Part shown: positions 1 to 8,645 of the stretch, piece by piece
Layout: every line of letters begins with the position of its first letter
How positions within the stretch are numbered: the stretch's first letter is position 1
DNA from: a virus
Taxonomy: Duplodnaviria > Heunggongvirae > Uroviricota > Caudoviricetes
DNA length: 8,645 bases
Reading direction: 5' to 3' (one strand)
Virus record (IMG/VR): IMGVR_UViG_2548876856_000015
Notes under the pieces: generated by a model
Database searches by the model: none
Seen by the model: the letters and a program-made list of their open reading frames with translations, nothing else
Told to the model about the DNA's origin: nothing
Position numbers and translations under genes: made by a program

Positions 1-471
1 CTAGCAGTCAAACTCAACAACTAATTCTTCGGTAATATCGCTTAGGGAAACAATGCCTTTATATCCAGTCTCAACATACGGGACAACCCTCTCGCCCCAT
101 GCTTTTTCTTCTTTCCAAGAAGTCCATGGAATCAGTTTCTCGAACTTGCTTTCGTGAAGAAACAGTATTGAAATCTTATCACCTTGTTCGCGTTTAAGGA
201 TCTGAGTTGGAAAACATTTATAAGCATGCTCTTTCCAGAATCTAGTCCCATAGCATCTATAGTCGAAAAAAGACACGCAATTGCGCTGCCTAAAAAAACC
301 ATTAGATGTATTTCCAAATCTTGAAAATTGCAATAATTCCGAATTTGGAACCAAAGCTCCAGATTGTTTTATAAGGAGCATATTAGCTGCAGTAGTAACA
401 TGAAACACTTTTCCTGAAAGTGCAGATAAAATATCGTCGTTATACGTGATTTTGAGTTGATTGATTATCAT
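1..471 (-). CDS. Hypothetical accessory protein (AT-rich cargo ORF next to the int 3' end)
   Basis: ORF track 1..483 minus, 160 aa. The first codon at 483 is TTG; the first ATG is at 471..469 (MIINQ...). Stop codon occupies window positions 1-3. Visibly more AT-rich than the neighbouring int. No clear Shine-Dalgarno. No family recognised with confidence. Confidence 0.45.
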   Translation of the reverse strand: MIINQLKITYNDDILSALSGKVFHVTTAANMLLIKQSGALVPNSELLQFSRFGNTSNGFFRQRNCVSFFDYRCYGTRFWKEHAYKCFPTQILKREQGDKISILFLHESKFEKLIPWTSWKEEKAWGERVVPYVETGYKGIVSLSDITEELVVEFDC

Positions 472-571
472 ATTTTTTATCAAGTAACTATTGGCCTGTT
501 GCTGTTCATTAGCATAGCATGATGACTGCTATTGGCTGTGAGTTCAAGGTGGCGTTGGGACTCTTAAATAC

Positions 572-1699
572 TCACAACGCTACTTTGCTCCATCCTTTGC
601 CTCGGTCATCATGGTAACGATCGGTTTGCTGCTGGGTTTTATGGCCCAGTAACTTTCTGGTATCAACCCCTTGTTCCTTGTAAAGACGTTCAGATAAAGA
701 TCTTTGTTCATGAAAAGTTGCAGGAGTTCCAGTACCCCAATCAATTTCTGCCAGATCACGTGCCTTGCTAAAGTTCATCGTTAGTGTATTAGCTTTTACC
801 TGTGCGCCACGTTCAGCCTGTGATGTAGTACGGAAAAAATGCACTAAGTATGGGCTGACTGCGTAGTCACGGCAGCGAGCTACTACATCACGTAAACACC
901 AGTTGATAGCATTCAAACGTAAAGAAAGAGGGATAGCGATTTTGCTCCCGGTCTTTTCCTGAATGACGTGAAGATGATCCTCCCAAATATCACTAAATTT
1001 CATTTTGGATATATCTCCTAAACGCTGCCCAGTGACCAAAGCTAGGAGCATGGCATTTCCCATATAACGATGAGCGGCGTCTGCGATATCGAATATTTTT
1101 TTCCATTCTTCTAGGCTGAGGCGTTGACGGCTAATTTTCCTTCTGGGTTGCTTCGTTGCAAGAGCAGGGTTATACCCTGGTGGAACTTCGCCGTAATGCT
1201 GTGCTTCCTTAAACACATCGATCAATACAGACCTTACGACCTGGGCCATTCTAGGCTGTCCAGCAGAGATATACTCATCAAGTAATTGTGCTATATCTCT
1301 GACATCAACGGCTGATATCAACTTCAGTCCTGCTCGTTCCCTGAGCAAGGATACTGGTTTGGCTTTCTGTTTATAGGTGTTGAGCTTTATATCGCCACTT
1401 TTCAGTCTGTCTTCCTGGATTGCTTGATAGCGATCTAACCAGGTTGACGTTGTGATTGCTTTTCCTTTGCTGGTTGCGATCCTGTCACTGATAGCTAGAA
1501 TCTGCCGGGTTCTTTGCTCAGCTAGGCGTGTATTGGCCTCAGTGGCAATAGCAATGGCTTCAGCTTCGTTTGTGCCCAAAGAATGAAACTTCCCGGTCAC
1601 TGGATGCTTATATCGCCAATAAACTTTATTTACTTTTCTGCTATAGAGCGGATACAAGTTCGGGACTGAAACATTATTCTTACGTGGTCTGGCTGCCAT
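572..1699 (-). CDS. int: Tyrosine site-specific integrase (lambda Int family)
   Basis: 375 aa. N-terminus VPNLYPLY..YWRYKHPVTGKFHSLG resembles lambda Int LPPNLYIR..YCYRDPRTGKEFGLG (from memory). C-terminal catalytic region LLGHKTQQQTDRYHDDRG carries the His and Tyr of tyrosine recombinases. ATG at 1699..1697. Overlapped by xis. Confidence 0.9.
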   Translation of the reverse strand: MAARPRKNNVSVPNLYPLYSRKVNKVYWRYKHPVTGKFHSLGTNEAEAIAIATEANTRLAEQRTRQILAISDRIATSKGKAITTSTWLDRYQAIQEDRLKSGDIKLNTYKQKAKPVSLLRERAGLKLISAVDVRDIAQLLDEYISAGQPRMAQVVRSVLIDVFKEAQHYGEVPPGYNPALATKQPRRKISRQRLSLEEWKKIFDIADAAHRYMGNAMLLALVTGQRLGDISKMKFSDIWEDHLHVIQEKTGSKIAIPLSLRLNAINWCLRDVVARCRDYAVSPYLVHFFRTTSQAERGAQVKANTLTMNFSKARDLAEIDWGTGTPATFHEQRSLSERLYKEQGVDTRKLLGHKTQQQTDRYHDDRGKGWSKVAL

Positions 1700-1925
1700 T
1701 ACTTAAAATCCTTTGTAGAATAATAGAATCACTTTTCTTAATGACAGGAGTAACTAATTCCCCAACTAACTCTGCGTCCTCACGTACTCGCCATAGTCGA
1801 CCTTGTTTCATTGCCGGTGGACAAAATAAATTCTGCTTAGCATAATGACGCAATGTGGACACACTTGGAGGGTTACTCCTAAATTTTTCCGCAGCCCATT
1901 CCTCAAGTGTCAGCATTTGAAGCAT
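1680..1925 (-). CDS. xis: Excisionase (Xis/AlpA-like small DNA-binding protein)
   Basis: 81 aa, MLQMLTLEEWAAEKFRSNPPSVSTLRHYAKQ...GRLWRVREDA. Small basic protein immediately upstream of int, overlapping it by 20 nt (1680-1699). GAGG lies about 10 nt upstream of the ATG at 1925. Confidence 0.75.
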   Translation of the reverse strand: MLQMLTLEEWAAEKFRSNPPSVSTLRHYAKQNLFCPPAMKQGRLWRVREDAELVGELVTPVIKKSDSIILQRILSNGSQTT

Positions 1926-1979
1926 TTTGATAACCTCATTTCTTTTGCTACAAAACTATTTCACAAGTTAATTTCGCAG

Positions 1980-2516
1980 TTAGGATTGCTTATGCATCTT
2001 ATGCAGCTCTTTAAAACGTTCCATAAACATCCCGTAGGCATGGCCCGGTGCCAGTGGAATCACGTTGAACATCTCTGTTGCCGGGATACCTTCCAGTACA
2101 AGCCAGAAAGAGCCATCATCAAGCCCGAGATCGCGGCGTTCGGTTGCCAGCATGATGAGATCGGCATATTTCACGGGTGTACTCATAACTGGGGGTAACC
2201 CGTATTTCTCACGGATTACGGCGTCTATTTTTTCTTCCATCCGTTTATAGTCAGGAAGAAGGCGTTTCAGTGGTGCGGGAATGTCCTGGCAATACGCTTC
2301 TGTTGCATCATGCATTAACGCTTCAAAAGCAAATTCCTGCGGCACCAGCTGGCTGCAAAGAACCGCATGTTGGGCGACGCTGTAGAAGTGCGAAAGATGA
2401 CCGGCAAAGCGGCAGATATTTGAAAGGGAAACCGCGATATCGTTAATAACGATGTCGTCTTTATTTATCCTGTCATAATAAAAATGCTTCCCAGAAAAAG
2501 TTTTAATAAATGACAT
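1980..2516 (-). CDS. HD-domain metal-dependent phosphohydrolase
   Basis: ORF track 1980..2543; the first codon there is GTG. The ATG at 2516..2514 is preceded by GGAGAACAAA and gives a 178-aa product. H...HD signature: SVAQHAVLCS followed by LMHDATEAYCQDIP. Same strand as xis-int, immediately upstream. Confidence 0.75.
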   Translation of the reverse strand: MSFIKTFSGKHFYYDRINKDDIVINDIAVSLSNICRFAGHLSHFYSVAQHAVLCSQLVPQEFAFEALMHDATEAYCQDIPAPLKRLLPDYKRMEEKIDAVIREKYGLPPVMSTPVKYADLIMLATERRDLGLDDGSFWLVLEGIPATEMFNVIPLAPGHAYGMFMERFKELHKMHKQS

Positions 2517-2585
2517 TTTGTTCTCCACGTATATGCGCTGCACCGCGCTGAATTCGGGTAAAAGGAAGCCCTCACCGTCCGGCGA

Positions 2586-2935
2586 TTATTGAGTCGAGTC
2601 AATTACATTTCCATGAATGCCCCCGTAGGGGCGGTTAGTTTCTCCACAAAACAGTGAAGAACACCTGCGGTGGCAGCCGCCTGGATGGATTGGGTTATGA
2701 GCCCGTCGTCCGGTGATGCTCTTCTCTGTTTTGTAAAAAGGACGGTACCAGCCGGAAGCAAGGGTACAAACTGGTACCGTCAAGACTACACACAGCATAA
2801 AGTTGTGGTGCCGGGTGCCTCCCGGTGCCTGGCGAAGGTTGCACACCAGACGGGTGGGTATCCACAGAAGGTCGACTGTCAGCCTCAACCTTAACCCGCG
2901 TGCGCTGAGCCGCATTCACCACAACGCTAAGGATT
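2586..2935. other. GC-rich structured non-coding island (candidate ncRNA or leader/terminator cluster)
   Basis: No ORF with protein-like composition on either strand; track ORFs here overlap each other and are Arg/Cys/Pro-rich. Multiple stems: GCCCC-GTA-GGGGC around 2619-2632; 11-bp perfect inverted repeat GACGGTACCAG / CTGGTACCGTC (2741-2751 and 2771-2781); CCGGG-TGCCT-CCCGG (2811-2825). GGTACC-type motif recurs three times. Confidence 0.3.
2735..2781 (-). terminator. Intrinsic-terminator-like hairpin with T-run (minus strand), between the small ORFs and the HD-xis-int genes
   Basis: On the minus strand: stem GACGGTACCAG (2781-2771), 19-nt loop, stem CTGGTACCGTC (2751-2741), then CTTTTTAC (T-run 2739-2735). 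The loop is long for a canonical terminator. Confidence 0.35.
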
Positions 2936-3035
2936 CTCTCTGGTTGAAAATACTTAGCTGTTATGTGCCTGTCTTTTCACCACTTCAGGCTCGGTGGTAT
3001 CTTGGTGTTTTCATATAGCCAAGAAGGAAATAGTT

Positions 3036-3227
3036 ATGACCAAAGAAGAAAAAATTCTTTATTTATTCCAACTATCGGTTAAGACTCACACTGCATATCA
3101 GACTGCTGCCATGACATCAGATAAAAATTACAGTACGTCAGAAAACCCGATAGACGACATAAGCAAGCTTTACGATAAGTTCGAAGCACTACTCGATAAA
3201 AAGTTTGCTGAGGCTGGGCTTGAGTGA
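3036..3227 (+). CDS. Small hypothetical protein (63 aa)
   Basis: ATG at 3036 preceded by AAGGAAA at 7-nt spacing. Product MTKEEKILYLFQLSVKTHTAYQ...DKFEALLDKKFAEAGLE has natural-looking composition. Stop TGA at 3225-3227. Opposite orientation to the surrounding minus-strand genes. Confidence 0.45.
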   Translation: MTKEEKILYLFQLSVKTHTAYQTAAMTSDKNYSTSENPIDDISKLYDKFEALLDKKFAEAGLE

Positions 3228-3365
3228 TTGTTGAATAATCGACAAAACCCAACTTAAATTTTCGTCAGTGGGCTCGATGCCATGTGCGGTGAGCTCACTT
3301 TTCAAAACTCCAAGCAATTCAGAGCTGATTTTCAATATATCTGCTTGATTTCTAACTATTCCCAC
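3189..3365 (-). CDS. Small hypothetical protein (58 aa from GTG 3365; 68 aa if from ATG 3395)
   Basis: ORF track 3189..3395. The ATG at 3395 has no SD. An in-frame GTG at 3365..3363 is preceded by GGGAGG (3376-3371) with a 5-nt spacer. Product ...VGIVRNQADILKISSELLGVLKSELTAHGIEPTDENLSW.... Overlaps the 3' end of the plus-strand ORF by 39 nt (3189-3227). Confidence 0.45.
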   Translation of the reverse strand: MGIVRNQADILKISSELLGVLKSELTAHGIEPTDENLSWVLSIIQQSLKPSLSKLFIE

Positions 3366-3653
3366 TTTTTCCTCCCTTGGTCTACGCGCGGTCATGTTTT
3401 ACGCCCAAACGACTTCACAGTTATTGTTTAAAATCTGGACTTTCATTTCATACACCTGCTTTAACATGAGTGCCTGGTGGCACAACATGACTCAACGAAT
3501 CATCCTGGACTTCATATGCCCCAGGCGGCTACTTCGTGGGCGTCCTGCCTGTTCGTTTTTGACATTTACTGACTGCTTACGACACATGCACCGTGTTGCA
3601 ACCAGATTTTGTTGTAATCCGGTAGTTGGTCTGGAACAAAAGATAAAATTAAA

Positions 3654-3690
3654 TTGCGAGATATGCAAGTAATATTTGCGAGGTATGCAA
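3654..3690 (-). promoter_or_regulatory. OL-like operator pair, probable leftward early promoter region
   Basis: Two 15-bp near-palindromes, TTGCGAGATATGCAA (3654-3668) and TTGCGAGGTATGCAA (3676-3690), spaced 22 bp apart. Same TTGCG-N5-xGCAA pattern as sites in the cI-cro intergenic region. On the minus strand TTGCAT hexamers could serve as -35 elements. Confidence 0.5.
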
Positions 3691-3703
3691 ATTTATAGGT
3701 AAT

Positions 3704-3724
3704 AAAAAGCCACCTTTCGGTGGC
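3704..3724 (-). terminator. Rho-independent terminator downstream of the cI-like gene
   Basis: Minus strand: GCCACC-GAAA-GGTGGC stem-loop (3724-3709) followed by TTTTT (3708-3704), about 20 nt after the cI stop at 3745. Confidence 0.6.
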
Positions 3725-3744
3725 CGATGGATGGGATATTGAGG

Positions 3745-4437
3745 TTAATTATGTCTCTTAAGGGTTTGCGACTGACTGATTAAGACCTTTCCAAAGACCA
3801 TGAATCGGTGTTCGTTTTCGCTAGTAATTCCCCATTCACGGTAAATCTGGTTATCAGAAATCACCAGCAGTTTGTCAGGAATCATTTGAAGTCTTTTAAC
3901 GTATATTTTGTCATCAAAACCAAAGACATATATACCATCACCATCAAACTGATTGATGCTGACATCAACGAAGATGAGATCTCCTGGCTCAATGGTTGGA
4001 CACATACTGTCCCCACGAACGTTGATAACTTTGATGTGATTGGCTGGTCGTCCGCCGAACATTGATACAGCATTATCAGTTCTGTATTCGATGGCATGAA
4101 TCACATCAATGACATCACCGCCTTGGATAAGGCCATTTCCCGCACTGGCACTGATATCCAGCATTTCAATACGGAACACATCCTTCACCTGCGCAACATC
4201 CTCATTATTACTGTTTTTATATACAGTATTACTTTTGTGGGCAGAGGTAAAGAGATCAGCAATATCAACACCTAAGCTCTTGGCAATATTACTCAGTGTT
4301 TGTTCGGTAAATTGTTTTTGCTTACCCGTTTCTAAGCGCGAGATGTTCGCCGCATCTACTCCTATTGCTTCAGCGAGATCGGCGATTTTCATGTTCTTCG
4401 CTTGGCGAAGTTGTCTGACTCGGTTTCCTATGTTCAT
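3745..4437 (-). CDS. cI: cI-like prophage repressor (N-terminal HTH + C-terminal S24 LexA-like autopeptidase domain)
   Basis: 230 aa. N-terminal HTH_XRE-type segment VRQLRQAKNMKIADLAEAIGVDAANISRLETGK. C-terminal GDSMCPTIEPGDLIFVD (Ser nucleophile) and YVKRL (Lys) match the S24 family. Divergent from the cro-like gene. Confidence 0.9.
   Translation of the reverse strand: MNIGNRVRQLRQAKNMKIADLAEAIGVDAANISRLETGKQKQFTEQTLSNIAKSLGVDIADLFTSAHKSNTVYKNSNNEDVAQVKDVFRIEMLDISASAGNGLIQGGDVIDVIHAIEYRTDNAVSMFGGRPANHIKVINVRGDSMCPTIEPGDLIFVDVSINQFDGDGIYVFGFDDKIYVKRLQMIPDKLLVISDNQIYREWGITSENEHRFMVFGKVLISQSQTLKRHN
4209..4228. promoter_or_regulatory. LexA (SOS) box-like palindrome inside the cI coding sequence
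   Basis: TACTGTTTTTATATACAGTA matches CTGT-N8-ACAG with an AT-rich spacer and TA flanks; about 18 of 20 positions agree with the E. coli consensus TACTGTATATATATACAGTA (from memory). Only CTGT-N8-ACAG match found in a manual scan of the window. Confidence 0.4.
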
Positions 4438-4534
4438 GCGTTTATTACATTTCTTTATTGCGTGATAAGCAAATCAACTTGCGCAAAATAATTGCGTGAA
4501 ATAACATGCATAACGCGCAATATTTGGAGGTTAT
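4438..4534. promoter_or_regulatory. Divergent cI/cro promoter-operator region (OR-like)
   Basis: 97-bp intergenic region between the divergent cI and cro starts. Contains TTGCGTGATAAGCAA (4458-4472), the palindrome TTGCGCAA (4479-4486), TTGCG at 4492, and ATGCATAACGCGCAA (4506-4520; TTGCGCGTTATGCAT on the other strand). GGAGG at 4526-4530 precedes the cro ATG. Confidence 0.55.
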
Positions 4535-4795
4535 ATGCAATCACTATTACGAAATGTGCGTAAGGCGCATGGTTTCACTTTGCAGCATGTTGCTGCGGGT
4601 GTTCAAGTCAATCCAGCGACGTTGAGTCGTATTGAGAGGCTGGAGCAGATTCCATCTATCGAGCTTGCAGAACGTTTAGCCAATTTTTTTAAGGGTGAAG
4701 TCAGCGAAATGCAGATTCTTTATCCGGCACGTTTTCAATCTAGCCAAAACCAGAATGGGTTTAAACCACAGGAACAGGAGGTGAACCGTGGGTAA
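4535..4795 (+). CDS. cro: Cro-like HTH (XRE-family) regulator
   Basis: 86 aa. HTH segment GFTLQHVAAGVQVNPATLSRIERLEQIPSIELAERLANFF. First rightward gene, divergent from cI. Stop TAA at 4793-4795 overlaps the next gene start. Confidence 0.8.
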   Translation: MQSLLRNVRKAHGFTLQHVAAGVQVNPATLSRIERLEQIPSIELAERLANFFKGEVSEMQILYPARFQSSQNQNGFKPQEQEVNRG

Positions 4796-5339
4796 GCATC
4801 ACTGGAAAGTAGAAAAACAGCCTGAGTGGTACGTGAAAGCTGTCAGAAAAACTATCGCAGCGTTGCCGGGGGGTTACGCTGAAGCTGCTGACTGGCTGGA
4901 TGTAACAGAGAACGCATTATTTAACCGCCTTCGTGCCGATGGCGATCAGATTTTCCCGCTGGGATGGGCAATGATTTTGCAACGTGCTGGTGGAACTCAC
5001 TTCATTGCTGACGCTGTGGCGCAGTCTGCAAATGGCGTCTTTGTGTCTCTTCCTGATGTCGAGGATGTGGACAACGCCGATATCAACCAACGCCTGCTGG
5101 AGGTCATTGAACAGATCGGCAGTTATTCAAAACAGATTCGTTCAGCAATTGAAGACGGTGTAGTGGAACCGCATGAGAAGACAGCAATTAACGACGAGCT
5201 GTACCTCTCAATTTCGAAGCTGCAGGAGCATGCAGCACTGGTCTACAAAATTTTTTGCATTTCAGAAAGTAATGACGCCCGCGAGTGTGCAGCTCCGGGC
5301 GCCGTGGCGTGTCGTGACTGTGGAGAAACTAACGCATGA
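4788..5339 (+). CDS. CII-like phage regulatory protein (function tentative)
   Basis: 183 aa. GTG start at 4788 with AGGAGG at 4776-4781. Sits in the lambda cII position after cro. The sequence recalls the longer 'phage regulatory protein CII' family; this is from memory, not verified. Stop overlaps the next ATG (ATGA at 5336-5339). Confidence 0.5.
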
Positions 5340-5674
5340 ATAGTTTAACAACACACTACCGTCGCTCGCAACTGATTGCGCTTCCTGTACCGGGTGGAAA
5401 AGCGAAGGTGGAGTATTGCTATGCAGTAAATGTACCAGGTGGCAGGGTAATTGTAACCCACAGCTTTGCAGAGTGGGCTGTGGGTGATTTTAACCGGCAA
5501 AAGGAGACAGTCCTTTGCGACAAGTTAACCGCTGGTTCAAAGATCACTACGGAGTACCCGTCAGAGTCATTCGTTGGGAGCCGGAAACACAACGGGTTAT
5601 CTACCTCCGCGAAGGCTATGAGCATGAATGCTTCAGTCCGCTCGAAAAGTTTCGTCGTAAATTCAGGGAAATAG
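5336..5674 (+). CDS. Hypothetical protein; the reading frame appears to lose coding character in its 3' half
   Basis: 112-aa ORF. The N-terminal ~55 residues look protein-like ([52 protein letters not shown]). The remainder is Ser-rich and low-complexity, while a different frame over the same DNA looks protein-like. Confidence 0.35.
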
Positions 5675-5694
5675 AGGTCGGTCATGAGCACTAA
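5515..5694 (+). CDS. Alternative-frame small ORF (about 59 aa, TTG start), or the C-terminal part of a frameshifted gene
   Basis: The frame open from 5494 to the TAA at 5692-5694 encodes ...[64 protein letters not shown] at 5501-5506 lies 8 nt before TTG 5515. Its stop overlaps the O-like ATG at 5684. Confidence 0.3.
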
Positions 5695-6625
5695 ATTAAC
5701 CGGCTATGTATGGGATGGTTGCGCAGCGTCAGGCATGAAATTATCCAGCGTGGCAATTATGGCACGCCTGGCTGATTTCAGTAATGACGAAGGTGTGTGC
5801 TGGCCATCAATTGAAACCATTGCCCGCCAGATTGGCGCGGGGATGAGTACCGTCAGAACGGCTATCGCACGGCTGGAAGCAGAAGGCTGGTTAACGCGTA
5901 AGGCGCGTCGCCAGGGTAACCGCAATGCGTCGAATGTTTATCAGCTTAACGTTGCGAAGCTTCAGGCTGCGGCTTTTTCTCAACTGTCAGATTCTGACCC
6001 GTCAAAATCTGACGCATCAAAATCTGACCCGTCAAAATTTGATGCGTCGAAATCTGGCAAAAAAGCGGGTTTTCACCCGTCAGAATCTGGCGGGGATCCG
6101 TCAGTAAAATCAAAACATGATCCGTCAGATAAAAAAACTTCTCGTCCGGACGCTTCGCAACCGGACACGCAGACGGCTGAACAGGATTTTTTAACTCGCC
6201 ATCCTGATGCGGTTGTATTCAGCCCTAAAAAGCGCCAGTGGGGGACGCAGGATGATTTGACCTGCGCACAGTGGCTCTGGAAAAAAATCATCGCCCTGTA
6301 CGAGCAGGCTGCCGAATGTGACGGCGAGGTGGTTCGTCCCAAAGAACCGAACTGGACAGCCTGGGCAAACGAAATTCGCCTGATGTGTGTGCAGGATGGT
6401 CGTACTCACAAACAAATCTGCGAGATGTACAGCCGCGTCAGCCGCGATCCGTTCTGGTGCCGTAACGTGCTCAGCCCGTCGAAGCTGCGGGAAAAATGGG
6501 ATGAGCTTTCCCTGCGCTTATCGCCGTCCGTAAGCACGTACACCGAAAAACGCGAAGACCCGTACTTCAAATCCAGTTACGACAATGTGGACTACAGCCA
6601 GATCCCGGCAGGATTCAGGGGGTGA
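5684..6625 (+). CDS. Replication initiator protein (lambda O-like; N-terminal winged-helix/HTH domain; ori iterons inside the gene)
   Basis: 313 aa. N-terminal HTH segment SVAIMARLADFSNDEGVCWPSIETIARQIGAGMSTVRTAIARLEAEGWL. Internal 5-aa periodic low-complexity region encoded by tandem 15-bp DNA repeats. Position after the cII-like gene. SD GAGG at 5675-5678. Confidence 0.7.
   Translation: MSTKLTGYVWDGCAASGMKLSSVAIMARLADFSNDEGVCWPSIETIARQIGAGMSTVRTAIARLEAEGWLTRKARRQGNRNASNVYQLNVAKLQAAAFSQLSDSDPSKSDASKSDPSKFDASKSGKKAGFHPSESGGDPSVKSKHDPSDKKTSRPDASQPDTQTAEQDFLTRHPDAVVFSPKKRQWGTQDDLTCAQWLWKKIIALYEQAAECDGEVVRPKEPNWTAWANEIRLMCVQDGRTHKQICEMYSRVSRDPFWCRNVLSPSKLREKWDELSLRLSPSVSTYTEKREDPYFKSSYDNVDYSQIPAGFRG
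5987..6061. repeat. Five tandem 15-bp direct repeats (candidate ori iterons), followed by a CCGTCAG repeat family and an A-rich tract to about 6136
   Basis: Repeats: TCAGATTCTGACCCG, TCAAAATCTGACGCA, TCAAAATCTGACCCG, TCAAAATTTGATGCG, TCGAAATCTGGCAAA. CCGTCAG recurs at 6077, 6098 and 6122. GATAAAAAAAC at about 6128-6138. Confidence 0.6.
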
Positions 6626-6627
6626 TC

Positions 6628-7116
6628 ATGAGTCTGTTAAATGACGTTCAGAAATTCATTGAAGCCCATCCGGGGTGTACTTCCGGAGACATTGCGGATG
6701 CTTTTGCTGGTTACTCACGGCAGCGCGTTCTGCAGTCAGCAAGCAAGTTACGTCAGAGTGGACGTGTGGCTCACCGTTGTGAAGGAGATACACGCAGACA
6801 TTTCCCGCGCCTGACTGAGAGAGCGCAGGAGCCGAAACCACAACCAGTTCGTGAAACCAGACCTGTGCGTAATTTCTATGTCGGCACTAACGATCCCCGG
6901 GTGATTTTGTGCCTGACCCGCCAGGCGGAAGAACTGGAGTCCAGGGGCTTATACCGTCGTGCTGCAACCGTGTGGATGGCGGCATTCCGTGAAAGCCACT
7001 CCCAGCCAGAACGAAACAATTTTCTGGCGCGTCGTGAGCGGTGCTTACGGAAAAGCAGCAAGCGCGCTGCATCGGGTGAAGAGTGGTATCTGTCAGGGAA
7101 TTACGTGGGGGCTTAA
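6628..7116 (+). CDS. Hypothetical regulatory protein with a PerC-like C-terminal motif (tentative)
   Basis: ATG at 6628 preceded by AGGGGG (6616-6621); the ORF track starts at GTG 6622. The segment AEELESRGLYRRAATVWMAAF resembles the PerC-family motif as I recall it. The N-terminal ~60 aa look like a small winged-helix domain. Stop TAA overlaps the next start (TAATG at 7114-7118). Confidence 0.4.
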   Translation: MSLLNDVQKFIEAHPGCTSGDIADAFAGYSRQRVLQSASKLRQSGRVAHRCEGDTRRHFPRLTERAQEPKPQPVRETRPVRNFYVGTNDPRVILCLTRQAEELESRGLYRRAATVWMAAFRESHSQPERNNFLARRERCLRKSSKRAASGEEWYLSGNYVGA

Positions 7117-7442
7117 TGACGACGTTAACTCAATGCCAGCAGCAGGTGCTGGATATGCTGATTTCTTATCAGAAAGAACGTGGCTTCCCACCAACCAATC
7201 AGGAGGTGGCAACCATGCTGGGATACCGTTCGGTGAATGCAGCGGTGGAGCATCTTCGTGCTCTGGAGAAAAAAGGCGTCATCACGATAAAGCGTGGCGT
7301 GGCCCGGGGGATAACGCTTCATACCGCGGTGAAGGACGACGACAGCGAGGCGGTCGGGATTATCCGCTCACTGCTTGCCGGTGAGGAAAACGCCAGGCTG
7401 CGTGCAGCCCACTGGTTACATGAGAGGGGCCTGAAAGTATGA
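7116..7442 (+). CDS. LexA N-terminal DNA-binding-domain-like protein (no S24 peptidase domain)
   Basis: 108 aa from ATG 7116 (ORF track starts at 7083). LTQCQQQVLDMLISYQKERGFPPTNQEVATMLGYRSVNAAVEHLRALEKKGVITIKRGVARGITL aligns by eye with E. coli LexA residues ~1-70 ([65 protein letters not shown]). The C-terminus is short and has no Ser/Lys peptidase motifs. Confidence 0.65.
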   Translation: MTTLTQCQQQVLDMLISYQKERGFPPTNQEVATMLGYRSVNAAVEHLRALEKKGVITIKRGVARGITLHTAVKDDDSEAVGIIRSLLAGEENARLRAAHWLHERGLKV

Positions 7443-7828
7443 AGCTTATTCTGCCTTTTCCGCCCAGCGTGAACACGTACTGGCGACACCCCAACAAAGG
7501 GGCGTTTGCTGGTAAGAGCCTGATAAGCACGGCGGGGCGAAAATTCCAGAGCGCGGCGTGCGCAGCAATAGTTGAGCAGTTACGTCGTCTGCCGAAACCA
7601 ACGTCGGCACCTGCTGCAGTGGAGATCGTGTTGTTTCCACCGGATAACCGGATCCGCGATCTGGACAACTATAACAAGGCGCTGTTTGACGCCCTGACCC
7701 ACGCGGGTGTGTGGGAAGACGACAGTCAGGTGAAAAGAATGCTGGTGGAGTGGGGACCGGTTATCCCGGAAGGGAAGGTCGAGATCACTATCAGTAAGTA
7801 CGAGAAAACGGCGGGTGCAGCCGCCTGA
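7439..7828 (+). CDS. rusA: RusA Holliday-junction resolvase
   Basis: 129 aa. LPFPPSVNTYWRH..., DLDNYNKALFDALTHAGVWEDDSQV match the RusA hallmarks (LPWPPS.N.Y.RH; DLDN..KA.FDALT.AG.W.DD.QV). ATGA overlap with the upstream gene. Confidence 0.9.
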   Translation: MKLILPFPPSVNTYWRHPNKGAFAGKSLISTAGRKFQSAACAAIVEQLRRLPKPTSAPAAVEIVLFPPDNRIRDLDNYNKALFDALTHAGVWEDDSQVKRMLVEWGPVIPEGKVEITISKYEKTAGAAA

Positions 7829-7847
7829 TTAAGAGGAGAAACGAAGT

Positions 7848-8645
7848 ATGAATAATCTGATGGTCATTGATGGTATTGAAGTTCGTCGTGATGCTTATGG
7901 TCGTTACAGCCTGAACGATCTGCACAGGGCTGCCGGTTCTCTGGATAAGCATAAGCCTGCATTCTGGCTCCGCAATGAGCAAACTGAACGTTTAATAAGC
8001 GAGTTGCAGATTTGCAACTCGGTCAATATAGAGCCAGTTAACGTTATTCGTGGCGGAAATAACCAGGGGACGTATGTCTGCAAAGAACTGGTGTATGCCT
8101 ATGCAATGTGGATCAGCCCGTCATTCCATCTGAAGGTGATCCGTACTTTCGATATGGTAACCAGCGCACCGGAAAAATTATCCGGGCAGGCTGCTGACAA
8201 GATGCAGGCAGGTGTGATTCTGCTGGACTTTATGCGCAGGGAGTTAAACCTGTCTAACTCTTCAGTGCTTGGTGCCTGTCAGAAGCTTCAGGAGGCTGTT
8301 GGCTTACCGAATCTGGCACCGCGCTATGCCATTGATGCTCCTGCTGATGCACTCGATGGCTCAAGCCGCCCTACGCTATCATTGAGTGCACTGCTGAAGC
8401 AGTATGGTATCCGCCTTACGGCTAATCAGGCATATCACCAGATGGTGAAGCTGGGGATCGTCGAACAGCGCGAACGATACAGCCGTACCGCGATTAACAA
8501 CATCAAAAAATTCTGGTCGCTGACAGCGAAAGGCTGCATGTTCGGCAAGAACATCACCAGTCCCGCAAATCCGCGCGAGACGCAGCCGCACTTTTTCGAA
8601 TCCCGATTCCCTGAGCTGTTAAAGCTGCTCGATACCGTTCATTGA
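7848..8645 (+). CDS. KilA-N domain protein (antirepressor-like)
   Basis: 265 aa. N-terminal region MVIDGIEVRRDAYGRYSLNDLHRAAG...KPAFWLRNEQTERLISEL...CKELVYAYAMWISPSFHLKVIRTFD is typical of the KilA-N domain. GAGGAG at 7833-7838, 9 nt before the ATG. Stop at the window end. Confidence 0.7.
   Translation: MNNLMVIDGIEVRRDAYGRYSLNDLHRAAGSLDKHKPAFWLRNEQTERLISELQICNSVNIEPVNVIRGGNNQGTYVCKELVYAYAMWISPSFHLKVIRTFDMVTSAPEKLSGQAADKMQAGVILLDFMRRELNLSNSSVLGACQKLQEAVGLPNLAPRYAIDAPADALDGSSRPTLSLSALLKQYGIRLTANQAYHQMVKLGIVEQRERYSRTAINNIKKFWSLTAKGCMFGKNITSPANPRETQPHFFESRFPELLKLLDTVH

Follow-up and report, generated by a model that had tools for sequence, protein, structure and literature searches.

DarT, the toxin of the DarTG defence system, is a thymidine/guanosine ADP-ribosyltransferase of single-stranded DNA and is accompanied by the antitoxin DarG, which carries a macrodomain or a NADAR domain. 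An extended loop of the enzyme binds this ssDNA target, and the base is recognised by H119 in DarT2 and by N104 in DarT1. CmdT, which has both an antitoxin and a chaperone, targets nucleic acids as DarT does; the modification of DNA and RNA with ADP-ribose by these and related enzymes is a bacterial immune mechanism that has recently come to light. To our knowledge, every characterised toxin of this type comes with a partner that reverses or neutralises its action; an ADP-ribosyltransferase (ART) toxin without an antitoxin is unusual. Small solo ARTs with phage-side roles are carried on mobile elements, such as AcrIF11 and the Mod proteins of T4. Tpt1 requires an N-terminal RNA-binding lobe with an R-H-R-R tetrad. 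Lit, a cell-death peptidase that acts in abortive infection as a single-gene effector, is a zinc metalloprotease cleaving EF-Tu. ART classes are defined by three positions, on strands beta1, beta2 and beta5. In DarT1, H17 and T19 contact the adenosine ribose of NAD+, with H17 binding its 2'-OH, F18 stacks on the nicotinamide, R52 and D54 serve the pyrophosphate and proton transfer, S63 stands in the 'Y' position and E152 is the ART glutamate (PMC11543638).

The stretch of viral DNA analysed here (the window, 8,645 nt) was identical to a region in 10 of 5426 complete E. coli genomes. Its first letters are the stop codon of a minus-strand ORF, listed at 1..483 and 160 aa long when counted from the TTG at 483. 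The alignment of homologues and the RefSeq annotation backed the ATG start given in Table 1, which makes the protein 156 aa, so that the initial annotation's estimate of about 156-160 aa held for both starts. Its remark that a convincing ribosome-binding site was missing also agreed with our inspection: no Shine-Dalgarno sequence was found upstream of the TTG or of the ATG (the latter is preceded by ...CCAATAGTTACTTGATAAAAAAT-ATG), and the closest homologues likewise had none. The ORF lies downstream of int on the same strand, 100 bp from the int stop codon. Its GC content was 37.2% (GC3 33.8%), while int has 45.0% and the window as a whole 47.5%, as expected from the AT-richness first noticed by eye. 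A homology search returned 32 homologue clusters with 42-99% identity and conserved length, nearly all of 150-190 aa, and dN/dS between the ORF and its nearest homologues was 0.10-0.12 at a dS of about 1. Together with the 571 representative clusters described below, these values mark the ORF as a real gene under strong purifying selection rather than a frame that is open by chance, and the doubt whether it might be poorly conserved was thereby settled.

Table 1. Features of the ART-fold gene and its surroundings in the window (positions in nt; strand as read in the window).
Feature	Position	Strand	Details
ART-fold protein CDS (predicted fold), 156 aa	1..471	-	Stop codon 1-3, ATG 469-471; RefSeq WP_024232540.1 'hypothetical protein'
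Residues 131-139, PYVETGYKG, beta5, predicted ART catalytic glutamate E134	55..81	-	E134 codon 70-72
Residues 61-72, RQRNCVSFFDYR, loop and beta2, predicted phosphate/nicotinamide-binding and catalytic segment	256..291	-	R61 codon 289-291, D70 codon 262-264
Residues 21-40, KVFHVTTAANMLLIKQSGAL, beta1 and alpha1, predicted NAD+-binding motif	352..411	-	H24 codon 400-402, T26 codon 394-396
Conserved 5' leader of cassette	472..540	-	Homology with cassettes in unrelated contexts starts at GCCAATAG (window 536)
Cassette/prophage backbone junction	541..571	.	Other e14-like intE loci align from 541-563 onward
intE-type tyrosine integrase of e14-like prophage	572..1699	-	Upstream of the ORF, same strand
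xisE excisionase	1680..1925	-	

The prophage is e14-like and is integrated at icd; the first 228 bp past icd matched the left end of K-12 e14, and homology to other e14-like prophages resumed 10-30 bp beyond the int stop codon. In E. coli strain AMSHJX01, icd was followed by a 1040-aa hypothetical gene (+), a 426-bp AT-rich spacer, the ORF (-), then intE, xisE and lambdoid early genes. This cargo slot, bounded by icd and intE, was compared with its counterparts in other strains (loci L047 for K-12, L048, L049, and L050 for strain 181.1). It held ymfD, ymfE and lit in K-12, a 448-aa DarT-family protein with a 410-aa macrodomain protein in 181.1 (L050:2629-5798), a hypothetical gene with an 858-aa AAA ATPase in NCTC9038, and, in TUM1880, IS elements with three hypothetical genes. 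In e14-like prophages the region from icd to intE is a cargo hotspot with polymorphic content, and the initial annotation was therefore right to regard the ORF as cargo. At least two of the slot fillings, Lit and DarTG, are established defence or abortive-infection systems. The ORF had also been placed between int and the attachment site; the position at icd was correct, but the convergent 1040-aa gene intervenes. Lit occupies the same slot (icd/attL to intE of an e14-type prophage) as a single gene, a comparison of position only, and it differs from the 156-aa protein in fold and chemistry and has no sequence similarity to it.

The DarT gene of strain 181.1 (L050:2629-3975) was unusually long. 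Three homologues of the N-terminal domain of its product (P0267, P0275 and P0281; 313-385 aa) had precomputed PF01966 (HD) and PF14487 domains, and by comparison with them the 181.1 protein may be a DarT-HD fusion paired with the large macrodomain protein. Elsewhere in the window, a hypothetical pseudogene at 2586-2931, frameshifted according to RefSeq and with a local GC content of up to 54%, sits between a yfdR-like 5'-deoxynucleotidase gene (1980-2543) and a divergent immunity region. The latter encodes a 230-aa XRE/LexA-like repressor (3745-4437, -) and a Cro-like HTH protein (4535-4795, +), which is followed by ymfL, a replication-type HTH gene, PerC, a 108-aa LexA-family protein (RefSeq, 7116-7442), RusA and KilA-N. 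This gene set is ordinary lambdoid content.

A structure model was built with AlphaFold2 from a 29-sequence alignment (mean pLDDT 92.4, pTM 0.88). The modelled protein was a single domain with an order of strands and helices that fits the split beta-sheet core of ARTs, and on this model the 156-aa protein is predicted to have an ART fold. The fold search proposed in the initial annotation found DarT toxins as the closest structural relatives; lower down followed SopF, TreX, three Tpt1 enzymes, Scabin, CARDS, OspC3, PARPs and TreTu. Several uncharacterised phage ARTs, such as Gp233 of Bacillus phage G, were also among the Foldseek matches, and RES was a weak match.

Conservation was counted in an alignment of 105 family members reaching down to about 25% identity. 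D70 and E134 were present in all 105 members, H24 in 104, F23 in 103, P131 in 101, I34 in 99, T26 in 98, G136 in 96, F69 in 95, R72 in 92 and S67 in 90. R61 was found in 85 members (a further nine have K), C65 in 85 and C86 in 79, and Y71 was conserved in 62%. F23, H24 and T26 of the first motif were thus each conserved in at least 93%. The family also has motifs of its own that are invariant, SxFDYR and KCxP. In the model H24 lies on beta1, S67-D70 on beta2 (residues 65-70) and E134 at the start of beta5 (residues 134-138). Candidates for the beta2 position that holds the nicotinamide are S67 (86%), F69 (90%) and Y71 (62%), in or next to a strand that has no confident alignment to DarT. C65, at the start of beta2 (codon 277-279), and C86, in the KCxP motif (codon 214-216), were conserved in 81% and 75% of the members, an uncommon feature among ARTs. 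The two cysteines might act as a regulatory pair that responds to redox state or metal.

The N-terminal segment quoted in the initial annotation, residues 21-40, had been said to recall DarT/DUF4433-type toxins. A DarT profile was made from 24 PF14487 proteins, which were collected via the DarT gene in the icd-intE slot of strain 181.1, and hhalign matched the family to it with a probability of 63-76% and E values of 2e-5 to 7e-5. With default settings only residues 18-48 (about 30 columns) were aligned, with the DarT motif r.YHFT.i.NLeSIi..GlLstN. In this alignment H24 fell on the His of YHFT and the segment 21-40 on YHFT..NL.SII..G. The H-to-R distance is 37 residues in the 156-aa protein (H24, R61) and 35 in DarT1 (H17, R52). 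A permissive run extended the match at low confidence, setting L..W...W and VVPyVEaGypG.I.L..I of the family against L.W..I...W and kMAElL...V....I of DarT, and only in this run did E134 pair with the catalytic Glu of DarT. E134 is the predicted catalytic glutamate, from its secondary-structure position together with this low-confidence alignment, which is supportive only. The role predicted for residues 61-72 (R61, S67, F69, D70 and R72) is what we infer from their likeness to R52, D54 and S63 of DarT1.

The resemblance to the DarT motif was thus upheld for residues 18-48, but membership in the DarT family was rejected. The Pfam model PF14487 failed on the protein and touched only three of the 105 relatives, all below threshold and with a best E value of 0.034 (DUF7002 gave sub-threshold matches in four). 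The DarT domain is about 55 residues longer than the 156-aa protein, its blocks VHDYVPFYF and FTDASANT have no counterpart in the family, and no DarG-type partner was found at the 35 family loci surveyed; for these reasons the protein is not a DarT. The middle of the DarT domain could not be aligned confidently with the family, and the region matching its substrate-binding loop did not align with the 156-aa protein. From the profile comparison and the model, the family is best regarded as a predicted ART family with the DarT DNA ADP-ribosyltransferases as its nearest characterised relatives.

An ART fold may also serve other chemistry. The protein could be an NAD+ glycohydrolase or phosphorylase that depletes NAD+, as do toxins of the RES/MbcT or Tse6 type, a Tpt1-like RNA 2'-phosphotransferase acting in RNA repair, or a silent binding module. 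RES, however, was a weak match, and the best matches were transferases. Tpt1/KptA has two lobes, whereas the 156-aa protein is a single domain without the N-terminal RNA lobe. Neither Tpt1/KptA nor DUF952 (CC0527) was matched in Pfam, nor Tpt1/KptA in NCBIfam, and unlike both of them the family carries an invariant beta5 Glu, which is typical of H-Y-E transferases. The strict invariance of D70 and E134 and the near-invariance of H24 argue for catalysis and against a silent module. We consider a chemistry other than ADP-ribosyl transfer unlikely.

To define the mobile unit, the DNA of the window was aligned with that of differently flanked loci from Pantoea and IMG/VR. The shared homology started about 70 nt before the ATG and ended about 8 bp past the stop codon, giving a cassette of about 545 bp that consists of a leader of about 70 nt and one CDS. 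The leader stays with the cassette in contexts that lack an upstream integrase. A promoter and terminator scan of the gap between int and the ORF detected no strict sigma-70 promoter and no terminator, manual inspection of the conserved leader revealed no convincing -35/-10 pair, and the window had no Rfam match. Since the homology bounds enclose one gene, and the neighbours of 472 aa and 1040 aa described below can both be separated from the ORF, the sequence comparisons indicate that the functional unit is a single gene with its leader.

The initial annotation could not place the protein in a family with confidence, and searches of Pfam, PHROGs, PADLOC and NCBIfam agreed with it: no usable match was obtained, the sole match being PHROG 13493 at E 0.21. 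Pfam gave none even at E <= 10, and neither did the 2023 library of PADLOC-DB (v2.0.0) at the same threshold. A match to a routine phage or housekeeping family, which would have spoken against an accessory gene, was likewise not among the results. PDB sequence searches with two family profiles gave chance-level matches only, one of them a non-significant match of 19 residues to a DUF4365 protein (E 0.8). All homologues in the databases were labelled 'hypothetical', and none had a precomputed Pfam domain. In an exhaustive profile search the representative clusters numbered 571 at E <= 1e-3 and 297 at E <= 1e-10, so that the family comprises at least 571 clusters at 50% identity. Its members were almost all single-domain proteins of 150-190 aa, and ten longer ones checked for fusions had no informative extra domains. 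The isoelectric point (7.65 for the query, family median 6.3) was uninformative on the substrate. No characterised member was found, and literature searches for the accession, DUF7002, DarT-like defence ARTs and e14 hotspots yielded no description of the family.

Family members occurred in Gamma-, Beta- and Deltaproteobacteria, Acidobacteriota, Planctomycetota, Gemmatimonadota, Elusimicrobia and other taxa. Of 5426 complete E. coli chromosomes, 20 carried a family member, and the mobile-element context was of two different kinds. Among 72,556 plasmids there were just two copies, both truncated, and none was found in 50,697 sequenced phage genomes. This distribution favours cargo of chromosomal islands and prophages over an early or anti-defence gene of the usual phage type. 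It bears on a second alternative, namely that the protein is a phage-side ART which modifies a host or competitor protein for prophage development or anti-defence and is expressed with int, in the manner of T4 Alt/ModA/ModB or AcrIF11. The gene directly follows int on the same strand, and neither a terminator nor a clear promoter was detected in the gap, so co-transcription is possible. Mobile elements do carry small solo ARTs that play parts of this sort (PMC9503650), and uncharacterised phage ARTs such as Gp233 are among the Foldseek matches. However, AcrIF11 and Mod are phage-side factors, whereas the family is missing from the sequenced phage genomes. Most members are chromosomal, in diverse phyla and amid housekeeping or defence genes rather than phage early operons, and the cassette keeps its leader where no integrase stands upstream. 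Such a phage-side role thus appears quite unlikely. AcrIF11, T4 ModA/ModB and CmdT of CmdTAC may still be compared with the protein by analogy, as short phage or prophage ARTs in phage-host conflict, although none of them was among the significant structural or sequence matches.

The genes around the family were surveyed at 35 loci from genomes, metagenome-assembled genomes and viral contigs, with the ORFs within +/-5 kb clustered by all-against-all BLAST. No cluster other than the family itself was common to more than three of the 35 loci, and no partner was found beyond close relatives. The neighbours differ between loci and the cassette bounds hold one gene, in contrast to the linkage generally seen in type II toxin-antitoxin systems. 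A phmmer search with the 410-aa macrodomain protein of 181.1 found no match in 435 neighbouring ORFs, a weak test with one query.

Defence-type genes adjoined the family at roughly a third of about 31 non-redundant loci, and several other neighbours were housekeeping genes. Gabija GajA/GajB stood next to a family member at two Pseudoalteromonas loci. Shedu SduA, PD-T7-1/PD-T7-5-like (HipA-like) genes, DUF4062 and a McrB-like AAA_5 ATPase were found at others, and some PADLOC helicase matches near the family were possibly ordinary DEAD-box helicases. Further neighbours were integrases, a colicin/CdiI/Tlde1 toxin-immunity island in Pantoea, and the Ea47/DUF2971 region of a lambda-like Citrobacter prophage. 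From these raw counts, a link of the family to defence islands is suggestive only.

Any partner gene had been expected to the left of the window. The gene found there encodes 1040 aa (L001:6452-9574, +, in AMSHJX01); it is convergent with the ORF and has a GC content of 45.9% against 37.2%. Its product has hydrophobic N-terminal helices and no match in Pfam, PADLOC or PDB and no meaningful one in NCBIfam. Copies about 76% identical occurred without the ORF on a plasmid and on another E. coli island, where integrases, a HipA fragment and a DUF4238 gene stand beside the copy. With the gene present without the ORF in these two other E. coli records, a partnership was rejected; the gene is possibly an independent uncharacterised defence gene. 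A 1054-aa convergent neighbour at a Gemmatimonadales locus was unrelated to it.

The spacer between the two convergent cargo genes (L001:9575-10000) is 426 bp long with 36% GC. Directly past the stop codon of the 1040-aa gene it has a strong inverted repeat, CCGGCTGAGC...GCTCAGCCGG, which could be a shared terminator, and one promoter-like site was seen on the minus strand at 9693-9666.

In Pantoea and IMG/VR relatives, the closest homologues with 76-78% identity, a gene of 471-472 aa follows the ART gene on the same strand at a distance of 105 bp (L040:6576-7991, L004:4486-5901 and L002:8577-9991). It had no match in Pfam, NCBIfam or PDB. The lineage of the window lacks the gene, one Pantoea genome has it in split form, and IS3 takes its place in a second E. 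coli lineage, whose ten genomes carry a 79% identical copy of the ART gene beside ImmA/IrrE-HTH genes and a P4-like integrase. The least likely of the three alternatives, that the protein is the toxin of a toxin-antitoxin or other two-gene system with an unrecognised partner (the 472-aa gene, a small or antisense RNA from the leader, or a host hydrolase with a macrodomain or NADAR domain acting in trans), would fit the neutralisation of its nearest structural relatives by DarG, the conservation of the 471-472-aa gene in the closest homologues and that of the leader along with the CDS, but it is opposed by loci where the 472-aa gene is lost, split or replaced beside an intact ART gene, by the lack of a common partner at the 35 loci, by the macrodomain search and by the missing Rfam match.

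We therefore return to the reading of the protein as a solo enzyme. It is, in our judgement, probably an NAD+-using enzyme of the ART fold, with H24, S67-F69-D70 and E134 as its active-site residues, that works as an effector in conflicts between mobile elements and phages; NAD+ use, transferase activity, target and defence role are what we infer within this reading. The motif F23-H24-x-T26 ... I34 ... G38 of beta1 and alpha1 would bind NAD+. R61, R63, S67, F69, D70 and R72 near beta2 would hold the pyrophosphate and the nicotinamide and help to activate the acceptor. E134 on beta5 would promote both cleavage of the bond between nicotinamide and ribose and delivery of the ADP-ribose to a macromolecular acceptor. 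Judging by DarT, Tpt1 and CmdT, this acceptor would most likely be a nucleic acid, with protein as the next candidate. Carried in a variable cargo slot, the cassette would serve the lysogen or the mobile element against other phages, most probably as a superinfection-exclusion or abortive-infection effector. As no dedicated antitoxin gene was detected, self-toxicity would have to be avoided in some other way, which may be target specificity, low expression (there is no Shine-Dalgarno sequence) or activation triggered by infection.

A more far-reaching proposal, which we put forward tentatively and with less confidence than the reading above, is that the cassette is a new single-gene anti-phage module. 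It would encode a minimal DarT-like ART without antitoxin that is harmless until infection or specific for phage nucleic acid or protein, and the cassette of about 0.5 kb would have spread across many phyla via the defence hotspots of prophages and genomic islands.

Both the ART superfamily and defence by DarT-type enzymes are already known; what is new is an unnamed, distinct and widely scattered family of predicted minimal DarT-like ARTs without a reversing partner. From Enterobacteria to Acidobacteriota and Planctomycetota, at least 571 clusters of proteins with a predicted minimal ART fold appear to travel alone and have stayed unannotated. The family merits a profile in Pfam, DefenseFinder and PADLOC, and the icd-intE slot of e14-like prophages merits systematic mining as a defence hotspot. 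If active, these proteins would show how an ART is held in check without an antitoxin, by target specificity or by activation that depends on a trigger. The defence repertoire would then gain a compact NAD+-dependent effector and, possibly, a modification of nucleic acid or protein that is new.

Follow-up and report, generated by a model that had tools for sequence, protein, structure and literature searches.

The question raised by this 8,645-nucleotide stretch of caudoviricete DNA (the window; IMG/VR record IMGVR_UViG_2548876856_000015) is what the gene immediately upstream of the excisionase and integrase genes encodes, and what its product might do for the phage. The initial annotation had taken it for an HD-domain phosphohydrolase, and its position, strand and coordinates were correctly given: an intact open reading frame of 178 codons runs on the minus strand from an ATG at 2516 to a TAA stop at 1982-1980, 54 bp upstream of xis-int and on the same strand. 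The features to which we refer are these.

1980-2516, minus strand: coding sequence of yfdR, a 178-residue HD-domain phosphohydrolase of the YfdR/Atu1052 family (PHROG 318)
2523-2526, minus strand: ribosome-binding site GGAG (Shine-Dalgarno), 6 nt 5' of the yfdR ATG, read directly from the sequence
2160-2369, minus strand: codons of the metal-binding and catalytic residues H50 (2367-2369), H69-D70 (2307-2312), E73, D78 and D119 (2160-2162)
2517-2636, minus strand: conserved yfdR 5' leader, including a GC-rich hairpin at 2618-2633, from alignments
1980-2012, minus strand: mosaic joint covering the last ten or so yfdR codons, from DNA alignment
1680-1925, minus strand: xisE-type excisionase (Pfam Exc, E=1.7e-11; RefSeq xisE), directly downstream of yfdR
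572-1699, minus strand: intE-type tyrosine integrase with a lambda-type arm-binding domain and a catalytic domain (Pfam Arm-DNA-bind_1, E=1.7e-37, and Phage_integrase, E=2e-16; RefSeq intE beside icd)

The gene is an ordinary copy of a named prophage gene, yfdR, already known and present in more than half of complete E. coli genomes. Megablast finds the 537-bp sequence in 2969 of 5426 such genomes, and seven records among the matches listed are 100% identical at the DNA level and carry the RefSeq name ‘yfdR: 5'-deoxynucleotidase’. The encoded protein shares 168 of 176 residues (95%) with YfdR of E. coli K-12 (b2361, in the cryptic prophage CPS-53/KpLE1), and it matches the profile of PHROG 318 (‘deoxyribonucleoside 5' monophosphate phosphatase’) with E=1.7e-106; full-length identity and family profile together identify it as a YfdR orthologue and member of PHROG 318. 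Both proteins are 178 residues long and bear the same RefSeq name, and their genes have the 5' leader and the ribosome-binding site in common as well as a place in a prophage early-left arm. They differ, in the alignment, by two internal substitutions, K16R and P139L, and by eight of the ten final residues (169-178), which have been replaced at a recombination joint. The initial annotation was thus right on its main points, for a gene that already has a name and a literature. The PHROG 318 name might have been thought to come from T5 Dmp, a source that we reject: T5 Dmp belongs to PHROG 415 and is not homologous to YfdR (hhalign probability 0.1%), of which it is at most a functional analogue.

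The listing of open reading frames allows the yfdR frame to be stretched to a GTG at 2543. We reject this start, as the ATG at 2516 has the Shine-Dalgarno sequence, also kept in K-12 and mEp460 in the DNA alignment, and RefSeq and all phage homologues begin there. The leader, common to K-12 CPS-53, mEp460 and SfII in alignments, places its GC-rich hairpin about 115 nt 5' of the ATG. At about 2590-2602 on the minus strand the leader of the window has a 5-bp duplication, GACTC, relative to SfII, K-12 and mEp460, which moves TGGAAA away from AATAAT, with a lengthened spacer of 17 nt, and so generates the sole promoter-like site upstream of yfdR on its strand. This candidate, at 2613-2585 (9 of 12 matches), was the only one on the minus strand in the promoter search; because promoter-like sites occur in the region at the frequency expected by chance, no yfdR promoter is established, and the site generated by the duplication may be meaningless.

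The HD superfamily comprises metal-dependent phosphohydrolases, some of whose members hydrolyse signalling nucleotides, and is reportedly the subject of a 1998 description by Aravind and Koonin. YfdR carries the H...HD...D signature of this superfamily (H50, H69-D70 and D119) together with E73 and D78, and its predicted structure is a confident, all-α HD fold (pLDDT 97.1, pTM 0.92), so that signature, fold and PHROG 318 match all uphold the assignment as an HD-domain phosphohydrolase. Among 60 relatives of 41-90% identity H50 is invariant, and conservation of R36, H69, D70, E73, D78 and D119 reaches 90% or more, as does that of the R36-F37 pair within the YfdR family. Five of the six catalytic residues of the characterised E. 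coli HD 5'-deoxynucleotidase YfbR (H33, H68, D69, E72, D77 and D137) can be mapped by alignment, H68, D69, E72, D77 and D137 falling on YfdR H69, D70, E73, D78 and D119, respectively, so the HD catalytic residues are present where the initial annotation had allowed that they might prove absent. The remaining YfbR residue, H33, appears to correspond to YfdR H50 solely on pattern and on invariance in the family, as the N-terminal regions align poorly; the spacing of YfdR R36-F37...H50 is like that of YfbR R18-W19...H33, which again suggests correspondence by pattern.

The structures closest to it are those of phosphohydrolases acting on nucleoside mono- and triphosphates, with structural comparison values of 9.6 for PH0347, 9.3 for DatZ, 9.2 for HDDC2, 9.1 for YfbR and 8.8 for both AF1432 and OxsA, against only 4.1-5.7 for alarmone hydrolases, HD-GYP proteins and cGAMP phosphodiesterases. 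Searches of the PDB with Foldseek and by sequence give a concordant picture. Neither a GYP motif nor a close fold match links YfdR to the HD-GYP proteins or the small alarmone hydrolases. HMM classification into a subfamily, proposed in the initial annotation, beyond the PHROG 318 match leaves the protein short of the YfbR models, at 24.3 bits against a cut-off of 25.9 for Pfam PF12917 (YfbR-like) and 19.9 against 122 for the NCBIfam YfbR equivalog NF003009. Falling below both cut-offs, it therefore belongs to a distinct YfdR/Atu1052 family within the HD superfamily and is not a YfbR orthologue. Searched with the YfdR family profile, PDB entry 2gz4 gives E=6e-30, and YfbR gives E=4e-4. Entry 2gz4 is Atu1052 of Agrobacterium tumefaciens, the closest solved relative of YfdR, similar to it in sequence and structure over the full length; it differs in being chromosomal and in being a structural-genomics entry without an assigned function, and no mention of it was found in our literature search. 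YfbR itself (5'-deoxynucleotidase/dCMP phosphohydrolase, PDB 2paq) is only about 20-23% identical to YfdR, which has an extra N-terminal β-hairpin and a different C-terminal half.

RefSeq loci are identical to the window, which argues against its being misassembled. In the identical locus of strain ESBL 15 the order is icd, two unannotated cargo genes, intE, xisE, yfdR and a ‘frameshifted hypothetical’, followed by a cI-like repressor, cro, ymfL (cII-like) and an O-like replication protein, and finally PerC, a LexA-like protein, RusA and KilA-N. The prophage is e14-like and lambdoid, integrated at icd, and its host strain carries two further yfdR loci. The expectation of exo/bet/gam-type recombination genes near the position of yfdR holds for lambda, but none is present anywhere from cI to xis in this prophage. 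The O-like replication gene (5684-6625) contains, at 5993-6056 on the plus strand, 4.3 tandem copies of the 15-bp unit TCTGACCCGTCAAAA, which encode a repetitive SDPSK stretch of the protein and resemble origin iterons inside an initiator gene, as in lambda; an Rfam mir-5880 match to this stretch is spurious.

The interval between icd and intE is a site of cargo or defence genes in e14-type prophages. Here it holds an open reading frame of 156 or 160 codons at 1-483 on the minus strand, whose end coincides with base 1 of the window, and, outside the window (L001:1475-4597, plus strand), one of 1040 codons. Neither has a Pfam or PADLOC match, and the 160-residue product also matches no PHROG or NCBIfam family. 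On the other side of yfdR two small convergent reading frames, 3189-3395 on the minus strand and 2994-3227 on the plus strand, lie between the STnc100-like region discussed below and the cI terminator (3725-3708), and match PHROGs 15476 and 2605, both of unknown function.

The arrangement around yfdR departs from that of its relatives on both sides. In K-12 the order is yfdP-yfdQ-yfdR-yfdS-yfdT-torI, whereas in the window an STnc100-like region stands in place of yfdQ, yfdS and yfdT are absent, and yfdR abuts an e14-type xisE-intE pair at icd. The homologues SfII_34, SfIV gp32 and mEp460 gp33, each named ‘deoxyribonucleoside 5' monophosphate phosphatase’ and assigned to PHROG 318, are about 95% identical and come from functional temperate phages, in which they likewise occupy the cI-to-xis arm; those phages differ in that genes resembling yfdS and yfdT separate yfdR from xis and in that their integrases are different ones. 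Phage cdtI and a large number of Stx2 phages have similarly close proteins (about 95% identity).

Homology to K-12 CPS-53 and mEp460 spans the DNA from the leader hairpin to about codon 168 of yfdR and then ends. Upstream of this point the window matches yfdR of K-12, mEp460 and SfII; downstream it runs into xisE, whereas the others run into yfdS, which yfdR overlaps in CPS-53 and mEp460. The different sequence of the last ten or so codons, leading into xisE, therefore marks a recombination joint inside the 3' end of yfdR. The resulting yfdR-xisE junction is found in 109 genomes, compared with the 2969 that have yfdR. Neither the window nor its identical RefSeq counterpart has a reading frame for yfdQ (DUF2303), yfdS (DUF551) or yfdT flanking yfdR, so the yfdQ-yfdR-yfdS-yfdT cluster, with yfdQ upstream and yfdS and yfdT downstream, is not found here. 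The genes on which the reported effect in vivo depended are thus missing from the surroundings of this copy.

The region from yfdR to cI, where K-12 has yfdQ, is 98.5% identical to SfII. Within it a stretch at 2732-2955 on the minus strand, about 215 nt 5' of yfdR and on the same strand, matches the prophage sRNA family STnc100 (RF02076) over the full length of the model (positions 1-206) with E=2.7e-7, at a score of 44.7 bits that is slightly below the gathering score of 47, and ends in a GGTACC...GGTACC hairpin with a T-run. SfII gives the same Rfam match at 39.5 bits. The stretch is annotated as a ‘frameshifted hypothetical protein’ in RefSeq and as the reading frame SfII_35 in SfII, and may instead represent a small-RNA gene wrongly taken to be protein-coding; STnc100 has been linked to the PasD sRNAs in a 2026 preprint (10.64898/2026.05.13.724894).

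The YfdR family extends far beyond the enterobacterial prophages. Searches return 4712 homologues at E<=1e-5 in a database clustered at 90% and 22,689 cluster representatives at E<=1e-3 in a library clustered at 50%, a homology far above chance. The family occurs in 330 phage records, with hosts that include Bacillus, Caulobacter, Rhizobium, Vibrio, Pseudomonas and Stenotrophomonas, and in virulent phages its genes sit in replication and nucleotide-metabolism modules: between helicase and DNA polymerase in phiKT, between thymidylate synthase/DHFR and thymidine kinase/Pol III alpha in Bacillus phage Thrax2, and near a DHH phosphoesterase and RNase H in CcrRogue. Relatives of about 350-410 residues (P0122, P0127, P0128, P0138, P0142 and others) consist of two YfdR modules in tandem, an architecture from which it may be that the functional unit of the single-domain protein is a dimer. 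Domain fusions as such give no clue to function, the long relatives being tandem duplications and a fusion of P0177 with DUF6378 being uninformative. A literature search on prophage HD-domain deoxynucleotidases found nothing.

Published work on YfdR itself points in two directions. According to the summary given in PMC4776307, Zimmerman et al. (2008) attributed to K-12 YfdR a nucleotidase activity with low affinity for nucleotides, much lower than that reported for YfbR; for the activity we draw on this summary and on the RefSeq product name. In the same paper Noguchi and Katayama (2016) isolated yfdQ-yfdR-yfdS-yfdT as a multicopy suppressor of the overinitiation of hda-185. They found that purified K-12 YfdR binds domains I-II of DnaA, dependent on Phe46, and moderately displaces or competes with DiaA and DnaB. 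Inhibition of initiation in vivo needed multicopy yfdQ and yfdR together with either yfdS or yfdT. The binding has since been repeated in reviews (PMC5448010, PMC12122000).

Taking these lines together, we consider it likely that this yfdR allele encodes a metal-dependent HD phosphohydrolase with a dNMP-like substrate, co-transcribed with xis-int and tuning the nucleotide pool, for which DnaA binding is secondary. In such an enzyme a divalent cation held by H50, H69, D70 and D119 would activate a water molecule, and the 5'-phosphate would be removed from a dNMP or a nucleotide closely resembling one. Transcribed leftward together with xis-int after prophage induction, yfdR would supply a protein that trims or cleans up the pool of nucleotides while phage DNA is being copied. 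Conservation of the catalytic residues across hosts with unrelated DnaA N-termini, taken with the module context, makes an enzymatic role directed at nucleotides the most probable one and the ancestral one, binding to DnaA being probably a secondary property added in enterobacterial alleles. Several points count against this explanation, namely that deletion of yfdR in an engineered strain gave no gain in CMP yield, unlike three other deletions (PMC10870394), that deletion of yfdQRST had no replication or hydroxyurea phenotype (PMC4776307), that the YfbR scores are sub-threshold, that the Atu1052 entry is without a known function and that the promoter search established none for yfdR.

The biochemistry of the K-12 protein, the inhibition of initiation by multicopy yfdQRT or yfdQRS and the 95% identity of the present protein to it, with the differences mostly in the last ten residues, would also suit a relevant function that is non-enzymatic, in which YfdR binds the Phe46 patch of DnaA domain I, competes with DiaA and DnaB and keeps its HD site for a secondary role. 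We regard this as unlikely. The in vivo effect depended on yfdQ and on yfdS or yfdT in multicopy, partners that are not adjacent here, and was considered by its authors a possible artefact of overexpression; the absence of a deletion phenotype tells against it too. Moreover, conservation of the catalytic residues stays at 90% or above in phages that infect Bacillus, Caulobacter, Rhizobium, Vibrio and further hosts with a differing DnaA domain I, which points to selection on catalysis.

The substrate could also be of another class. A (d)NTP triphosphohydrolase or pyrophosphohydrolase that depletes one nucleotide, like DatZ of cyanophage S-2L, in place of a monophosphatase, has only a slim chance of being correct: the match to PHROG 7076 is some 100 orders of magnitude weaker than that to PHROG 318, and the published activity of K-12 YfdR is described as YfbR-like in the summary in PMC4776307. 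The PHROG 7076 match reflects superfamily kinship only, since YfbR matches that PHROG far better (E=4e-31). The initial annotation had named nucleotides or nucleotide second messengers as substrates, and it is the nucleotide part that is supported. Degradation of a signalling nucleotide, whether (p)ppGpp or a cyclic di- or oligonucleotide, as counter-defence or host manipulation would draw on the existence of such enzymes in the HD superfamily. It is nonetheless highly improbable, and within the initial proposal the second messengers have the weakest support, because the nearest structural neighbours are not HD-GYP proteins or alarmone hydrolases and PADLOC gives no match. That search covered YfdR, the neighbouring small reading frames and the cargo genes beside int, and for want of a match a role of YfdR in defence or counter-defence is rejected.

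The discovery value of this locus is limited, as yfdR already has a name, annotations across thousands of genomes and published biochemistry. There is a small chance that the lone YfdR is a dual-function phage factor, its HD site acting on a nucleotide other than an ordinary dNMP while its block of DnaA domain I pauses initiation at induction; if true, a phage enzyme would double as an inhibitor of replication initiation. The wider interest lies with the YfdR/Atu1052 family, which comprises more than 22,000 clusters at 50% identity and recurs in the modules that many phages devote to replication and nucleotide metabolism.

Follow-up and report, generated by a model that had tools for sequence, protein, structure and literature searches.

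A predicted STnc100/PasD-family RNA module downstream of the cI repressor gene in a lambdoid prophage

STnc100 (Rfam RF02076) is a structured RNA of prophages whose copies lie downstream of stx2 or near Q, esterase and lysis genes, and it has been found by qPCR in outer-membrane vesicles prepared from STEC. PasD1 and PasD2 of EPEC E2348/69, which have been reported as structural homologues of STnc100, are prophage-encoded and abundant, were found associated with Hfq by RIL-seq and validated by northern blotting, and are encoded in late regions, within 10 kb of Q and lpxR, with a reported seed that differs from that of STnc100. EcOnc27 (otherwise known as sRNA103) of O157:H7, encoded downstream of stx2, is reported to bind Hfq and partly overlaps the STnc100 prediction. 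Here, we describe a minus-strand module at another address, downstream of cI in an e14/SfII/SfV-like lambdoid prophage of E. coli, the first half of which appears from its sequence to be a divergent member of this family, and weigh what it might do there.

The window, by which we mean the whole stretch of DNA that was analysed, comprises 8,645 nucleotides of a member of the Caudoviricetes (IMG/VR record IMGVR_UViG_2548876856_000015). The initial annotation had marked positions 2586-2935 as a GC-rich island of strong inverted repeats with no plausible reading frame on either strand, which could be a structured leader or antitermination-type RNA, a phage ncRNA or the remnant of a decayed gene, and had proposed an Rfam scan, the folding of both strands and an alignment of homologous prophages as checks. 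The compositional contrast is real, with a GC content of 0.51-0.57 across 2601-3000 against 0.36-0.445 in the flanks, and an inverted-repeat search recovered the 11-bp perfect repeat that had been noticed (2741-2751 / 2771-2781); the GCCCC..GGGGC and CCGGG-N5-CCCGG hairpins also hold, and stems beyond those listed came to light, namely a 9-bp closing helix, a 7-bp pseudoknot, a long helix and a further hairpin at 2926-2958. The recurring GGTACC-like motif is nothing more than the paired arms of the 11-bp stem. Both strands fold more stably than expected by chance, the minus strand more so, with z-scores of -4.2 (minus) and -3.0 (plus) for 2730-2960 and of -5.1 (minus) and -3.2 (plus) for 2612-2745. 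The island is not a single element: its RNA core and linker are followed by a terminator and then by a further leader domain. Its limits had also been drawn too narrowly, the conserved module reaching ~2995.

The core RNA domain spans ~124 nt of the minus strand (2802..2925) and is delimited by an Rfam match, by conserved motifs and by its fold. In gathering mode Rfam returned no match on the island, and ARAGORN returned none either; in E-value mode, which is the only mode in which the match appears, the STnc100 model aligns over its full length (1-206) with minus-strand positions 2955-2732 at 44.7 bits, with an E-value of 1.7e-8 for the local search and 2.7e-7 when the whole window is searched. 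Set against a gathering threshold of 47 bits, this is a narrow miss with homology present: L014, a copy of the same subtype, scores 47.8 bits and so passes the threshold, SfII scores 39.5 and ST64B 35.1, and the K-12, mEp460 and Stx2c alleles went undetected in the RF02076 search. The layout consists of P1, the 9-bp closing helix (2917-2925 / 2802-2810); a junction, J, of sequence AAU between P1 and P2; P2 with a bulged A (2898-2913); P4 (2844-2849 / 2829-2834); P5, the CCGGG-N5-CCCGG hairpin (2811-2825); and the 7-bp pseudoknot, in which AAGGUUG (2892-2886) pairs with CAACCUU (2841-2835), joining the segment after P2 to the P4 loop. Both invariant motifs, UGGUGAAU on the 5' side (2921-2914) and CACCGGGAGGCACCCGGCACCA on the 3' side (2828-2806), are present in the window core, and the pattern that they form retrieves 109 loci across Enterobacterales from GTDB genomes.

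P1 and P2 covary across the family, with P2 occurring as CCCCC/GGAGGG, GCGGC/GCACGC, CCACC/GGAUGG, CCUUUC/GAAAGG and other variants, and in alignment A2 the pairing amounts to 95.7% for P1, 100% for P2 and 99.4% for P5. Column-based covariation on a MAFFT alignment gave only 40% and 60% pairing for the pseudoknot and P4, a count that fails because the register shifts between subtypes; the comparison was therefore repeated against shuffled sequences in a way that does not depend on register. By this test, a pseudoknot of at least 5 nt at the fixed position is found in 107 of 144 distinct cores, in 53 different sequences, against 6.3% of shuffled loops, and P4 reaches 6 bp or more in 74% of cores but in only 7% of shuffles; the pseudoknot of the family cores was found in the present analysis. 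The minus strand is the RNA strand, since the five core P1 pairs, counted family-wide, hold 29 G-U wobbles and no A-C pairs, the terminator U-tract occurs on the minus strand only and the fold z-scores are stronger there. These same observations bear on whether what is conserved could be a site in the DNA (a recombination hot spot, a module junction or binding sites for a regulator, for instance) and not an RNA. The region does sit at a mosaic junction, with differing accessory genes upstream and differing genes downstream, and its palindromes include GGTACC and GTCGAC; however, strand-specific wobbles, helices whose pairing survives through compensatory change in wholly different sequences, a U-tract after the hairpin on one strand only and a covariance-model match to an experimentally detected RNA family make a DNA site extremely improbable.

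On its 3' side the core is followed by a 20-nt single-stranded linker, UUUAUGCUGUGUGUAGUCUU (2782..2801, minus strand), unpaired in both the MFE and the centroid folds, and by an intrinsic (Rho-independent) terminator (2735..2781, minus strand) with an 11-bp stem (GACGGUACCAG/CUGGUACCGUC), a 19-nt loop and the ending C-UUUUU. The 11-bp repeat is the stem of this terminator, and it splits the island into two functional halves, a division that the initial annotation had missed. In K-12 the stem is kept through compensatory changes (GGCGG/CCGCC), and in ST64B it is fully replaced (GUCGGCGUC/GACGCCGAC); three double changes in a row are part of this replacement, and yet UUUUUACA after the terminator is conserved. 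Compared with ST64B, the core is ~91% identical but 25 of 41 positions in the terminator stem-loop have changed, and the linker is conserved, with only two substitutions and the insertion of one base, although the stem adjoining it was wholly replaced; a second linker allele is found in mEp460 and the Stx2c phages. If the RNA acts in trans, the linker would be a candidate seed region, and a search inside the window for complementarity to it of at least 9 nt found none. A Rho-independent terminator 20-60 nt after P1, taken as a feature of the family, is present in the window copy, and a terminator lies within 200 nt in 52 of the 90 canonical copies. For the first half of the island (~2958-2735), homology, fold, strand and terminator anatomy are established by these comparisons, and on sequence grounds we regard this half as a divergent member of the STnc100/PasD family.

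Current annotation reads the same DNA as protein. Contrary to the claim that no plausible frame exists on either strand, all three minus-strand frames hold open reading frames, one of 109 aa with an ATG start (2586-2915) that takes up nearly the whole reported interval, one of 75 aa (2695-2922) and one of 52 aa (2603-2761), and the plus strand has two, of 74 and 71 aa. The homologous region figures in public records as YmfH (K-12 e14, RefSeq) and as the hypothetical protein SfII_35 (SfII, GenBank), while PGAP labels an identical copy as a frameshifted CDS, that is, a pseudogene. A ymfH-like protein-coding gene, or its recently frameshifted pseudogene, would also be in keeping with the match of YmfH residues 60-96 to a PHROG family of unknown function (E 1.9e-11), the sole PHROG match reported for YmfH, and with the report that a ymfH overexpression clone triggered the retron-Sen2 toxin, although this phenotype is uninformative on RNA versus protein because a clone of the open reading frame also expresses most of the RNA. 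Evolution opposes coding, since the reading frames differ among the K-12, SfII/window, ST64B and mEp460 copies, codon periodicity is absent and the indels among homologues measure 1, 1, 2 and 20/21 nt, which are not multiples of three. The K-12 YmfH is a mosaic across all three window frames and SfII_35 lies in another frame; in the core of the mEp460 allele, stops interrupt two minus-strand frames out of three, and the third lacks a start codon and continues past the module. Substitutions by codon position number 18/16/14 against K-12 and 27/27/31 against ST64B, with no excess at the third, and no Pfam domain was found in the island ORFs. In addition, the variation in the stems is compensatory, the G-U wobbles are confined to one strand and the same core recurs with unrelated interior sequence at more than 100 loci, in other genera. 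As judged from these sequence comparisons, the protein-coding or pseudogene reading is largely refuted and we hold it to be very unlikely; the island is non-coding, and the open reading frames named ymfH, SfII_35 and 'frameshifted pseudogene' arise incidentally in an RNA gene that is GC-rich and has few stops. The decayed-gene option likewise goes unsupported, both for want of a conserved frame or codon periodicity and for the presence of the same RNA core in unrelated sequence contexts of many genera. What the alignment of homologues displays is compensatory change in the stems without codon-like conservation, and together with the strand, the STnc100 homology and the position in the early-left operon leader this favours the option of a phage ncRNA or structured leader.

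Beyond the terminator, the minus strand holds a second structured leader domain (2641..2739), which includes the terminator U-tract. In it, a ~25-bp helix (2739-2715 with 2665-2641), also found as inverted-repeat arms of 25 nt that are 80% complementary (2646-2670 / 2710-2734), encloses a small multi-branch loop. An RNAalifold consensus of 55 distinct homologues keeps nearly all of its pairs, two of them with compensatory or multiple pair types, and the domain stays joined to the terminator where another allele replaces the core, as in mEp460 and the Stx2c phages. The leader (2739-2619) precedes yfdR-xis-int and closes with the folded hairpin GCCCC-UACG-GGGGC (2619..2632, minus strand), the variants of which, CGACC..GGUCG and GGCGG..CCGCC, keep the pairing with up to four pair types per position; in many relatives this hairpin directly precedes the Shine-Dalgarno sequence and start codon (ATG) of the gene that follows. 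A sigma70 scan of 2400-3800, in which chance alone would give 2.3 matches, picks out a single promoter-like site, TGGAAA-17-AATAAT (2585..2613, minus strand), between the leader and yfdR. This site belongs to sequence peculiar to the window/SfII type and may lie outside the RNA module.

At the opposite end, the scan found no sigma70-like promoter adjoining P1 upstream of the window core, and a strict promoter test is passed by one of 62 copies of the GCGGC subtype, named after its P2, against 28 of 90 canonical copies; the core may have a weak or non-sigma70 promoter of its own. A candidate read by eye, AAGACA-17-TATTTT, was set aside as unconserved in the variant upstream type. From its sequence, the module would be driven by a putative pL promoter at 3690-3639 of the minus strand, with operators TTGCATACCTCGCAA (3690-3676) and TTGCATATCTCGCAA (3667-3653), a -35 of TTGCAT (3667-3662) and a -10 of TATCTT (3644-3639). 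Operators of the form TTGCRnnnnnnGCAA, as at pL, recur at OR (4460-4525), and mEp460 has the same pL/operator arrangement. A conserved hairpin, CCACCGAGCCUGAAGUGG (2973..2995, minus strand), marks, in a comparison of 32 distinct upstream flanks, where the conserved E. coli module ends on its 5' side, beyond which differing opposite-strand accessory genes (morons) are inserted. Next to the core lies the 5' hairpin P0, GCUAAG..CUUAGC (2926..2958, minus strand; inverted repeat and MFE fold), and its 3' arm, directly before P1, carries a degenerate boxA-like pyrimidine motif, UCCUUAGC (2933-2926), which aligns in register with GUGCUCUUUCCGUUG, ACUCUUAUCGUUG and GUGCUCUCAGCGUUG of other copies of the subtype. 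The version in the window, AAUCCUUAGCG, matches the lambda-type boxA (CGCUCUUA / UGCUCUUUAACA) at 4-5 of 7 positions, and the same register holds ACUCUUA in ST64B and UGCUCUUU, the rrn/lambda boxA core, in Pantoea-type copies. A CUCUU(U/A)-like motif at -14..-4 (5-12 nt before P1) is present in 47 of the 62 GCGGC-type copies and in none of the 90 canonical ones, and a position downstream of cI on the same strand is similarly distributed (36 of 53 distinct GCGGC-type copies, 0 of 95 canonical). Sequence like the window island occurs in 2776 of 5426 complete E. coli genomes, about half, including K-12, where it is the ymfH of e14. This ymfH is known to share an expression module with intE, xisE and the e14 lytic genes; in the literature on ymfH, the ST64B sRNAs and EcOnc27, transcript mapping for this locus was not found.

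We think it rather probable that the module serves as a minus-strand pL (early-left) leader that combines a small RNA with an attenuator. Briefly, transcription from the repressor-controlled pL (~3632) would mostly stop at the 2781-2735 terminator, which would free an RNA with a 3' hairpin and a U tail; by analogy with PasD, STnc100 and EcOnc27, this RNA might associate with Hfq and pair with mRNAs through its linker. The terminator would double as an attenuator that limits the expression of yfdR, xis and int. In read-through RNA, the second half (2739-2619) is predicted to fold into the ~25-bp helix, swallowing the U-tract, and this long helix could plausibly serve for RNase III processing or for RNA stability ahead of the first protein gene, cleavage there being pure conjecture. 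Several findings count against the small-RNA part of this model: a promoter does not adjoin the core, unlike in the 28 canonical members that have one; the U-tail, at 5 U, is short and poor for a classical Hfq-dependent sRNA; the RF02076 gathering score is narrowly missed, with some alleles undetected; and the linker has no target within the window. Simple seed pairing also leaves unexplained why a 124-nt pseudoknotted core and invariant single-stranded motifs persist across many genera, and why this subtype, with its boxA-like motif, is tied to the cI/pL address. These features point to a cis-acting function, or to one in binding a protein or RNA polymerase.

A function of that type is spelled out in a reading to which we give a distinctly lower chance, namely that the core is a cis-acting transcription signal, placed where other lambdoid phages have nutL or putL. 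The nascent boxA-like motif and the pseudoknotted RNA would modify the elongating polymerase, either by direct action in the manner of HK022 put or with the help of NusB/NusE or a phage protein, so that it passes the adjoining and later terminators, or resists Rho on the long untranslated leader, and reaches yfdR-xis-int. The address of the GCGGC type, the single copy among 62 with a promoter of its own, the motif before P1 and the rrn/lambda boxA core of the Pantoea-type copies all speak for such a signal; so too does the strong terminator 20 nt past the core, which would otherwise block ~2 kb of early-left genes. A PHROG search of the two ORFs between pL and the element found no annotated N-like protein, both falling into families without an assigned function, and a deeply conserved tertiary fold would suit the binding of a protein or of RNA polymerase. 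Yet the boxA-like motif of the window is degenerate (AUCCUUA) and sequestered in P0, and the HK022 immunity region, with putL and putR, yielded neither the motif nor a blastn-short match better than chance. Whereas put and nut come in L/R pairs, the 8.6-kb window has a single copy and lacks one downstream of pR, though cro, cII-like and replication genes are included; the other sub-threshold Rfam match in the window, at 5985-6059, is to a miRNA model and spurious. Several family copies in the 5'-leader position have no terminator after the core. Moreover, the core also occurs in relatives that form independent genes with a promoter and a terminator, the transcripts of which accumulate as discrete Hfq-bound sRNAs, and this would be unexpected of an RNA that protects its own polymerase from termination. 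A bolder form of the idea, less likely again, is that the GCGGC-type core represents a new class of cis-acting RNA signal heading the pL operons of e14/SfV/ST64B/Pantoea-type lambdoid phages, in which N is unrecognisable; there the boxA-like motif and the ~124-nt RNA would reprogramme the polymerase, by put-like antitermination or by Nus-dependent Rho resistance, and the free-standing STnc100/PasD sRNAs would be its derivatives, or decoys for the same binding partner.

Reading the island as RNA removes a phantom protein, the uncharacterised y-gene ymfH of K-12 e14, and allows experiments with ymfH clones, such as a retron-toxin trigger screen, to be reinterpreted. It also extends the STnc100/PasD family, the pseudoknotted core of which is conserved across many genera of Enterobacterales, by a distinct subtype that standard Rfam thresholds miss and that has a fixed address downstream of a phage repressor gene. 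The combination of this address with a boxA-like motif and an adjoining terminator raises a testable question, namely how these lambdoid phages without a recognisable N pass the first early-left terminator to express xis and int.

Among known systems, DicF of the Qin prophage and StxS of the Stx phage pR' transcript are small RNAs that arise from within, or by early termination of, lambdoid operons under repressor or antiterminator control, DicF being a 53-nt processed RNA and StxS arising at tR'. The RNA body described here has no homology to either, and its terminator weakly resembles that of the DicF model (E 0.076). The lambda nutL and N-leader region, with boxA, boxB, an RNase III site and tL1, is reminiscent in its order, as here a boxA-like motif is followed by a structured RNA, then by a terminator and lastly by a long helix ahead of the first downstream gene. 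In lambda, boxB is a 15-nt hairpin that binds N, whereas in the window no boxB-like 15-nt hairpin takes the place of the 124-nt core, the boxA-like motif is degenerate, and neither an N homologue nor a nutR counterpart was found. HK022 putL and putR offer a parallel in setting, in that a lambdoid phage without a recognisable N has in its pL leader a structured RNA with a terminator after it, and the element would work like put if the cis-acting reading is right. Sequence similarity to them is nevertheless absent, and the core of ~124 nt is pseudoknotted, whereas put has ~70 nt and two stems; the element here is one copy and not an L/R pair, lies ~700 nt from pL and not directly after it, and has relatives that include free-standing sRNA genes. 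PasD presumably belongs to the same fold family, because the literature reports its structural homology to STnc100, the comparison having been made by description. From STnc100 itself, the window copy differs in its P2 (GCGGC/GCACGC here, CCCCC/GGAGGG there), in a score just under the cut-off, in the lack of a promoter at P1, in its early-left location downstream of cI, and in having a boxA-like motif before it, a shorter U-tail and a second conserved leader domain after it. Likeness to STnc100 extends over the full-length model match, both UGGUGAAU and CACCGGGAGGCACCCGGCACCA, helices P1, P2, P4 and P5, the position of the pseudoknot, the linker and intrinsic terminator at the 3' end, and the prophage location.

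The GC-rich island at 2586-2935 has its functional sense on the minus strand, where it specifies an RNA with the fold of the STnc100 family, as the initial annotation had allowed in listing a phage ncRNA or structured leader among its options. The inverted repeats described there are all present and the island is indeed GC-richer than its flanks, while a repeat finder added a 9-bp helix (2802-2810 / 2917-2925), a 7-bp pairing (2835-2841 with 2886-2892), a long helix whose arms span 25 nt each (2646-2670 / 2710-2734) and a hairpin (2926-2958). Both strands fold better than shuffled controls, the minus strand more strongly, with z-scores of -4.2 (minus) against -3.0 (plus) for 2730-2960 and -5.1 against -3.2 for 2612-2745. 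Rfam at curated thresholds returned nothing; in E-value mode, the whole STnc100 model (RF02076) matched 2732-2955 (-) at 44.7 bits (E 1.7e-8, or 2.7e-7 with the whole window searched), just under the gathering score of 47 bits. A relative of the window's subtype reaches 47.8 bits, above this threshold, others fall at 32-40 bits, and the K-12 copy, which is degenerate, escapes the model. The other sub-threshold Rfam match in the window, to the eukaryotic miRNA mir-5880 (5985-6059 (+), 30.7 bits; gathering score 97), lies within a coding region and is almost certainly spurious.

A pattern search with two invariant motifs, TGGTGAAT-N75-100-CCGGGAGGCACCCGG, retrieved 109 loci, nearly all from Enterobacterales, among bacteria taken as one genome per species, and more than 120 viral contigs carrying the window's subtype; 148 distinct cores were assembled from the matches. 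All have a closing helix, P1 (UGGUG/CACCA and about four more pairs that covary), followed by hairpin P2, which contains a bulged A and is capped by a UNNGC loop, then a middle region that varies, hairpin P4 and the invariant hairpin P5. The P2 stem occurs in compensatory variants, including CCCCC/GGAGGG, GCGGC/GCACGC, CCACC/GGAUGG and CCUUUC/GAAAGG, and the P1 core pairs comprise 29 G-U and no A-C, which decides the RNA strand. In 107 of 144 cores, the P4 loop is complementary over at least 5 nt, at a fixed position, to the segment directly after P2, against 6.3% for shuffled loops, and this pairing is built from 53 different sequences (AAGGUUG/CAACCUU in the window); the result is an H-type pseudoknot. 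It is not visible column by column in a MAFFT alignment because the subtypes are out of register. In the minimum free energy fold, the 5' strand of the pseudoknot, AAGGUUG, instead pairs with the nearby UCGACCUU (window 2860-2892 (-)), and Pantoea-type copies have an analogous local alternative, GACUG...CAGUC, which may reflect either a conformational switch or mere chance.

The module in the window consists, on the minus strand, of hairpin P0 (2958-2926), the core (2925-2802), a linker (2801-2782), a terminator with an 11-bp stem, a 19-nt loop and C-UUUUU (2781-2735), a second domain with a helix between 2739-2715 and 2665-2641 that takes in the terminator U-tract, and a last hairpin (2632-2619). 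Between the window and phage ST64B, the core is ~91% identical and the linker differs at two positions and by one inserted base; in the terminator stem-loop, 25 of 41 positions are different, yet pairing is kept and the following UUUUUACA has not changed, and the last hairpin covaries too. In mEp460 and the Stx2c phage, the core is swapped for other alleles (minus strand, 2680-2810 and ~2660-2700, respectively), while the terminator and second domain are nearly identical. These alleles keep P1 (GUUGUGGUGAAU...CACCACAAC), lack the P5 hairpin, differ from the window in their interior and linker (AGCCACUGCUUUG) and went undetected in an Rfam scan. IsrK (RF01394) scores above its gathering threshold in the rightward early region of two related phages, ST64B (5232-5308 (+)) and the Stx2c phage (5062-5138 (+)), with no match in the window itself.

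The initial annotation had seen no plausible coding frame here, which was wrong: a 109-aa ORF with an ATG start occupies 2586-2915 (-), and ORFs of 52-75 aa are found in the remaining two minus frames and on the plus strand. Public genomes annotate the window's RNA subtype as protein, with the island homologue named ymfH in K-12 e14 (89% identity), SfII_35 in phage SfII and 'frameshifted hypothetical protein' in one genome that matches the window exactly; the ST64B homologue (77% identity) carries no annotation. Translated in register and compared, the annotated products are not one same protein. K-12 YmfH begins in one window frame, is moved to the second by a 1-nt deletion and by another indel ends in the third; SfII_35 and the 109-aa ORF keep to a single, different frame, and in the mEp460 allele stops interrupt two of the three frames inside the core, the third being without a start codon. 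Substitutions fall about equally on the three codon positions (18/16/14 relative to K-12, 27/27/31 relative to ST64B), indels within the region measure 1, 1, 2 and 20/21 nt, a Pfam search of the ORFs matched no family, and YmfH is the only one of these products to touch a PHROG family, one of unknown function. The island is thus non-coding, and we conclude from these comparisons that its ORFs are by-products of stop-poor sequence. A preprint describes triggering of the retron-Sen2 RcaT toxin by 'ymfH' overexpression; since such a clone expresses most of the module and a genuine ORF is questionable, it may be RNA rather than protein that acts. The e14 copy (2481-2792 in that locus) has a damaged P5, CCGGG-GGCACCCGA.

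The window represents a lambdoid E. coli prophage of the e14/SfII/SfV-like kind, and many complete genomes contain identical or near-identical DNA; the 350-bp island alone is matched in 2776 of 5426 E. coli genomes, with at least 80% of it covered in 1825. The minus-strand genes int (572-1699), xis (1680-1925) and yfdR (1971-2516) are followed in gene order by the island and then by the cI repressor (3745-4437 (-)), after which come cro and the rightward genes. To the left of cI, past its own terminator (GGCCACCGAAAGGUGGC and a U-run, 3725-3708 (-)), lie two 15-bp operators (3690-3676 and 3667-3653 (-)) of the TTGCRnnnnnnGCAA type, also present at OR (4460-4525). They overlap a -35 TTGCAT / -10 TATCTT pair (3667-3639 (-)), and together these elements (3690-3639) are likely pL/OL, which would make the island part of the leftward early operon leader, ~700 nt from the inferred pL start. 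The conserved E. coli module begins at ~2995, with different opposite-strand accessory genes inserted upstream. In the window, this spot between pL and the module holds a 63-aa ORF convergent with pL transcription (3036-3227 (+), phrog_2605) and, overlapping its end, a 68-aa ORF beginning MTARRPREEK (3189-3395 (-), phrog_15476), both of unknown function; other prophages have different opposite-strand inserts there. The sole sigma70-like site in 2400-3800, TGGAAA-17-AATAAT (2585-2613 (-)), sits immediately before yfdR, in sequence confined to the window/SfII type, and might give some pL-independent yfdR-xis-int expression.

The fold occurs in two genomic contexts, compared here in 90 distinct canonical copies (CCCCC-type P2) with enough flank and 62 copies of the window's GCGGC-type. 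A strong sigma70 promoter adjoins P1 in 28 canonical copies by strict criteria, a terminator lies within 200 nt in 52 and some copies form tandem arrays. The canonical copies are free-standing sRNA genes, in agreement with the literature. The arrays (L028, L084, L039, L027 and L064; for example Superficieibacter electus L028, 6378-6998, and Trabulsiella odontotermitis L084, 280-1335) hold two or three genes 150-600 nt apart, most with their own TTGAC-type promoter and each with different pseudoknot, P4 and linker sequences, as though sibling sRNAs had diversified. In the GCGGC-type, such a promoter adjoins P1 in one copy of 62, a CUCUU(U/A)-like motif stands 5-12 nt before P1 in 47 (0/90 canonical), and in 36 of 53 distinct copies the 2.5 kb upstream include a cI-like gene on the same strand (0/95 canonical). 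The motif in Pantoea-type copies is UGCUCUUU, the boxA core; the window's version, UCCUUAGC, is degenerate and paired within P0. In Lelliottia, Pseudescherichia, Scandinavium and Buttiauxella prophages (L013, L014, L018 and L036), P1 is lengthened to ~20 bp and the SD and ATG of a small ORF follow within ~25 nt of the core (~45 nt in Buttiauxella) with no terminator; here, then, the fold serves as a 5' leader.

The constant position next to cI and pL, the boxA-like motif and a deeply conserved fold support a core acting in cis, helping polymerase to pass the terminator or to resist Rho, but the module has no similarity to HK022 put, the window has only one copy and relatives accumulate as free sRNAs, leaving this main rival improbable. 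The analysis establishes that the island is non-coding, on which strand it is read, its family fold and its terminator; for the mechanism we lean, with some reserve, towards a small RNA combined with an attenuator. Upon derepression, pL transcripts would reach the module and most would end at 2735, giving an STnc100-like RNA with a conserved linker and a 3' hairpin, features that fit a base-pairing regulator of the Hfq type; the terminator would also attenuate yfdR, xis and int, and read-through RNA would form the ~25-bp helix, perhaps a stability or RNase III element ahead of the first gene. A K-12 expression module groups ymfH with intE, xisE and the e14 lytic genes, which fits repressor-controlled expression. 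The finding is of moderate interest, and of high interest only if the cis-acting antitermination reading is true.

The RNA belongs with a known family yet forms a distinct, previously unflagged subtype. Among its relatives, PasD of EPEC was found on Hfq in a RIL-seq experiment and confirmed by northern blot, and EcOnc27/sRNA103, which overlaps the STnc100 prediction, was reported to bind Hfq in O157:H7. STnc100 is encoded 75 nt downstream of stx2 and PasD close to Q, lpxR and the esterase and lysis genes, whereas the window's copy is placed in the leader of the early-left operon.

Follow-up and report, generated by a model that had tools for sequence, protein, structure and literature searches.

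Two small convergent open reading frames (ORFs) of a lambdoid prophage, which share 39 bp at their 3' ends, are genuine, conserved and linked genes. We propose, at roughly even confidence, that they form a co-inherited, excludon-like accessory cassette in the early-left arm of SfII/e14-type prophages, with reciprocal expression in lysogeny and lytic growth. The window (i.e. the whole stretch of 8,645 nucleotides that was analysed) is lambdoid prophage DNA about 99% identical to Shigella phage SfII.

Two convergent genes with overlapping 3' ends

The plus gene (63 aa) runs on the plus strand from an ATG at 3036 to a TGA ending at 3227, with an AAGGAA Shine–Dalgarno sequence (3024–3029) six nt before the ATG. 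The minus gene, in the 58-aa form conserved in its family, occupies 3189–3365 on the minus strand (GTG at 3365, stop at 3189–3191) and has a GGGAGG Shine–Dalgarno sequence (3371–3376) five nt upstream; a longer reading of the same frame begins at 3395. The 39 bp common to both (3189–3227) have coinciding codon boundaries, the first codon position in one frame pairing with the third in the other. The first-pass annotation had described this convergent geometry and both Shine–Dalgarno sequences, and all coordinates and motifs are confirmed. Shine–Dalgarno sequences are also kept at the starts of both genes in relatives.

The window contains 67 ORFs of at least 40 aa. Because ORFs of such size are frequent by chance, the pair is not significant by itself, and its significance comes from comparative data. 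We tested selection in the unique (i.e. non-overlapping) part of each frame across six lineages, which are 73–90% identical at the DNA level in the single-coding parts. The plus frame has a pN/pS of 0.16 (pS 0.62) and the minus frame a pN/pS of 0.25 (pS 0.53), both with zero stops; every other frame either reaches a pN/pS ≥0.9 or contains 8–22 stops. The double-coding region on both strands (3189–3227) is 90–100% identical between lineages, compared with 73–90% for the single-coding parts.

An earlier suspicion was that one of the two ORFs is spurious, i.e. a shadow of the real gene on the opposite strand. The minus ORF is missing from the annotations of both PGAP and the SfII authors, which include the plus ORF, and mirror frames can seem partly constrained (the opposite-strand frame with the same wobble position has a pN/pS of 0.29–0.34). 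However, neither frame is interrupted in its unique part in any lineage, these parts show the lowest pN/pS values, the mirror frames hold 8–15 stops, each protein has distant homologs visible only at the protein level and the module encoded by the minus gene occurs fused to other domains. The comparison of conservation and synonymous rates suggested by the first-pass annotation finds purifying selection on both frames, not on one, and the overlap is kept in every relative that has both genes. The shadow reading is already contradicted by these data and deserves next to no credence.

The plus gene and its upstream block

The plus gene is annotated as a hypothetical protein (SfII_36 in SfII; WP_000159356.1 by PGAP). 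Its product is acidic (pI 5.0, GRAVY −0.56, maximum 19-residue Kyte–Doolittle mean 0.46) and is predicted by AF2 to form a helical hairpin (helices 3–28 and 38–59, pLDDT 76). It matches phrog_2605, a family without assigned function, over residues 1–63 (profile positions 1–63 of 69, E 1.4e-33). The plus-protein family comprises 51 clusters, and every named member belongs to Enterobacterales.

Directly 5' of the plus gene lies a conserved block (2966–3029, plus strand), whose conservation begins abruptly at about 2959–2967. It is nearly invariant before plus-gene homologs in Escherichia, Kluyvera, Serratia, Klebsiella and Edwardsiella, and the same block precedes unrelated cargo in e14 (i.e. 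ymfI), SfV and SfIV. We infer that the plus gene has its own promoter in this block. The candidate consists of TTCACC (2976–2981), a 16-nt spacer and an extended −10 element (TGG at 2995–2997, TATCTT at 2998–3003) on the plus strand; a strict consensus promoter scan does not call it, as it scores 8/12 to consensus plus the TGn motif. A palindrome (TCTTGG at 3000–3005, CCAAGA at 3019–3024, plus strand) lies over the putative −10 element, and its arms vary in a compensatory way (TGCTGG/CCAGCA in e14, TCCTTTT/AAAAGGA in SfV). These changes would also fit an RNA hairpin of a transcript that starts farther upstream, or a protein-binding site, either of which would weaken the case for a promoter. 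We also considered, and rejected, a LexA box in the block, as CTGT-N8 is not followed by ACAG.

We also looked for a strong plus-strand terminator between the two genes and found none there. The only candidate is a weak one for plus transcripts inside the minus gene (3268–3302, plus strand), a hairpin of GTGGGCTC (3268–3275) and GAGCTCAC (3291–3298) followed by TTTT. The hairpin is present in 5 of 6 folded homologs, with a TCTT tail in the others. Conserved codons (SEL and EPT) form its arms, and the structure may reflect nothing more than coding.

The minus gene and its helical module

The minus gene is unannotated in SfII and RefSeq. Gene callers start its homologs of 57–62 aa at the equivalent of the GTG, and the Shine–Dalgarno sequence before the 58-aa start is kept in six lineages; the family start is best taken as this GTG form. 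The 68-aa form, from an ATG at 3395, adds the N-terminal extension MTARRPREEK (3366–3395, minus strand), which contains the GGGAGG of the 58-aa start. The extension is lineage-specific and absent from other-genus homologs. It is probably a recombination scar, because the DNA rightward of 3378 is homologous to the 5' part of SfV orf33; the DNA match to SfV spans 3378–3560. In frame with the ATG at 3395, and separated from it by one TAA, lies a 29-aa upstream ORF (3399–3488, minus strand) that appears to be the remnant of an SfV-orf33-type N-terminus: its residues MLKQVYEMKVQILNNNCEVVW are identical to residues 1–21 of SfV orf33.

The minus protein is acidic (GRAVY 0.21, maximum 19-residue Kyte–Doolittle mean 0.80), and its AF2 model has helices at 7–27, 34–47 and 50–55 (pLDDT 80). 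It matches phrog_15476 over its full length (E 7.4e-50) and phrog_2982 with residues 13–58 on the C-terminal positions 70–115 of 119 (E 2.6e-4), both families being without assigned function, and it is 41% identical to the C-terminus of a 121-aa EPP-1 protein. The same pattern of profile matches recurs in the fused homologs P0031, P0013 and P0015. The gene thus encodes an acidic, helical module of ∼50 aa that stands alone or forms the C-terminal domain of longer early proteins, in which its partners are a ClpX-type zinc finger, a coiled-coil domain or the N-domains of EPP-1 or P0036. In E. coli G5 the zinc finger is encoded upstream by a gene of its own (2.1e-10), and it seems to be fused in Klebsiella P0031, for which PF06689 is just a weak precomputed match accompanied by weak matches to the ClpX N-terminus; the sequences of P0040 and P0041 contain the zinc-finger cysteine motif. 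The minus protein of the window has no cysteines and no match to PF06689 (ClpX C4 zinc finger).

Family and structure searches

As the first-pass annotation had stated, neither product belongs to a recognizable family: Pfam, NCBIfam and PADLOC searches with both proteins gave no family, and the only matches of either are the PHROG families without assigned function given above. Profile searches of the PDB by sequence returned nothing below E 0.7 for either protein. Foldseek searches of the AF2 models against PDB and BFVD gave best E values of at least 0.6, including Mu Mor at E 4.4, which we judged meaningless; the plus-protein model had zero matches.

Two specific candidates were rejected. 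A ribbon–helix–helix fold (Arc/MetJ/CopG) was prompted in the minus protein by the pattern ILKISS-helix-G..PT-helix, but AF2 predicts a helix and not a strand at residues 7–27, hhalign gives a probability of 0.5% against Arc, no Pfam ribbon–helix–helix match is found and the protein is acidic. For a lambda CIII-type FtsH inhibitor, hhalign gives 0.4%, which is a weak test. Both predicted proteins are small, acidic, soluble and helical, and they are more likely to be protein-binding than nucleic-acid-binding accessory factors.

Position in the early-left region

The first ORF beyond a candidate leftward promoter (PL) controlled by cI is the minus gene, and the remaining left-arm genes (yfdR, xis and int) follow downstream on the minus strand. 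The OL/PL region (3640–3690, minus strand) contains two 15-bp dyad operators, TTGCGAGATATGCAA (3654–3668) and TTGCGAGGTATGCAA (3676–3690), and the candidate PL consists of TTGCAT (−35, 3668–3663), a 17-nt spacer and TATCTT (−10, 3645–3640) on the minus strand, with hexamers read from the sequence. The operators (3654–3690) sit between the cI terminator and the minus gene and are identical in type to the OR operator, as the motif recurs in the cI–cro intergenic region (4458–4472). The cI-type repressor gene (3745–4437, minus strand; cI in SfII) encodes a helix–turn–helix domain plus an S24 peptidase (Pfam HTH_3 and Peptidase_S24) and is followed by an intrinsic terminator (3708–3725, minus strand), found by terminator scan and also annotated in the SfII record.

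Between PL and the minus gene, and outside the core pair, the leftward transcript would carry a conserved structured RNA element as its leader (3490–3564, minus strand), detected with a covariance model. The element is 85–94% identical in SfV, SfIV, e14, Kluyvera, Serratia and Buttiauxella and occurs once per locus (76–100 bits); a second copy was searched for and not found. In the alignment, 97.7% of cells are paired, 4 pairs are changed on both sides, 0/500 shuffles attain the score and G.U pairs form on the minus strand only. A covariance-model search did not find the element in the EPP-1 and Klebsiella loci that carry the pair. We treat a 92-aa plus-strand ORF (3394–3672) as spurious because it has no family match and overlies the conserved leader element and operators.

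Distribution and linkage of the pair

Relatives of both proteins at about 40% identity occur in prophages of Kluyvera, Serratia, Klebsiella, Edwardsiella and E. albertii, and an Edwardsiella phage encodes homologs of both at this level in the same convergent overlap. Both genes are present, convergent and overlapping in 79 of 80 related loci, irrespective of the N-terminal domain of the minus gene. The overlap is 39, 36, 33, 30, 27, 24, 23 or 12 bp (46 bp in two frameshifted copies), so that, with length and phase varying between 12 and 39 bp, no specific duplex sequence is conserved. Among 5,426 complete E. coli genomes, 63 contain the pair, which is always whole. A single Citrobacter lineage retains residues 1–40 of the plus protein and has no minus module, and the E. 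albertii operon has another gene ahead of the minus gene. The co-inheritance could be purely physical, since no breakpoint lies between the genes.

Three further, unrelated gene pairs that also converge and overlap occur between the same conserved flanks, in e14 (ymfI/ymfJ, 63-bp overlap), phage Kati (29 bp) and SfV (83 bp); the flanks of this slot are present in about 1,900 of the 5,426 genomes. The e14 pair shares with the window the slot, a left flank that is 89% identical up to the plus-gene start codon, the leader RNA and an adjoining cI-like repressor. At 113 and 102 aa, respectively, YmfI and YmfJ exceed the proteins of the window in size, and we reject homology, as three of four BLASTP comparisons (YmfI against either plus protein, and YmfJ against the minus ORF of the window) gave no alignment and the EPP-1 minus protein matched YmfJ at E 0.67. 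The link is through phrog_2982 alone, with the YmfJ N-terminus on positions 1–42 and the minus module on 70–115, which makes the minus gene and YmfJ modular relatives.

Expression data exist for the e14 pair: ymfI–ymfJ is among the RNA-seq-defined convergent excludons of E. coli K-12 (PMC12288877). In the SOS response, ymfJ is induced late (log2FC 4.8) and YmfJ protein is detected (PMC11002266), as expected for a gene under a cI-like repressor. By comparison, ymfI rises only by about 2 and does not fall, in a table that is silent on strand separation (PMC11002266).

A proposed reciprocal cassette and its alternatives

We infer promoter activity, reciprocal expression and every protein role considered here. 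As the first gene on a cI-repressed PL transcript, the minus gene should be silent in a lysogen and be made immediately on induction or infection. The plus gene, behind its own promoter-like block and read towards PL, would be on while PL is repressed, and its transcript would damp leaky minus-gene expression in the lysogen. When PL fires, the plus gene would be shut off through collision and RNA duplex formation. Mutual antisense transcription of the pair is plausible from the layout, since leftward transcription crosses all of the plus gene and plus-strand transcripts meet no strong terminator on the way to the minus gene. The antisense stretch would extend well beyond the 39 bp, because yfdR, xis and int lie past the plus gene and leftward transcription has to run through its full length to get there.

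The alternative that survives best, a serious but doubtful one, is that these are independent small accessory genes whose 3' overlap reflects compaction in a recombination hot spot; they would travel together for want of a breakpoint, and the overlap would have no regulatory meaning. This would fit the variation of overlap length and phase (39 to 12 bp), the Citrobacter lineage with a partial plus gene and no module, the recombination scars on the cassette flanks and the free swapping of minus N-terminal domains while the block beside the plus gene stays, as physical linkage predicts. It sits less well with the finding that all four unrelated pairs in the slot are convergent and overlapping, with the retention of some overlap across genera at about 40% protein identity and with the listing of the e14 pair as an RNA-seq excludon (PMC12288877); moreover, leftward transcription must cross the plus gene anyway.

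Alternatively, the two proteins could be antagonists, an improbable reading in which the plus protein, made in the lysogen, neutralizes the C-terminal module of the minus protein, either as a latch against leaky PL or as an immunity/Esc-like antidote, and the RNA overlap is secondary. The plus gene accompanies the ∼50-aa module whether this is alone or fused to varied N-domains, each protein is predicted to be a helical hairpin and the two might form a bundle, and their acidity makes nucleic-acid binding unlikely. However, physical overlap explains the co-occurrence equally well, simple charge complementarity is not favoured between two acidic proteins and the Citrobacter exception applies here too. 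A narrower form, to which we give slightly less weight, combines this with the cassette as a new type of latch between lysis and lysogeny: the plus protein, expressed in the lysogen, would be a dedicated antagonist of a ∼50-aa effector module that many enterobacterial prophages carry in their first early-left proteins. With the two genes fixed tail to tail, switching on PL would at once yield the effector and silence its inhibitor by antisense. The same design would then have been reinvented with unrelated proteins in e14 (YmfI/YmfJ), SfV and Kati.

A toxin–antitoxin-like or abortive-infection module, with one toxic small protein kept in check by the other gene's antisense transcript or product, is very unlikely, although the first-pass annotation had likened the pair to toxin/antisense systems. 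The location is a classic prophage accessory-gene slot, and convergent 3' overlap is typical of several prophage type I systems, such as bsrG/SR4 and txpA/RatA; these, together with ralR/ralA of Rac, resemble the pair in prophage location, small gene size and convergent overlapping transcription. The toxins of such systems are either nucleases or hydrophobic membrane peptides, each opposed by a non-coding antitoxin. Here, both strands encode soluble proteins under purifying selection; neither protein has a hydrophobic segment (maximum 19-residue means 0.46 and 0.8), and the module is also a domain of larger early proteins, unlike type I toxins. A type II system or known defence system was likewise rejected, given the lack of any PADLOC, Pfam or NCBIfam match and genes that are convergent, not a co-directional operon.

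Comparison with known antisense arrangements

Excludons are convergent or divergent genes with long overlapping transcripts and were first described in Listeria. For convergent genes in this class, transcripts necessarily overlap and opposite states are expected (PMC12288877), whereas the transcript overlap in our cassette is deduced from sequence. The two genes of the cassette are, by their 39-bp coding overlap, which is kept in relatives, overlapping opposite-strand neighbours in the sense of an excludon.

Like the plus gene, sieB (Rac, lambda and P22) is an accessory gene within the early-left region; Rac sieB is oriented against the leftward operon, and sieB–ydaF is in the same excludon list (PMC12288877). 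SieB is a membrane protein of ∼190 aa with an exclusion phenotype, whereas the plus protein is a predicted soluble acidic hairpin of 63 aa with no similarity to it. In P22, the sas antisense RNA acts against sieB on superinfection, which provides a precedent for antisense control of a left-arm gene expressed in the lysogen. A further likeness is the lambda OOP RNA, a convergent transcript over the 3' end of cII that causes duplex-dependent down-regulation. OOP is a 77-nt non-coding RNA of the right arm, whereas the antisense partner here is a protein-coding gene of the left arm.

Significance

Overall, we regard the finding as ordinary to moderate. RefSeq and phage annotations systematically omit a conserved gene of 58 aa, and likewise the plus gene of SfV, because gene callers retain just one member of a convergent overlapping pair. 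Between PL and the left operon, e14/SfV/SfII-type prophages have a slot in which, in four cases with unrelated proteins, a plus-strand gene faces the first early gene. If the two proteins are partners, they would add an extra small-protein layer to the control of prophage induction; otherwise, they are two further phage proteins without assigned function. The cassette offers a simple, testable example of convergent transcription (i.e. an excludon) tied to a well-understood switch, cI cleavage.

Genomic context of the convergent pair

The window (8.6 kb) is the part of a lambdoid prophage that governs integration and immunity: Shigella phage SfII is 99.3% identical to it over the tested stretch, and prophages in several E. 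coli genomes match it at 100% identity. The minus strand carries int (572–1699), xis (1680–1925), a gene for a YfdR-type 5'-deoxynucleotidase (1980–2543) and a frameshifted hypothetical gene (2586–2915), which are followed by the convergent pair of small genes and then, again on the minus strand, by the gene for a cI-type repressor with HTH and S24 peptidase domains (3745–4437; terminator at 3708–3725). On the plus strand, cro (4535–4795) precedes a CII-like ymfL gene and the replication genes. At the window ends lie a 160-aa ORF beyond int (1–483, minus strand) and a 265-aa ORF whose sequence begins MNNLMVIDGIEVRRD (7848–8645, plus strand). The replication-initiator gene (5684–6625) contains 4.3 tandem copies of a 15-nt unit, TCTGACCCGTCAAAA (5993–6056, plus strand). 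These repeats encode SDPSKSDASK repeats and are probably origin iterons; they also explain an Rfam match to mir-5880, which is meaningless.

Reality of both frames and start of the minus gene

The plus gene runs from an ATG at 3036 to a TGA at 3227 (63 aa) with AAGGAA six nt upstream, and the minus gene ends at 3189 with possible starts at ATG 3395 (68 aa) or at GTG 3365 (58 aa), where GGGAGG precedes the codon by five nt. The first-pass annotation described the two ORFs as convergent with 39 bp in common, and this geometry (shared 3189–3227) is accurate. By itself the pair proves nothing, since ORFs of 40 aa or more number 67 in the window. Nei–Gojobori counts over six lineages with 10–27% DNA difference gave pN/pS values of 0.16 (pS 0.62) and 0.25 (pS 0.53) for the unique parts of the plus and minus frames, respectively, with no stops in either, and at least 0.9, or 8–22 stops, for the remaining five frames of each stretch. 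By this synonymous-rate comparison both frames are selected. The doubly coding 39 bp are 90–100% identical between lineages, against 73–90% elsewhere. The suspicion that one ORF may be spurious is contradicted by the selection on both frames, by a distant relative in Edwardsiella phage EPP-1 and by family searches for both proteins. With several independent results agreeing, both are real genes, and a spurious member is essentially excluded.

Minus-gene homologs in other genera begin where GTG 3365 lies, and a G-rich Shine–Dalgarno site of its own precedes each of these starts. Only the window's lineage has the extension from ATG 3395 (3366–3395), which sits within a stretch of homology to the 5' end of SfV orf33. 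The 58-aa form is therefore the family form and the extension looks like a recombination scar; translation from ATG 3395 may still occur. A 29-aa upstream ORF (3399–3488, minus strand) shares the frame of ATG 3395, with one TAA between them; it has 21 residues identical to SfV orf33 and, judging by this similarity, is a remnant of the N-terminus of an orf33-type gene. Remnant and extension together mark a recombination junction inside the early-left leader.

Co-inheritance of the two genes

Related loci were gathered four ways: by the module (the ~50-aa acidic helical unit that is the minus gene alone or the C-terminal domain of longer early proteins), by the plus protein, by exact-protein look-up and from annotated genomes. 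Both genes are present in 79 of the 80 loci, many of which are near-identical copies, and all loci carrying both keep them convergent, with a 3' overlap of 39, 36, 33, 30, 27, 24, 23 or 12 bp. A few copies show decay, with frameshifts in the plus gene of L048 and L049 (where the overlap reads 46 bp), L069, L072 and L073 and a disrupted minus gene in Buttiauxella. The sole exception is a Citrobacter koseri lineage, in which plus homology is limited to the first 40 residues and the module is absent. The plus gene accompanies the module whether the latter stands alone or follows a ClpX-type C4 zinc finger, a coiled-coil 'MxKQEP' domain (phrog_1744), the EPP-1 N-domain or a 150-residue domain in E. 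albertii. In a Qin/dicB-type prophage of E. albertii (L084, 1225–4192), the pair lies inside a dicB-like operon, between ydfA/B/C-like genes and DicB and downstream of a PaaA2–ParE toxin–antitoxin pair and an HTH repressor, so the early operon need not begin with the minus gene.

Among 5426 complete E. coli genomes, 63 carry the pair, whole every time. PGAP annotates the plus gene only, and at most one annotated feature appears in any listed match in these genomes. The conserved 58-aa minus gene (3189–3365, minus strand) is omitted by the SfII record and by the four PGAP-annotated regions inspected. For the SfV-type cassette (L058, 1636–1881, plus strand), the SfV record annotates orf33 (minus strand) only, and that of vB_EcoM-720R4, for a sequence that is identical, the 81-aa plus gene only. 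The annotation gap over these overlapping pairs is systematic.

Expected opposed transcription

Two copies of a 15-bp dyad motif (TTGCGAGATATGCAA, 3654–3668; TTGCGAGGTATGCAA, 3676–3690) lie in the interval from the cI terminator to the minus gene, and another is found in the cI–cro intergenic region (4458–4472). By analogy with lambda, the 3654–3690 region would be OL/PL, and a plausible leftward PL candidate (TTGCAT, 17 nt, TATCTT) lies at 3668–3640. The minus gene would then be the first ORF of a cI-repressed early-left transcript, after a leader of ~270 nt. The other left-arm genes, yfdR, xis and int, follow on that strand, so leftward transcription has to read through the entire plus gene in the antisense direction. 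Ahead of the plus gene, a conserved 60-nt block (2966–3029) contains a candidate promoter of the extended -10 type (TTCACC, 16 nt, TGG-TATCTT), a palindrome (TCTTGG/CCAAGA) and a Shine–Dalgarno site. Conservation sets in abruptly at its left edge (in Kluyvera, Serratia, Klebsiella and Edwardsiella), and the block also precedes unrelated genes in e14 (ymfI), SfV and SfIV. The palindrome overlaps the putative -10, and its arms vary compensatorily between phages; it may be an RNA hairpin or a protein-binding site, or else coincidental. The L075–L079 lineage has another upstream sequence, again with two hairpins, the second covering the Shine–Dalgarno site. No plus-strand terminator ahead of the minus gene was convincing; the sole terminator-like feature is a weak hairpin inside the minus gene (3268–3302), built from conserved codons. 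Given this and the leftward crossing of the plus gene, mutual antisense transcription would be expected over much more than 39 bp.

The best-supported account, to which we give about an even chance, is an excludon-like accessory cassette that sets the plus gene against the first early-left gene in opposed transcription units. The plus gene, with its own promoter, would be active while PL is repressed, the minus gene would be expressed solely when cI is inactivated, and each unit would work against the other.

Two RNA elements flank the pair. The leader of the leftward (PL) transcript contains a conserved structured element of ~75 nt (3490–3564, minus strand) with an invariant core, GGCTACTTCGTGGGCGTCCTGCCTGTTCG (plus strand), a covarying 5-bp stem (CCTGG/CCAGG, CCCGG/CCGGG, CCGGT/ACCGG, CCCGT/ACGGG) and G.U pairs on the minus strand only. 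A covariance-model search recovers a single copy at each locus in e14, SfV, SfIV, Kati, PhiR29_1, mEp460_4F5, Kluyvera, Serratia and Buttiauxella; Rfam gave no match. On the other side, a prophage sRNA of the STnc100/PasD family (2732–2955, minus strand; 44.7 bits, E 3e-8, just below the Rfam gathering score of 47) has a terminal hairpin with a U-run and a weak DicF-like match at its 3' end (2740–2794). It overlaps the 'frameshifted hypothetical protein' annotated by PGAP and SfII, within the left flank common to e14 (ymfH region), SfV and SfIV. SfII, SfV and SfIV are without recognisable N or cIII, and the SfIV genes at this place have been called unknown (PMC3851460). Because a terminator-bearing sRNA precedes yfdR, xis and int and N is lacking, the leader element could be a put-like cis-antiterminator or a processing site.

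A slot shared with other prophages

The cassette sits beside cI between flanks (2621–3001/3029 left, 3494–3560 right) that are 85–97% identical in SfV, SfIV and e14, and the cargo between them differs among these phages. An 851-bp query spanning this slot matches 1,936 of 5,426 complete E. coli genomes; most matches are flanks, because the pair is present in only 63. The cargo is ymfI(+)/ymfJ(-) in e14 (63-bp overlap), a 144-aa plus gene and a 68-aa minus gene in phage Kati (29 bp), and an 81-aa plus ORF with orf33(-) in SfV (83 bp); some other relatives have cargo on the plus strand only or the minus strand only. That one slot should hold four unrelated pairs, all convergent and overlapping, is an argument for selection on the layout; the main rival explanation, in which the genes overlap merely through compaction and stay linked for purely physical reasons, is possible if on the unlikely side. 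The ymfI–ymfJ pair is among the RNA-seq-defined convergent excludons of K-12, as is sieB–ydaF of Rac (PMC12288877). Induction of ymfJ comes late in the SOS response, as for other genes that the cI-like repressor controls, and YmfJ protein was detected; the ymfI change was much smaller (PMC11002266).

Protein families and predicted structures

The EPP-1 relative of the plus protein (40% identity, tblastn of phage genomes) is encoded convergently, with a 33-bp overlap, to a 121-aa minus-strand gene adjoining a LexA/cI-like repressor; over its last 51 residues, through to the C-terminus, the 121-aa protein shares 41% identity with the minus ORF of the window. A collection of 5.8 billion proteins holds minus-ORF homologs of 57–62 aa from Kluyvera and metagenomes, and longer proteins with the same ~50-aa module at the C-terminus. 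Exhaustive searching of 1.84 billion cluster representatives with HMMER recovered only 14 clusters of the module family, with the module C-terminal in every one; the plus family comprises 51 clusters, and all its named members are Enterobacterales. The first-pass statement that neither product has a recognisable family stands for Pfam, NCBIfam and PADLOC, which gave no match, but not for PHROGs, where function-unknown families match the plus protein (phrog_2605) and the minus protein (phrog_15476 and the C-terminal part of phrog_2982). The YmfJ N-terminus matches the N-terminal part of phrog_2982, so the early-left proteins of these phages are modular relatives.

In some E. coli strains, a zinc-finger gene is inserted between the PL leader and the minus gene; in strain G5 (L057, 2045–2266, minus strand) it is a separate gene for a small ClpX-type C4 zinc-finger protein (PF06689, 2.1e-10). 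In Klebsiella (L060, 3001–3336), the module is within one 111-aa protein (P0031) to which the zinc finger is apparently fused, its N-terminal part having a weak precomputed PF06689 match and weak matches to the ClpX N-terminus. This pattern hints that early-left proteins act on ClpX-related protein interactions.

In AF2 models, the plus protein is a helical hairpin (pLDDT 76) and the minus module has two helices plus a short third (pLDDT 80). Foldseek against PDB and BFVD returned nothing significant for either, and PDB sequence profiles no match. Ribbon-helix-helix and CIII-like readings failed their tests. Antagonism at the protein level, of the plus protein against the module it accompanies, is improbable. 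The suggested toxin–antitoxin (or toxin/antisense) function is very improbable, as both are acidic proteins (pI about 5) without a hydrophobic segment, which speaks against membrane toxins and also against DNA binding, and neither has a PADLOC, Pfam or NCBIfam match.

In brief, an excludon-like cassette would be of a kind already known from convergent overlapping genes, excludons and accessory genes facing PL, such as sieB and e14 ymfI/ymfJ. New here is a previously half-annotated pair with two uncharacterised small-protein families. The conservation and repeated reinvention of the layout are no surprise, and are mildly interesting to the specialist.

Follow-up and report, generated by a model that had tools for sequence, protein, structure and literature searches.

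RecA-stimulated self-cleavage is the textbook route by which repressors of the cI type are inactivated. LexA is also known to control prophage induction, in this case through separate antirepressor genes, and within the SOS regulon umuD is among the last genes to be derepressed. Inhibitors can also arise as in-frame, N-terminally truncated products made from internal starts, as with Tn5 Inh, which acts against transposase, and P22 SieB/Esc. In phage 434, Hex, a protein expressed from the cI transcription unit, modulates RecA-stimulated cleavage of the repressor (PMC3564112), and C-terminal fragments of LexA and of λ cI have been described as cleaving in trans (Kim & Little 1993, as summarized in PMC8951638). 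The locus considered here apparently joins the self-cleavage and LexA routes in one gene, a self-cleaving repressor with a predicted internal operator of umuD strength, and this same gene is predicted to hold the signals needed to express its own C-terminal domain.

The window, i.e. the whole stretch of DNA analysed (8,645 nt), represents the immunity region of a phage of the Shigella SfII type. Its cI gene (3745-4437, minus strand) encodes a 230-aa protein that is 100% identical to SfII CI, with Pfam domains HTH_3 at residues 7-62 and Peptidase_S24 at residues 104-218. The protein has the helix-turn-helix (HTH), the Ala-Gly linker and the Ser/Lys dyad of S24 self-cleaving repressors (the LexA/λ cI type). 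The predicted site of RecA-stimulated self-cleavage, Ala99-Gly100 (codons at 4138-4143, minus strand), lies within the family-invariant sequence S-A-S-A-G, its role being predicted by analogy with the S24 family; Ser144 within GDSM (4006-4008, minus strand) is the predicted catalytic serine, and Lys181 within VKRL (3895-3897, minus strand) its predicted dyad partner, each occupying an invariant alignment column. Downstream of cI lie an intrinsic terminator (3708-3725, minus strand), composed of a GC-rich stem of 7 bp with a T run behind it and also annotated in SfII, and then OL/PL. By pattern search, OL contains two copies of the phage operator TTGCGAG(A/G)TATGCAA (3654-3690), which are distinct from the LexA box described below, and OR contains copies of the phage operator between cI and cro (4458-4520). 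Searching the window for Rfam families and for tRNAs gave zero hits.

The hypervariable linker between the HTH and S24 domains contains a putative LexA operator, or SOS box, at positions 4209-4228 of the minus strand, where it coincides with cI codons 70-77 (N-T-V-Y-K-N-S-N). The box reads TACTGTTTTTATATACAGTA on the plus strand and TACTGTATATAAAAACAGTA on the minus strand, which is the sense strand of cI. It is an inverted repeat with an AT-rich spacer, as in E. coli LexA operators, and is identical to TACTG(TA)5CAGTA at 18 of 20 positions, with mismatches at the other two. Letter for letter, TACTGTATATAAAAACAGTA is the validated SOS box of both umuD and sbmC in E. coli (PMC3009722, Table 4), and direct comparison with the umuD upstream region returned the same 20-mer. 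A LexA position weight matrix (PWM) trained on 12 other validated E. coli boxes scores the site at 26.3 bits, within the 20.4-26.6 bits of the training sites; the runner-up within the window reaches 7.1 bits, and the best site from 200 shuffled windows 17.6 bits. As a sequence, then, this is a genuine near-consensus LexA site. The initial annotation, which had been made from the letters of the window, correctly placed such a site in the cI linker, as the sole CTGT-N8-ACAG match and about 300 bp from cro. A pattern search finds that exact motif once in the window, the distance from the end of the box to the cro start (4535) is 307 bp, and the PWM scoring that it had suggested puts the box among validated E. 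coli sites. Its figure of roughly 0.1 chance hits per window, on the other hand, understated the significance of the match; a site of this quality is expected about 4.6e-5 times per 8,645-nt window, both strands included.

Absence of the box from related prophages had been named as a result that would count against it. Instead, each of the 98 unique linker variants that have this N-terminal domain contains the box at the same codon position, where it starts at gene nucleotide 207 or 210, and the box-bearing family spans at least 12 enterobacterial genera, with protein identity down to 48%. (The scan of viral contigs was re-seeded with distant members; the close-family seed gave only near-identical copies.) No box-containing locus has a second LexA-like site within ±4 kb. 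When 15 genes with 54-92% protein identity are aligned by codon, the third base is invariant in just 6 of 229 degenerate columns, and 4 of these 6 fall within the 6 codons of the box. Codon 75, for example, encodes N, T, P, D, S or H, with a second base of A or C that yields ACAG or CCAG, while its third base (C16, in the CAG arm) is fixed. Cronobacter-type genes encode the peptide T-V-D-T-Y-S and nonetheless retain CTGT-N8-ACAG. The entropy of the box, 0.31 against a gene mean of 0.80, is the lowest of any 20-nt stretch in the gene, and this stretch sits within the most variable protein segment of the repressor; residues T71, V72 and S76 do not vary within the family alignment. Since third positions are frozen while the encoded residues change, selection acts on the DNA. 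Dryocola repressors have the same type of N-terminal domain and lack both the box and the internal start with its Shine-Dalgarno (SD) element discussed below. The box-containing genes form one clade, and contrasts between genes with and without the box therefore represent few independent events.

The surroundings of the box resemble a promoter. At umuD, TTGATC is followed after 17 nt by the TACTGT with which the box opens; here, a putative -35 element, TTTACC (4246-4251, minus strand; codons Phe63-Thr64), is followed after 17 nt by a putative -10 element, TACTGT (4223-4228, minus strand), which is likewise the first 6 nt of the box. From this geometry alone, transcription would be predicted to start at A residues inside the box (4215-4217, minus strand), about 7 nt past the -10. 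TTTAxx lies 17 nt upstream of TACTGT in 76 of the 98 variants (TTTACx in 64, TTTATT in 12), and variants without the TTTACC -35 contain other -35/-10 pairs. The best sense candidate has a median score of 8.7 bits, a value that only the best 0.03% of hexamer pairs in the gene attain, and it outscores the best antisense candidate (median 7.3 bits) in 72 of the 98 variants. A synthetic promoter in which TTGACA precedes the box by 17 nt is inducible by genotoxins through the SOS response. Both TACTGT and TTTACC are weak hexamers. A consensus σ70 scan of positions 3550-4650 gave no promoter at threshold, the candidate being visible only to a softer PWM, and as the -35 falls within conserved Leu-Phe-Thr codons, constraint on the protein confounds its conservation. 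The weak minus-strand promoter proposed in the initial annotation is thus present as described, and the SOS-gated internal transcript that it had offered as one option is favoured by comparison, given the umuD-like geometry and the in-frame start with SD in all 98 variants. The text on ST64B in a prophage transcriptome paper on S. Typhimurium D23580 and 4/74 and in Canals et al. 2019 gives no internal transcription start. STnc1310, an ncRNA, was considered as an internal transcript and rejected because it lies in the PL region, beyond the ST64B repressor gene and some 330 bp downstream.

Downstream of the box, an SD-like AGGTGA (4185-4190, minus strand) stands 5 nt upstream of a putative nested start, GTG codon 87 (4177-4179, minus strand). 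Its duplex with the 3' end of 16S rRNA (-6.9 kcal/mol) is among the strongest 7% across all positions of the cI gene. GTG codon 84 (4186-4188, minus strand), with GAGG at 4200-4203, is an alternative in-frame start; its SD spacing, 11 nt, is long. Initiation at codon 87 would generate a predicted nested ORF of 144 aa in frame with cI (3745-4179, minus strand), in which the Ala-Gly site becomes residues 13-14 and Pfam detects Peptidase_S24, complete, at residues 18-132 (E=2e-19); the product is 36% identical to E. coli UmuD over 83 aa. With a stand-alone S24 domain, a cleavable arm and a LexA box, the predicted product looks UmuD-like as far as sequence can tell, and the window contains no umuC-like Y-family polymerase that could serve as its operon partner.

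Codon choice is consistent with use of this start. Among 15 diverse genes, valine at position 87 is encoded by GTG in 11 of 11 cases, compared with 19% for valine elsewhere (P=1.3e-8), and the other four genes have ATG, ATG, TTG and CTT. The notion that codon 87 is always the start was rejected, since GTA and GTT lineages appear in a larger sample; in the mEp460/Stx2a sublineage codon 87 is GTA, and codon 84 is the sole candidate (dG -6.8, 11-nt SD spacing). However, every one of the 98 box variants has at least one in-frame ATG, GTG or TTG with an SD (dG <= -5 kcal/mol) in the interval that separates the box from the Ala-Gly site, whereas the rate is 0.16 in same-size windows of the same genes and 1 in 10 among box-less homologs. 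SD-like elements occur in every family variant and are mostly missing from box-less homologs, although the box-less Mannheimia PHL101 repressor has an ATG with an SD at the equivalent site. At Val95, the 78 genes that have an early start choose freely among GTC, GTT, GTA and GTG; the 20 that lack one comprise 18 with GAGGT-N7-GTG at Val95 and 2 whose codon 90 is GTG. On a neighbor-joining (NJ) tree, the codon-87 start has been lost at least 8 times, each time with an alternative present, a start at codon 95 has been gained about twice, and the start with its SD has apparently been lost altogether once. A broader rule takes the place of a fixed start at codon 87: at least one start is kept in the interval from box to Ala-Gly site, with turnover between positions. 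Much of the SD-likeness stems from the Glu/Gly-rich composition of the linker, and a synonymous-shuffle test for the SD signal gave a modest combined P of 0.006. The upstream segment CUUUACCU is predicted to pair with the internal SD in the full-length mRNA more strongly than shuffled controls do in 63 of the 98 variants, and may, tentatively, mask the SD in that mRNA; support for this is mixed, the outcome being ambiguous in the lineage to which the window belongs. A match from residue 86 onward made Citrobacter phage Omnitron look like a case of a stand-alone C-terminal-domain gene; it proved to be a full-length repressor whose N-terminal domain is of another type.

Site, site quality, conservation at the DNA level, and a ribosome-binding site (RBS) and start codon conserved together with the box are thus all directly supported. 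From these we infer LexA binding, promoter activity, translation of a short form and an effect on induction, and the explanation we favour, which we hold to be somewhat more probable than its converse, is that a DNA-selected box in the cI linker gates an internal promoter for a UmuD-like repressor of about 144 aa that consists of the C-terminal domain only. Host LexA would bind the 20-mer and repress an internal, sense-directed σ70 promoter. Upon strong or prolonged SOS, depletion of LexA would allow a short transcript from about position 4216 on the minus strand, which would be translated from the in-frame GTG at codon 87 or codon 84 behind its SD element. The resulting product would contain no DNA-binding domain but would keep the Ala-Gly site and the S24 dimerisation/protease domain, and in this it would resemble UmuD. 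Its most probable role is that of a built-in modulator of the cI repressor. It might poison cI dimers by pairing with cI into heterodimers that have only one DNA-binding domain, or it might cleave cI in trans; either activity would add a LexA-timed input on top of the RecA-stimulated self-cleavage of cI. The fullest form of the idea, a gene within a gene whose SOS box, promoter, RBS and start yield a UmuD-like, self-encoded antirepressor made only when LexA is depleted, is a tentative proposal to which we give less than an even chance. Were it true, prophage induction would integrate RecA-stimulated cleavage with late depletion of LexA at an operator of umuD strength.

Of the other explanations, the one that survives best, though we think it unlikely, dispenses with a nested product: LexA on the box would act as a partial roadblock to transcription from PRM/PRE, or occupancy itself would be the function, and relief during SOS would raise cI synthesis and buffer the prophage against weak or transient SOS. 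Such a role would require neither promoter nor start codon, and it agrees with the weakness of the flanking hexamers and with the box being the sole strictly invariant element outside coding constraints. It leaves unexplained, however, the start and SD found family-wide (98 of 98, against 16%), the preference for GTG, the turnover of starts and the umuD-like spacing of the -35. In addition, translated mRNAs usually read through roadblocks made by a single dimer.

The same RBS and start bear on a second alternative, in which the internal start is used constitutively from the full-length cI mRNA and the box does something else, its association with that start in this clade being a coincidence. 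The evidence for the RBS and start is indeed independent of any promoter, and the Mannheimia PHL101 repressor has such a start in a gene with no box. Nevertheless, we regard constitutive use as quite unlikely, given that box and start occur together in 98 of 98 variants and are both lost in Dryocola, that the start follows the box at a distance of 40-75 nt, in the geometry of a promoter, and, more tentatively, that a segment unique to the long mRNA is predicted to mask the internal SD in many members.

Antisense regulation, another option raised in the initial annotation, fares worse. Here LexA would repress a plus-strand promoter whose transcript crosses the 5' half of cI in the opposite direction and continues into OR and cro. 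It would work through antisense pairing, transcriptional interference or expression of cro driven by SOS; the LexA-controlled λ oop RNA offers a comparison. The palindromic box does hold plus-strand -10-like sequences (TATATA/TACAGT), and good hexamer pairs exist in some relatives, such as L010 and L013. Yet the candidates are inconsistent in position and lower in score than those on the sense strand, there is no conserved antisense -35, nowhere is the gene more variable than in the would-be -35 region (nucleotide entropy >0.9 throughout), and the sense-strand RBS and start would be unexplained. We consider this very unlikely.

It is more improbable still that the palindrome is not a LexA site at all but rather an mRNA hairpin, a peptide motif (T-V-Y-K-N-S) or a target of the phage's own LexA-like protein. 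The arms of the box could form a 6-bp stem, but a loop would have no need of the agreement between the AT-rich spacer and the LexA consensus. The invariance of T71, V72 and S76 might suggest a peptide motif, but third positions are invariant too and codon 75 tolerates six amino acids. More generally, the sequence is that of two validated operators. As for the third variant, the window does encode a LexA-like DNA-binding domain (DBD), in a 108-aa ORF at 7116-7442 on the plus strand, which the initial annotation had recognized as LexA-DBD-only and which Pfam bears out (LexA_DNA_bind, E=2.9e-19); it is 43% identical to residues 1-86 of E. coli LexA. Within the available flanks, this gene is missing from most box-containing loci; it accompanies the box only at SfII-like loci and a single Citrobacter locus, whereas the box itself occurs throughout the family. 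The link between box and protein that the initial annotation had drawn is therefore not general, and in this phage the protein is a possible extra ligand of the box, outside the conserved module. Finally, chance occurrence without function, which the initial annotation had left as a live option, has in its favour only that AT-rich linkers can hold palindromes, and is effectively excluded by the expected frequency, the PWM score and the retention of the box at one codon position by all 98 variants, across 12 or more genera.

Among 5,426 complete E. coli genomes, 1,060 (about 20%) contain at least 80% of the gene, and family members include the Shigella serotype-converting phage SfII, mEp460, some Stx2a phages and S. 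Typhimurium ST64B, among others. Because the family is common, of medical relevance and represented in some Stx2a phages, SfII and ST64B, it could affect the release of Shiga toxin and the behaviour of prophages under antibiotics that trigger SOS. If confirmed, the arrangement would constitute a new way of setting the induction threshold and a clear case of regulatory and coding information overlapping over long evolutionary distances. In a literature search, with most subscription journals lying outside its coverage, no LexA site inside a cI gene and no SOS-inducible truncated repressor were found.

Among known systems, umuDC shares with this locus the identical 20-bp SOS box, a -35 and a 17-nt spacer before a box that opens with TACTGT, and a downstream S24-only protein of about 140 aa whose N-terminal arm can be cleaved, a protein that is predicted here. 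There the arrangement is intergenic, the -35 is TTGATC and the partner is umuC; here it is in frame inside a phage repressor gene, the -35 is the weaker TTTACC, and no umuC or other Y-family polymerase is present. Outside the box, umuDC and the cI region have no homology.

The LexA-controlled antirepressors, 186 Tum, Gifsy GfoA/GfhA (PMC3121763) and N15 AntC, are alike in that host LexA directly gates a phage gene proposed to inactivate the repressor, coupling induction to SOS. They are, however, unrelated small proteins encoded by separate genes that have their own LexA box, and the repressors that they act on are generally not self-cleaving. In this locus the candidate is the repressor's own C-terminal domain, nested in cI with an in-frame start, and the full-length protein keeps both Ala-Gly and the Ser/Lys dyad. 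Hex of phage 434 is similarly a second protein from the cI transcription unit that modulates the repressor (a role that is predicted here), but it is a distinct ORF 3' of cI, expressed constitutively from the PRM transcript, unrelated to the S24 domain and not controlled by LexA. Inh and Esc, which belong to different protein families and are not defined by a LexA-gated internal promoter, are like the predicted product in being shorter, in-frame forms without the N-terminal functional domain, for which antagonism through mixed oligomers is proposed. The cleavage in trans described for fragments of LexA and λ cI, as summarized in the review cited above, concerns fragments obtained in vitro or by cleavage rather than from a separate SOS-inducible gene. 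Together with the intermolecular cleavage of UmuD, it provides a precedent for an isolated S24 domain that acts on full-length molecules, a plausible activity for the product proposed here.

The candidate LexA operator (SOS box) at positions 4209-4228, TACTGTTTTTATATACAGTA (TACTGTATATAAAAACAGTA when read along the coding strand of cI), spans cI codons 70-77 (N-T-V-Y-K-N-S-N), in the linker that joins the repressor's HTH domain to its S24 domain. The initial annotation had described this 20-mer as a near-consensus LexA box and as the only CTGT-N8-ACAG match. Both descriptions hold: a pattern search of the window returned this exact match alone, and over its full length the 20-mer departs from TACTG(TA)5CAGTA at two positions. 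The chance expectation had been put at about 0.1, a figure that counts only the eight bases of the arms; for the full 20-mer it is ~4.6e-5 sites per window. In E. coli, umuD and sbmC have validated SOS boxes of exactly the sequence TACTGTATATAAAAACAGTA (PMC3009722 Table 4), and the umuD box sequence agrees with the upstream region of umuD in MG1655. Scoring with a LexA position weight matrix and a search for the box in related repressors had also been proposed, and both were carried out. A matrix trained on 12 other validated boxes gives the site 26.3 bits, inside the range of the training sites (20.4-26.6); 17.6 bits is the highest score in 200 shuffled windows, and 7.1 bits that of the runner-up site in the window.

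The repressor family comprises 1,172 homologs at E<=1e-10, with mEp460, some Stx2a phages, phage 1720a-02, and Salmonella ST64B among its members, and at least 80% of the cI gene is found in 1,060 of 5,426 complete E. coli genomes. The linker is hypervariable in protein except for an island, T-V-x-x-[N/Y/D/H...]-S. In the DNA of 24 genome loci, the genera found to have the box, at gene nt 207 or 210, are Shigella, Citrobacter, Kluyvera, Pseudescherichia, Klebsiella, Trabulsiella, Pantoea, Buttiauxella, Mixta, Rosenbergiella, Proteus, and Serratia; it is also present in Cronobacter phage ENT47670. Once 160 metagenomic and viral loci are added, the box occurs in 98/98 distinct linker variants having this N-terminal domain. 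It is the lowest-entropy 20-nt window of the gene (0.31 vs a mean of 0.80). When 15 diverged genes are aligned by codon, the third base is invariant in 6 of 229 degenerate columns, and four of these six are box codons. Thr71 is ACT and Ser76 is AGT throughout. At codon 75 six amino acids occur, but the third base, which is C16 in the CAG arm, is constant, and the second base is A or C, giving ACAG or CCAG. Cronobacter-type genes encode the peptide T-V-D-T-Y-S, yet retain CTGT-N8-ACAG. The box is missing from Dryocola, despite the same type of N-terminal domain, and from homologs of the C-terminal domain only (BTP1, HK022, HK639, Omnitron, and others), and no other LexA-like site lies within +/-4 kb of each box locus. 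This pattern makes it very probable that LexA uses the box as an operator and that selection acts on its DNA sequence.

ST64B (2501-3196 of its locus; D23580 STMMW_20241) carries the box as TACTGTATGTAAACACAGTG. RNA-seq of D23580 indicated that, of five prophages, ST64B was alone in expressing its lytic genes more strongly after shock with peroxide and nitric oxide, and that BTP1 lytic genes are transcribed constitutively via spontaneous induction (PMC7067206).

In the authentic umuD promoter, TTGATC and TACTGT are 17 nt apart, and TACTGT opens the identical box as its first 6 nt. Genotoxins induce a synthetic promoter of the form TTGACA-17-box (PMC9074414). On the cI-sense (minus) strand of the window, a putative -35 element, TTTACC (4246-4251), lies 17 nt before a putative -10 element, TACTGT (4223-4228), at the start of the box, with the hexamers and spacing that the initial annotation had noted. 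TTTAxx is present 17 nt 5' of TACTGT in 76/98 variants (TTTACx in 64, TTTATT in 12), and variants without it have other pairs, one example being TCGACT-18-TATAAT within the box. The best sense candidate overlapping the box has, over the 98 variants, a median of 8.7 bits and falls in the top 0.03% of the gene's hexamer pairs. Because both hexamers are weak and scanning 3550-4650 for strict consensus promoters gave no match at all, a sense promoter overlapping the box is one that we infer.

Downstream of the box, an SD-like AGGTGA (4185-4190, minus strand) is positioned 5 nt before a candidate start in the cI frame, GTG codon 87 (4177-4179, minus strand); GTG codon 84, in the same frame, is a second candidate. 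Pairing with the 16S 3' end upstream of codon 87 amounts to -5.4 to -11.9 kcal/mol in 14 of 16 diverged box-containing genes and to +2 to -3.5 kcal/mol in 9 of 11 box-less homologs. Of the Val codons in these genes, GTG is the least used (19%), and at position 87 all 11 Val codons are GTG (P=1.3e-8); the four non-Val codons there are ATG, ATG, TTG, and CTT. Codon 87 was dropped as a universal start, since a larger sample contains lineages with GTA or GTT at this position. A weaker but fairer test asks whether the interval from the box to the Ala-Gly site includes at least one in-frame ATG, GTG, or TTG with an SD (dG <= -5). Such a start is found in 98/98 variants; the rate is 0.16 for windows of equal size taken from other parts of these genes, and 1 of 10 box-less homologs has one. 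The start-codon pattern is compensatory between positions: Val95 codons in the 78 variants with an early start include GTC (27), GTT (13), GTA (11), and GTG (10), and of the 20 without one, 18 have GAGGT-N7-GTG at Val95 and two (Proteus type) have GTG at codon 90. On an NJ tree for which the linker was left out of the alignment, at least 8 losses of the start at codon 87 are seen, each where another start existed; total loss occurred once, in Dryocola, where the box was lost too, and independent gains of alternative starts were few. A synonymous-shuffle test of SD strength gave a modest result (combined P=0.006), because much of the SD signal reflects Glu/Gly-rich composition. The cI gene of Mannheimia phage PHL101 is the sole box-less homolog with an ATG and SD (-6.0 kcal/mol) at the codon-87 equivalent, at the boundary of linker and C-terminal domain, and might support internal initiation without a LexA box.

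The predicted nested ORF (4179 to 3745, minus strand, cI frame) encodes 144 aa containing a complete Peptidase_S24 domain (E=2e-19) with 36% identity to UmuD over 83 aa. Its Ala99-Gly100 site lies 13 residues from the N-terminus, and Ser144 and Lys181 are included. This predicted product resembles UmuD in size, architecture, and operator; the window has no polymerase gene to partner it. The umuD operator is among the tightest-bound and latest-derepressed SOS operators. In an undamaged lysogen, LexA on the box would keep the internal promoter silent. Upon sustained damage, the drop in LexA would permit a ~470-nt transcript from the box to the intrinsic terminator 3' of cI (3708-3725), resulting in a C-terminal-domain-only protein. 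This could combine with intact cI into heterodimers having a single DNA-binding domain, or it may cleave cI in trans; C-terminal fragments of LexA and lambda cI reportedly do so, as described by Kim and Little in 1993 (cited in PMC8951638). Either activity would reinforce induction. It is also possible that the truncated protein has the opposite role, as a protective decoy for activated RecA, and a pro-induction role is suggested only tentatively.

In some database records, HTH-less proteins of the C-terminal domain alone are already annotated as 'CI'. The annotated CI CDS of Klebsiella phage ST101-KPC2phi6.1 (1696-2181 of its locus) begins internally and encodes the C-terminal domain only, and a Stx phage survey lists 'Clade III' CI proteins without an HTH domain, their function given there as unknown (PMC8951638). 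The repressor of Citrobacter phage Omnitron (about 2204-2941 of its locus) has an unrelated N-terminal domain and no LexA box, and its C-terminal domain is 50% identical to the family from residue 86 on; this recombination joint falls at both the predicted internal start and the domain boundary.

LexA at the box might instead serve as a roadblock that tunes cI dosage, a less probable reading that leaves the family-wide RBS and start unexplained. Alternatively, the internal start could be used constitutively from the full-length mRNA. In the predicted fold of that mRNA, the internal SD, AGGUGAAGG (4182-4190, minus strand), pairs with the upstream segment CUUUACCU (4246-4253, minus strand), which would be absent from an RNA beginning in the box. 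This suggests that cI mRNA hides the internal RBS and that the short RNA leaves it accessible; family-wide, the masking test is mixed, with native pairing beating shuffled controls in 63/98 variants. An antisense promoter fits less well: the sense candidate outscores the best antisense candidate in 72/98 variants, antisense positions are inconsistent among variants, and the expected antisense -35 region is the most variable stretch of the gene. Non-LexA explanations of the box (chance, a peptide motif, or a simple RNA hairpin) are poor because of the conserved third bases and the presence of the box in every variant, and its AT-rich spacer matches the LexA consensus, for which a hairpin loop would have no need. 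The comparisons establish the site, its conservation, and the RBS and start conserved with it; LexA binding, transcription, translation, and a phenotype are steps that we infer. The model as a whole, in which a truncated repressor is expressed from an internal SOS promoter, appears on balance somewhat probable.

The window (8.6 kb) comes from a lambdoid prophage, of which it represents the integration and immunity/early region, and its 1.3-kb immunity segment (3600-4900), the part queried, is 99% identical to Shigella phage SfII. The minus strand carries int, xis, and cI (3745-4437); the plus strand carries cro (4535-4795), CII/YmfL-like, O-like replication, PerC-like, LexA-DNA-binding-domain-only (7116-7442), rusA, and KilA-N genes. 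The phage's own operators, of the TTGCG-N5-GCAA type, are at OL (3654-3690) and OR (4458-4520). ORFs in several frames overlap at positions 2586-2922; the longest, which carries the annotation hypothetical protein SfII_35, has an Arg/Cys-rich, unprotein-like translation. Rfam and tRNA scans gave no match there. In SfII, a dam methylase gene (8015-8668 of its locus) separates the PerC-like and LexA-like genes; dam is absent from the window, where the two abut at 7113-7119.

The LexA-like protein noted in the initial annotation is indeed a DNA-binding domain only: of its 108 aa, the first 65 correspond to the LexA DNA-binding domain, with 43% identity to E. coli LexA 1-86 and a largely conserved recognition helix. 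It has no S24 domain, and therefore RecA could not stimulate its cleavage. It could be a phage-encoded, uncleavable SOS-box binder in lytic growth, and in this phage the box may well be among its targets. Near the box, its gene occurs in SfII-like loci and one Citrobacter locus alone, and it is also found in box-less Phaseolibacter; being confined to few box loci, it does not account for the family-wide conservation of the box.

In the literature covered, from which most subscription journals were missing, no earlier description was found of a LexA operator inside a cI-type repressor or of an SOS-inducible nested C-terminal-domain gene in one. The finding is unexpected and immediately testable, in a prophage family that is widespread and clinically relevant. 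LexA-coupled prophage induction is itself known; the predicted route, via a nested, in-frame truncated repressor, would be new. LexA-gated antirepressors (186 Tum and the Gifsy antirepressors, PMC3121763) are separate genes whose targets are non-cleavable repressors, and phage 434 encodes Hex (PMC3564112) in an ORF of its own, expressed constitutively, 3' of cI. The layout of operator and promoter is common to the box locus and umuDC; umuDC, however, is a chromosomal mutagenesis operon.

Follow-up and report, generated by a model that had tools for sequence, protein, structure and literature searches.

Overprinted phage genes that lie out of frame on shared DNA include the lambda Rz/Rz1 pair and the overlaps of phiX174. 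Two other arrangements are well described for neighbouring frames: in operons, the overlap of a stop with a start codon (ATGA, TAATG) provides translational coupling, and in dnaX and the phage tail chaperones G/GT programmed -1 frameshifting takes place. An open codon-aligned antisense frame, for its part, is a familiar shadow-ORF artefact.

The gene of direct concern here is ymfM of the prophage e14 which, in the accessible text of a preprint (Ansari et al., bioRxiv 10.1101/2020.11.19.390815), is reported as the SOS-inducible division inhibitor SfiC: the ymfM "open reading frame" in pBAD24 brought about filamentation with the loss of Z rings, deletion of ymfM lowered SOS filamentation in a sulA background, and a second frame is not mentioned in that portion of the text. 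Earlier screens had mapped the active fragment no finer than ymfL'-ymfM-ymfN'. Our literature search found no pairing of ymfM with ribosome profiling, and the accessible part of the literature on the DUF4222 family (PF13973) gives no description of an overlapping partner frame.

The window analysed, the whole 8,645-nt stretch of IMG/VR record IMGVR_UViG_2548876856_000015, was recognized through comparison with E. coli genomes as an e14-type lambdoid prophage of E. coli, in which integrase, excisionase, a cI-like repressor, a cro-like HTH gene, ymfL, a region read in two frames, an O-like gene (hereafter the replication gene, annotated in phage records as replication protein O or primosomal protein), a PerC-family gene and a RusA-family gene follow one another (coordinates in Table 1). 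An Rfam scan of 5200-5800 gave no match, and a promoter and terminator scan of 4400-5800 found none on the + strand within the region. In the two-frame region the first-pass annotation had perceived a break of the reading frame, with a different frame running from about 5494 to an end over the start of the replication gene, and had offered frameshift mutation, programmed frameshift, two overlapping genes and sequencing error as unranked options. The frame it described is indeed there (frame B), its register being open from 5494 and its TAA (5692-5694) falling 8 nt past the replication gene ATG (5684), which is thus placed between the stop of frame A, the ORF starting at 5336, and the stop of frame B.

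Table 1. Features of the two-frame region and its neighbours (positions in the window)
Feature	Positions	Strand	Basis
ymfL, cII-like regulator gene, 183 aa	4788..5339	+	Pfam PF06892 Phage_CP76, E=1.5e-13; PGAP name "protein YmfL"
Frame A, ymfM-type ORF, 112 aa	5336..5674	+	ORF list; phrog_1170 match end to end
Frame A N-terminal domain, residues 1-60	5336..5515	+	invariant columns, pLDDT, stand-alone homologues
Two frame B stops (TGA 5485-5487, TAA 5491-5493)	5485..5493	+	sequence; bar upstream continuation of B
AAGGAG, Shine-Dalgarno of gene B	5501..5506	+	sequence; 8-nt spacer to TTG 5515
Frame B, DUF4222 gene, 59 aa, TTG start	5515..5694	+	Pfam DUF4222 (PF13973) match
Frame A tail, residues 61-112, Ser-rich, predicted disordered	5516..5671	+	the +1 reading of gene B
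Frame A stop TAG	5672..5674	+	made by B codon 53 (ATA) and the G of codon 54
GAGG, probable Shine-Dalgarno of O-like gene	5674..5677	+	inferred from position only
O-like replication initiator gene, 313 aa	5684..6625	+	Pfam HTH_36; weak DnaD_N match

For the comparative analysis, loci were anchored on the DUF4222 profile and gathered from genomes and viral contigs, with IMG/VR scanned by three divergent queries. This yielded 326 DUF4222 loci, of which 279 were distinct after removal of duplicates; the main set of 239 comprises the distinct loci whose +1 register runs open through 33 or more codons before B.

A frameshift mutation in one ancestral gene (a pseudogene), or an indel error of reads or assembly, has the first impression of a frame break in its favour, and we give it practically no chance. 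The 601 nt at 5200-5800 are 100% identical in seven complete E. coli genomes, a match to them is present in 2700 of 5426 E. coli genomes (about half), and at least 80% of the stretch is covered in 1932 of these genomes (1936 records). The same layout recurs in every one of the 239 distinct loci, which come from many enterobacterial genera, among them Klebsiella, Enterobacter, Citrobacter, Kosakonia and Pantoea, and both halves exist elsewhere as independent genes. Cross-genome identity together with the conserved layout excludes, among the ALTERNATIVES, sequencing error and pseudogene; the option of two overlapping genes is strongly supported.

Judged by its pattern of variation, frame B is an ordinary independent gene under purifying selection on its amino acids. 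It scores 66.1 bits for DUF4222 (cut-off 27), with residues 2-53 aligned to model positions 3-52 of 53 (an NCBIfam model matches neither the frame A nor the frame B protein), and the protein has a confident predicted fold. Homologues fall into 114 clusters from Escherichia, Salmonella, Klebsiella, Enterobacter, Citrobacter, Kosakonia, Providencia and other genera, and in the e14-type population its nucleotide diversity (pi) is 0.001 at codon positions 1 and 2 vs 0.046 at position 3. The AAGGAG 8 nt before the TTG at 5515, pointed out earlier as a possible start signal, is present, and in 226 of the 239 distinct main-family loci the B start has a Shine-Dalgarno-like motif ahead of it; ATG is the start codon in 161 of 195 distinct homologues, and TTG in 28. 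The DUF4222 gene also occurs without an overlapping upstream ORF. In three phage records the matching DNA starts only a few bases from 5515 (query positions 181-187), and B thus behaves as a module of its own.

The evidence for an independent start bears directly on the proposal of a programmed -1 frameshift from A to B, by which the N-terminal domain of A would be fused to DUF4222. The geometry fits, B being the -1 frame of A, and rare database ORFs of 102-119 aa do fuse both parts; nevertheless, we hold such a shift to be very improbable. Given the stops of B at 5485 and 5491, it could occur only within the 21 nt of 5494-5514, and the frame A codons of this interval (CGG CAA AAG GAG ACA GTC CTT) contain no slippery heptamer of the form X XXY YYZ. 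A search for a stimulatory RNA structure was likewise negative, the fold of 5470-5580 having z=-1.4 and 13 representative loci sharing no common hairpin. Moreover, B has a conserved Shine-Dalgarno and start, a shift would leave the opening of frame A for another 160 nt downstream unexplained, and the fused ORFs form clusters of 1-14 members with varied junctions, mostly from raw-read assemblies. Apart from these rare clusters, we found in relatives no single uninterrupted ORF spanning both parts. Separately, a small hairpin that would pair the B Shine-Dalgarno with the bases before the TTG was considered and rejected (z=-1.4, absent in 12 other lineages).

Turning to frame A (ATG 5336-5338, TAG 5672-5674), it has about 97% nucleotide identity to K-12 e14, where the same ORF is ymfM (b1148, "cell division inhibitor YmfM"), and its position between ymfL and the replication gene also matches b1148, so that the two are orthologous. 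Homologues of 112-117 aa were found down to 46% identity. Its start shares bases with the TGA of ymfL in an ATGA at 5336-5339, and its N-terminal domain lies upstream of gene B save for one common base, 5515. All 19 invariant columns of an alignment with homologues down to 44% identity lie within residues 1-50; Cys61, conserved in more than 90% of sequences, is the last conserved column, with none beyond it. AlphaFold gives residues 1-66 a pLDDT of 62-80 and a beta-beta-beta-alpha-alpha pattern, and residues 68-112 a pLDDT below 50 without secondary structure; eleven of the last 52 residues are Ser. The earlier remark that the ORF turns Ser-rich after about 55 codons is therefore borne out. 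Diversity in the domain follows an ordinary coding pattern (pi 0.005 at codon positions 1 and 2 vs 0.041 at position 3).

The N-terminal domain is also found as complete stand-alone proteins of 59-78 aa. An Entomohabitans prophage has a 78-aa version with the replication gene directly next and no DUF4222, and on another contig an antirepressor gene separates a 73-aa version from the DUF4222 gene downstream. Where a ymfM-like gene has no DUF4222 directly downstream, it is 73-78 aa long and its end overlaps the start of the next gene. As a side observation, residues 15-53 of the domain show weak matches to repeats in large Y_Y_Y-domain proteins.

Beyond the domain, frames A and B overlap for 160 nt (5515-5674), A being read in the +1 register relative to B. 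Frame A NEVERTHELESS is kept open to +160..172 nt, which reaches codon 53 of B or slightly past it, in each of the 239 distinct loci, including three divergent N-terminal types with 103, 64 and 43 loci. Of the 239, 237 have between 1 and 7 stops in the sense +2 register, and 225 have an open codon-aligned antisense register. Owing to the geometry, in which the third codon position of B is the second of A, frame A can acquire a stop only where an NTA or NTG codon of B precedes one starting with A or G. With the B protein held fixed and the codon usage of the flanking genes, the chance of an open frame A is 0.02-0.17 per sequence, as computed for 28 representatives below 88% nucleotide identity. 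Shuffling synonymous codons within B had weak power (P 0.05-0.88) because B has few risky codons left to begin with; the analysis therefore relied on the codon usage of the local background and on counts along the tree.

Codon choice at individual B sites turned out to depend on the neighbouring codon. Val16 is GTC in 63 of 63 cases when the next codon is AGR or AAA, and GTA or GTG in 32 of 132 when it is CGN; Ile19 is ATA in 0 of 53 cases in the at-risk context vs 32 of 130 otherwise. Val18 and Val28 before A are always GTY, and residue 4 (Val or Leu) before A is never NTR. At positions carrying no risk, 195 genes have ATA at Ile29 in 114 and CTG at Leu31 in 87, and Val14 is GTA or GTG in 37 of 115 genes. 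On a neighbour-joining tree of 195 distinct genes, Fitch parsimony inferred, as synonymous third-position events in Val and Leu codons, 26 pyrimidine-to-pyrimidine and 0 pyrimidine-to-purine changes before A, 11 and 0 before G, and 22 and 22 before C or T (Fisher p=2.7e-6 for the before-A class against the no-risk class; 7e-8 with the G class included); the loci being related, parsimony counts lessen their non-independence and do not remove it.

The flanking genes use the risky codons freely, with GTA or GTG at 45% of Val codons before A and NTR at 71% of Leu codons, which speaks against a general codon-pair avoidance. Furthermore, the DUF4222 gene that follows an antirepressor gene (L330) contains five +1 stops (GTG|AAT, GTG|ATA, CTA|ATA|ATA, ATA|G), and in a distant subgroup frame A meets a stop at +94, so that the avoidance is tied to the overlap and not to DUF4222 itself. 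The end point is conserved as well: codon 53 of B has the form NTA (ATA, TTA, GTA, CTA) with A or G as the next base in 172 of 194 distinct B genes, the frame A stop lies 9 nt before the replication gene ATG and in frame with it in 207 of 239 loci, as it does in the window, and the cgcATGAAC junction, with its ATGA overlap with the cII-like gene, is found in 205 of 239. Taken together, these data show that selection removes stops from frame A.

One could object that DUF4222 and a short gene upstream of it are the sole real genes, and that the long frame A is a shadow ORF, open by chance, composition or shared ancestry. In line with this, the tail lacks amino-acid conservation, the codon-aligned antisense frame is likewise open in most loci (225/239), and PGAP does not call frame A. 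Against it stand the absence of stops in all 239 loci at the low expected openness, the context-dependent codon choice at the same sites with purine changes on the tree at 0/26 vs 22/44, the five stops in the uncoupled L330 gene, the lack of codon-pair avoidance in the flanking genes, and the fact that the antisense frame does gain stops, in 14 of 239 loci. In our judgement this explanation is unlikely, although somewhat less so than a programmed frameshift.

A different picture emerges from the amino acids that frame A encodes over B. The diversity figures that follow come from 38 haplotypes of the e14 type. At four-fold sites the overlap has a diversity of 0.054, compared with 0.074 for the N-terminal domain, 0.095 for ymfL and 0.036-0.041 for the replication gene, so that among these haplotypes B-synonymous variation in the overlap shows no detectable reduction relative to its neighbours. 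Of the 12 sites that segregate in the overlap, none is at frame A position 1, 10 are at position 2 and 2 at position 3; 11 of the 52 tail residues vary, compared with 5 of 59 for the N-terminal domain and 2 of 59 for B. Among 45 divergent loci of the same N-terminal type, identity is 85% for B, 59% for the N-terminal domain and 50% for the tail. The tail amino acids drift freely because a synonymous third-position change in B is a second-position change in A. Neither the four-fold diversity nor the identity comparison thus revealed amino-acid constraint on the overprinted tail, whose residues would seem to be essentially unconstrained; it is stop avoidance and the conserved stop position that would make the tail a part of gene A. 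The first-pass annotation had raised the case of a 112-aa frame conserved end to end beside an alternative frame that is not. The 112-aa frame is open from end to end, but its second half is not conserved as amino acids, and it is the alternative frame, B, that is highly conserved.

This gave rise to the thought that the frame, rather than the peptide, is what selection retains. On comparative grounds two genes share 5515-5674, and we consider it probable that DUF4222 is the older coding frame and that frame A stays open mostly to relay translation to the replication gene. Gene A starts at the ATGA overlap with ymfL and encodes a conserved domain (about 60 aa), beyond which its frame runs on in the +1 register across B and ends 9 nt before the replication gene ATG, while gene B starts at its own AAGGAG-TTG; the ymfM tail would be an overprinted read-on. 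Ribosomes would pass from ymfL to ymfM via the ATGA overlap, proceed across DUF4222 and be released at the ribosome-binding site (RBS) of the replication gene. The small inserted gene would thereby leave the coupling unbroken, and the trait under selection would most likely be translation carried through to the replication gene, with the disordered tail a tolerated by-product. Delivery of ribosomes is favoured, and seems the most likely reason for the open frame, because of the ATGA junction, the 9-nt spacing of the stop, and the way in which ymfM-like genes end over the next start where DUF4222 does not directly follow them.

The serious alternative to this relay, and the main one, is a sequence-insensitive role of the tail within the protein. 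YmfM may possibly need its tail as a disordered linker, a degradation tag or a solubility region, whose length and composition matter and whose exact sequence does not; nonsense changes would then be purged since the truncated protein misbehaves, and not for the sake of coupling. Stop avoidance and the fixed end point are expected on this account too, as is the fact that the tail is rich in Ser, Thr, Ala and Gly and predicted to be disordered across enterobacterial lineages. Three observations count against it, namely, that the N-terminal domain is complete at 59-78 aa without any tail, that B-synonymous variation shows no detectable reduction, and that the Providencia-type register encodes a quite different, hydrophobic peptide. 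A need for the tail in the protein is thus possible, and we place it clearly below the relay of translation.

The relay itself has to accommodate several further facts. The TA[AG] of the frame A stop belongs also to the RBS of the replication gene (TAGAGG or TAAAGG; in the window GAGG overlaps the final base of the TAG), and this role could by itself conserve the TA[AG]. Gene B also stops at the replication gene start, and in the distant subgroup B alone does so, with frame A closed; coupling through A is therefore not universally needed. In the Providencia-type loci the +1 frame is open without the N-terminal domain: the upstream gene lies in the third frame and ends in TAATG or TGATG, which overlaps the ATG of a +1 ORF of 55 codons lying within DUF4222, where the risky codons are again avoided. 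Such an open frame fits the relay but could also be inheritance, and with P of about 0.02-0.035 when taken as a single lineage it is suggestive.

The overlap also matters for how the division phenotype is assigned. The 339-nt ymfM ORF carries, besides frame A, the AAGGAG and TTG of B and 53 of its 59 codons, that is, the whole Pfam domain, and a ymfM deletion takes out both frames. As clone and deletion alike hold both frames, the phenotype is not tied to one polypeptide, and SfiC may be either YmfM or the DUF4222 protein. One tentative extension, which we consider possible and no likelier than a need for the tail in YmfM, is that the +1 frame is a ribosome conduit and that the division block comes wholly or partly from the DUF4222 protein. 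The locus is present in E. coli K-12 and in about half of the sequenced E. coli genomes.

Current annotations divide over the same stretch. Genomes annotated by PGAP call frame B alone and leave 5340-5514 as apparently non-coding, the K-12 record annotates ymfM alone and lacks the DUF4222 frame, and phage records are inconsistent, some calling frame A, some frame B and two an antisense ORF. In PHROGs, the 112-aa ORF, the stretch of its first 63 residues and the 59-aa protein each belong to a different family. The K-12 and PGAP annotations thus each omit one gene backed by comparative data.

Set against the systems described so far, frame A corresponds to ymfM/SfiC of e14 in being the same 112-aa ORF with ymfL and the replication gene as neighbours, and frame B to DUF4222 in matching the whole model, under which name PGAP calls it. 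With dnaX and G/GT the locus has in common two frames in a -1 relation with an upstream ORF; unlike them, it has no slippery heptamer or stimulator, its downstream frame initiates independently, and its upstream frame runs about 53 codons further. It resembles coupled operons in the ATGA of ymfL and ymfM and in a frame A stop 9 nt before an ATG, inside the RBS, but the coupling proposed here would span an entire independent gene in another frame, an arrangement for which we know of no described precedent. The overlap belongs to the known class of overprinted phage genes: like Rz/Rz1 and phiX174, it has same-strand frames that share a long stretch, an inner gene with its own start, and a younger frame that is compositionally odd and predicted to be disordered. 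It differs from them in that overprinting has produced a C-terminal extension to an upstream gene and not a nested gene, and in that stop exclusion only is seen, with divergent N-terminal domains joined to one tail register. Its unusual property, as far as sequence comparison can tell, is an overprinted frame protected against stop codons only, and the locus would thereby offer a clean natural case in which selection for translation or length is separated from selection for sequence.

The boundaries of frame A (the ymfM-type reading frame) are conserved in most of the 239 distinct related loci in which the ORF upstream of DUF4222 is open in the +1 register. At its 5' end, the junction cgcATGAAC is common to 205 of these loci (the equivalent junction in L003-L327) and is kept although the flanks differ, with the cII-like gene on the upstream side and the N-terminal domain on the downstream side, both varying between loci; it looks like a module boundary for recombination. 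At the 3' end, the ATG of the replication gene lies three codons beyond the frame A TAG in the same frame, and this in-frame distance of 9 nt from the stop is found in 207/239 loci; read-through of the TAG would yield a YmfM-initiator fusion.

A different fusion, joining the N-terminal domain to DUF4222, was found in rare database ORFs of 102-119 aa (P0031, P0051, P0060, and P0063), with four different junction points; they probably represent either indel variants or errors of assembly. Within the N-terminal domain of YmfM, residues 15-53 also give weak repeated matches to large proteins that carry Y_Y_Y or Ig-like repeats (P0214, P0216, P0219, P0227, and P0230); these matches may reflect a common beta-hairpin motif or chance.

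In the Providencia-type phages (L197-L216, locus positions ~1201-1384), the upstream gene ends in TAATG or TGATG, overlapping a +1-frame ATG that lies 7 nt past the DUF4222 start. From this ATG runs an ORF of 55 codons whose N-terminus is hydrophobic (MKTQIILIGCIWISVVFVF...); the ORF remains open across DUF4222 and ends 4-5 nt upstream of the next gene.

Two phage records, MK416017 and ON470608, list the ORF opposite DUF4222 as a CDS. This ORF is the codon-aligned antisense frame of DUF4222, open in 225 of the 239 loci but interrupted by stops in 14, and so most likely represents a shadow ORF rather than a gene. Elsewhere in the window, PGAP marks a hypothetical CDS as frameshifted (pseudogene) in the identical genome record.

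Features of the window discussed here
Feature	Position	Strand	Size
Frameshifted hypothetical CDS	~2603-2922 (L001 2604-2923)	minus	
cgcATGAAC junction	5333-5341		9 nt
Antisense ORF	5419-5691	minus	90 aa
Frame A stop to replication gene ATG	5672-5686		
Repeats in O-like gene	5972-6094 (related copies to 6133)		15-nt unit

Within the O-like gene, the TCAAAATCTGACCCG-like unit occurs in 5-6 copies at 15-nt spacing, and the copies encode the DPSKSDASKS repeat peptide. These repeats look like origin iterons within the initiator gene, resembling the arrangement in lambda.

What the first reader, a model, noticed from the sequence alone, without database searches (positions are those of the whole stretch)
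7116..7442. Phage-encoded LexA DNA-binding domain without the autopeptidase domain
The product aligns by eye along its first ~70 residues with the N-terminal DNA-binding domain of E. coli LexA, but it ends after about 108 aa with no S24 Ser/Lys catalytic module. Such a protein could bind SOS boxes without being cleavable by RecA*. That would let it act as an uncleavable SOS-box binder, or as a dominant modulator of host LexA sites, including the LexA-like box inside cI at 4209-4228. It is translationally coupled within the replication/nin operon, so it would be made on induction.
Basis: partly seen in the sequence, partly recalled or inferred. Interest (0 to 1): 0.6.

Follow-up and report, generated by a model that had tools for sequence, protein, structure and literature searches.

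The report
Phage LexA DNA-binding domain without protease
A prophage gene encodes a small protein that keeps the DNA-binding head of the bacterial SOS repressor LexA but lacks its self-cleaving half. It belongs to a common, already catalogued family whose function has not been tested, and it might let the phage override the host's DNA-damage response.

Summary
ORF 7116-7442 (+) encodes 108 aa. Residues 1-68 are a true LexA-type winged helix: Pfam PF01726 matches end to end (E 3e-19), identity to E. coli LexA is 43-51%, and the model fits solved LexA at 1.3-1.5 A rmsd. There is no S24 peptidase domain. The gene is translationally coupled to its neighbours (TAATG upstream, ATGA into rusA).

It is not new as an object. 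It is PHROG 362, which NCBI names 'LexA family transcriptional regulator'. It occurs in SfII, SfIV, SfV, mEp460 and Stx2a/2c phages and in 2233 of 5426 complete E. coli genomes. I found no functional study. The only characterised analogue is GIL01 gp6, a truncated LexA that activates a late promoter.

- A conserved C-terminal two-helix hairpin, probably a dimerisation module.
- The family never keeps the LexA contact residue Glu44.
- rusA lies directly downstream almost invariably, across clades only 44% identical.

The cI-internal box is real and identical to the umuDC operator. However, phage SOS boxes and this gene occur independently of each other. SOS-box binding is therefore plausible but unproven (about 0.4). 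A shifted, gp6-like specificity is about as likely.

The parts
7116..7442 (+). Coding sequence of the 108-aa LexA-DNA-binding-domain protein (stop included)
   Evidence: ORF and sequence. PF01726 E 2.9e-19. PHROG 362 end to end, E 1.4e-59. 100% identical copies are annotated 'LexA family transcriptional regulator' in E. coli chromosomes.
7116..7319 (+). Residues 1-68: LexA-type winged helix-turn-helix (helices 6-22, 28-35, 40-52; strands 56-58 and 66-68)
   Evidence: AlphaFold model. Foldseek best hits are 1lea/3jso at 1.3-1.5 A rmsd and 51% identity. BLASTP against LexA.
7233..7271 (+). Residues 40-52: recognition helix VNAAVEHLRALEK. S39 lies just upstream. S39, N41, A42 and E45 are as in LexA; LexA E44 is Val here.
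   Evidence: Alignments. Contact residues as listed in PMC3091678. Family-wide loss of E44.
7320..7337 (+). Residues 69-74: low-confidence acidic linker (HTAVKD)
   Evidence: pLDDT below 50 at residues 71-74. This is the only segment where close homologues differ by insertions or deletions.
7338..7421 (+). Residues 75-102: conserved two-helix hairpin (helices 75-87 and 93-102), proposed to be a dimerisation or partner-binding module. Its first half aligns with the LexA hinge and cleavage-site segment (LLAGEE against VAAGEP).
   Evidence: pLDDT 85-87. L86, L87, E90, A93, R96, A97 and L101 are invariant among close relatives. The pattern is kept in clades 39-49% identical. BLASTP and TIGR00498 alignments run to residues 90-91.
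7107..7118 (+). G-run (GGGGG, 7107-7111) 4 nt before the ATG, and the TAATG overlap of the upstream stop with the start codon
   Evidence: Read directly from the sequence.
7439..7828 (+). rusA (Holliday-junction resolvase). Its ATG overlaps the stop of the LexA-like gene (ATGA). It is the constant downstream partner of the family.
   Evidence: PF05866 E 1.2e-14. rusA lies directly downstream in 77/79 and 77/77 related loci of two clades, and also in L164 and L166.
6622..7116 (+). Upstream gene of the same operon: winged-helix plus PerC/ANR-like protein (yfdN-like). In SfII and many relatives a dam methylase gene sits between it and the LexA-like gene.
   Evidence: PF06069 E 7.8e-9 and NF033650. 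SfII and SfIV annotation. The 'yfdN' label in RefSeq.
4209..4228 (.). SOS box TACTGTTTTTATATACAGTA inside the cI coding sequence. It is a candidate target only. It is certainly a host-LexA-type operator.
   Evidence: The only exact CTGT-N8-ACAG in the window. Its reverse complement is identical to the MG1655 umuDC operator. PWM 26.8 bits, the only hit of 10 bits or more. Kept at the same place in cI alleles 70-73% identical.

Best explanation
The gene encodes a LexA-derived DNA-binding regulator that RecA* cannot inactivate. It is made as a delayed-early protein from the rightward (pR-type) operon and is co-translated with RusA.

Shown:
- It has a true LexA winged helix.
- It lacks the S24 autopeptidase and the LexA dimerisation domain.
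- It carries instead a conserved C-terminal two-helix hairpin.
- It sits in an uninterrupted operon that prophage induction or infection would switch on.

Inferred:
- The hairpin pairs two subunits, so the protein reads a palindrome.
- Four of the five LexA base-contact residues and the wing are kept, so the half-site is CTGT-like. The protein can therefore occupy at least some LexA operators, both host SOS boxes and phage-borne ones such as 4209-4228.
- This would happen during lytic growth, when host LexA has been cleaved. Those promoters would then be uncoupled from the SOS signal, as with a dominant lexA(Ind-) allele delivered by the phage.
For: - Domain and fold identity with LexA.
- No S24 domain.
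- S39, N41, A42, E45 and the R64-G65-I66 wing are kept. S39, R64, G65 and I66 are invariant and N41 nearly so across clades down to 39% identity.
- The tail is conserved over the same evolutionary depth and is the most confidently modelled part. It has an L/I...LL and A-x3-A-x3-L pattern typical of helix packing.
- Operon position and coupling.
- Relatives of this phage carry strong, selectively maintained SOS boxes. There are 47 sites of 21 bits or more in 40 of 80 loci, against 0 in shuffles. These lie inside cI, at the start of a methylase gene, and upstream of a KilA-N gene. LexA-type operators therefore matter to these phages.
Against: - LexA contact residue Glu44 is Val here. It is never Glu in any clade that has the tail (A/F/T/Y/V). 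It is Glu in 12 of 30 LexA-sized hits and in the four enterobacterial-type LexA fragments aligned.
- The recognition helix drifts even among close relatives: A42S/T, H46Q/N, and NTIAGH in a 65%-identical member.
- The gene and phage SOS boxes are separable. 40/80 and 73/80 loci carrying the gene have no strong box nearby.
- 7 of 57 loci with the cI box lack the gene.
- 26 of 29 divergent loci with the methylase box lack it.
- The dimer geometry cannot be that of LexA, so the N8 spacing is not guaranteed.
- GIL01 gp6 shows that a truncated LexA of similar identity to its host LexA binds a different palindrome.
- There is no binding data, and dimerisation could not be modelled.
Confidence: 0.4

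Rival explanations
1. Specificity-shifted regulator of the gp6 type. The LexA fold has been re-used to read a phage- or clade-specific palindrome that is not the SOS box. The protein would repress or activate a phage (or host) promoter on a delayed-early schedule and have no direct effect on the SOS regulon.
For: - The precedent is GIL01 gp6. It is 44% identical to its host LexA DNA-binding domain, binds GaCACAnnTGTGaC and activates the late promoter P3 (PMC6182141).
- Glu44 is lost family-wide, and helix 3 differs between clades that all live in lambdoid phages (SVNAAVEH, SPNAAAEH, SANGAFEH, SQNTVFIH, SPNAAATV).
- The LexA-like protein has diverged to 44% identity while the adjacent RusA is still 74% identical. 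That is the pattern of a specificity determinant.
- Most loci have no SOS box nearby.
Against: - No alternative conserved palindrome was found within 4-5 kb of the gene in 54 loci. CTGT arms at other spacings gave nothing either.
- In lambdoid phages late transcription is driven by Q, so no obvious promoter needs such a factor.
- Four of five LexA contact residues are unchanged in the window's clade.
Confidence: 0.35
2. DNA-binding accessory of RusA. The small protein is made in fixed ratio with the resolvase and binds it, or its DNA substrate, through the helical hairpin. It would target or restrain junction cleavage rather than regulate transcription.
For: - rusA is directly downstream with overlapping start and stop in 77/79 and 77/77 loci of two clades, and in two further clades (L164, L166). 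The upstream gene varies: PerC-like, Dam, MT-A70 or C5 methylase.
- The tail has no assigned function.
Against: - Gene adjacency and coupling are common in phage operons without physical interaction.
- rusA occurs without the gene (L357, L359, L365, L373). In E. coli K-12 DLP12 (from my own knowledge) rusA also has no such neighbour.
- SfIV keeps an intact LexA-like gene next to a rusA carrying a premature TGA.
- RusA acts alone in vitro (established knowledge).
- No interaction could be modelled here.
Confidence: 0.12
3. Decaying remnant of a captured lexA gene with no function.
For: It looks like LexA cut just after the cleavage-site segment. Alignment to LexA runs to residue 90, including A88-G89-E90.
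Against: - Architecture and length are conserved across clades 39-49% identical.
- Thousands of intact copies exist, in 41% of complete E. coli genomes.
- The tail is conserved with invariant residues.
- The gene is translationally coupled inside an operon.
Confidence: 0.02

Closest known systems
E. coli LexA N-terminal domain (residues 1-84, the fragment left after RecA*-stimulated cleavage) and non-cleavable lexA(Ind-) alleles
   Same: Same winged-helix fold at 1.3-1.5 A rmsd and 43-51% identity. S39, N41, A42, E45 and the RGI wing are kept. Sequence similarity runs through the hinge to the position of the A84-G85 cleavage site. Functionally it would resemble an Ind- repressor because it cannot self-cleave.
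   Different: No S24 catalytic or dimerisation domain. A 2-helix hairpin follows the hinge instead. Glu44 is Val. It is phage-encoded and expressed only from the lytic operon. Binding to CTGT-N8-ACAG is untested.
GIL01 gp6 (Bacillus thuringiensis tectivirus), a truncated LexA homologue that activates late promoter P3 (PMC6182141)
   Same: A phage-encoded early protein that consists essentially of a LexA DNA-binding domain with no protease domain. Its identity to the host LexA domain is similar (44%).
   Different: No detectable direct sequence relation. tblastn at E 1e-5 against 50,697 phage records finds only enterobacterial phages, so the derivation is independent. The window's protein has an extra conserved C-terminal hairpin. 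It sits in a lambdoid nin region next to rusA. Its target and its sign of regulation are unknown.
PHROG 362 / NCBI 'LexA family transcriptional regulator' of lambdoid phages (SfV orf42, SfII_44, SfIV gp43, mEp460 'LexA DNA binding domain protein', pham 237 of Stx phages)
   Same: The same protein at 96-100% identity, with the same length and the same position upstream of rusA.
   Different: Nothing differs; the window's gene is a member. These records carry only homology-based names, some of them wrong ('SOS-response repressor and protease LexA', 'RecA-mediated autopeptidases'). I found no functional study.

Membership tests
Pfam PF01726 LexA_DNA_bind (LexA-type winged helix) | Full-length match above the gathering score | tested here: met
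   69 bits against 23.7; residues 1-65 on model 1-65/65; E 2.9e-19.
Pfam PF01726 LexA_DNA_bind (LexA-type winged helix) | Fold superposes on the solved LexA N-terminal domain better than on other winged helices | tested here: met
   1lea/3jso at 1.3-1.5 A rmsd and 51% identity. MarR/MepR-type hits fit at 8-13 A rmsd. The model has mean pLDDT 77.
LexA repressor proper (TIGR00498 equivalog) | C-terminal S24 peptidase domain with the Ser119/Lys156 dyad | tested here: not met
   The protein is 108 aa with no PF00717 hit. The model is covered only at positions 1-91 of 203, and rusA starts at the stop codon.
LexA repressor proper (TIGR00498 equivalog) | Whole-protein score at or above the curated cut-off | tested here: not met
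   70.8 bits against a cut-off of 110.95.
LexA repressor proper (TIGR00498 equivalog) | Ala84-Gly85 cleavage site presented to an active site | tested here: inconclusive
   A88-G89-E90 aligns with LexA A84-G85-E86. It lies in the predicted turn of a helical hairpin. It is not kept in distant clades, and no catalytic domain is present in cis.
LexA repressor proper (TIGR00498 equivalog) | Base-contact residues S39, N41, A42, E44, E45 (as listed in PMC3091678) | tested here: inconclusive
   Four of five are kept, with E44 replaced by Val. E44 is absent from all 10 tail-bearing clade representatives.
LexA repressor proper (TIGR00498 equivalog) | Binds CTGT-N8-ACAG operators as a dimer | not testable with these tools
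   This needs EMSA, SPR or ChIP.
PHROG 362 / NCBI 'LexA family transcriptional regulator' of lambdoid phages | End-to-end sequence match including the C-terminal tail | tested here: met
   PHROG 362 matches 1-108 on 1-106/106, E 1.4e-59. There are 96-100% identical proteins under that NCBI name.
PHROG 362 / NCBI 'LexA family transcriptional regulator' of lambdoid phages | nin-region position immediately upstream of rusA | tested here: met
   In the window the stop overlaps the rusA ATG. The same holds in 77/79 and 77/77 related loci.
GIL01 gp6-type truncated phage LexA homologues | Phage-encoded LexA DNA-binding domain without a protease domain, expressed early | tested here: met
   for the window. 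PMC6182141 for gp6.
GIL01 gp6-type truncated phage LexA homologues | Direct sequence relatedness to tectivirus gp6 | tested here: not met
   tblastn of the protein against 50,697 phage records at E 1e-5 returns only Escherichia, Shigella, Klebsiella, Salmonella, Edwardsiella, Hafnia and Proteus records.
GIL01 gp6-type truncated phage LexA homologues | Binds its own palindrome and activates a late promoter | not testable with these tools
   No conserved candidate site was found. Testing needs experiment.

The most novel reading that the evidence does not exclude
The protein is a phage-delivered anti-SOS factor, an uncleavable surrogate for LexA. Once the prophage has used the SOS signal to induce, the surrogate re-occupies LexA operators on the host chromosome, on co-resident prophages and plasmids, and on the phage itself. 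It would shut off recA/lexA/umuDC/sulA, colicin lysis genes and rivals' LexA-gated antirepressors while the phage completes its lytic cycle. Because 41% of complete E. coli genomes and many Stx2a/Stx2c phages carry it, it would be a common, unrecognised modifier of SOS mutagenesis, antibiotic responses and competition between prophages.
Probability: 0.2. Interest if true: 0.7.

Novelty: new member of a known kind. Interest (0 to 1): 0.4.

Why it matters
The SOS response controls mutagenesis, persistence, prophage induction and Shiga-toxin release.

Suppose this very common phage protein binds LexA operators. It would then be a natural, dominant, non-inducible LexA that switches on only in cells where a prophage is already being induced. 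That bears on the timing of the SOS shut-off, on interference between co-resident prophages, and on how Stx phages behave under antibiotics.

Suppose instead that it has its own operator. It would then be a second, independent case after GIL01 gp6 of a phage re-using the LexA DNA-binding fold. It would also define an uncharacterised regulator in the lambdoid nin region.

Either answer is cheap to obtain experimentally. The protein is small, the candidate sites are known, and isogenic phages with and without the gene exist in nature (L101, L141).

Tried and rejected
- Homodimer model. I built 8 self-fused sequences (protein, Gly-Ser linker, protein) to get a pseudo-dimer AlphaFold model. Dimerisation through the tail remains an inference.
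- Operators at other spacings. I looked for a non-canonical operator with CTGT arms at spacings 0-20, compared with 11 permuted half-sites. Only N8 stood out modestly. The frequent N13 and N19 sites are single conserved coding sequences.
- Any shared palindrome. I searched for any 5-nt-arm palindrome present in at least 80% of 54 loci within -4/+5 kb of the gene. Only incidental repeats inside conserved coding sequence turned up. Inverted repeats in 6600-8645 gave nothing convincing.
- Promoter at the cI box. The consensus scan found none at 9/12. By eye, the best candidate is a umuDC-like TTTACC-17-TACTGT arrangement on the cI strand. That is too weak to claim.
- Functional coupling between phage SOS boxes and the gene. 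Co-occurrence was high in near-identical lineages: 50/57 cI loci and 65/68 methylase loci. It vanished in divergent methylase lineages, where 26 of 29 lack the gene. I therefore attribute it to linkage and reject it as evidence.
- A 'CTGTAAGTAACCACAG' site in 19 loci is GC-flanked, scores low and lies in coding sequence, so I dismissed it.
- The LexA-DNA crystal-structure paper could not be retrieved. The contact residues are taken from PMC3091678.
- Rfam: no RNA family in the window.
- Literature searches found no functional work on this protein.

Full report
**What is at 7116-7442**

The ORF runs from ATG 7116 to TGA 7440-7442 and encodes 108 aa. Its ATG shares a base with the stop of the upstream gene (TAATG). 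Its stop overlaps the ATG of the next gene (ATGA). A G-run lies 4 nt before the start.

- Pfam PF01726 (LexA_DNA_bind) matches residues 1-65 to the whole model (69 bits, cut-off 23.7, E 2.9e-19). No peptidase S24 domain is found. The window's own cI scores 68 bits on S24 in the same search.
- NCBIfam's lexA equivalog aligns only its first 91 of 203 positions and scores below its cut-off.
- BLASTP against E. coli LexA gives 43% identity over 90 residues.
- The only solved structures hit by sequence are LexA entries.
- An AlphaFold model (pLDDT 77) superposes on LexA 1lea/3jso at 1.3-1.5 A rmsd with 51% identity. Other winged-helix families fit only at 8-13 A rmsd.

**It is a known, very common family**

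- PHROG 362 ('transcriptional repressor') matches end to end (E 1.4e-59).
- Genes 96-100% identical occur in Shigella phages SfII, SfIV and SfV, in coliphages mEp460, cdtI and Ayreon, and in Stx2a and Stx2c converting phages. Their names range from 'LexA DNA binding domain protein' to the wrong 'SOS-response repressor and protease LexA'.
- NCBI names the protein 'LexA family transcriptional regulator'.
- The gene is present in 2233 of 5426 complete E. coli genomes, with up to four copies.
- From position 2007 onward the window is 97.7% identical to SfII, except that SfII has a dam gene between the PerC-like gene and this one.
- It is identical to prophages in several E. coli chromosomes.
- A survey of Stx phages lists it only as 'pham 237, pfam01726' (PMC8136144).
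- Eight literature searches found no functional study.
- The one characterised analogue is GIL01 gp6. It is a truncated LexA homologue that binds its own palindrome and activates the late promoter P3 (PMC6182141).

**Anatomy beyond the DNA-binding domain**

The model shows the winged helix (residues 1-68), a low-confidence acidic linker (69-74) and a two-helix hairpin (75-87 and 93-102). The hairpin is the most confident part, at pLDDT 85-87.

- The hairpin is conserved among close relatives. L86, L87, E90, A93, R96, A97 and L101 are invariant.
- Its pattern persists in representatives only 39-49% identical that have the same length and architecture.
- Its first half still aligns with the LexA hinge and cleavage-site segment (LLAGEE against VAAGEP). 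The family therefore looks like a lexA gene cut just after the cleavage site and capped with a short helix.
- LexA dimerises through the missing domain. I therefore infer that the hairpin supplies dimerisation or partner binding.

**Recognition helix**

The LexA base-contact residues are S39, N41, A42, E44 and E45 (PMC3091678).

- The phage protein keeps four of them and has Val at position 44.
- Across tail-bearing clades, position 44 is A/F/T/Y/V and never Glu. E45 is kept in 7 of 10. Position 44 is Glu in 12 of 30 LexA-sized hits, and the four enterobacterial-type LexA fragments in the alignment read NAAEEH.
- Even close relatives vary at positions 42 and 46. A 65%-identical member reads NTIAGH.

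This is the main reason to doubt that the target is exactly the host SOS box.

**Context**

From cro (4535) the + strand carries cII, a small ORF, an O-like replication gene with iteron-like repeats, a PerC-like gene, this gene, rusA and a KilA-N gene. These genes abut or overlap. Apart from one weak hairpin at the cro start, the scan found no + strand terminator-like hairpin between them. The protein should therefore be made after induction or infection.

- rusA lies directly downstream in 77 of 79 loci of the window's clade and in 77 of 77 loci of a clade whose LexA-like protein is only 44% identical.
- RusA itself is 74% identical between the two clades.
- Two further clades (L164, L166) show the same order.
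- In all four clades the order is methylase, LexA-like gene, rusA, then a KilA-N/ANT-type gene. The methylases belong to unrelated families: Dam, MT-A70 and C5.

**SOS boxes**

The site 4209-4228 reads TACTGTTTTTATATACAGTA.

- It is the only exact CTGT-N8-ACAG in the window.
- It is identical on the other strand to the umuDC operator of MG1655.
- It lies in the variable linker of cI. It is retained at the same place in cI alleles only 70-73% identical, as a conserved 'TV[YC]xNS' island. It is therefore a selected LexA-type operator.

Related phages carry two more conserved boxes.

- One covers the first codons of a ~350-aa methylase gene and is present in 68/68 and 43/43 loci.
- The other lies ~100 nt upstream of the KilA-N gene in SfIV.

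Strong boxes occur in 40 of 80 loci of the window's clade, against none in shuffles. They occur in only 7 of 80 loci of the second clade.

**Are the gene and the boxes coupled?**

- Co-occurrence is high in samples that are near-identical lineages: 50 of 57 cI loci and 65 of 68 methylase loci.
- In divergent methylase lineages, 26 of 29 box-bearing loci have no LexA-like gene within 10 kb.
- Natural variants keep the cI box and the neighbouring genes but lack the gene (L101, L141).
- Half or more of the gene's carriers have no box nearby.

The two features are thus separable in both directions. The boxes are most simply host-LexA sites.

**Mechanism**

I commit, at about 0.4, to the following. 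The protein is a RecA*-insensitive LexA-type regulator. It dimerises through its tail and occupies CTGT-like palindromes, including at least some LexA operators, once host LexA has been cleaved. In effect the phage would deliver an Ind- LexA.

- A gp6-like shift to a private operator is about as likely (0.35). The loss of Glu44 and the drift of the helix favour it. My failure to find any alternative conserved palindrome counts against it.
- A role as a RusA accessory (0.12) rests only on the synteny. It is weakened by rusA occurring without the gene and by SfIV keeping the gene beside a rusA with a premature stop.
- A dead remnant is excluded by the conservation.

**Verdict**

The gene is a new, uncharacterised member of a known kind: phage-encoded truncated LexA homologues. 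It is already catalogued by homology. Interest is moderate at 0.4. It is ordinary as an annotation, but the gene is abundant and untested, and a cheap experiment would decide between an anti-SOS factor and a re-targeted regulator.

Noticed in passing
window 4209-4228 (inside cI, 3745-4437, minus strand): The SOS box inside cI is 20/20 identical to the E. coli umuDC operator. It sits in the variable linker of the repressor (codons N-T-V-Y-K-N-S). It is kept at the same place in cI alleles only 70-73% identical (L187, L189, L197, L203, L234). This cI allele is in 1040 of 5426 E. coli genomes. What LexA bound inside the repressor gene does is unexplained. It could act as a roadblock, or control an internal or antisense promoter. 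No strong promoter was found.
   Followed up: partly
L021 14999-15018; L166 10259-10278; L018 15072-15091; L255-L376: A conserved SOS box (TACTGTAAAAATAAACAGTG and variants) overlaps codons 3-9 (MKNTVKI[NS]S) of a ~350-aa DNA methyltransferase gene downstream of Q. It is present in 68/68 and 43/43 loci, across methylase alleles down to 78% identity. This suggests a LexA-gated phage methylase.
   Followed up: partly
L001 (SfIV) 5265-5284 and 4824-5190; L068: In SfIV an SOS box (TACTGTATTTATGAACAGTA) lies about 100 nt upstream of a KilA-N gene, with a umuDC-like TTGGGT-16-TACTGT arrangement. It looks like a LexA-controlled antirepressor-type gene. The rusA copy beside it carries a premature TGA (CGA to TGA at codon 33), which explains why it is unannotated.
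   Followed up: partly
window 7116-7828; L002, L164, L166, L175: The gene order methylase, LexA-like gene, rusA, KilA-N/ANT gene is kept in four clades. The methylase slot is filled by unrelated enzymes (Dam, MT-A70, C5 cytosine methylase). The window and SfIV lack the methylase.
   Followed up: partly
window 7377-7385 (residues 88-90, A-G-E): The turn of the C-terminal hairpin carries A88-G89-E90, aligned with the LexA cleavage site A84-G85-E86. The motif is conserved in the window's clade but not in distant clades. Whether an S24 peptidase (host LexA or the phage cI) could cut it in trans is open.
   Followed up: no
window 5993-6056: There are 4.3 tandem copies of a 15-nt unit (TCTGACCCGTCAAAA) inside the O-like replication gene. 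They encode the repetitive DPSKSDASKS stretch and resemble origin iterons embedded in lambda O.
   Followed up: no
window 6622-7116: The upstream gene combines an N-terminal winged-helix region with a C-terminal PerC/ANR-like domain. It is labelled yfdN in some RefSeq genomes. PerC-family proteins are virulence-gene activators in pathogenic E. coli.
   Followed up: no
window 1-483 (minus strand), 2586-2922, 7982-8039: A 160-aa ORF beyond int has no Pfam family. Across 2586-2922, ORFs are open on both strands, with no family or Rfam hit. A 27-nt imperfect inverted repeat (70% complementary) lies inside the KilA-N gene.
   Followed up: no
public records KF030445.1, LR595862.1, AB285204.1 (hits H49, H78, H67): Several GenBank phage records annotate this 108-aa protein as 'SOS-response repressor and protease LexA' or 'RecA-mediated autopeptidases'. 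That cannot be right for a protein without the S24 domain.
   Followed up: yes
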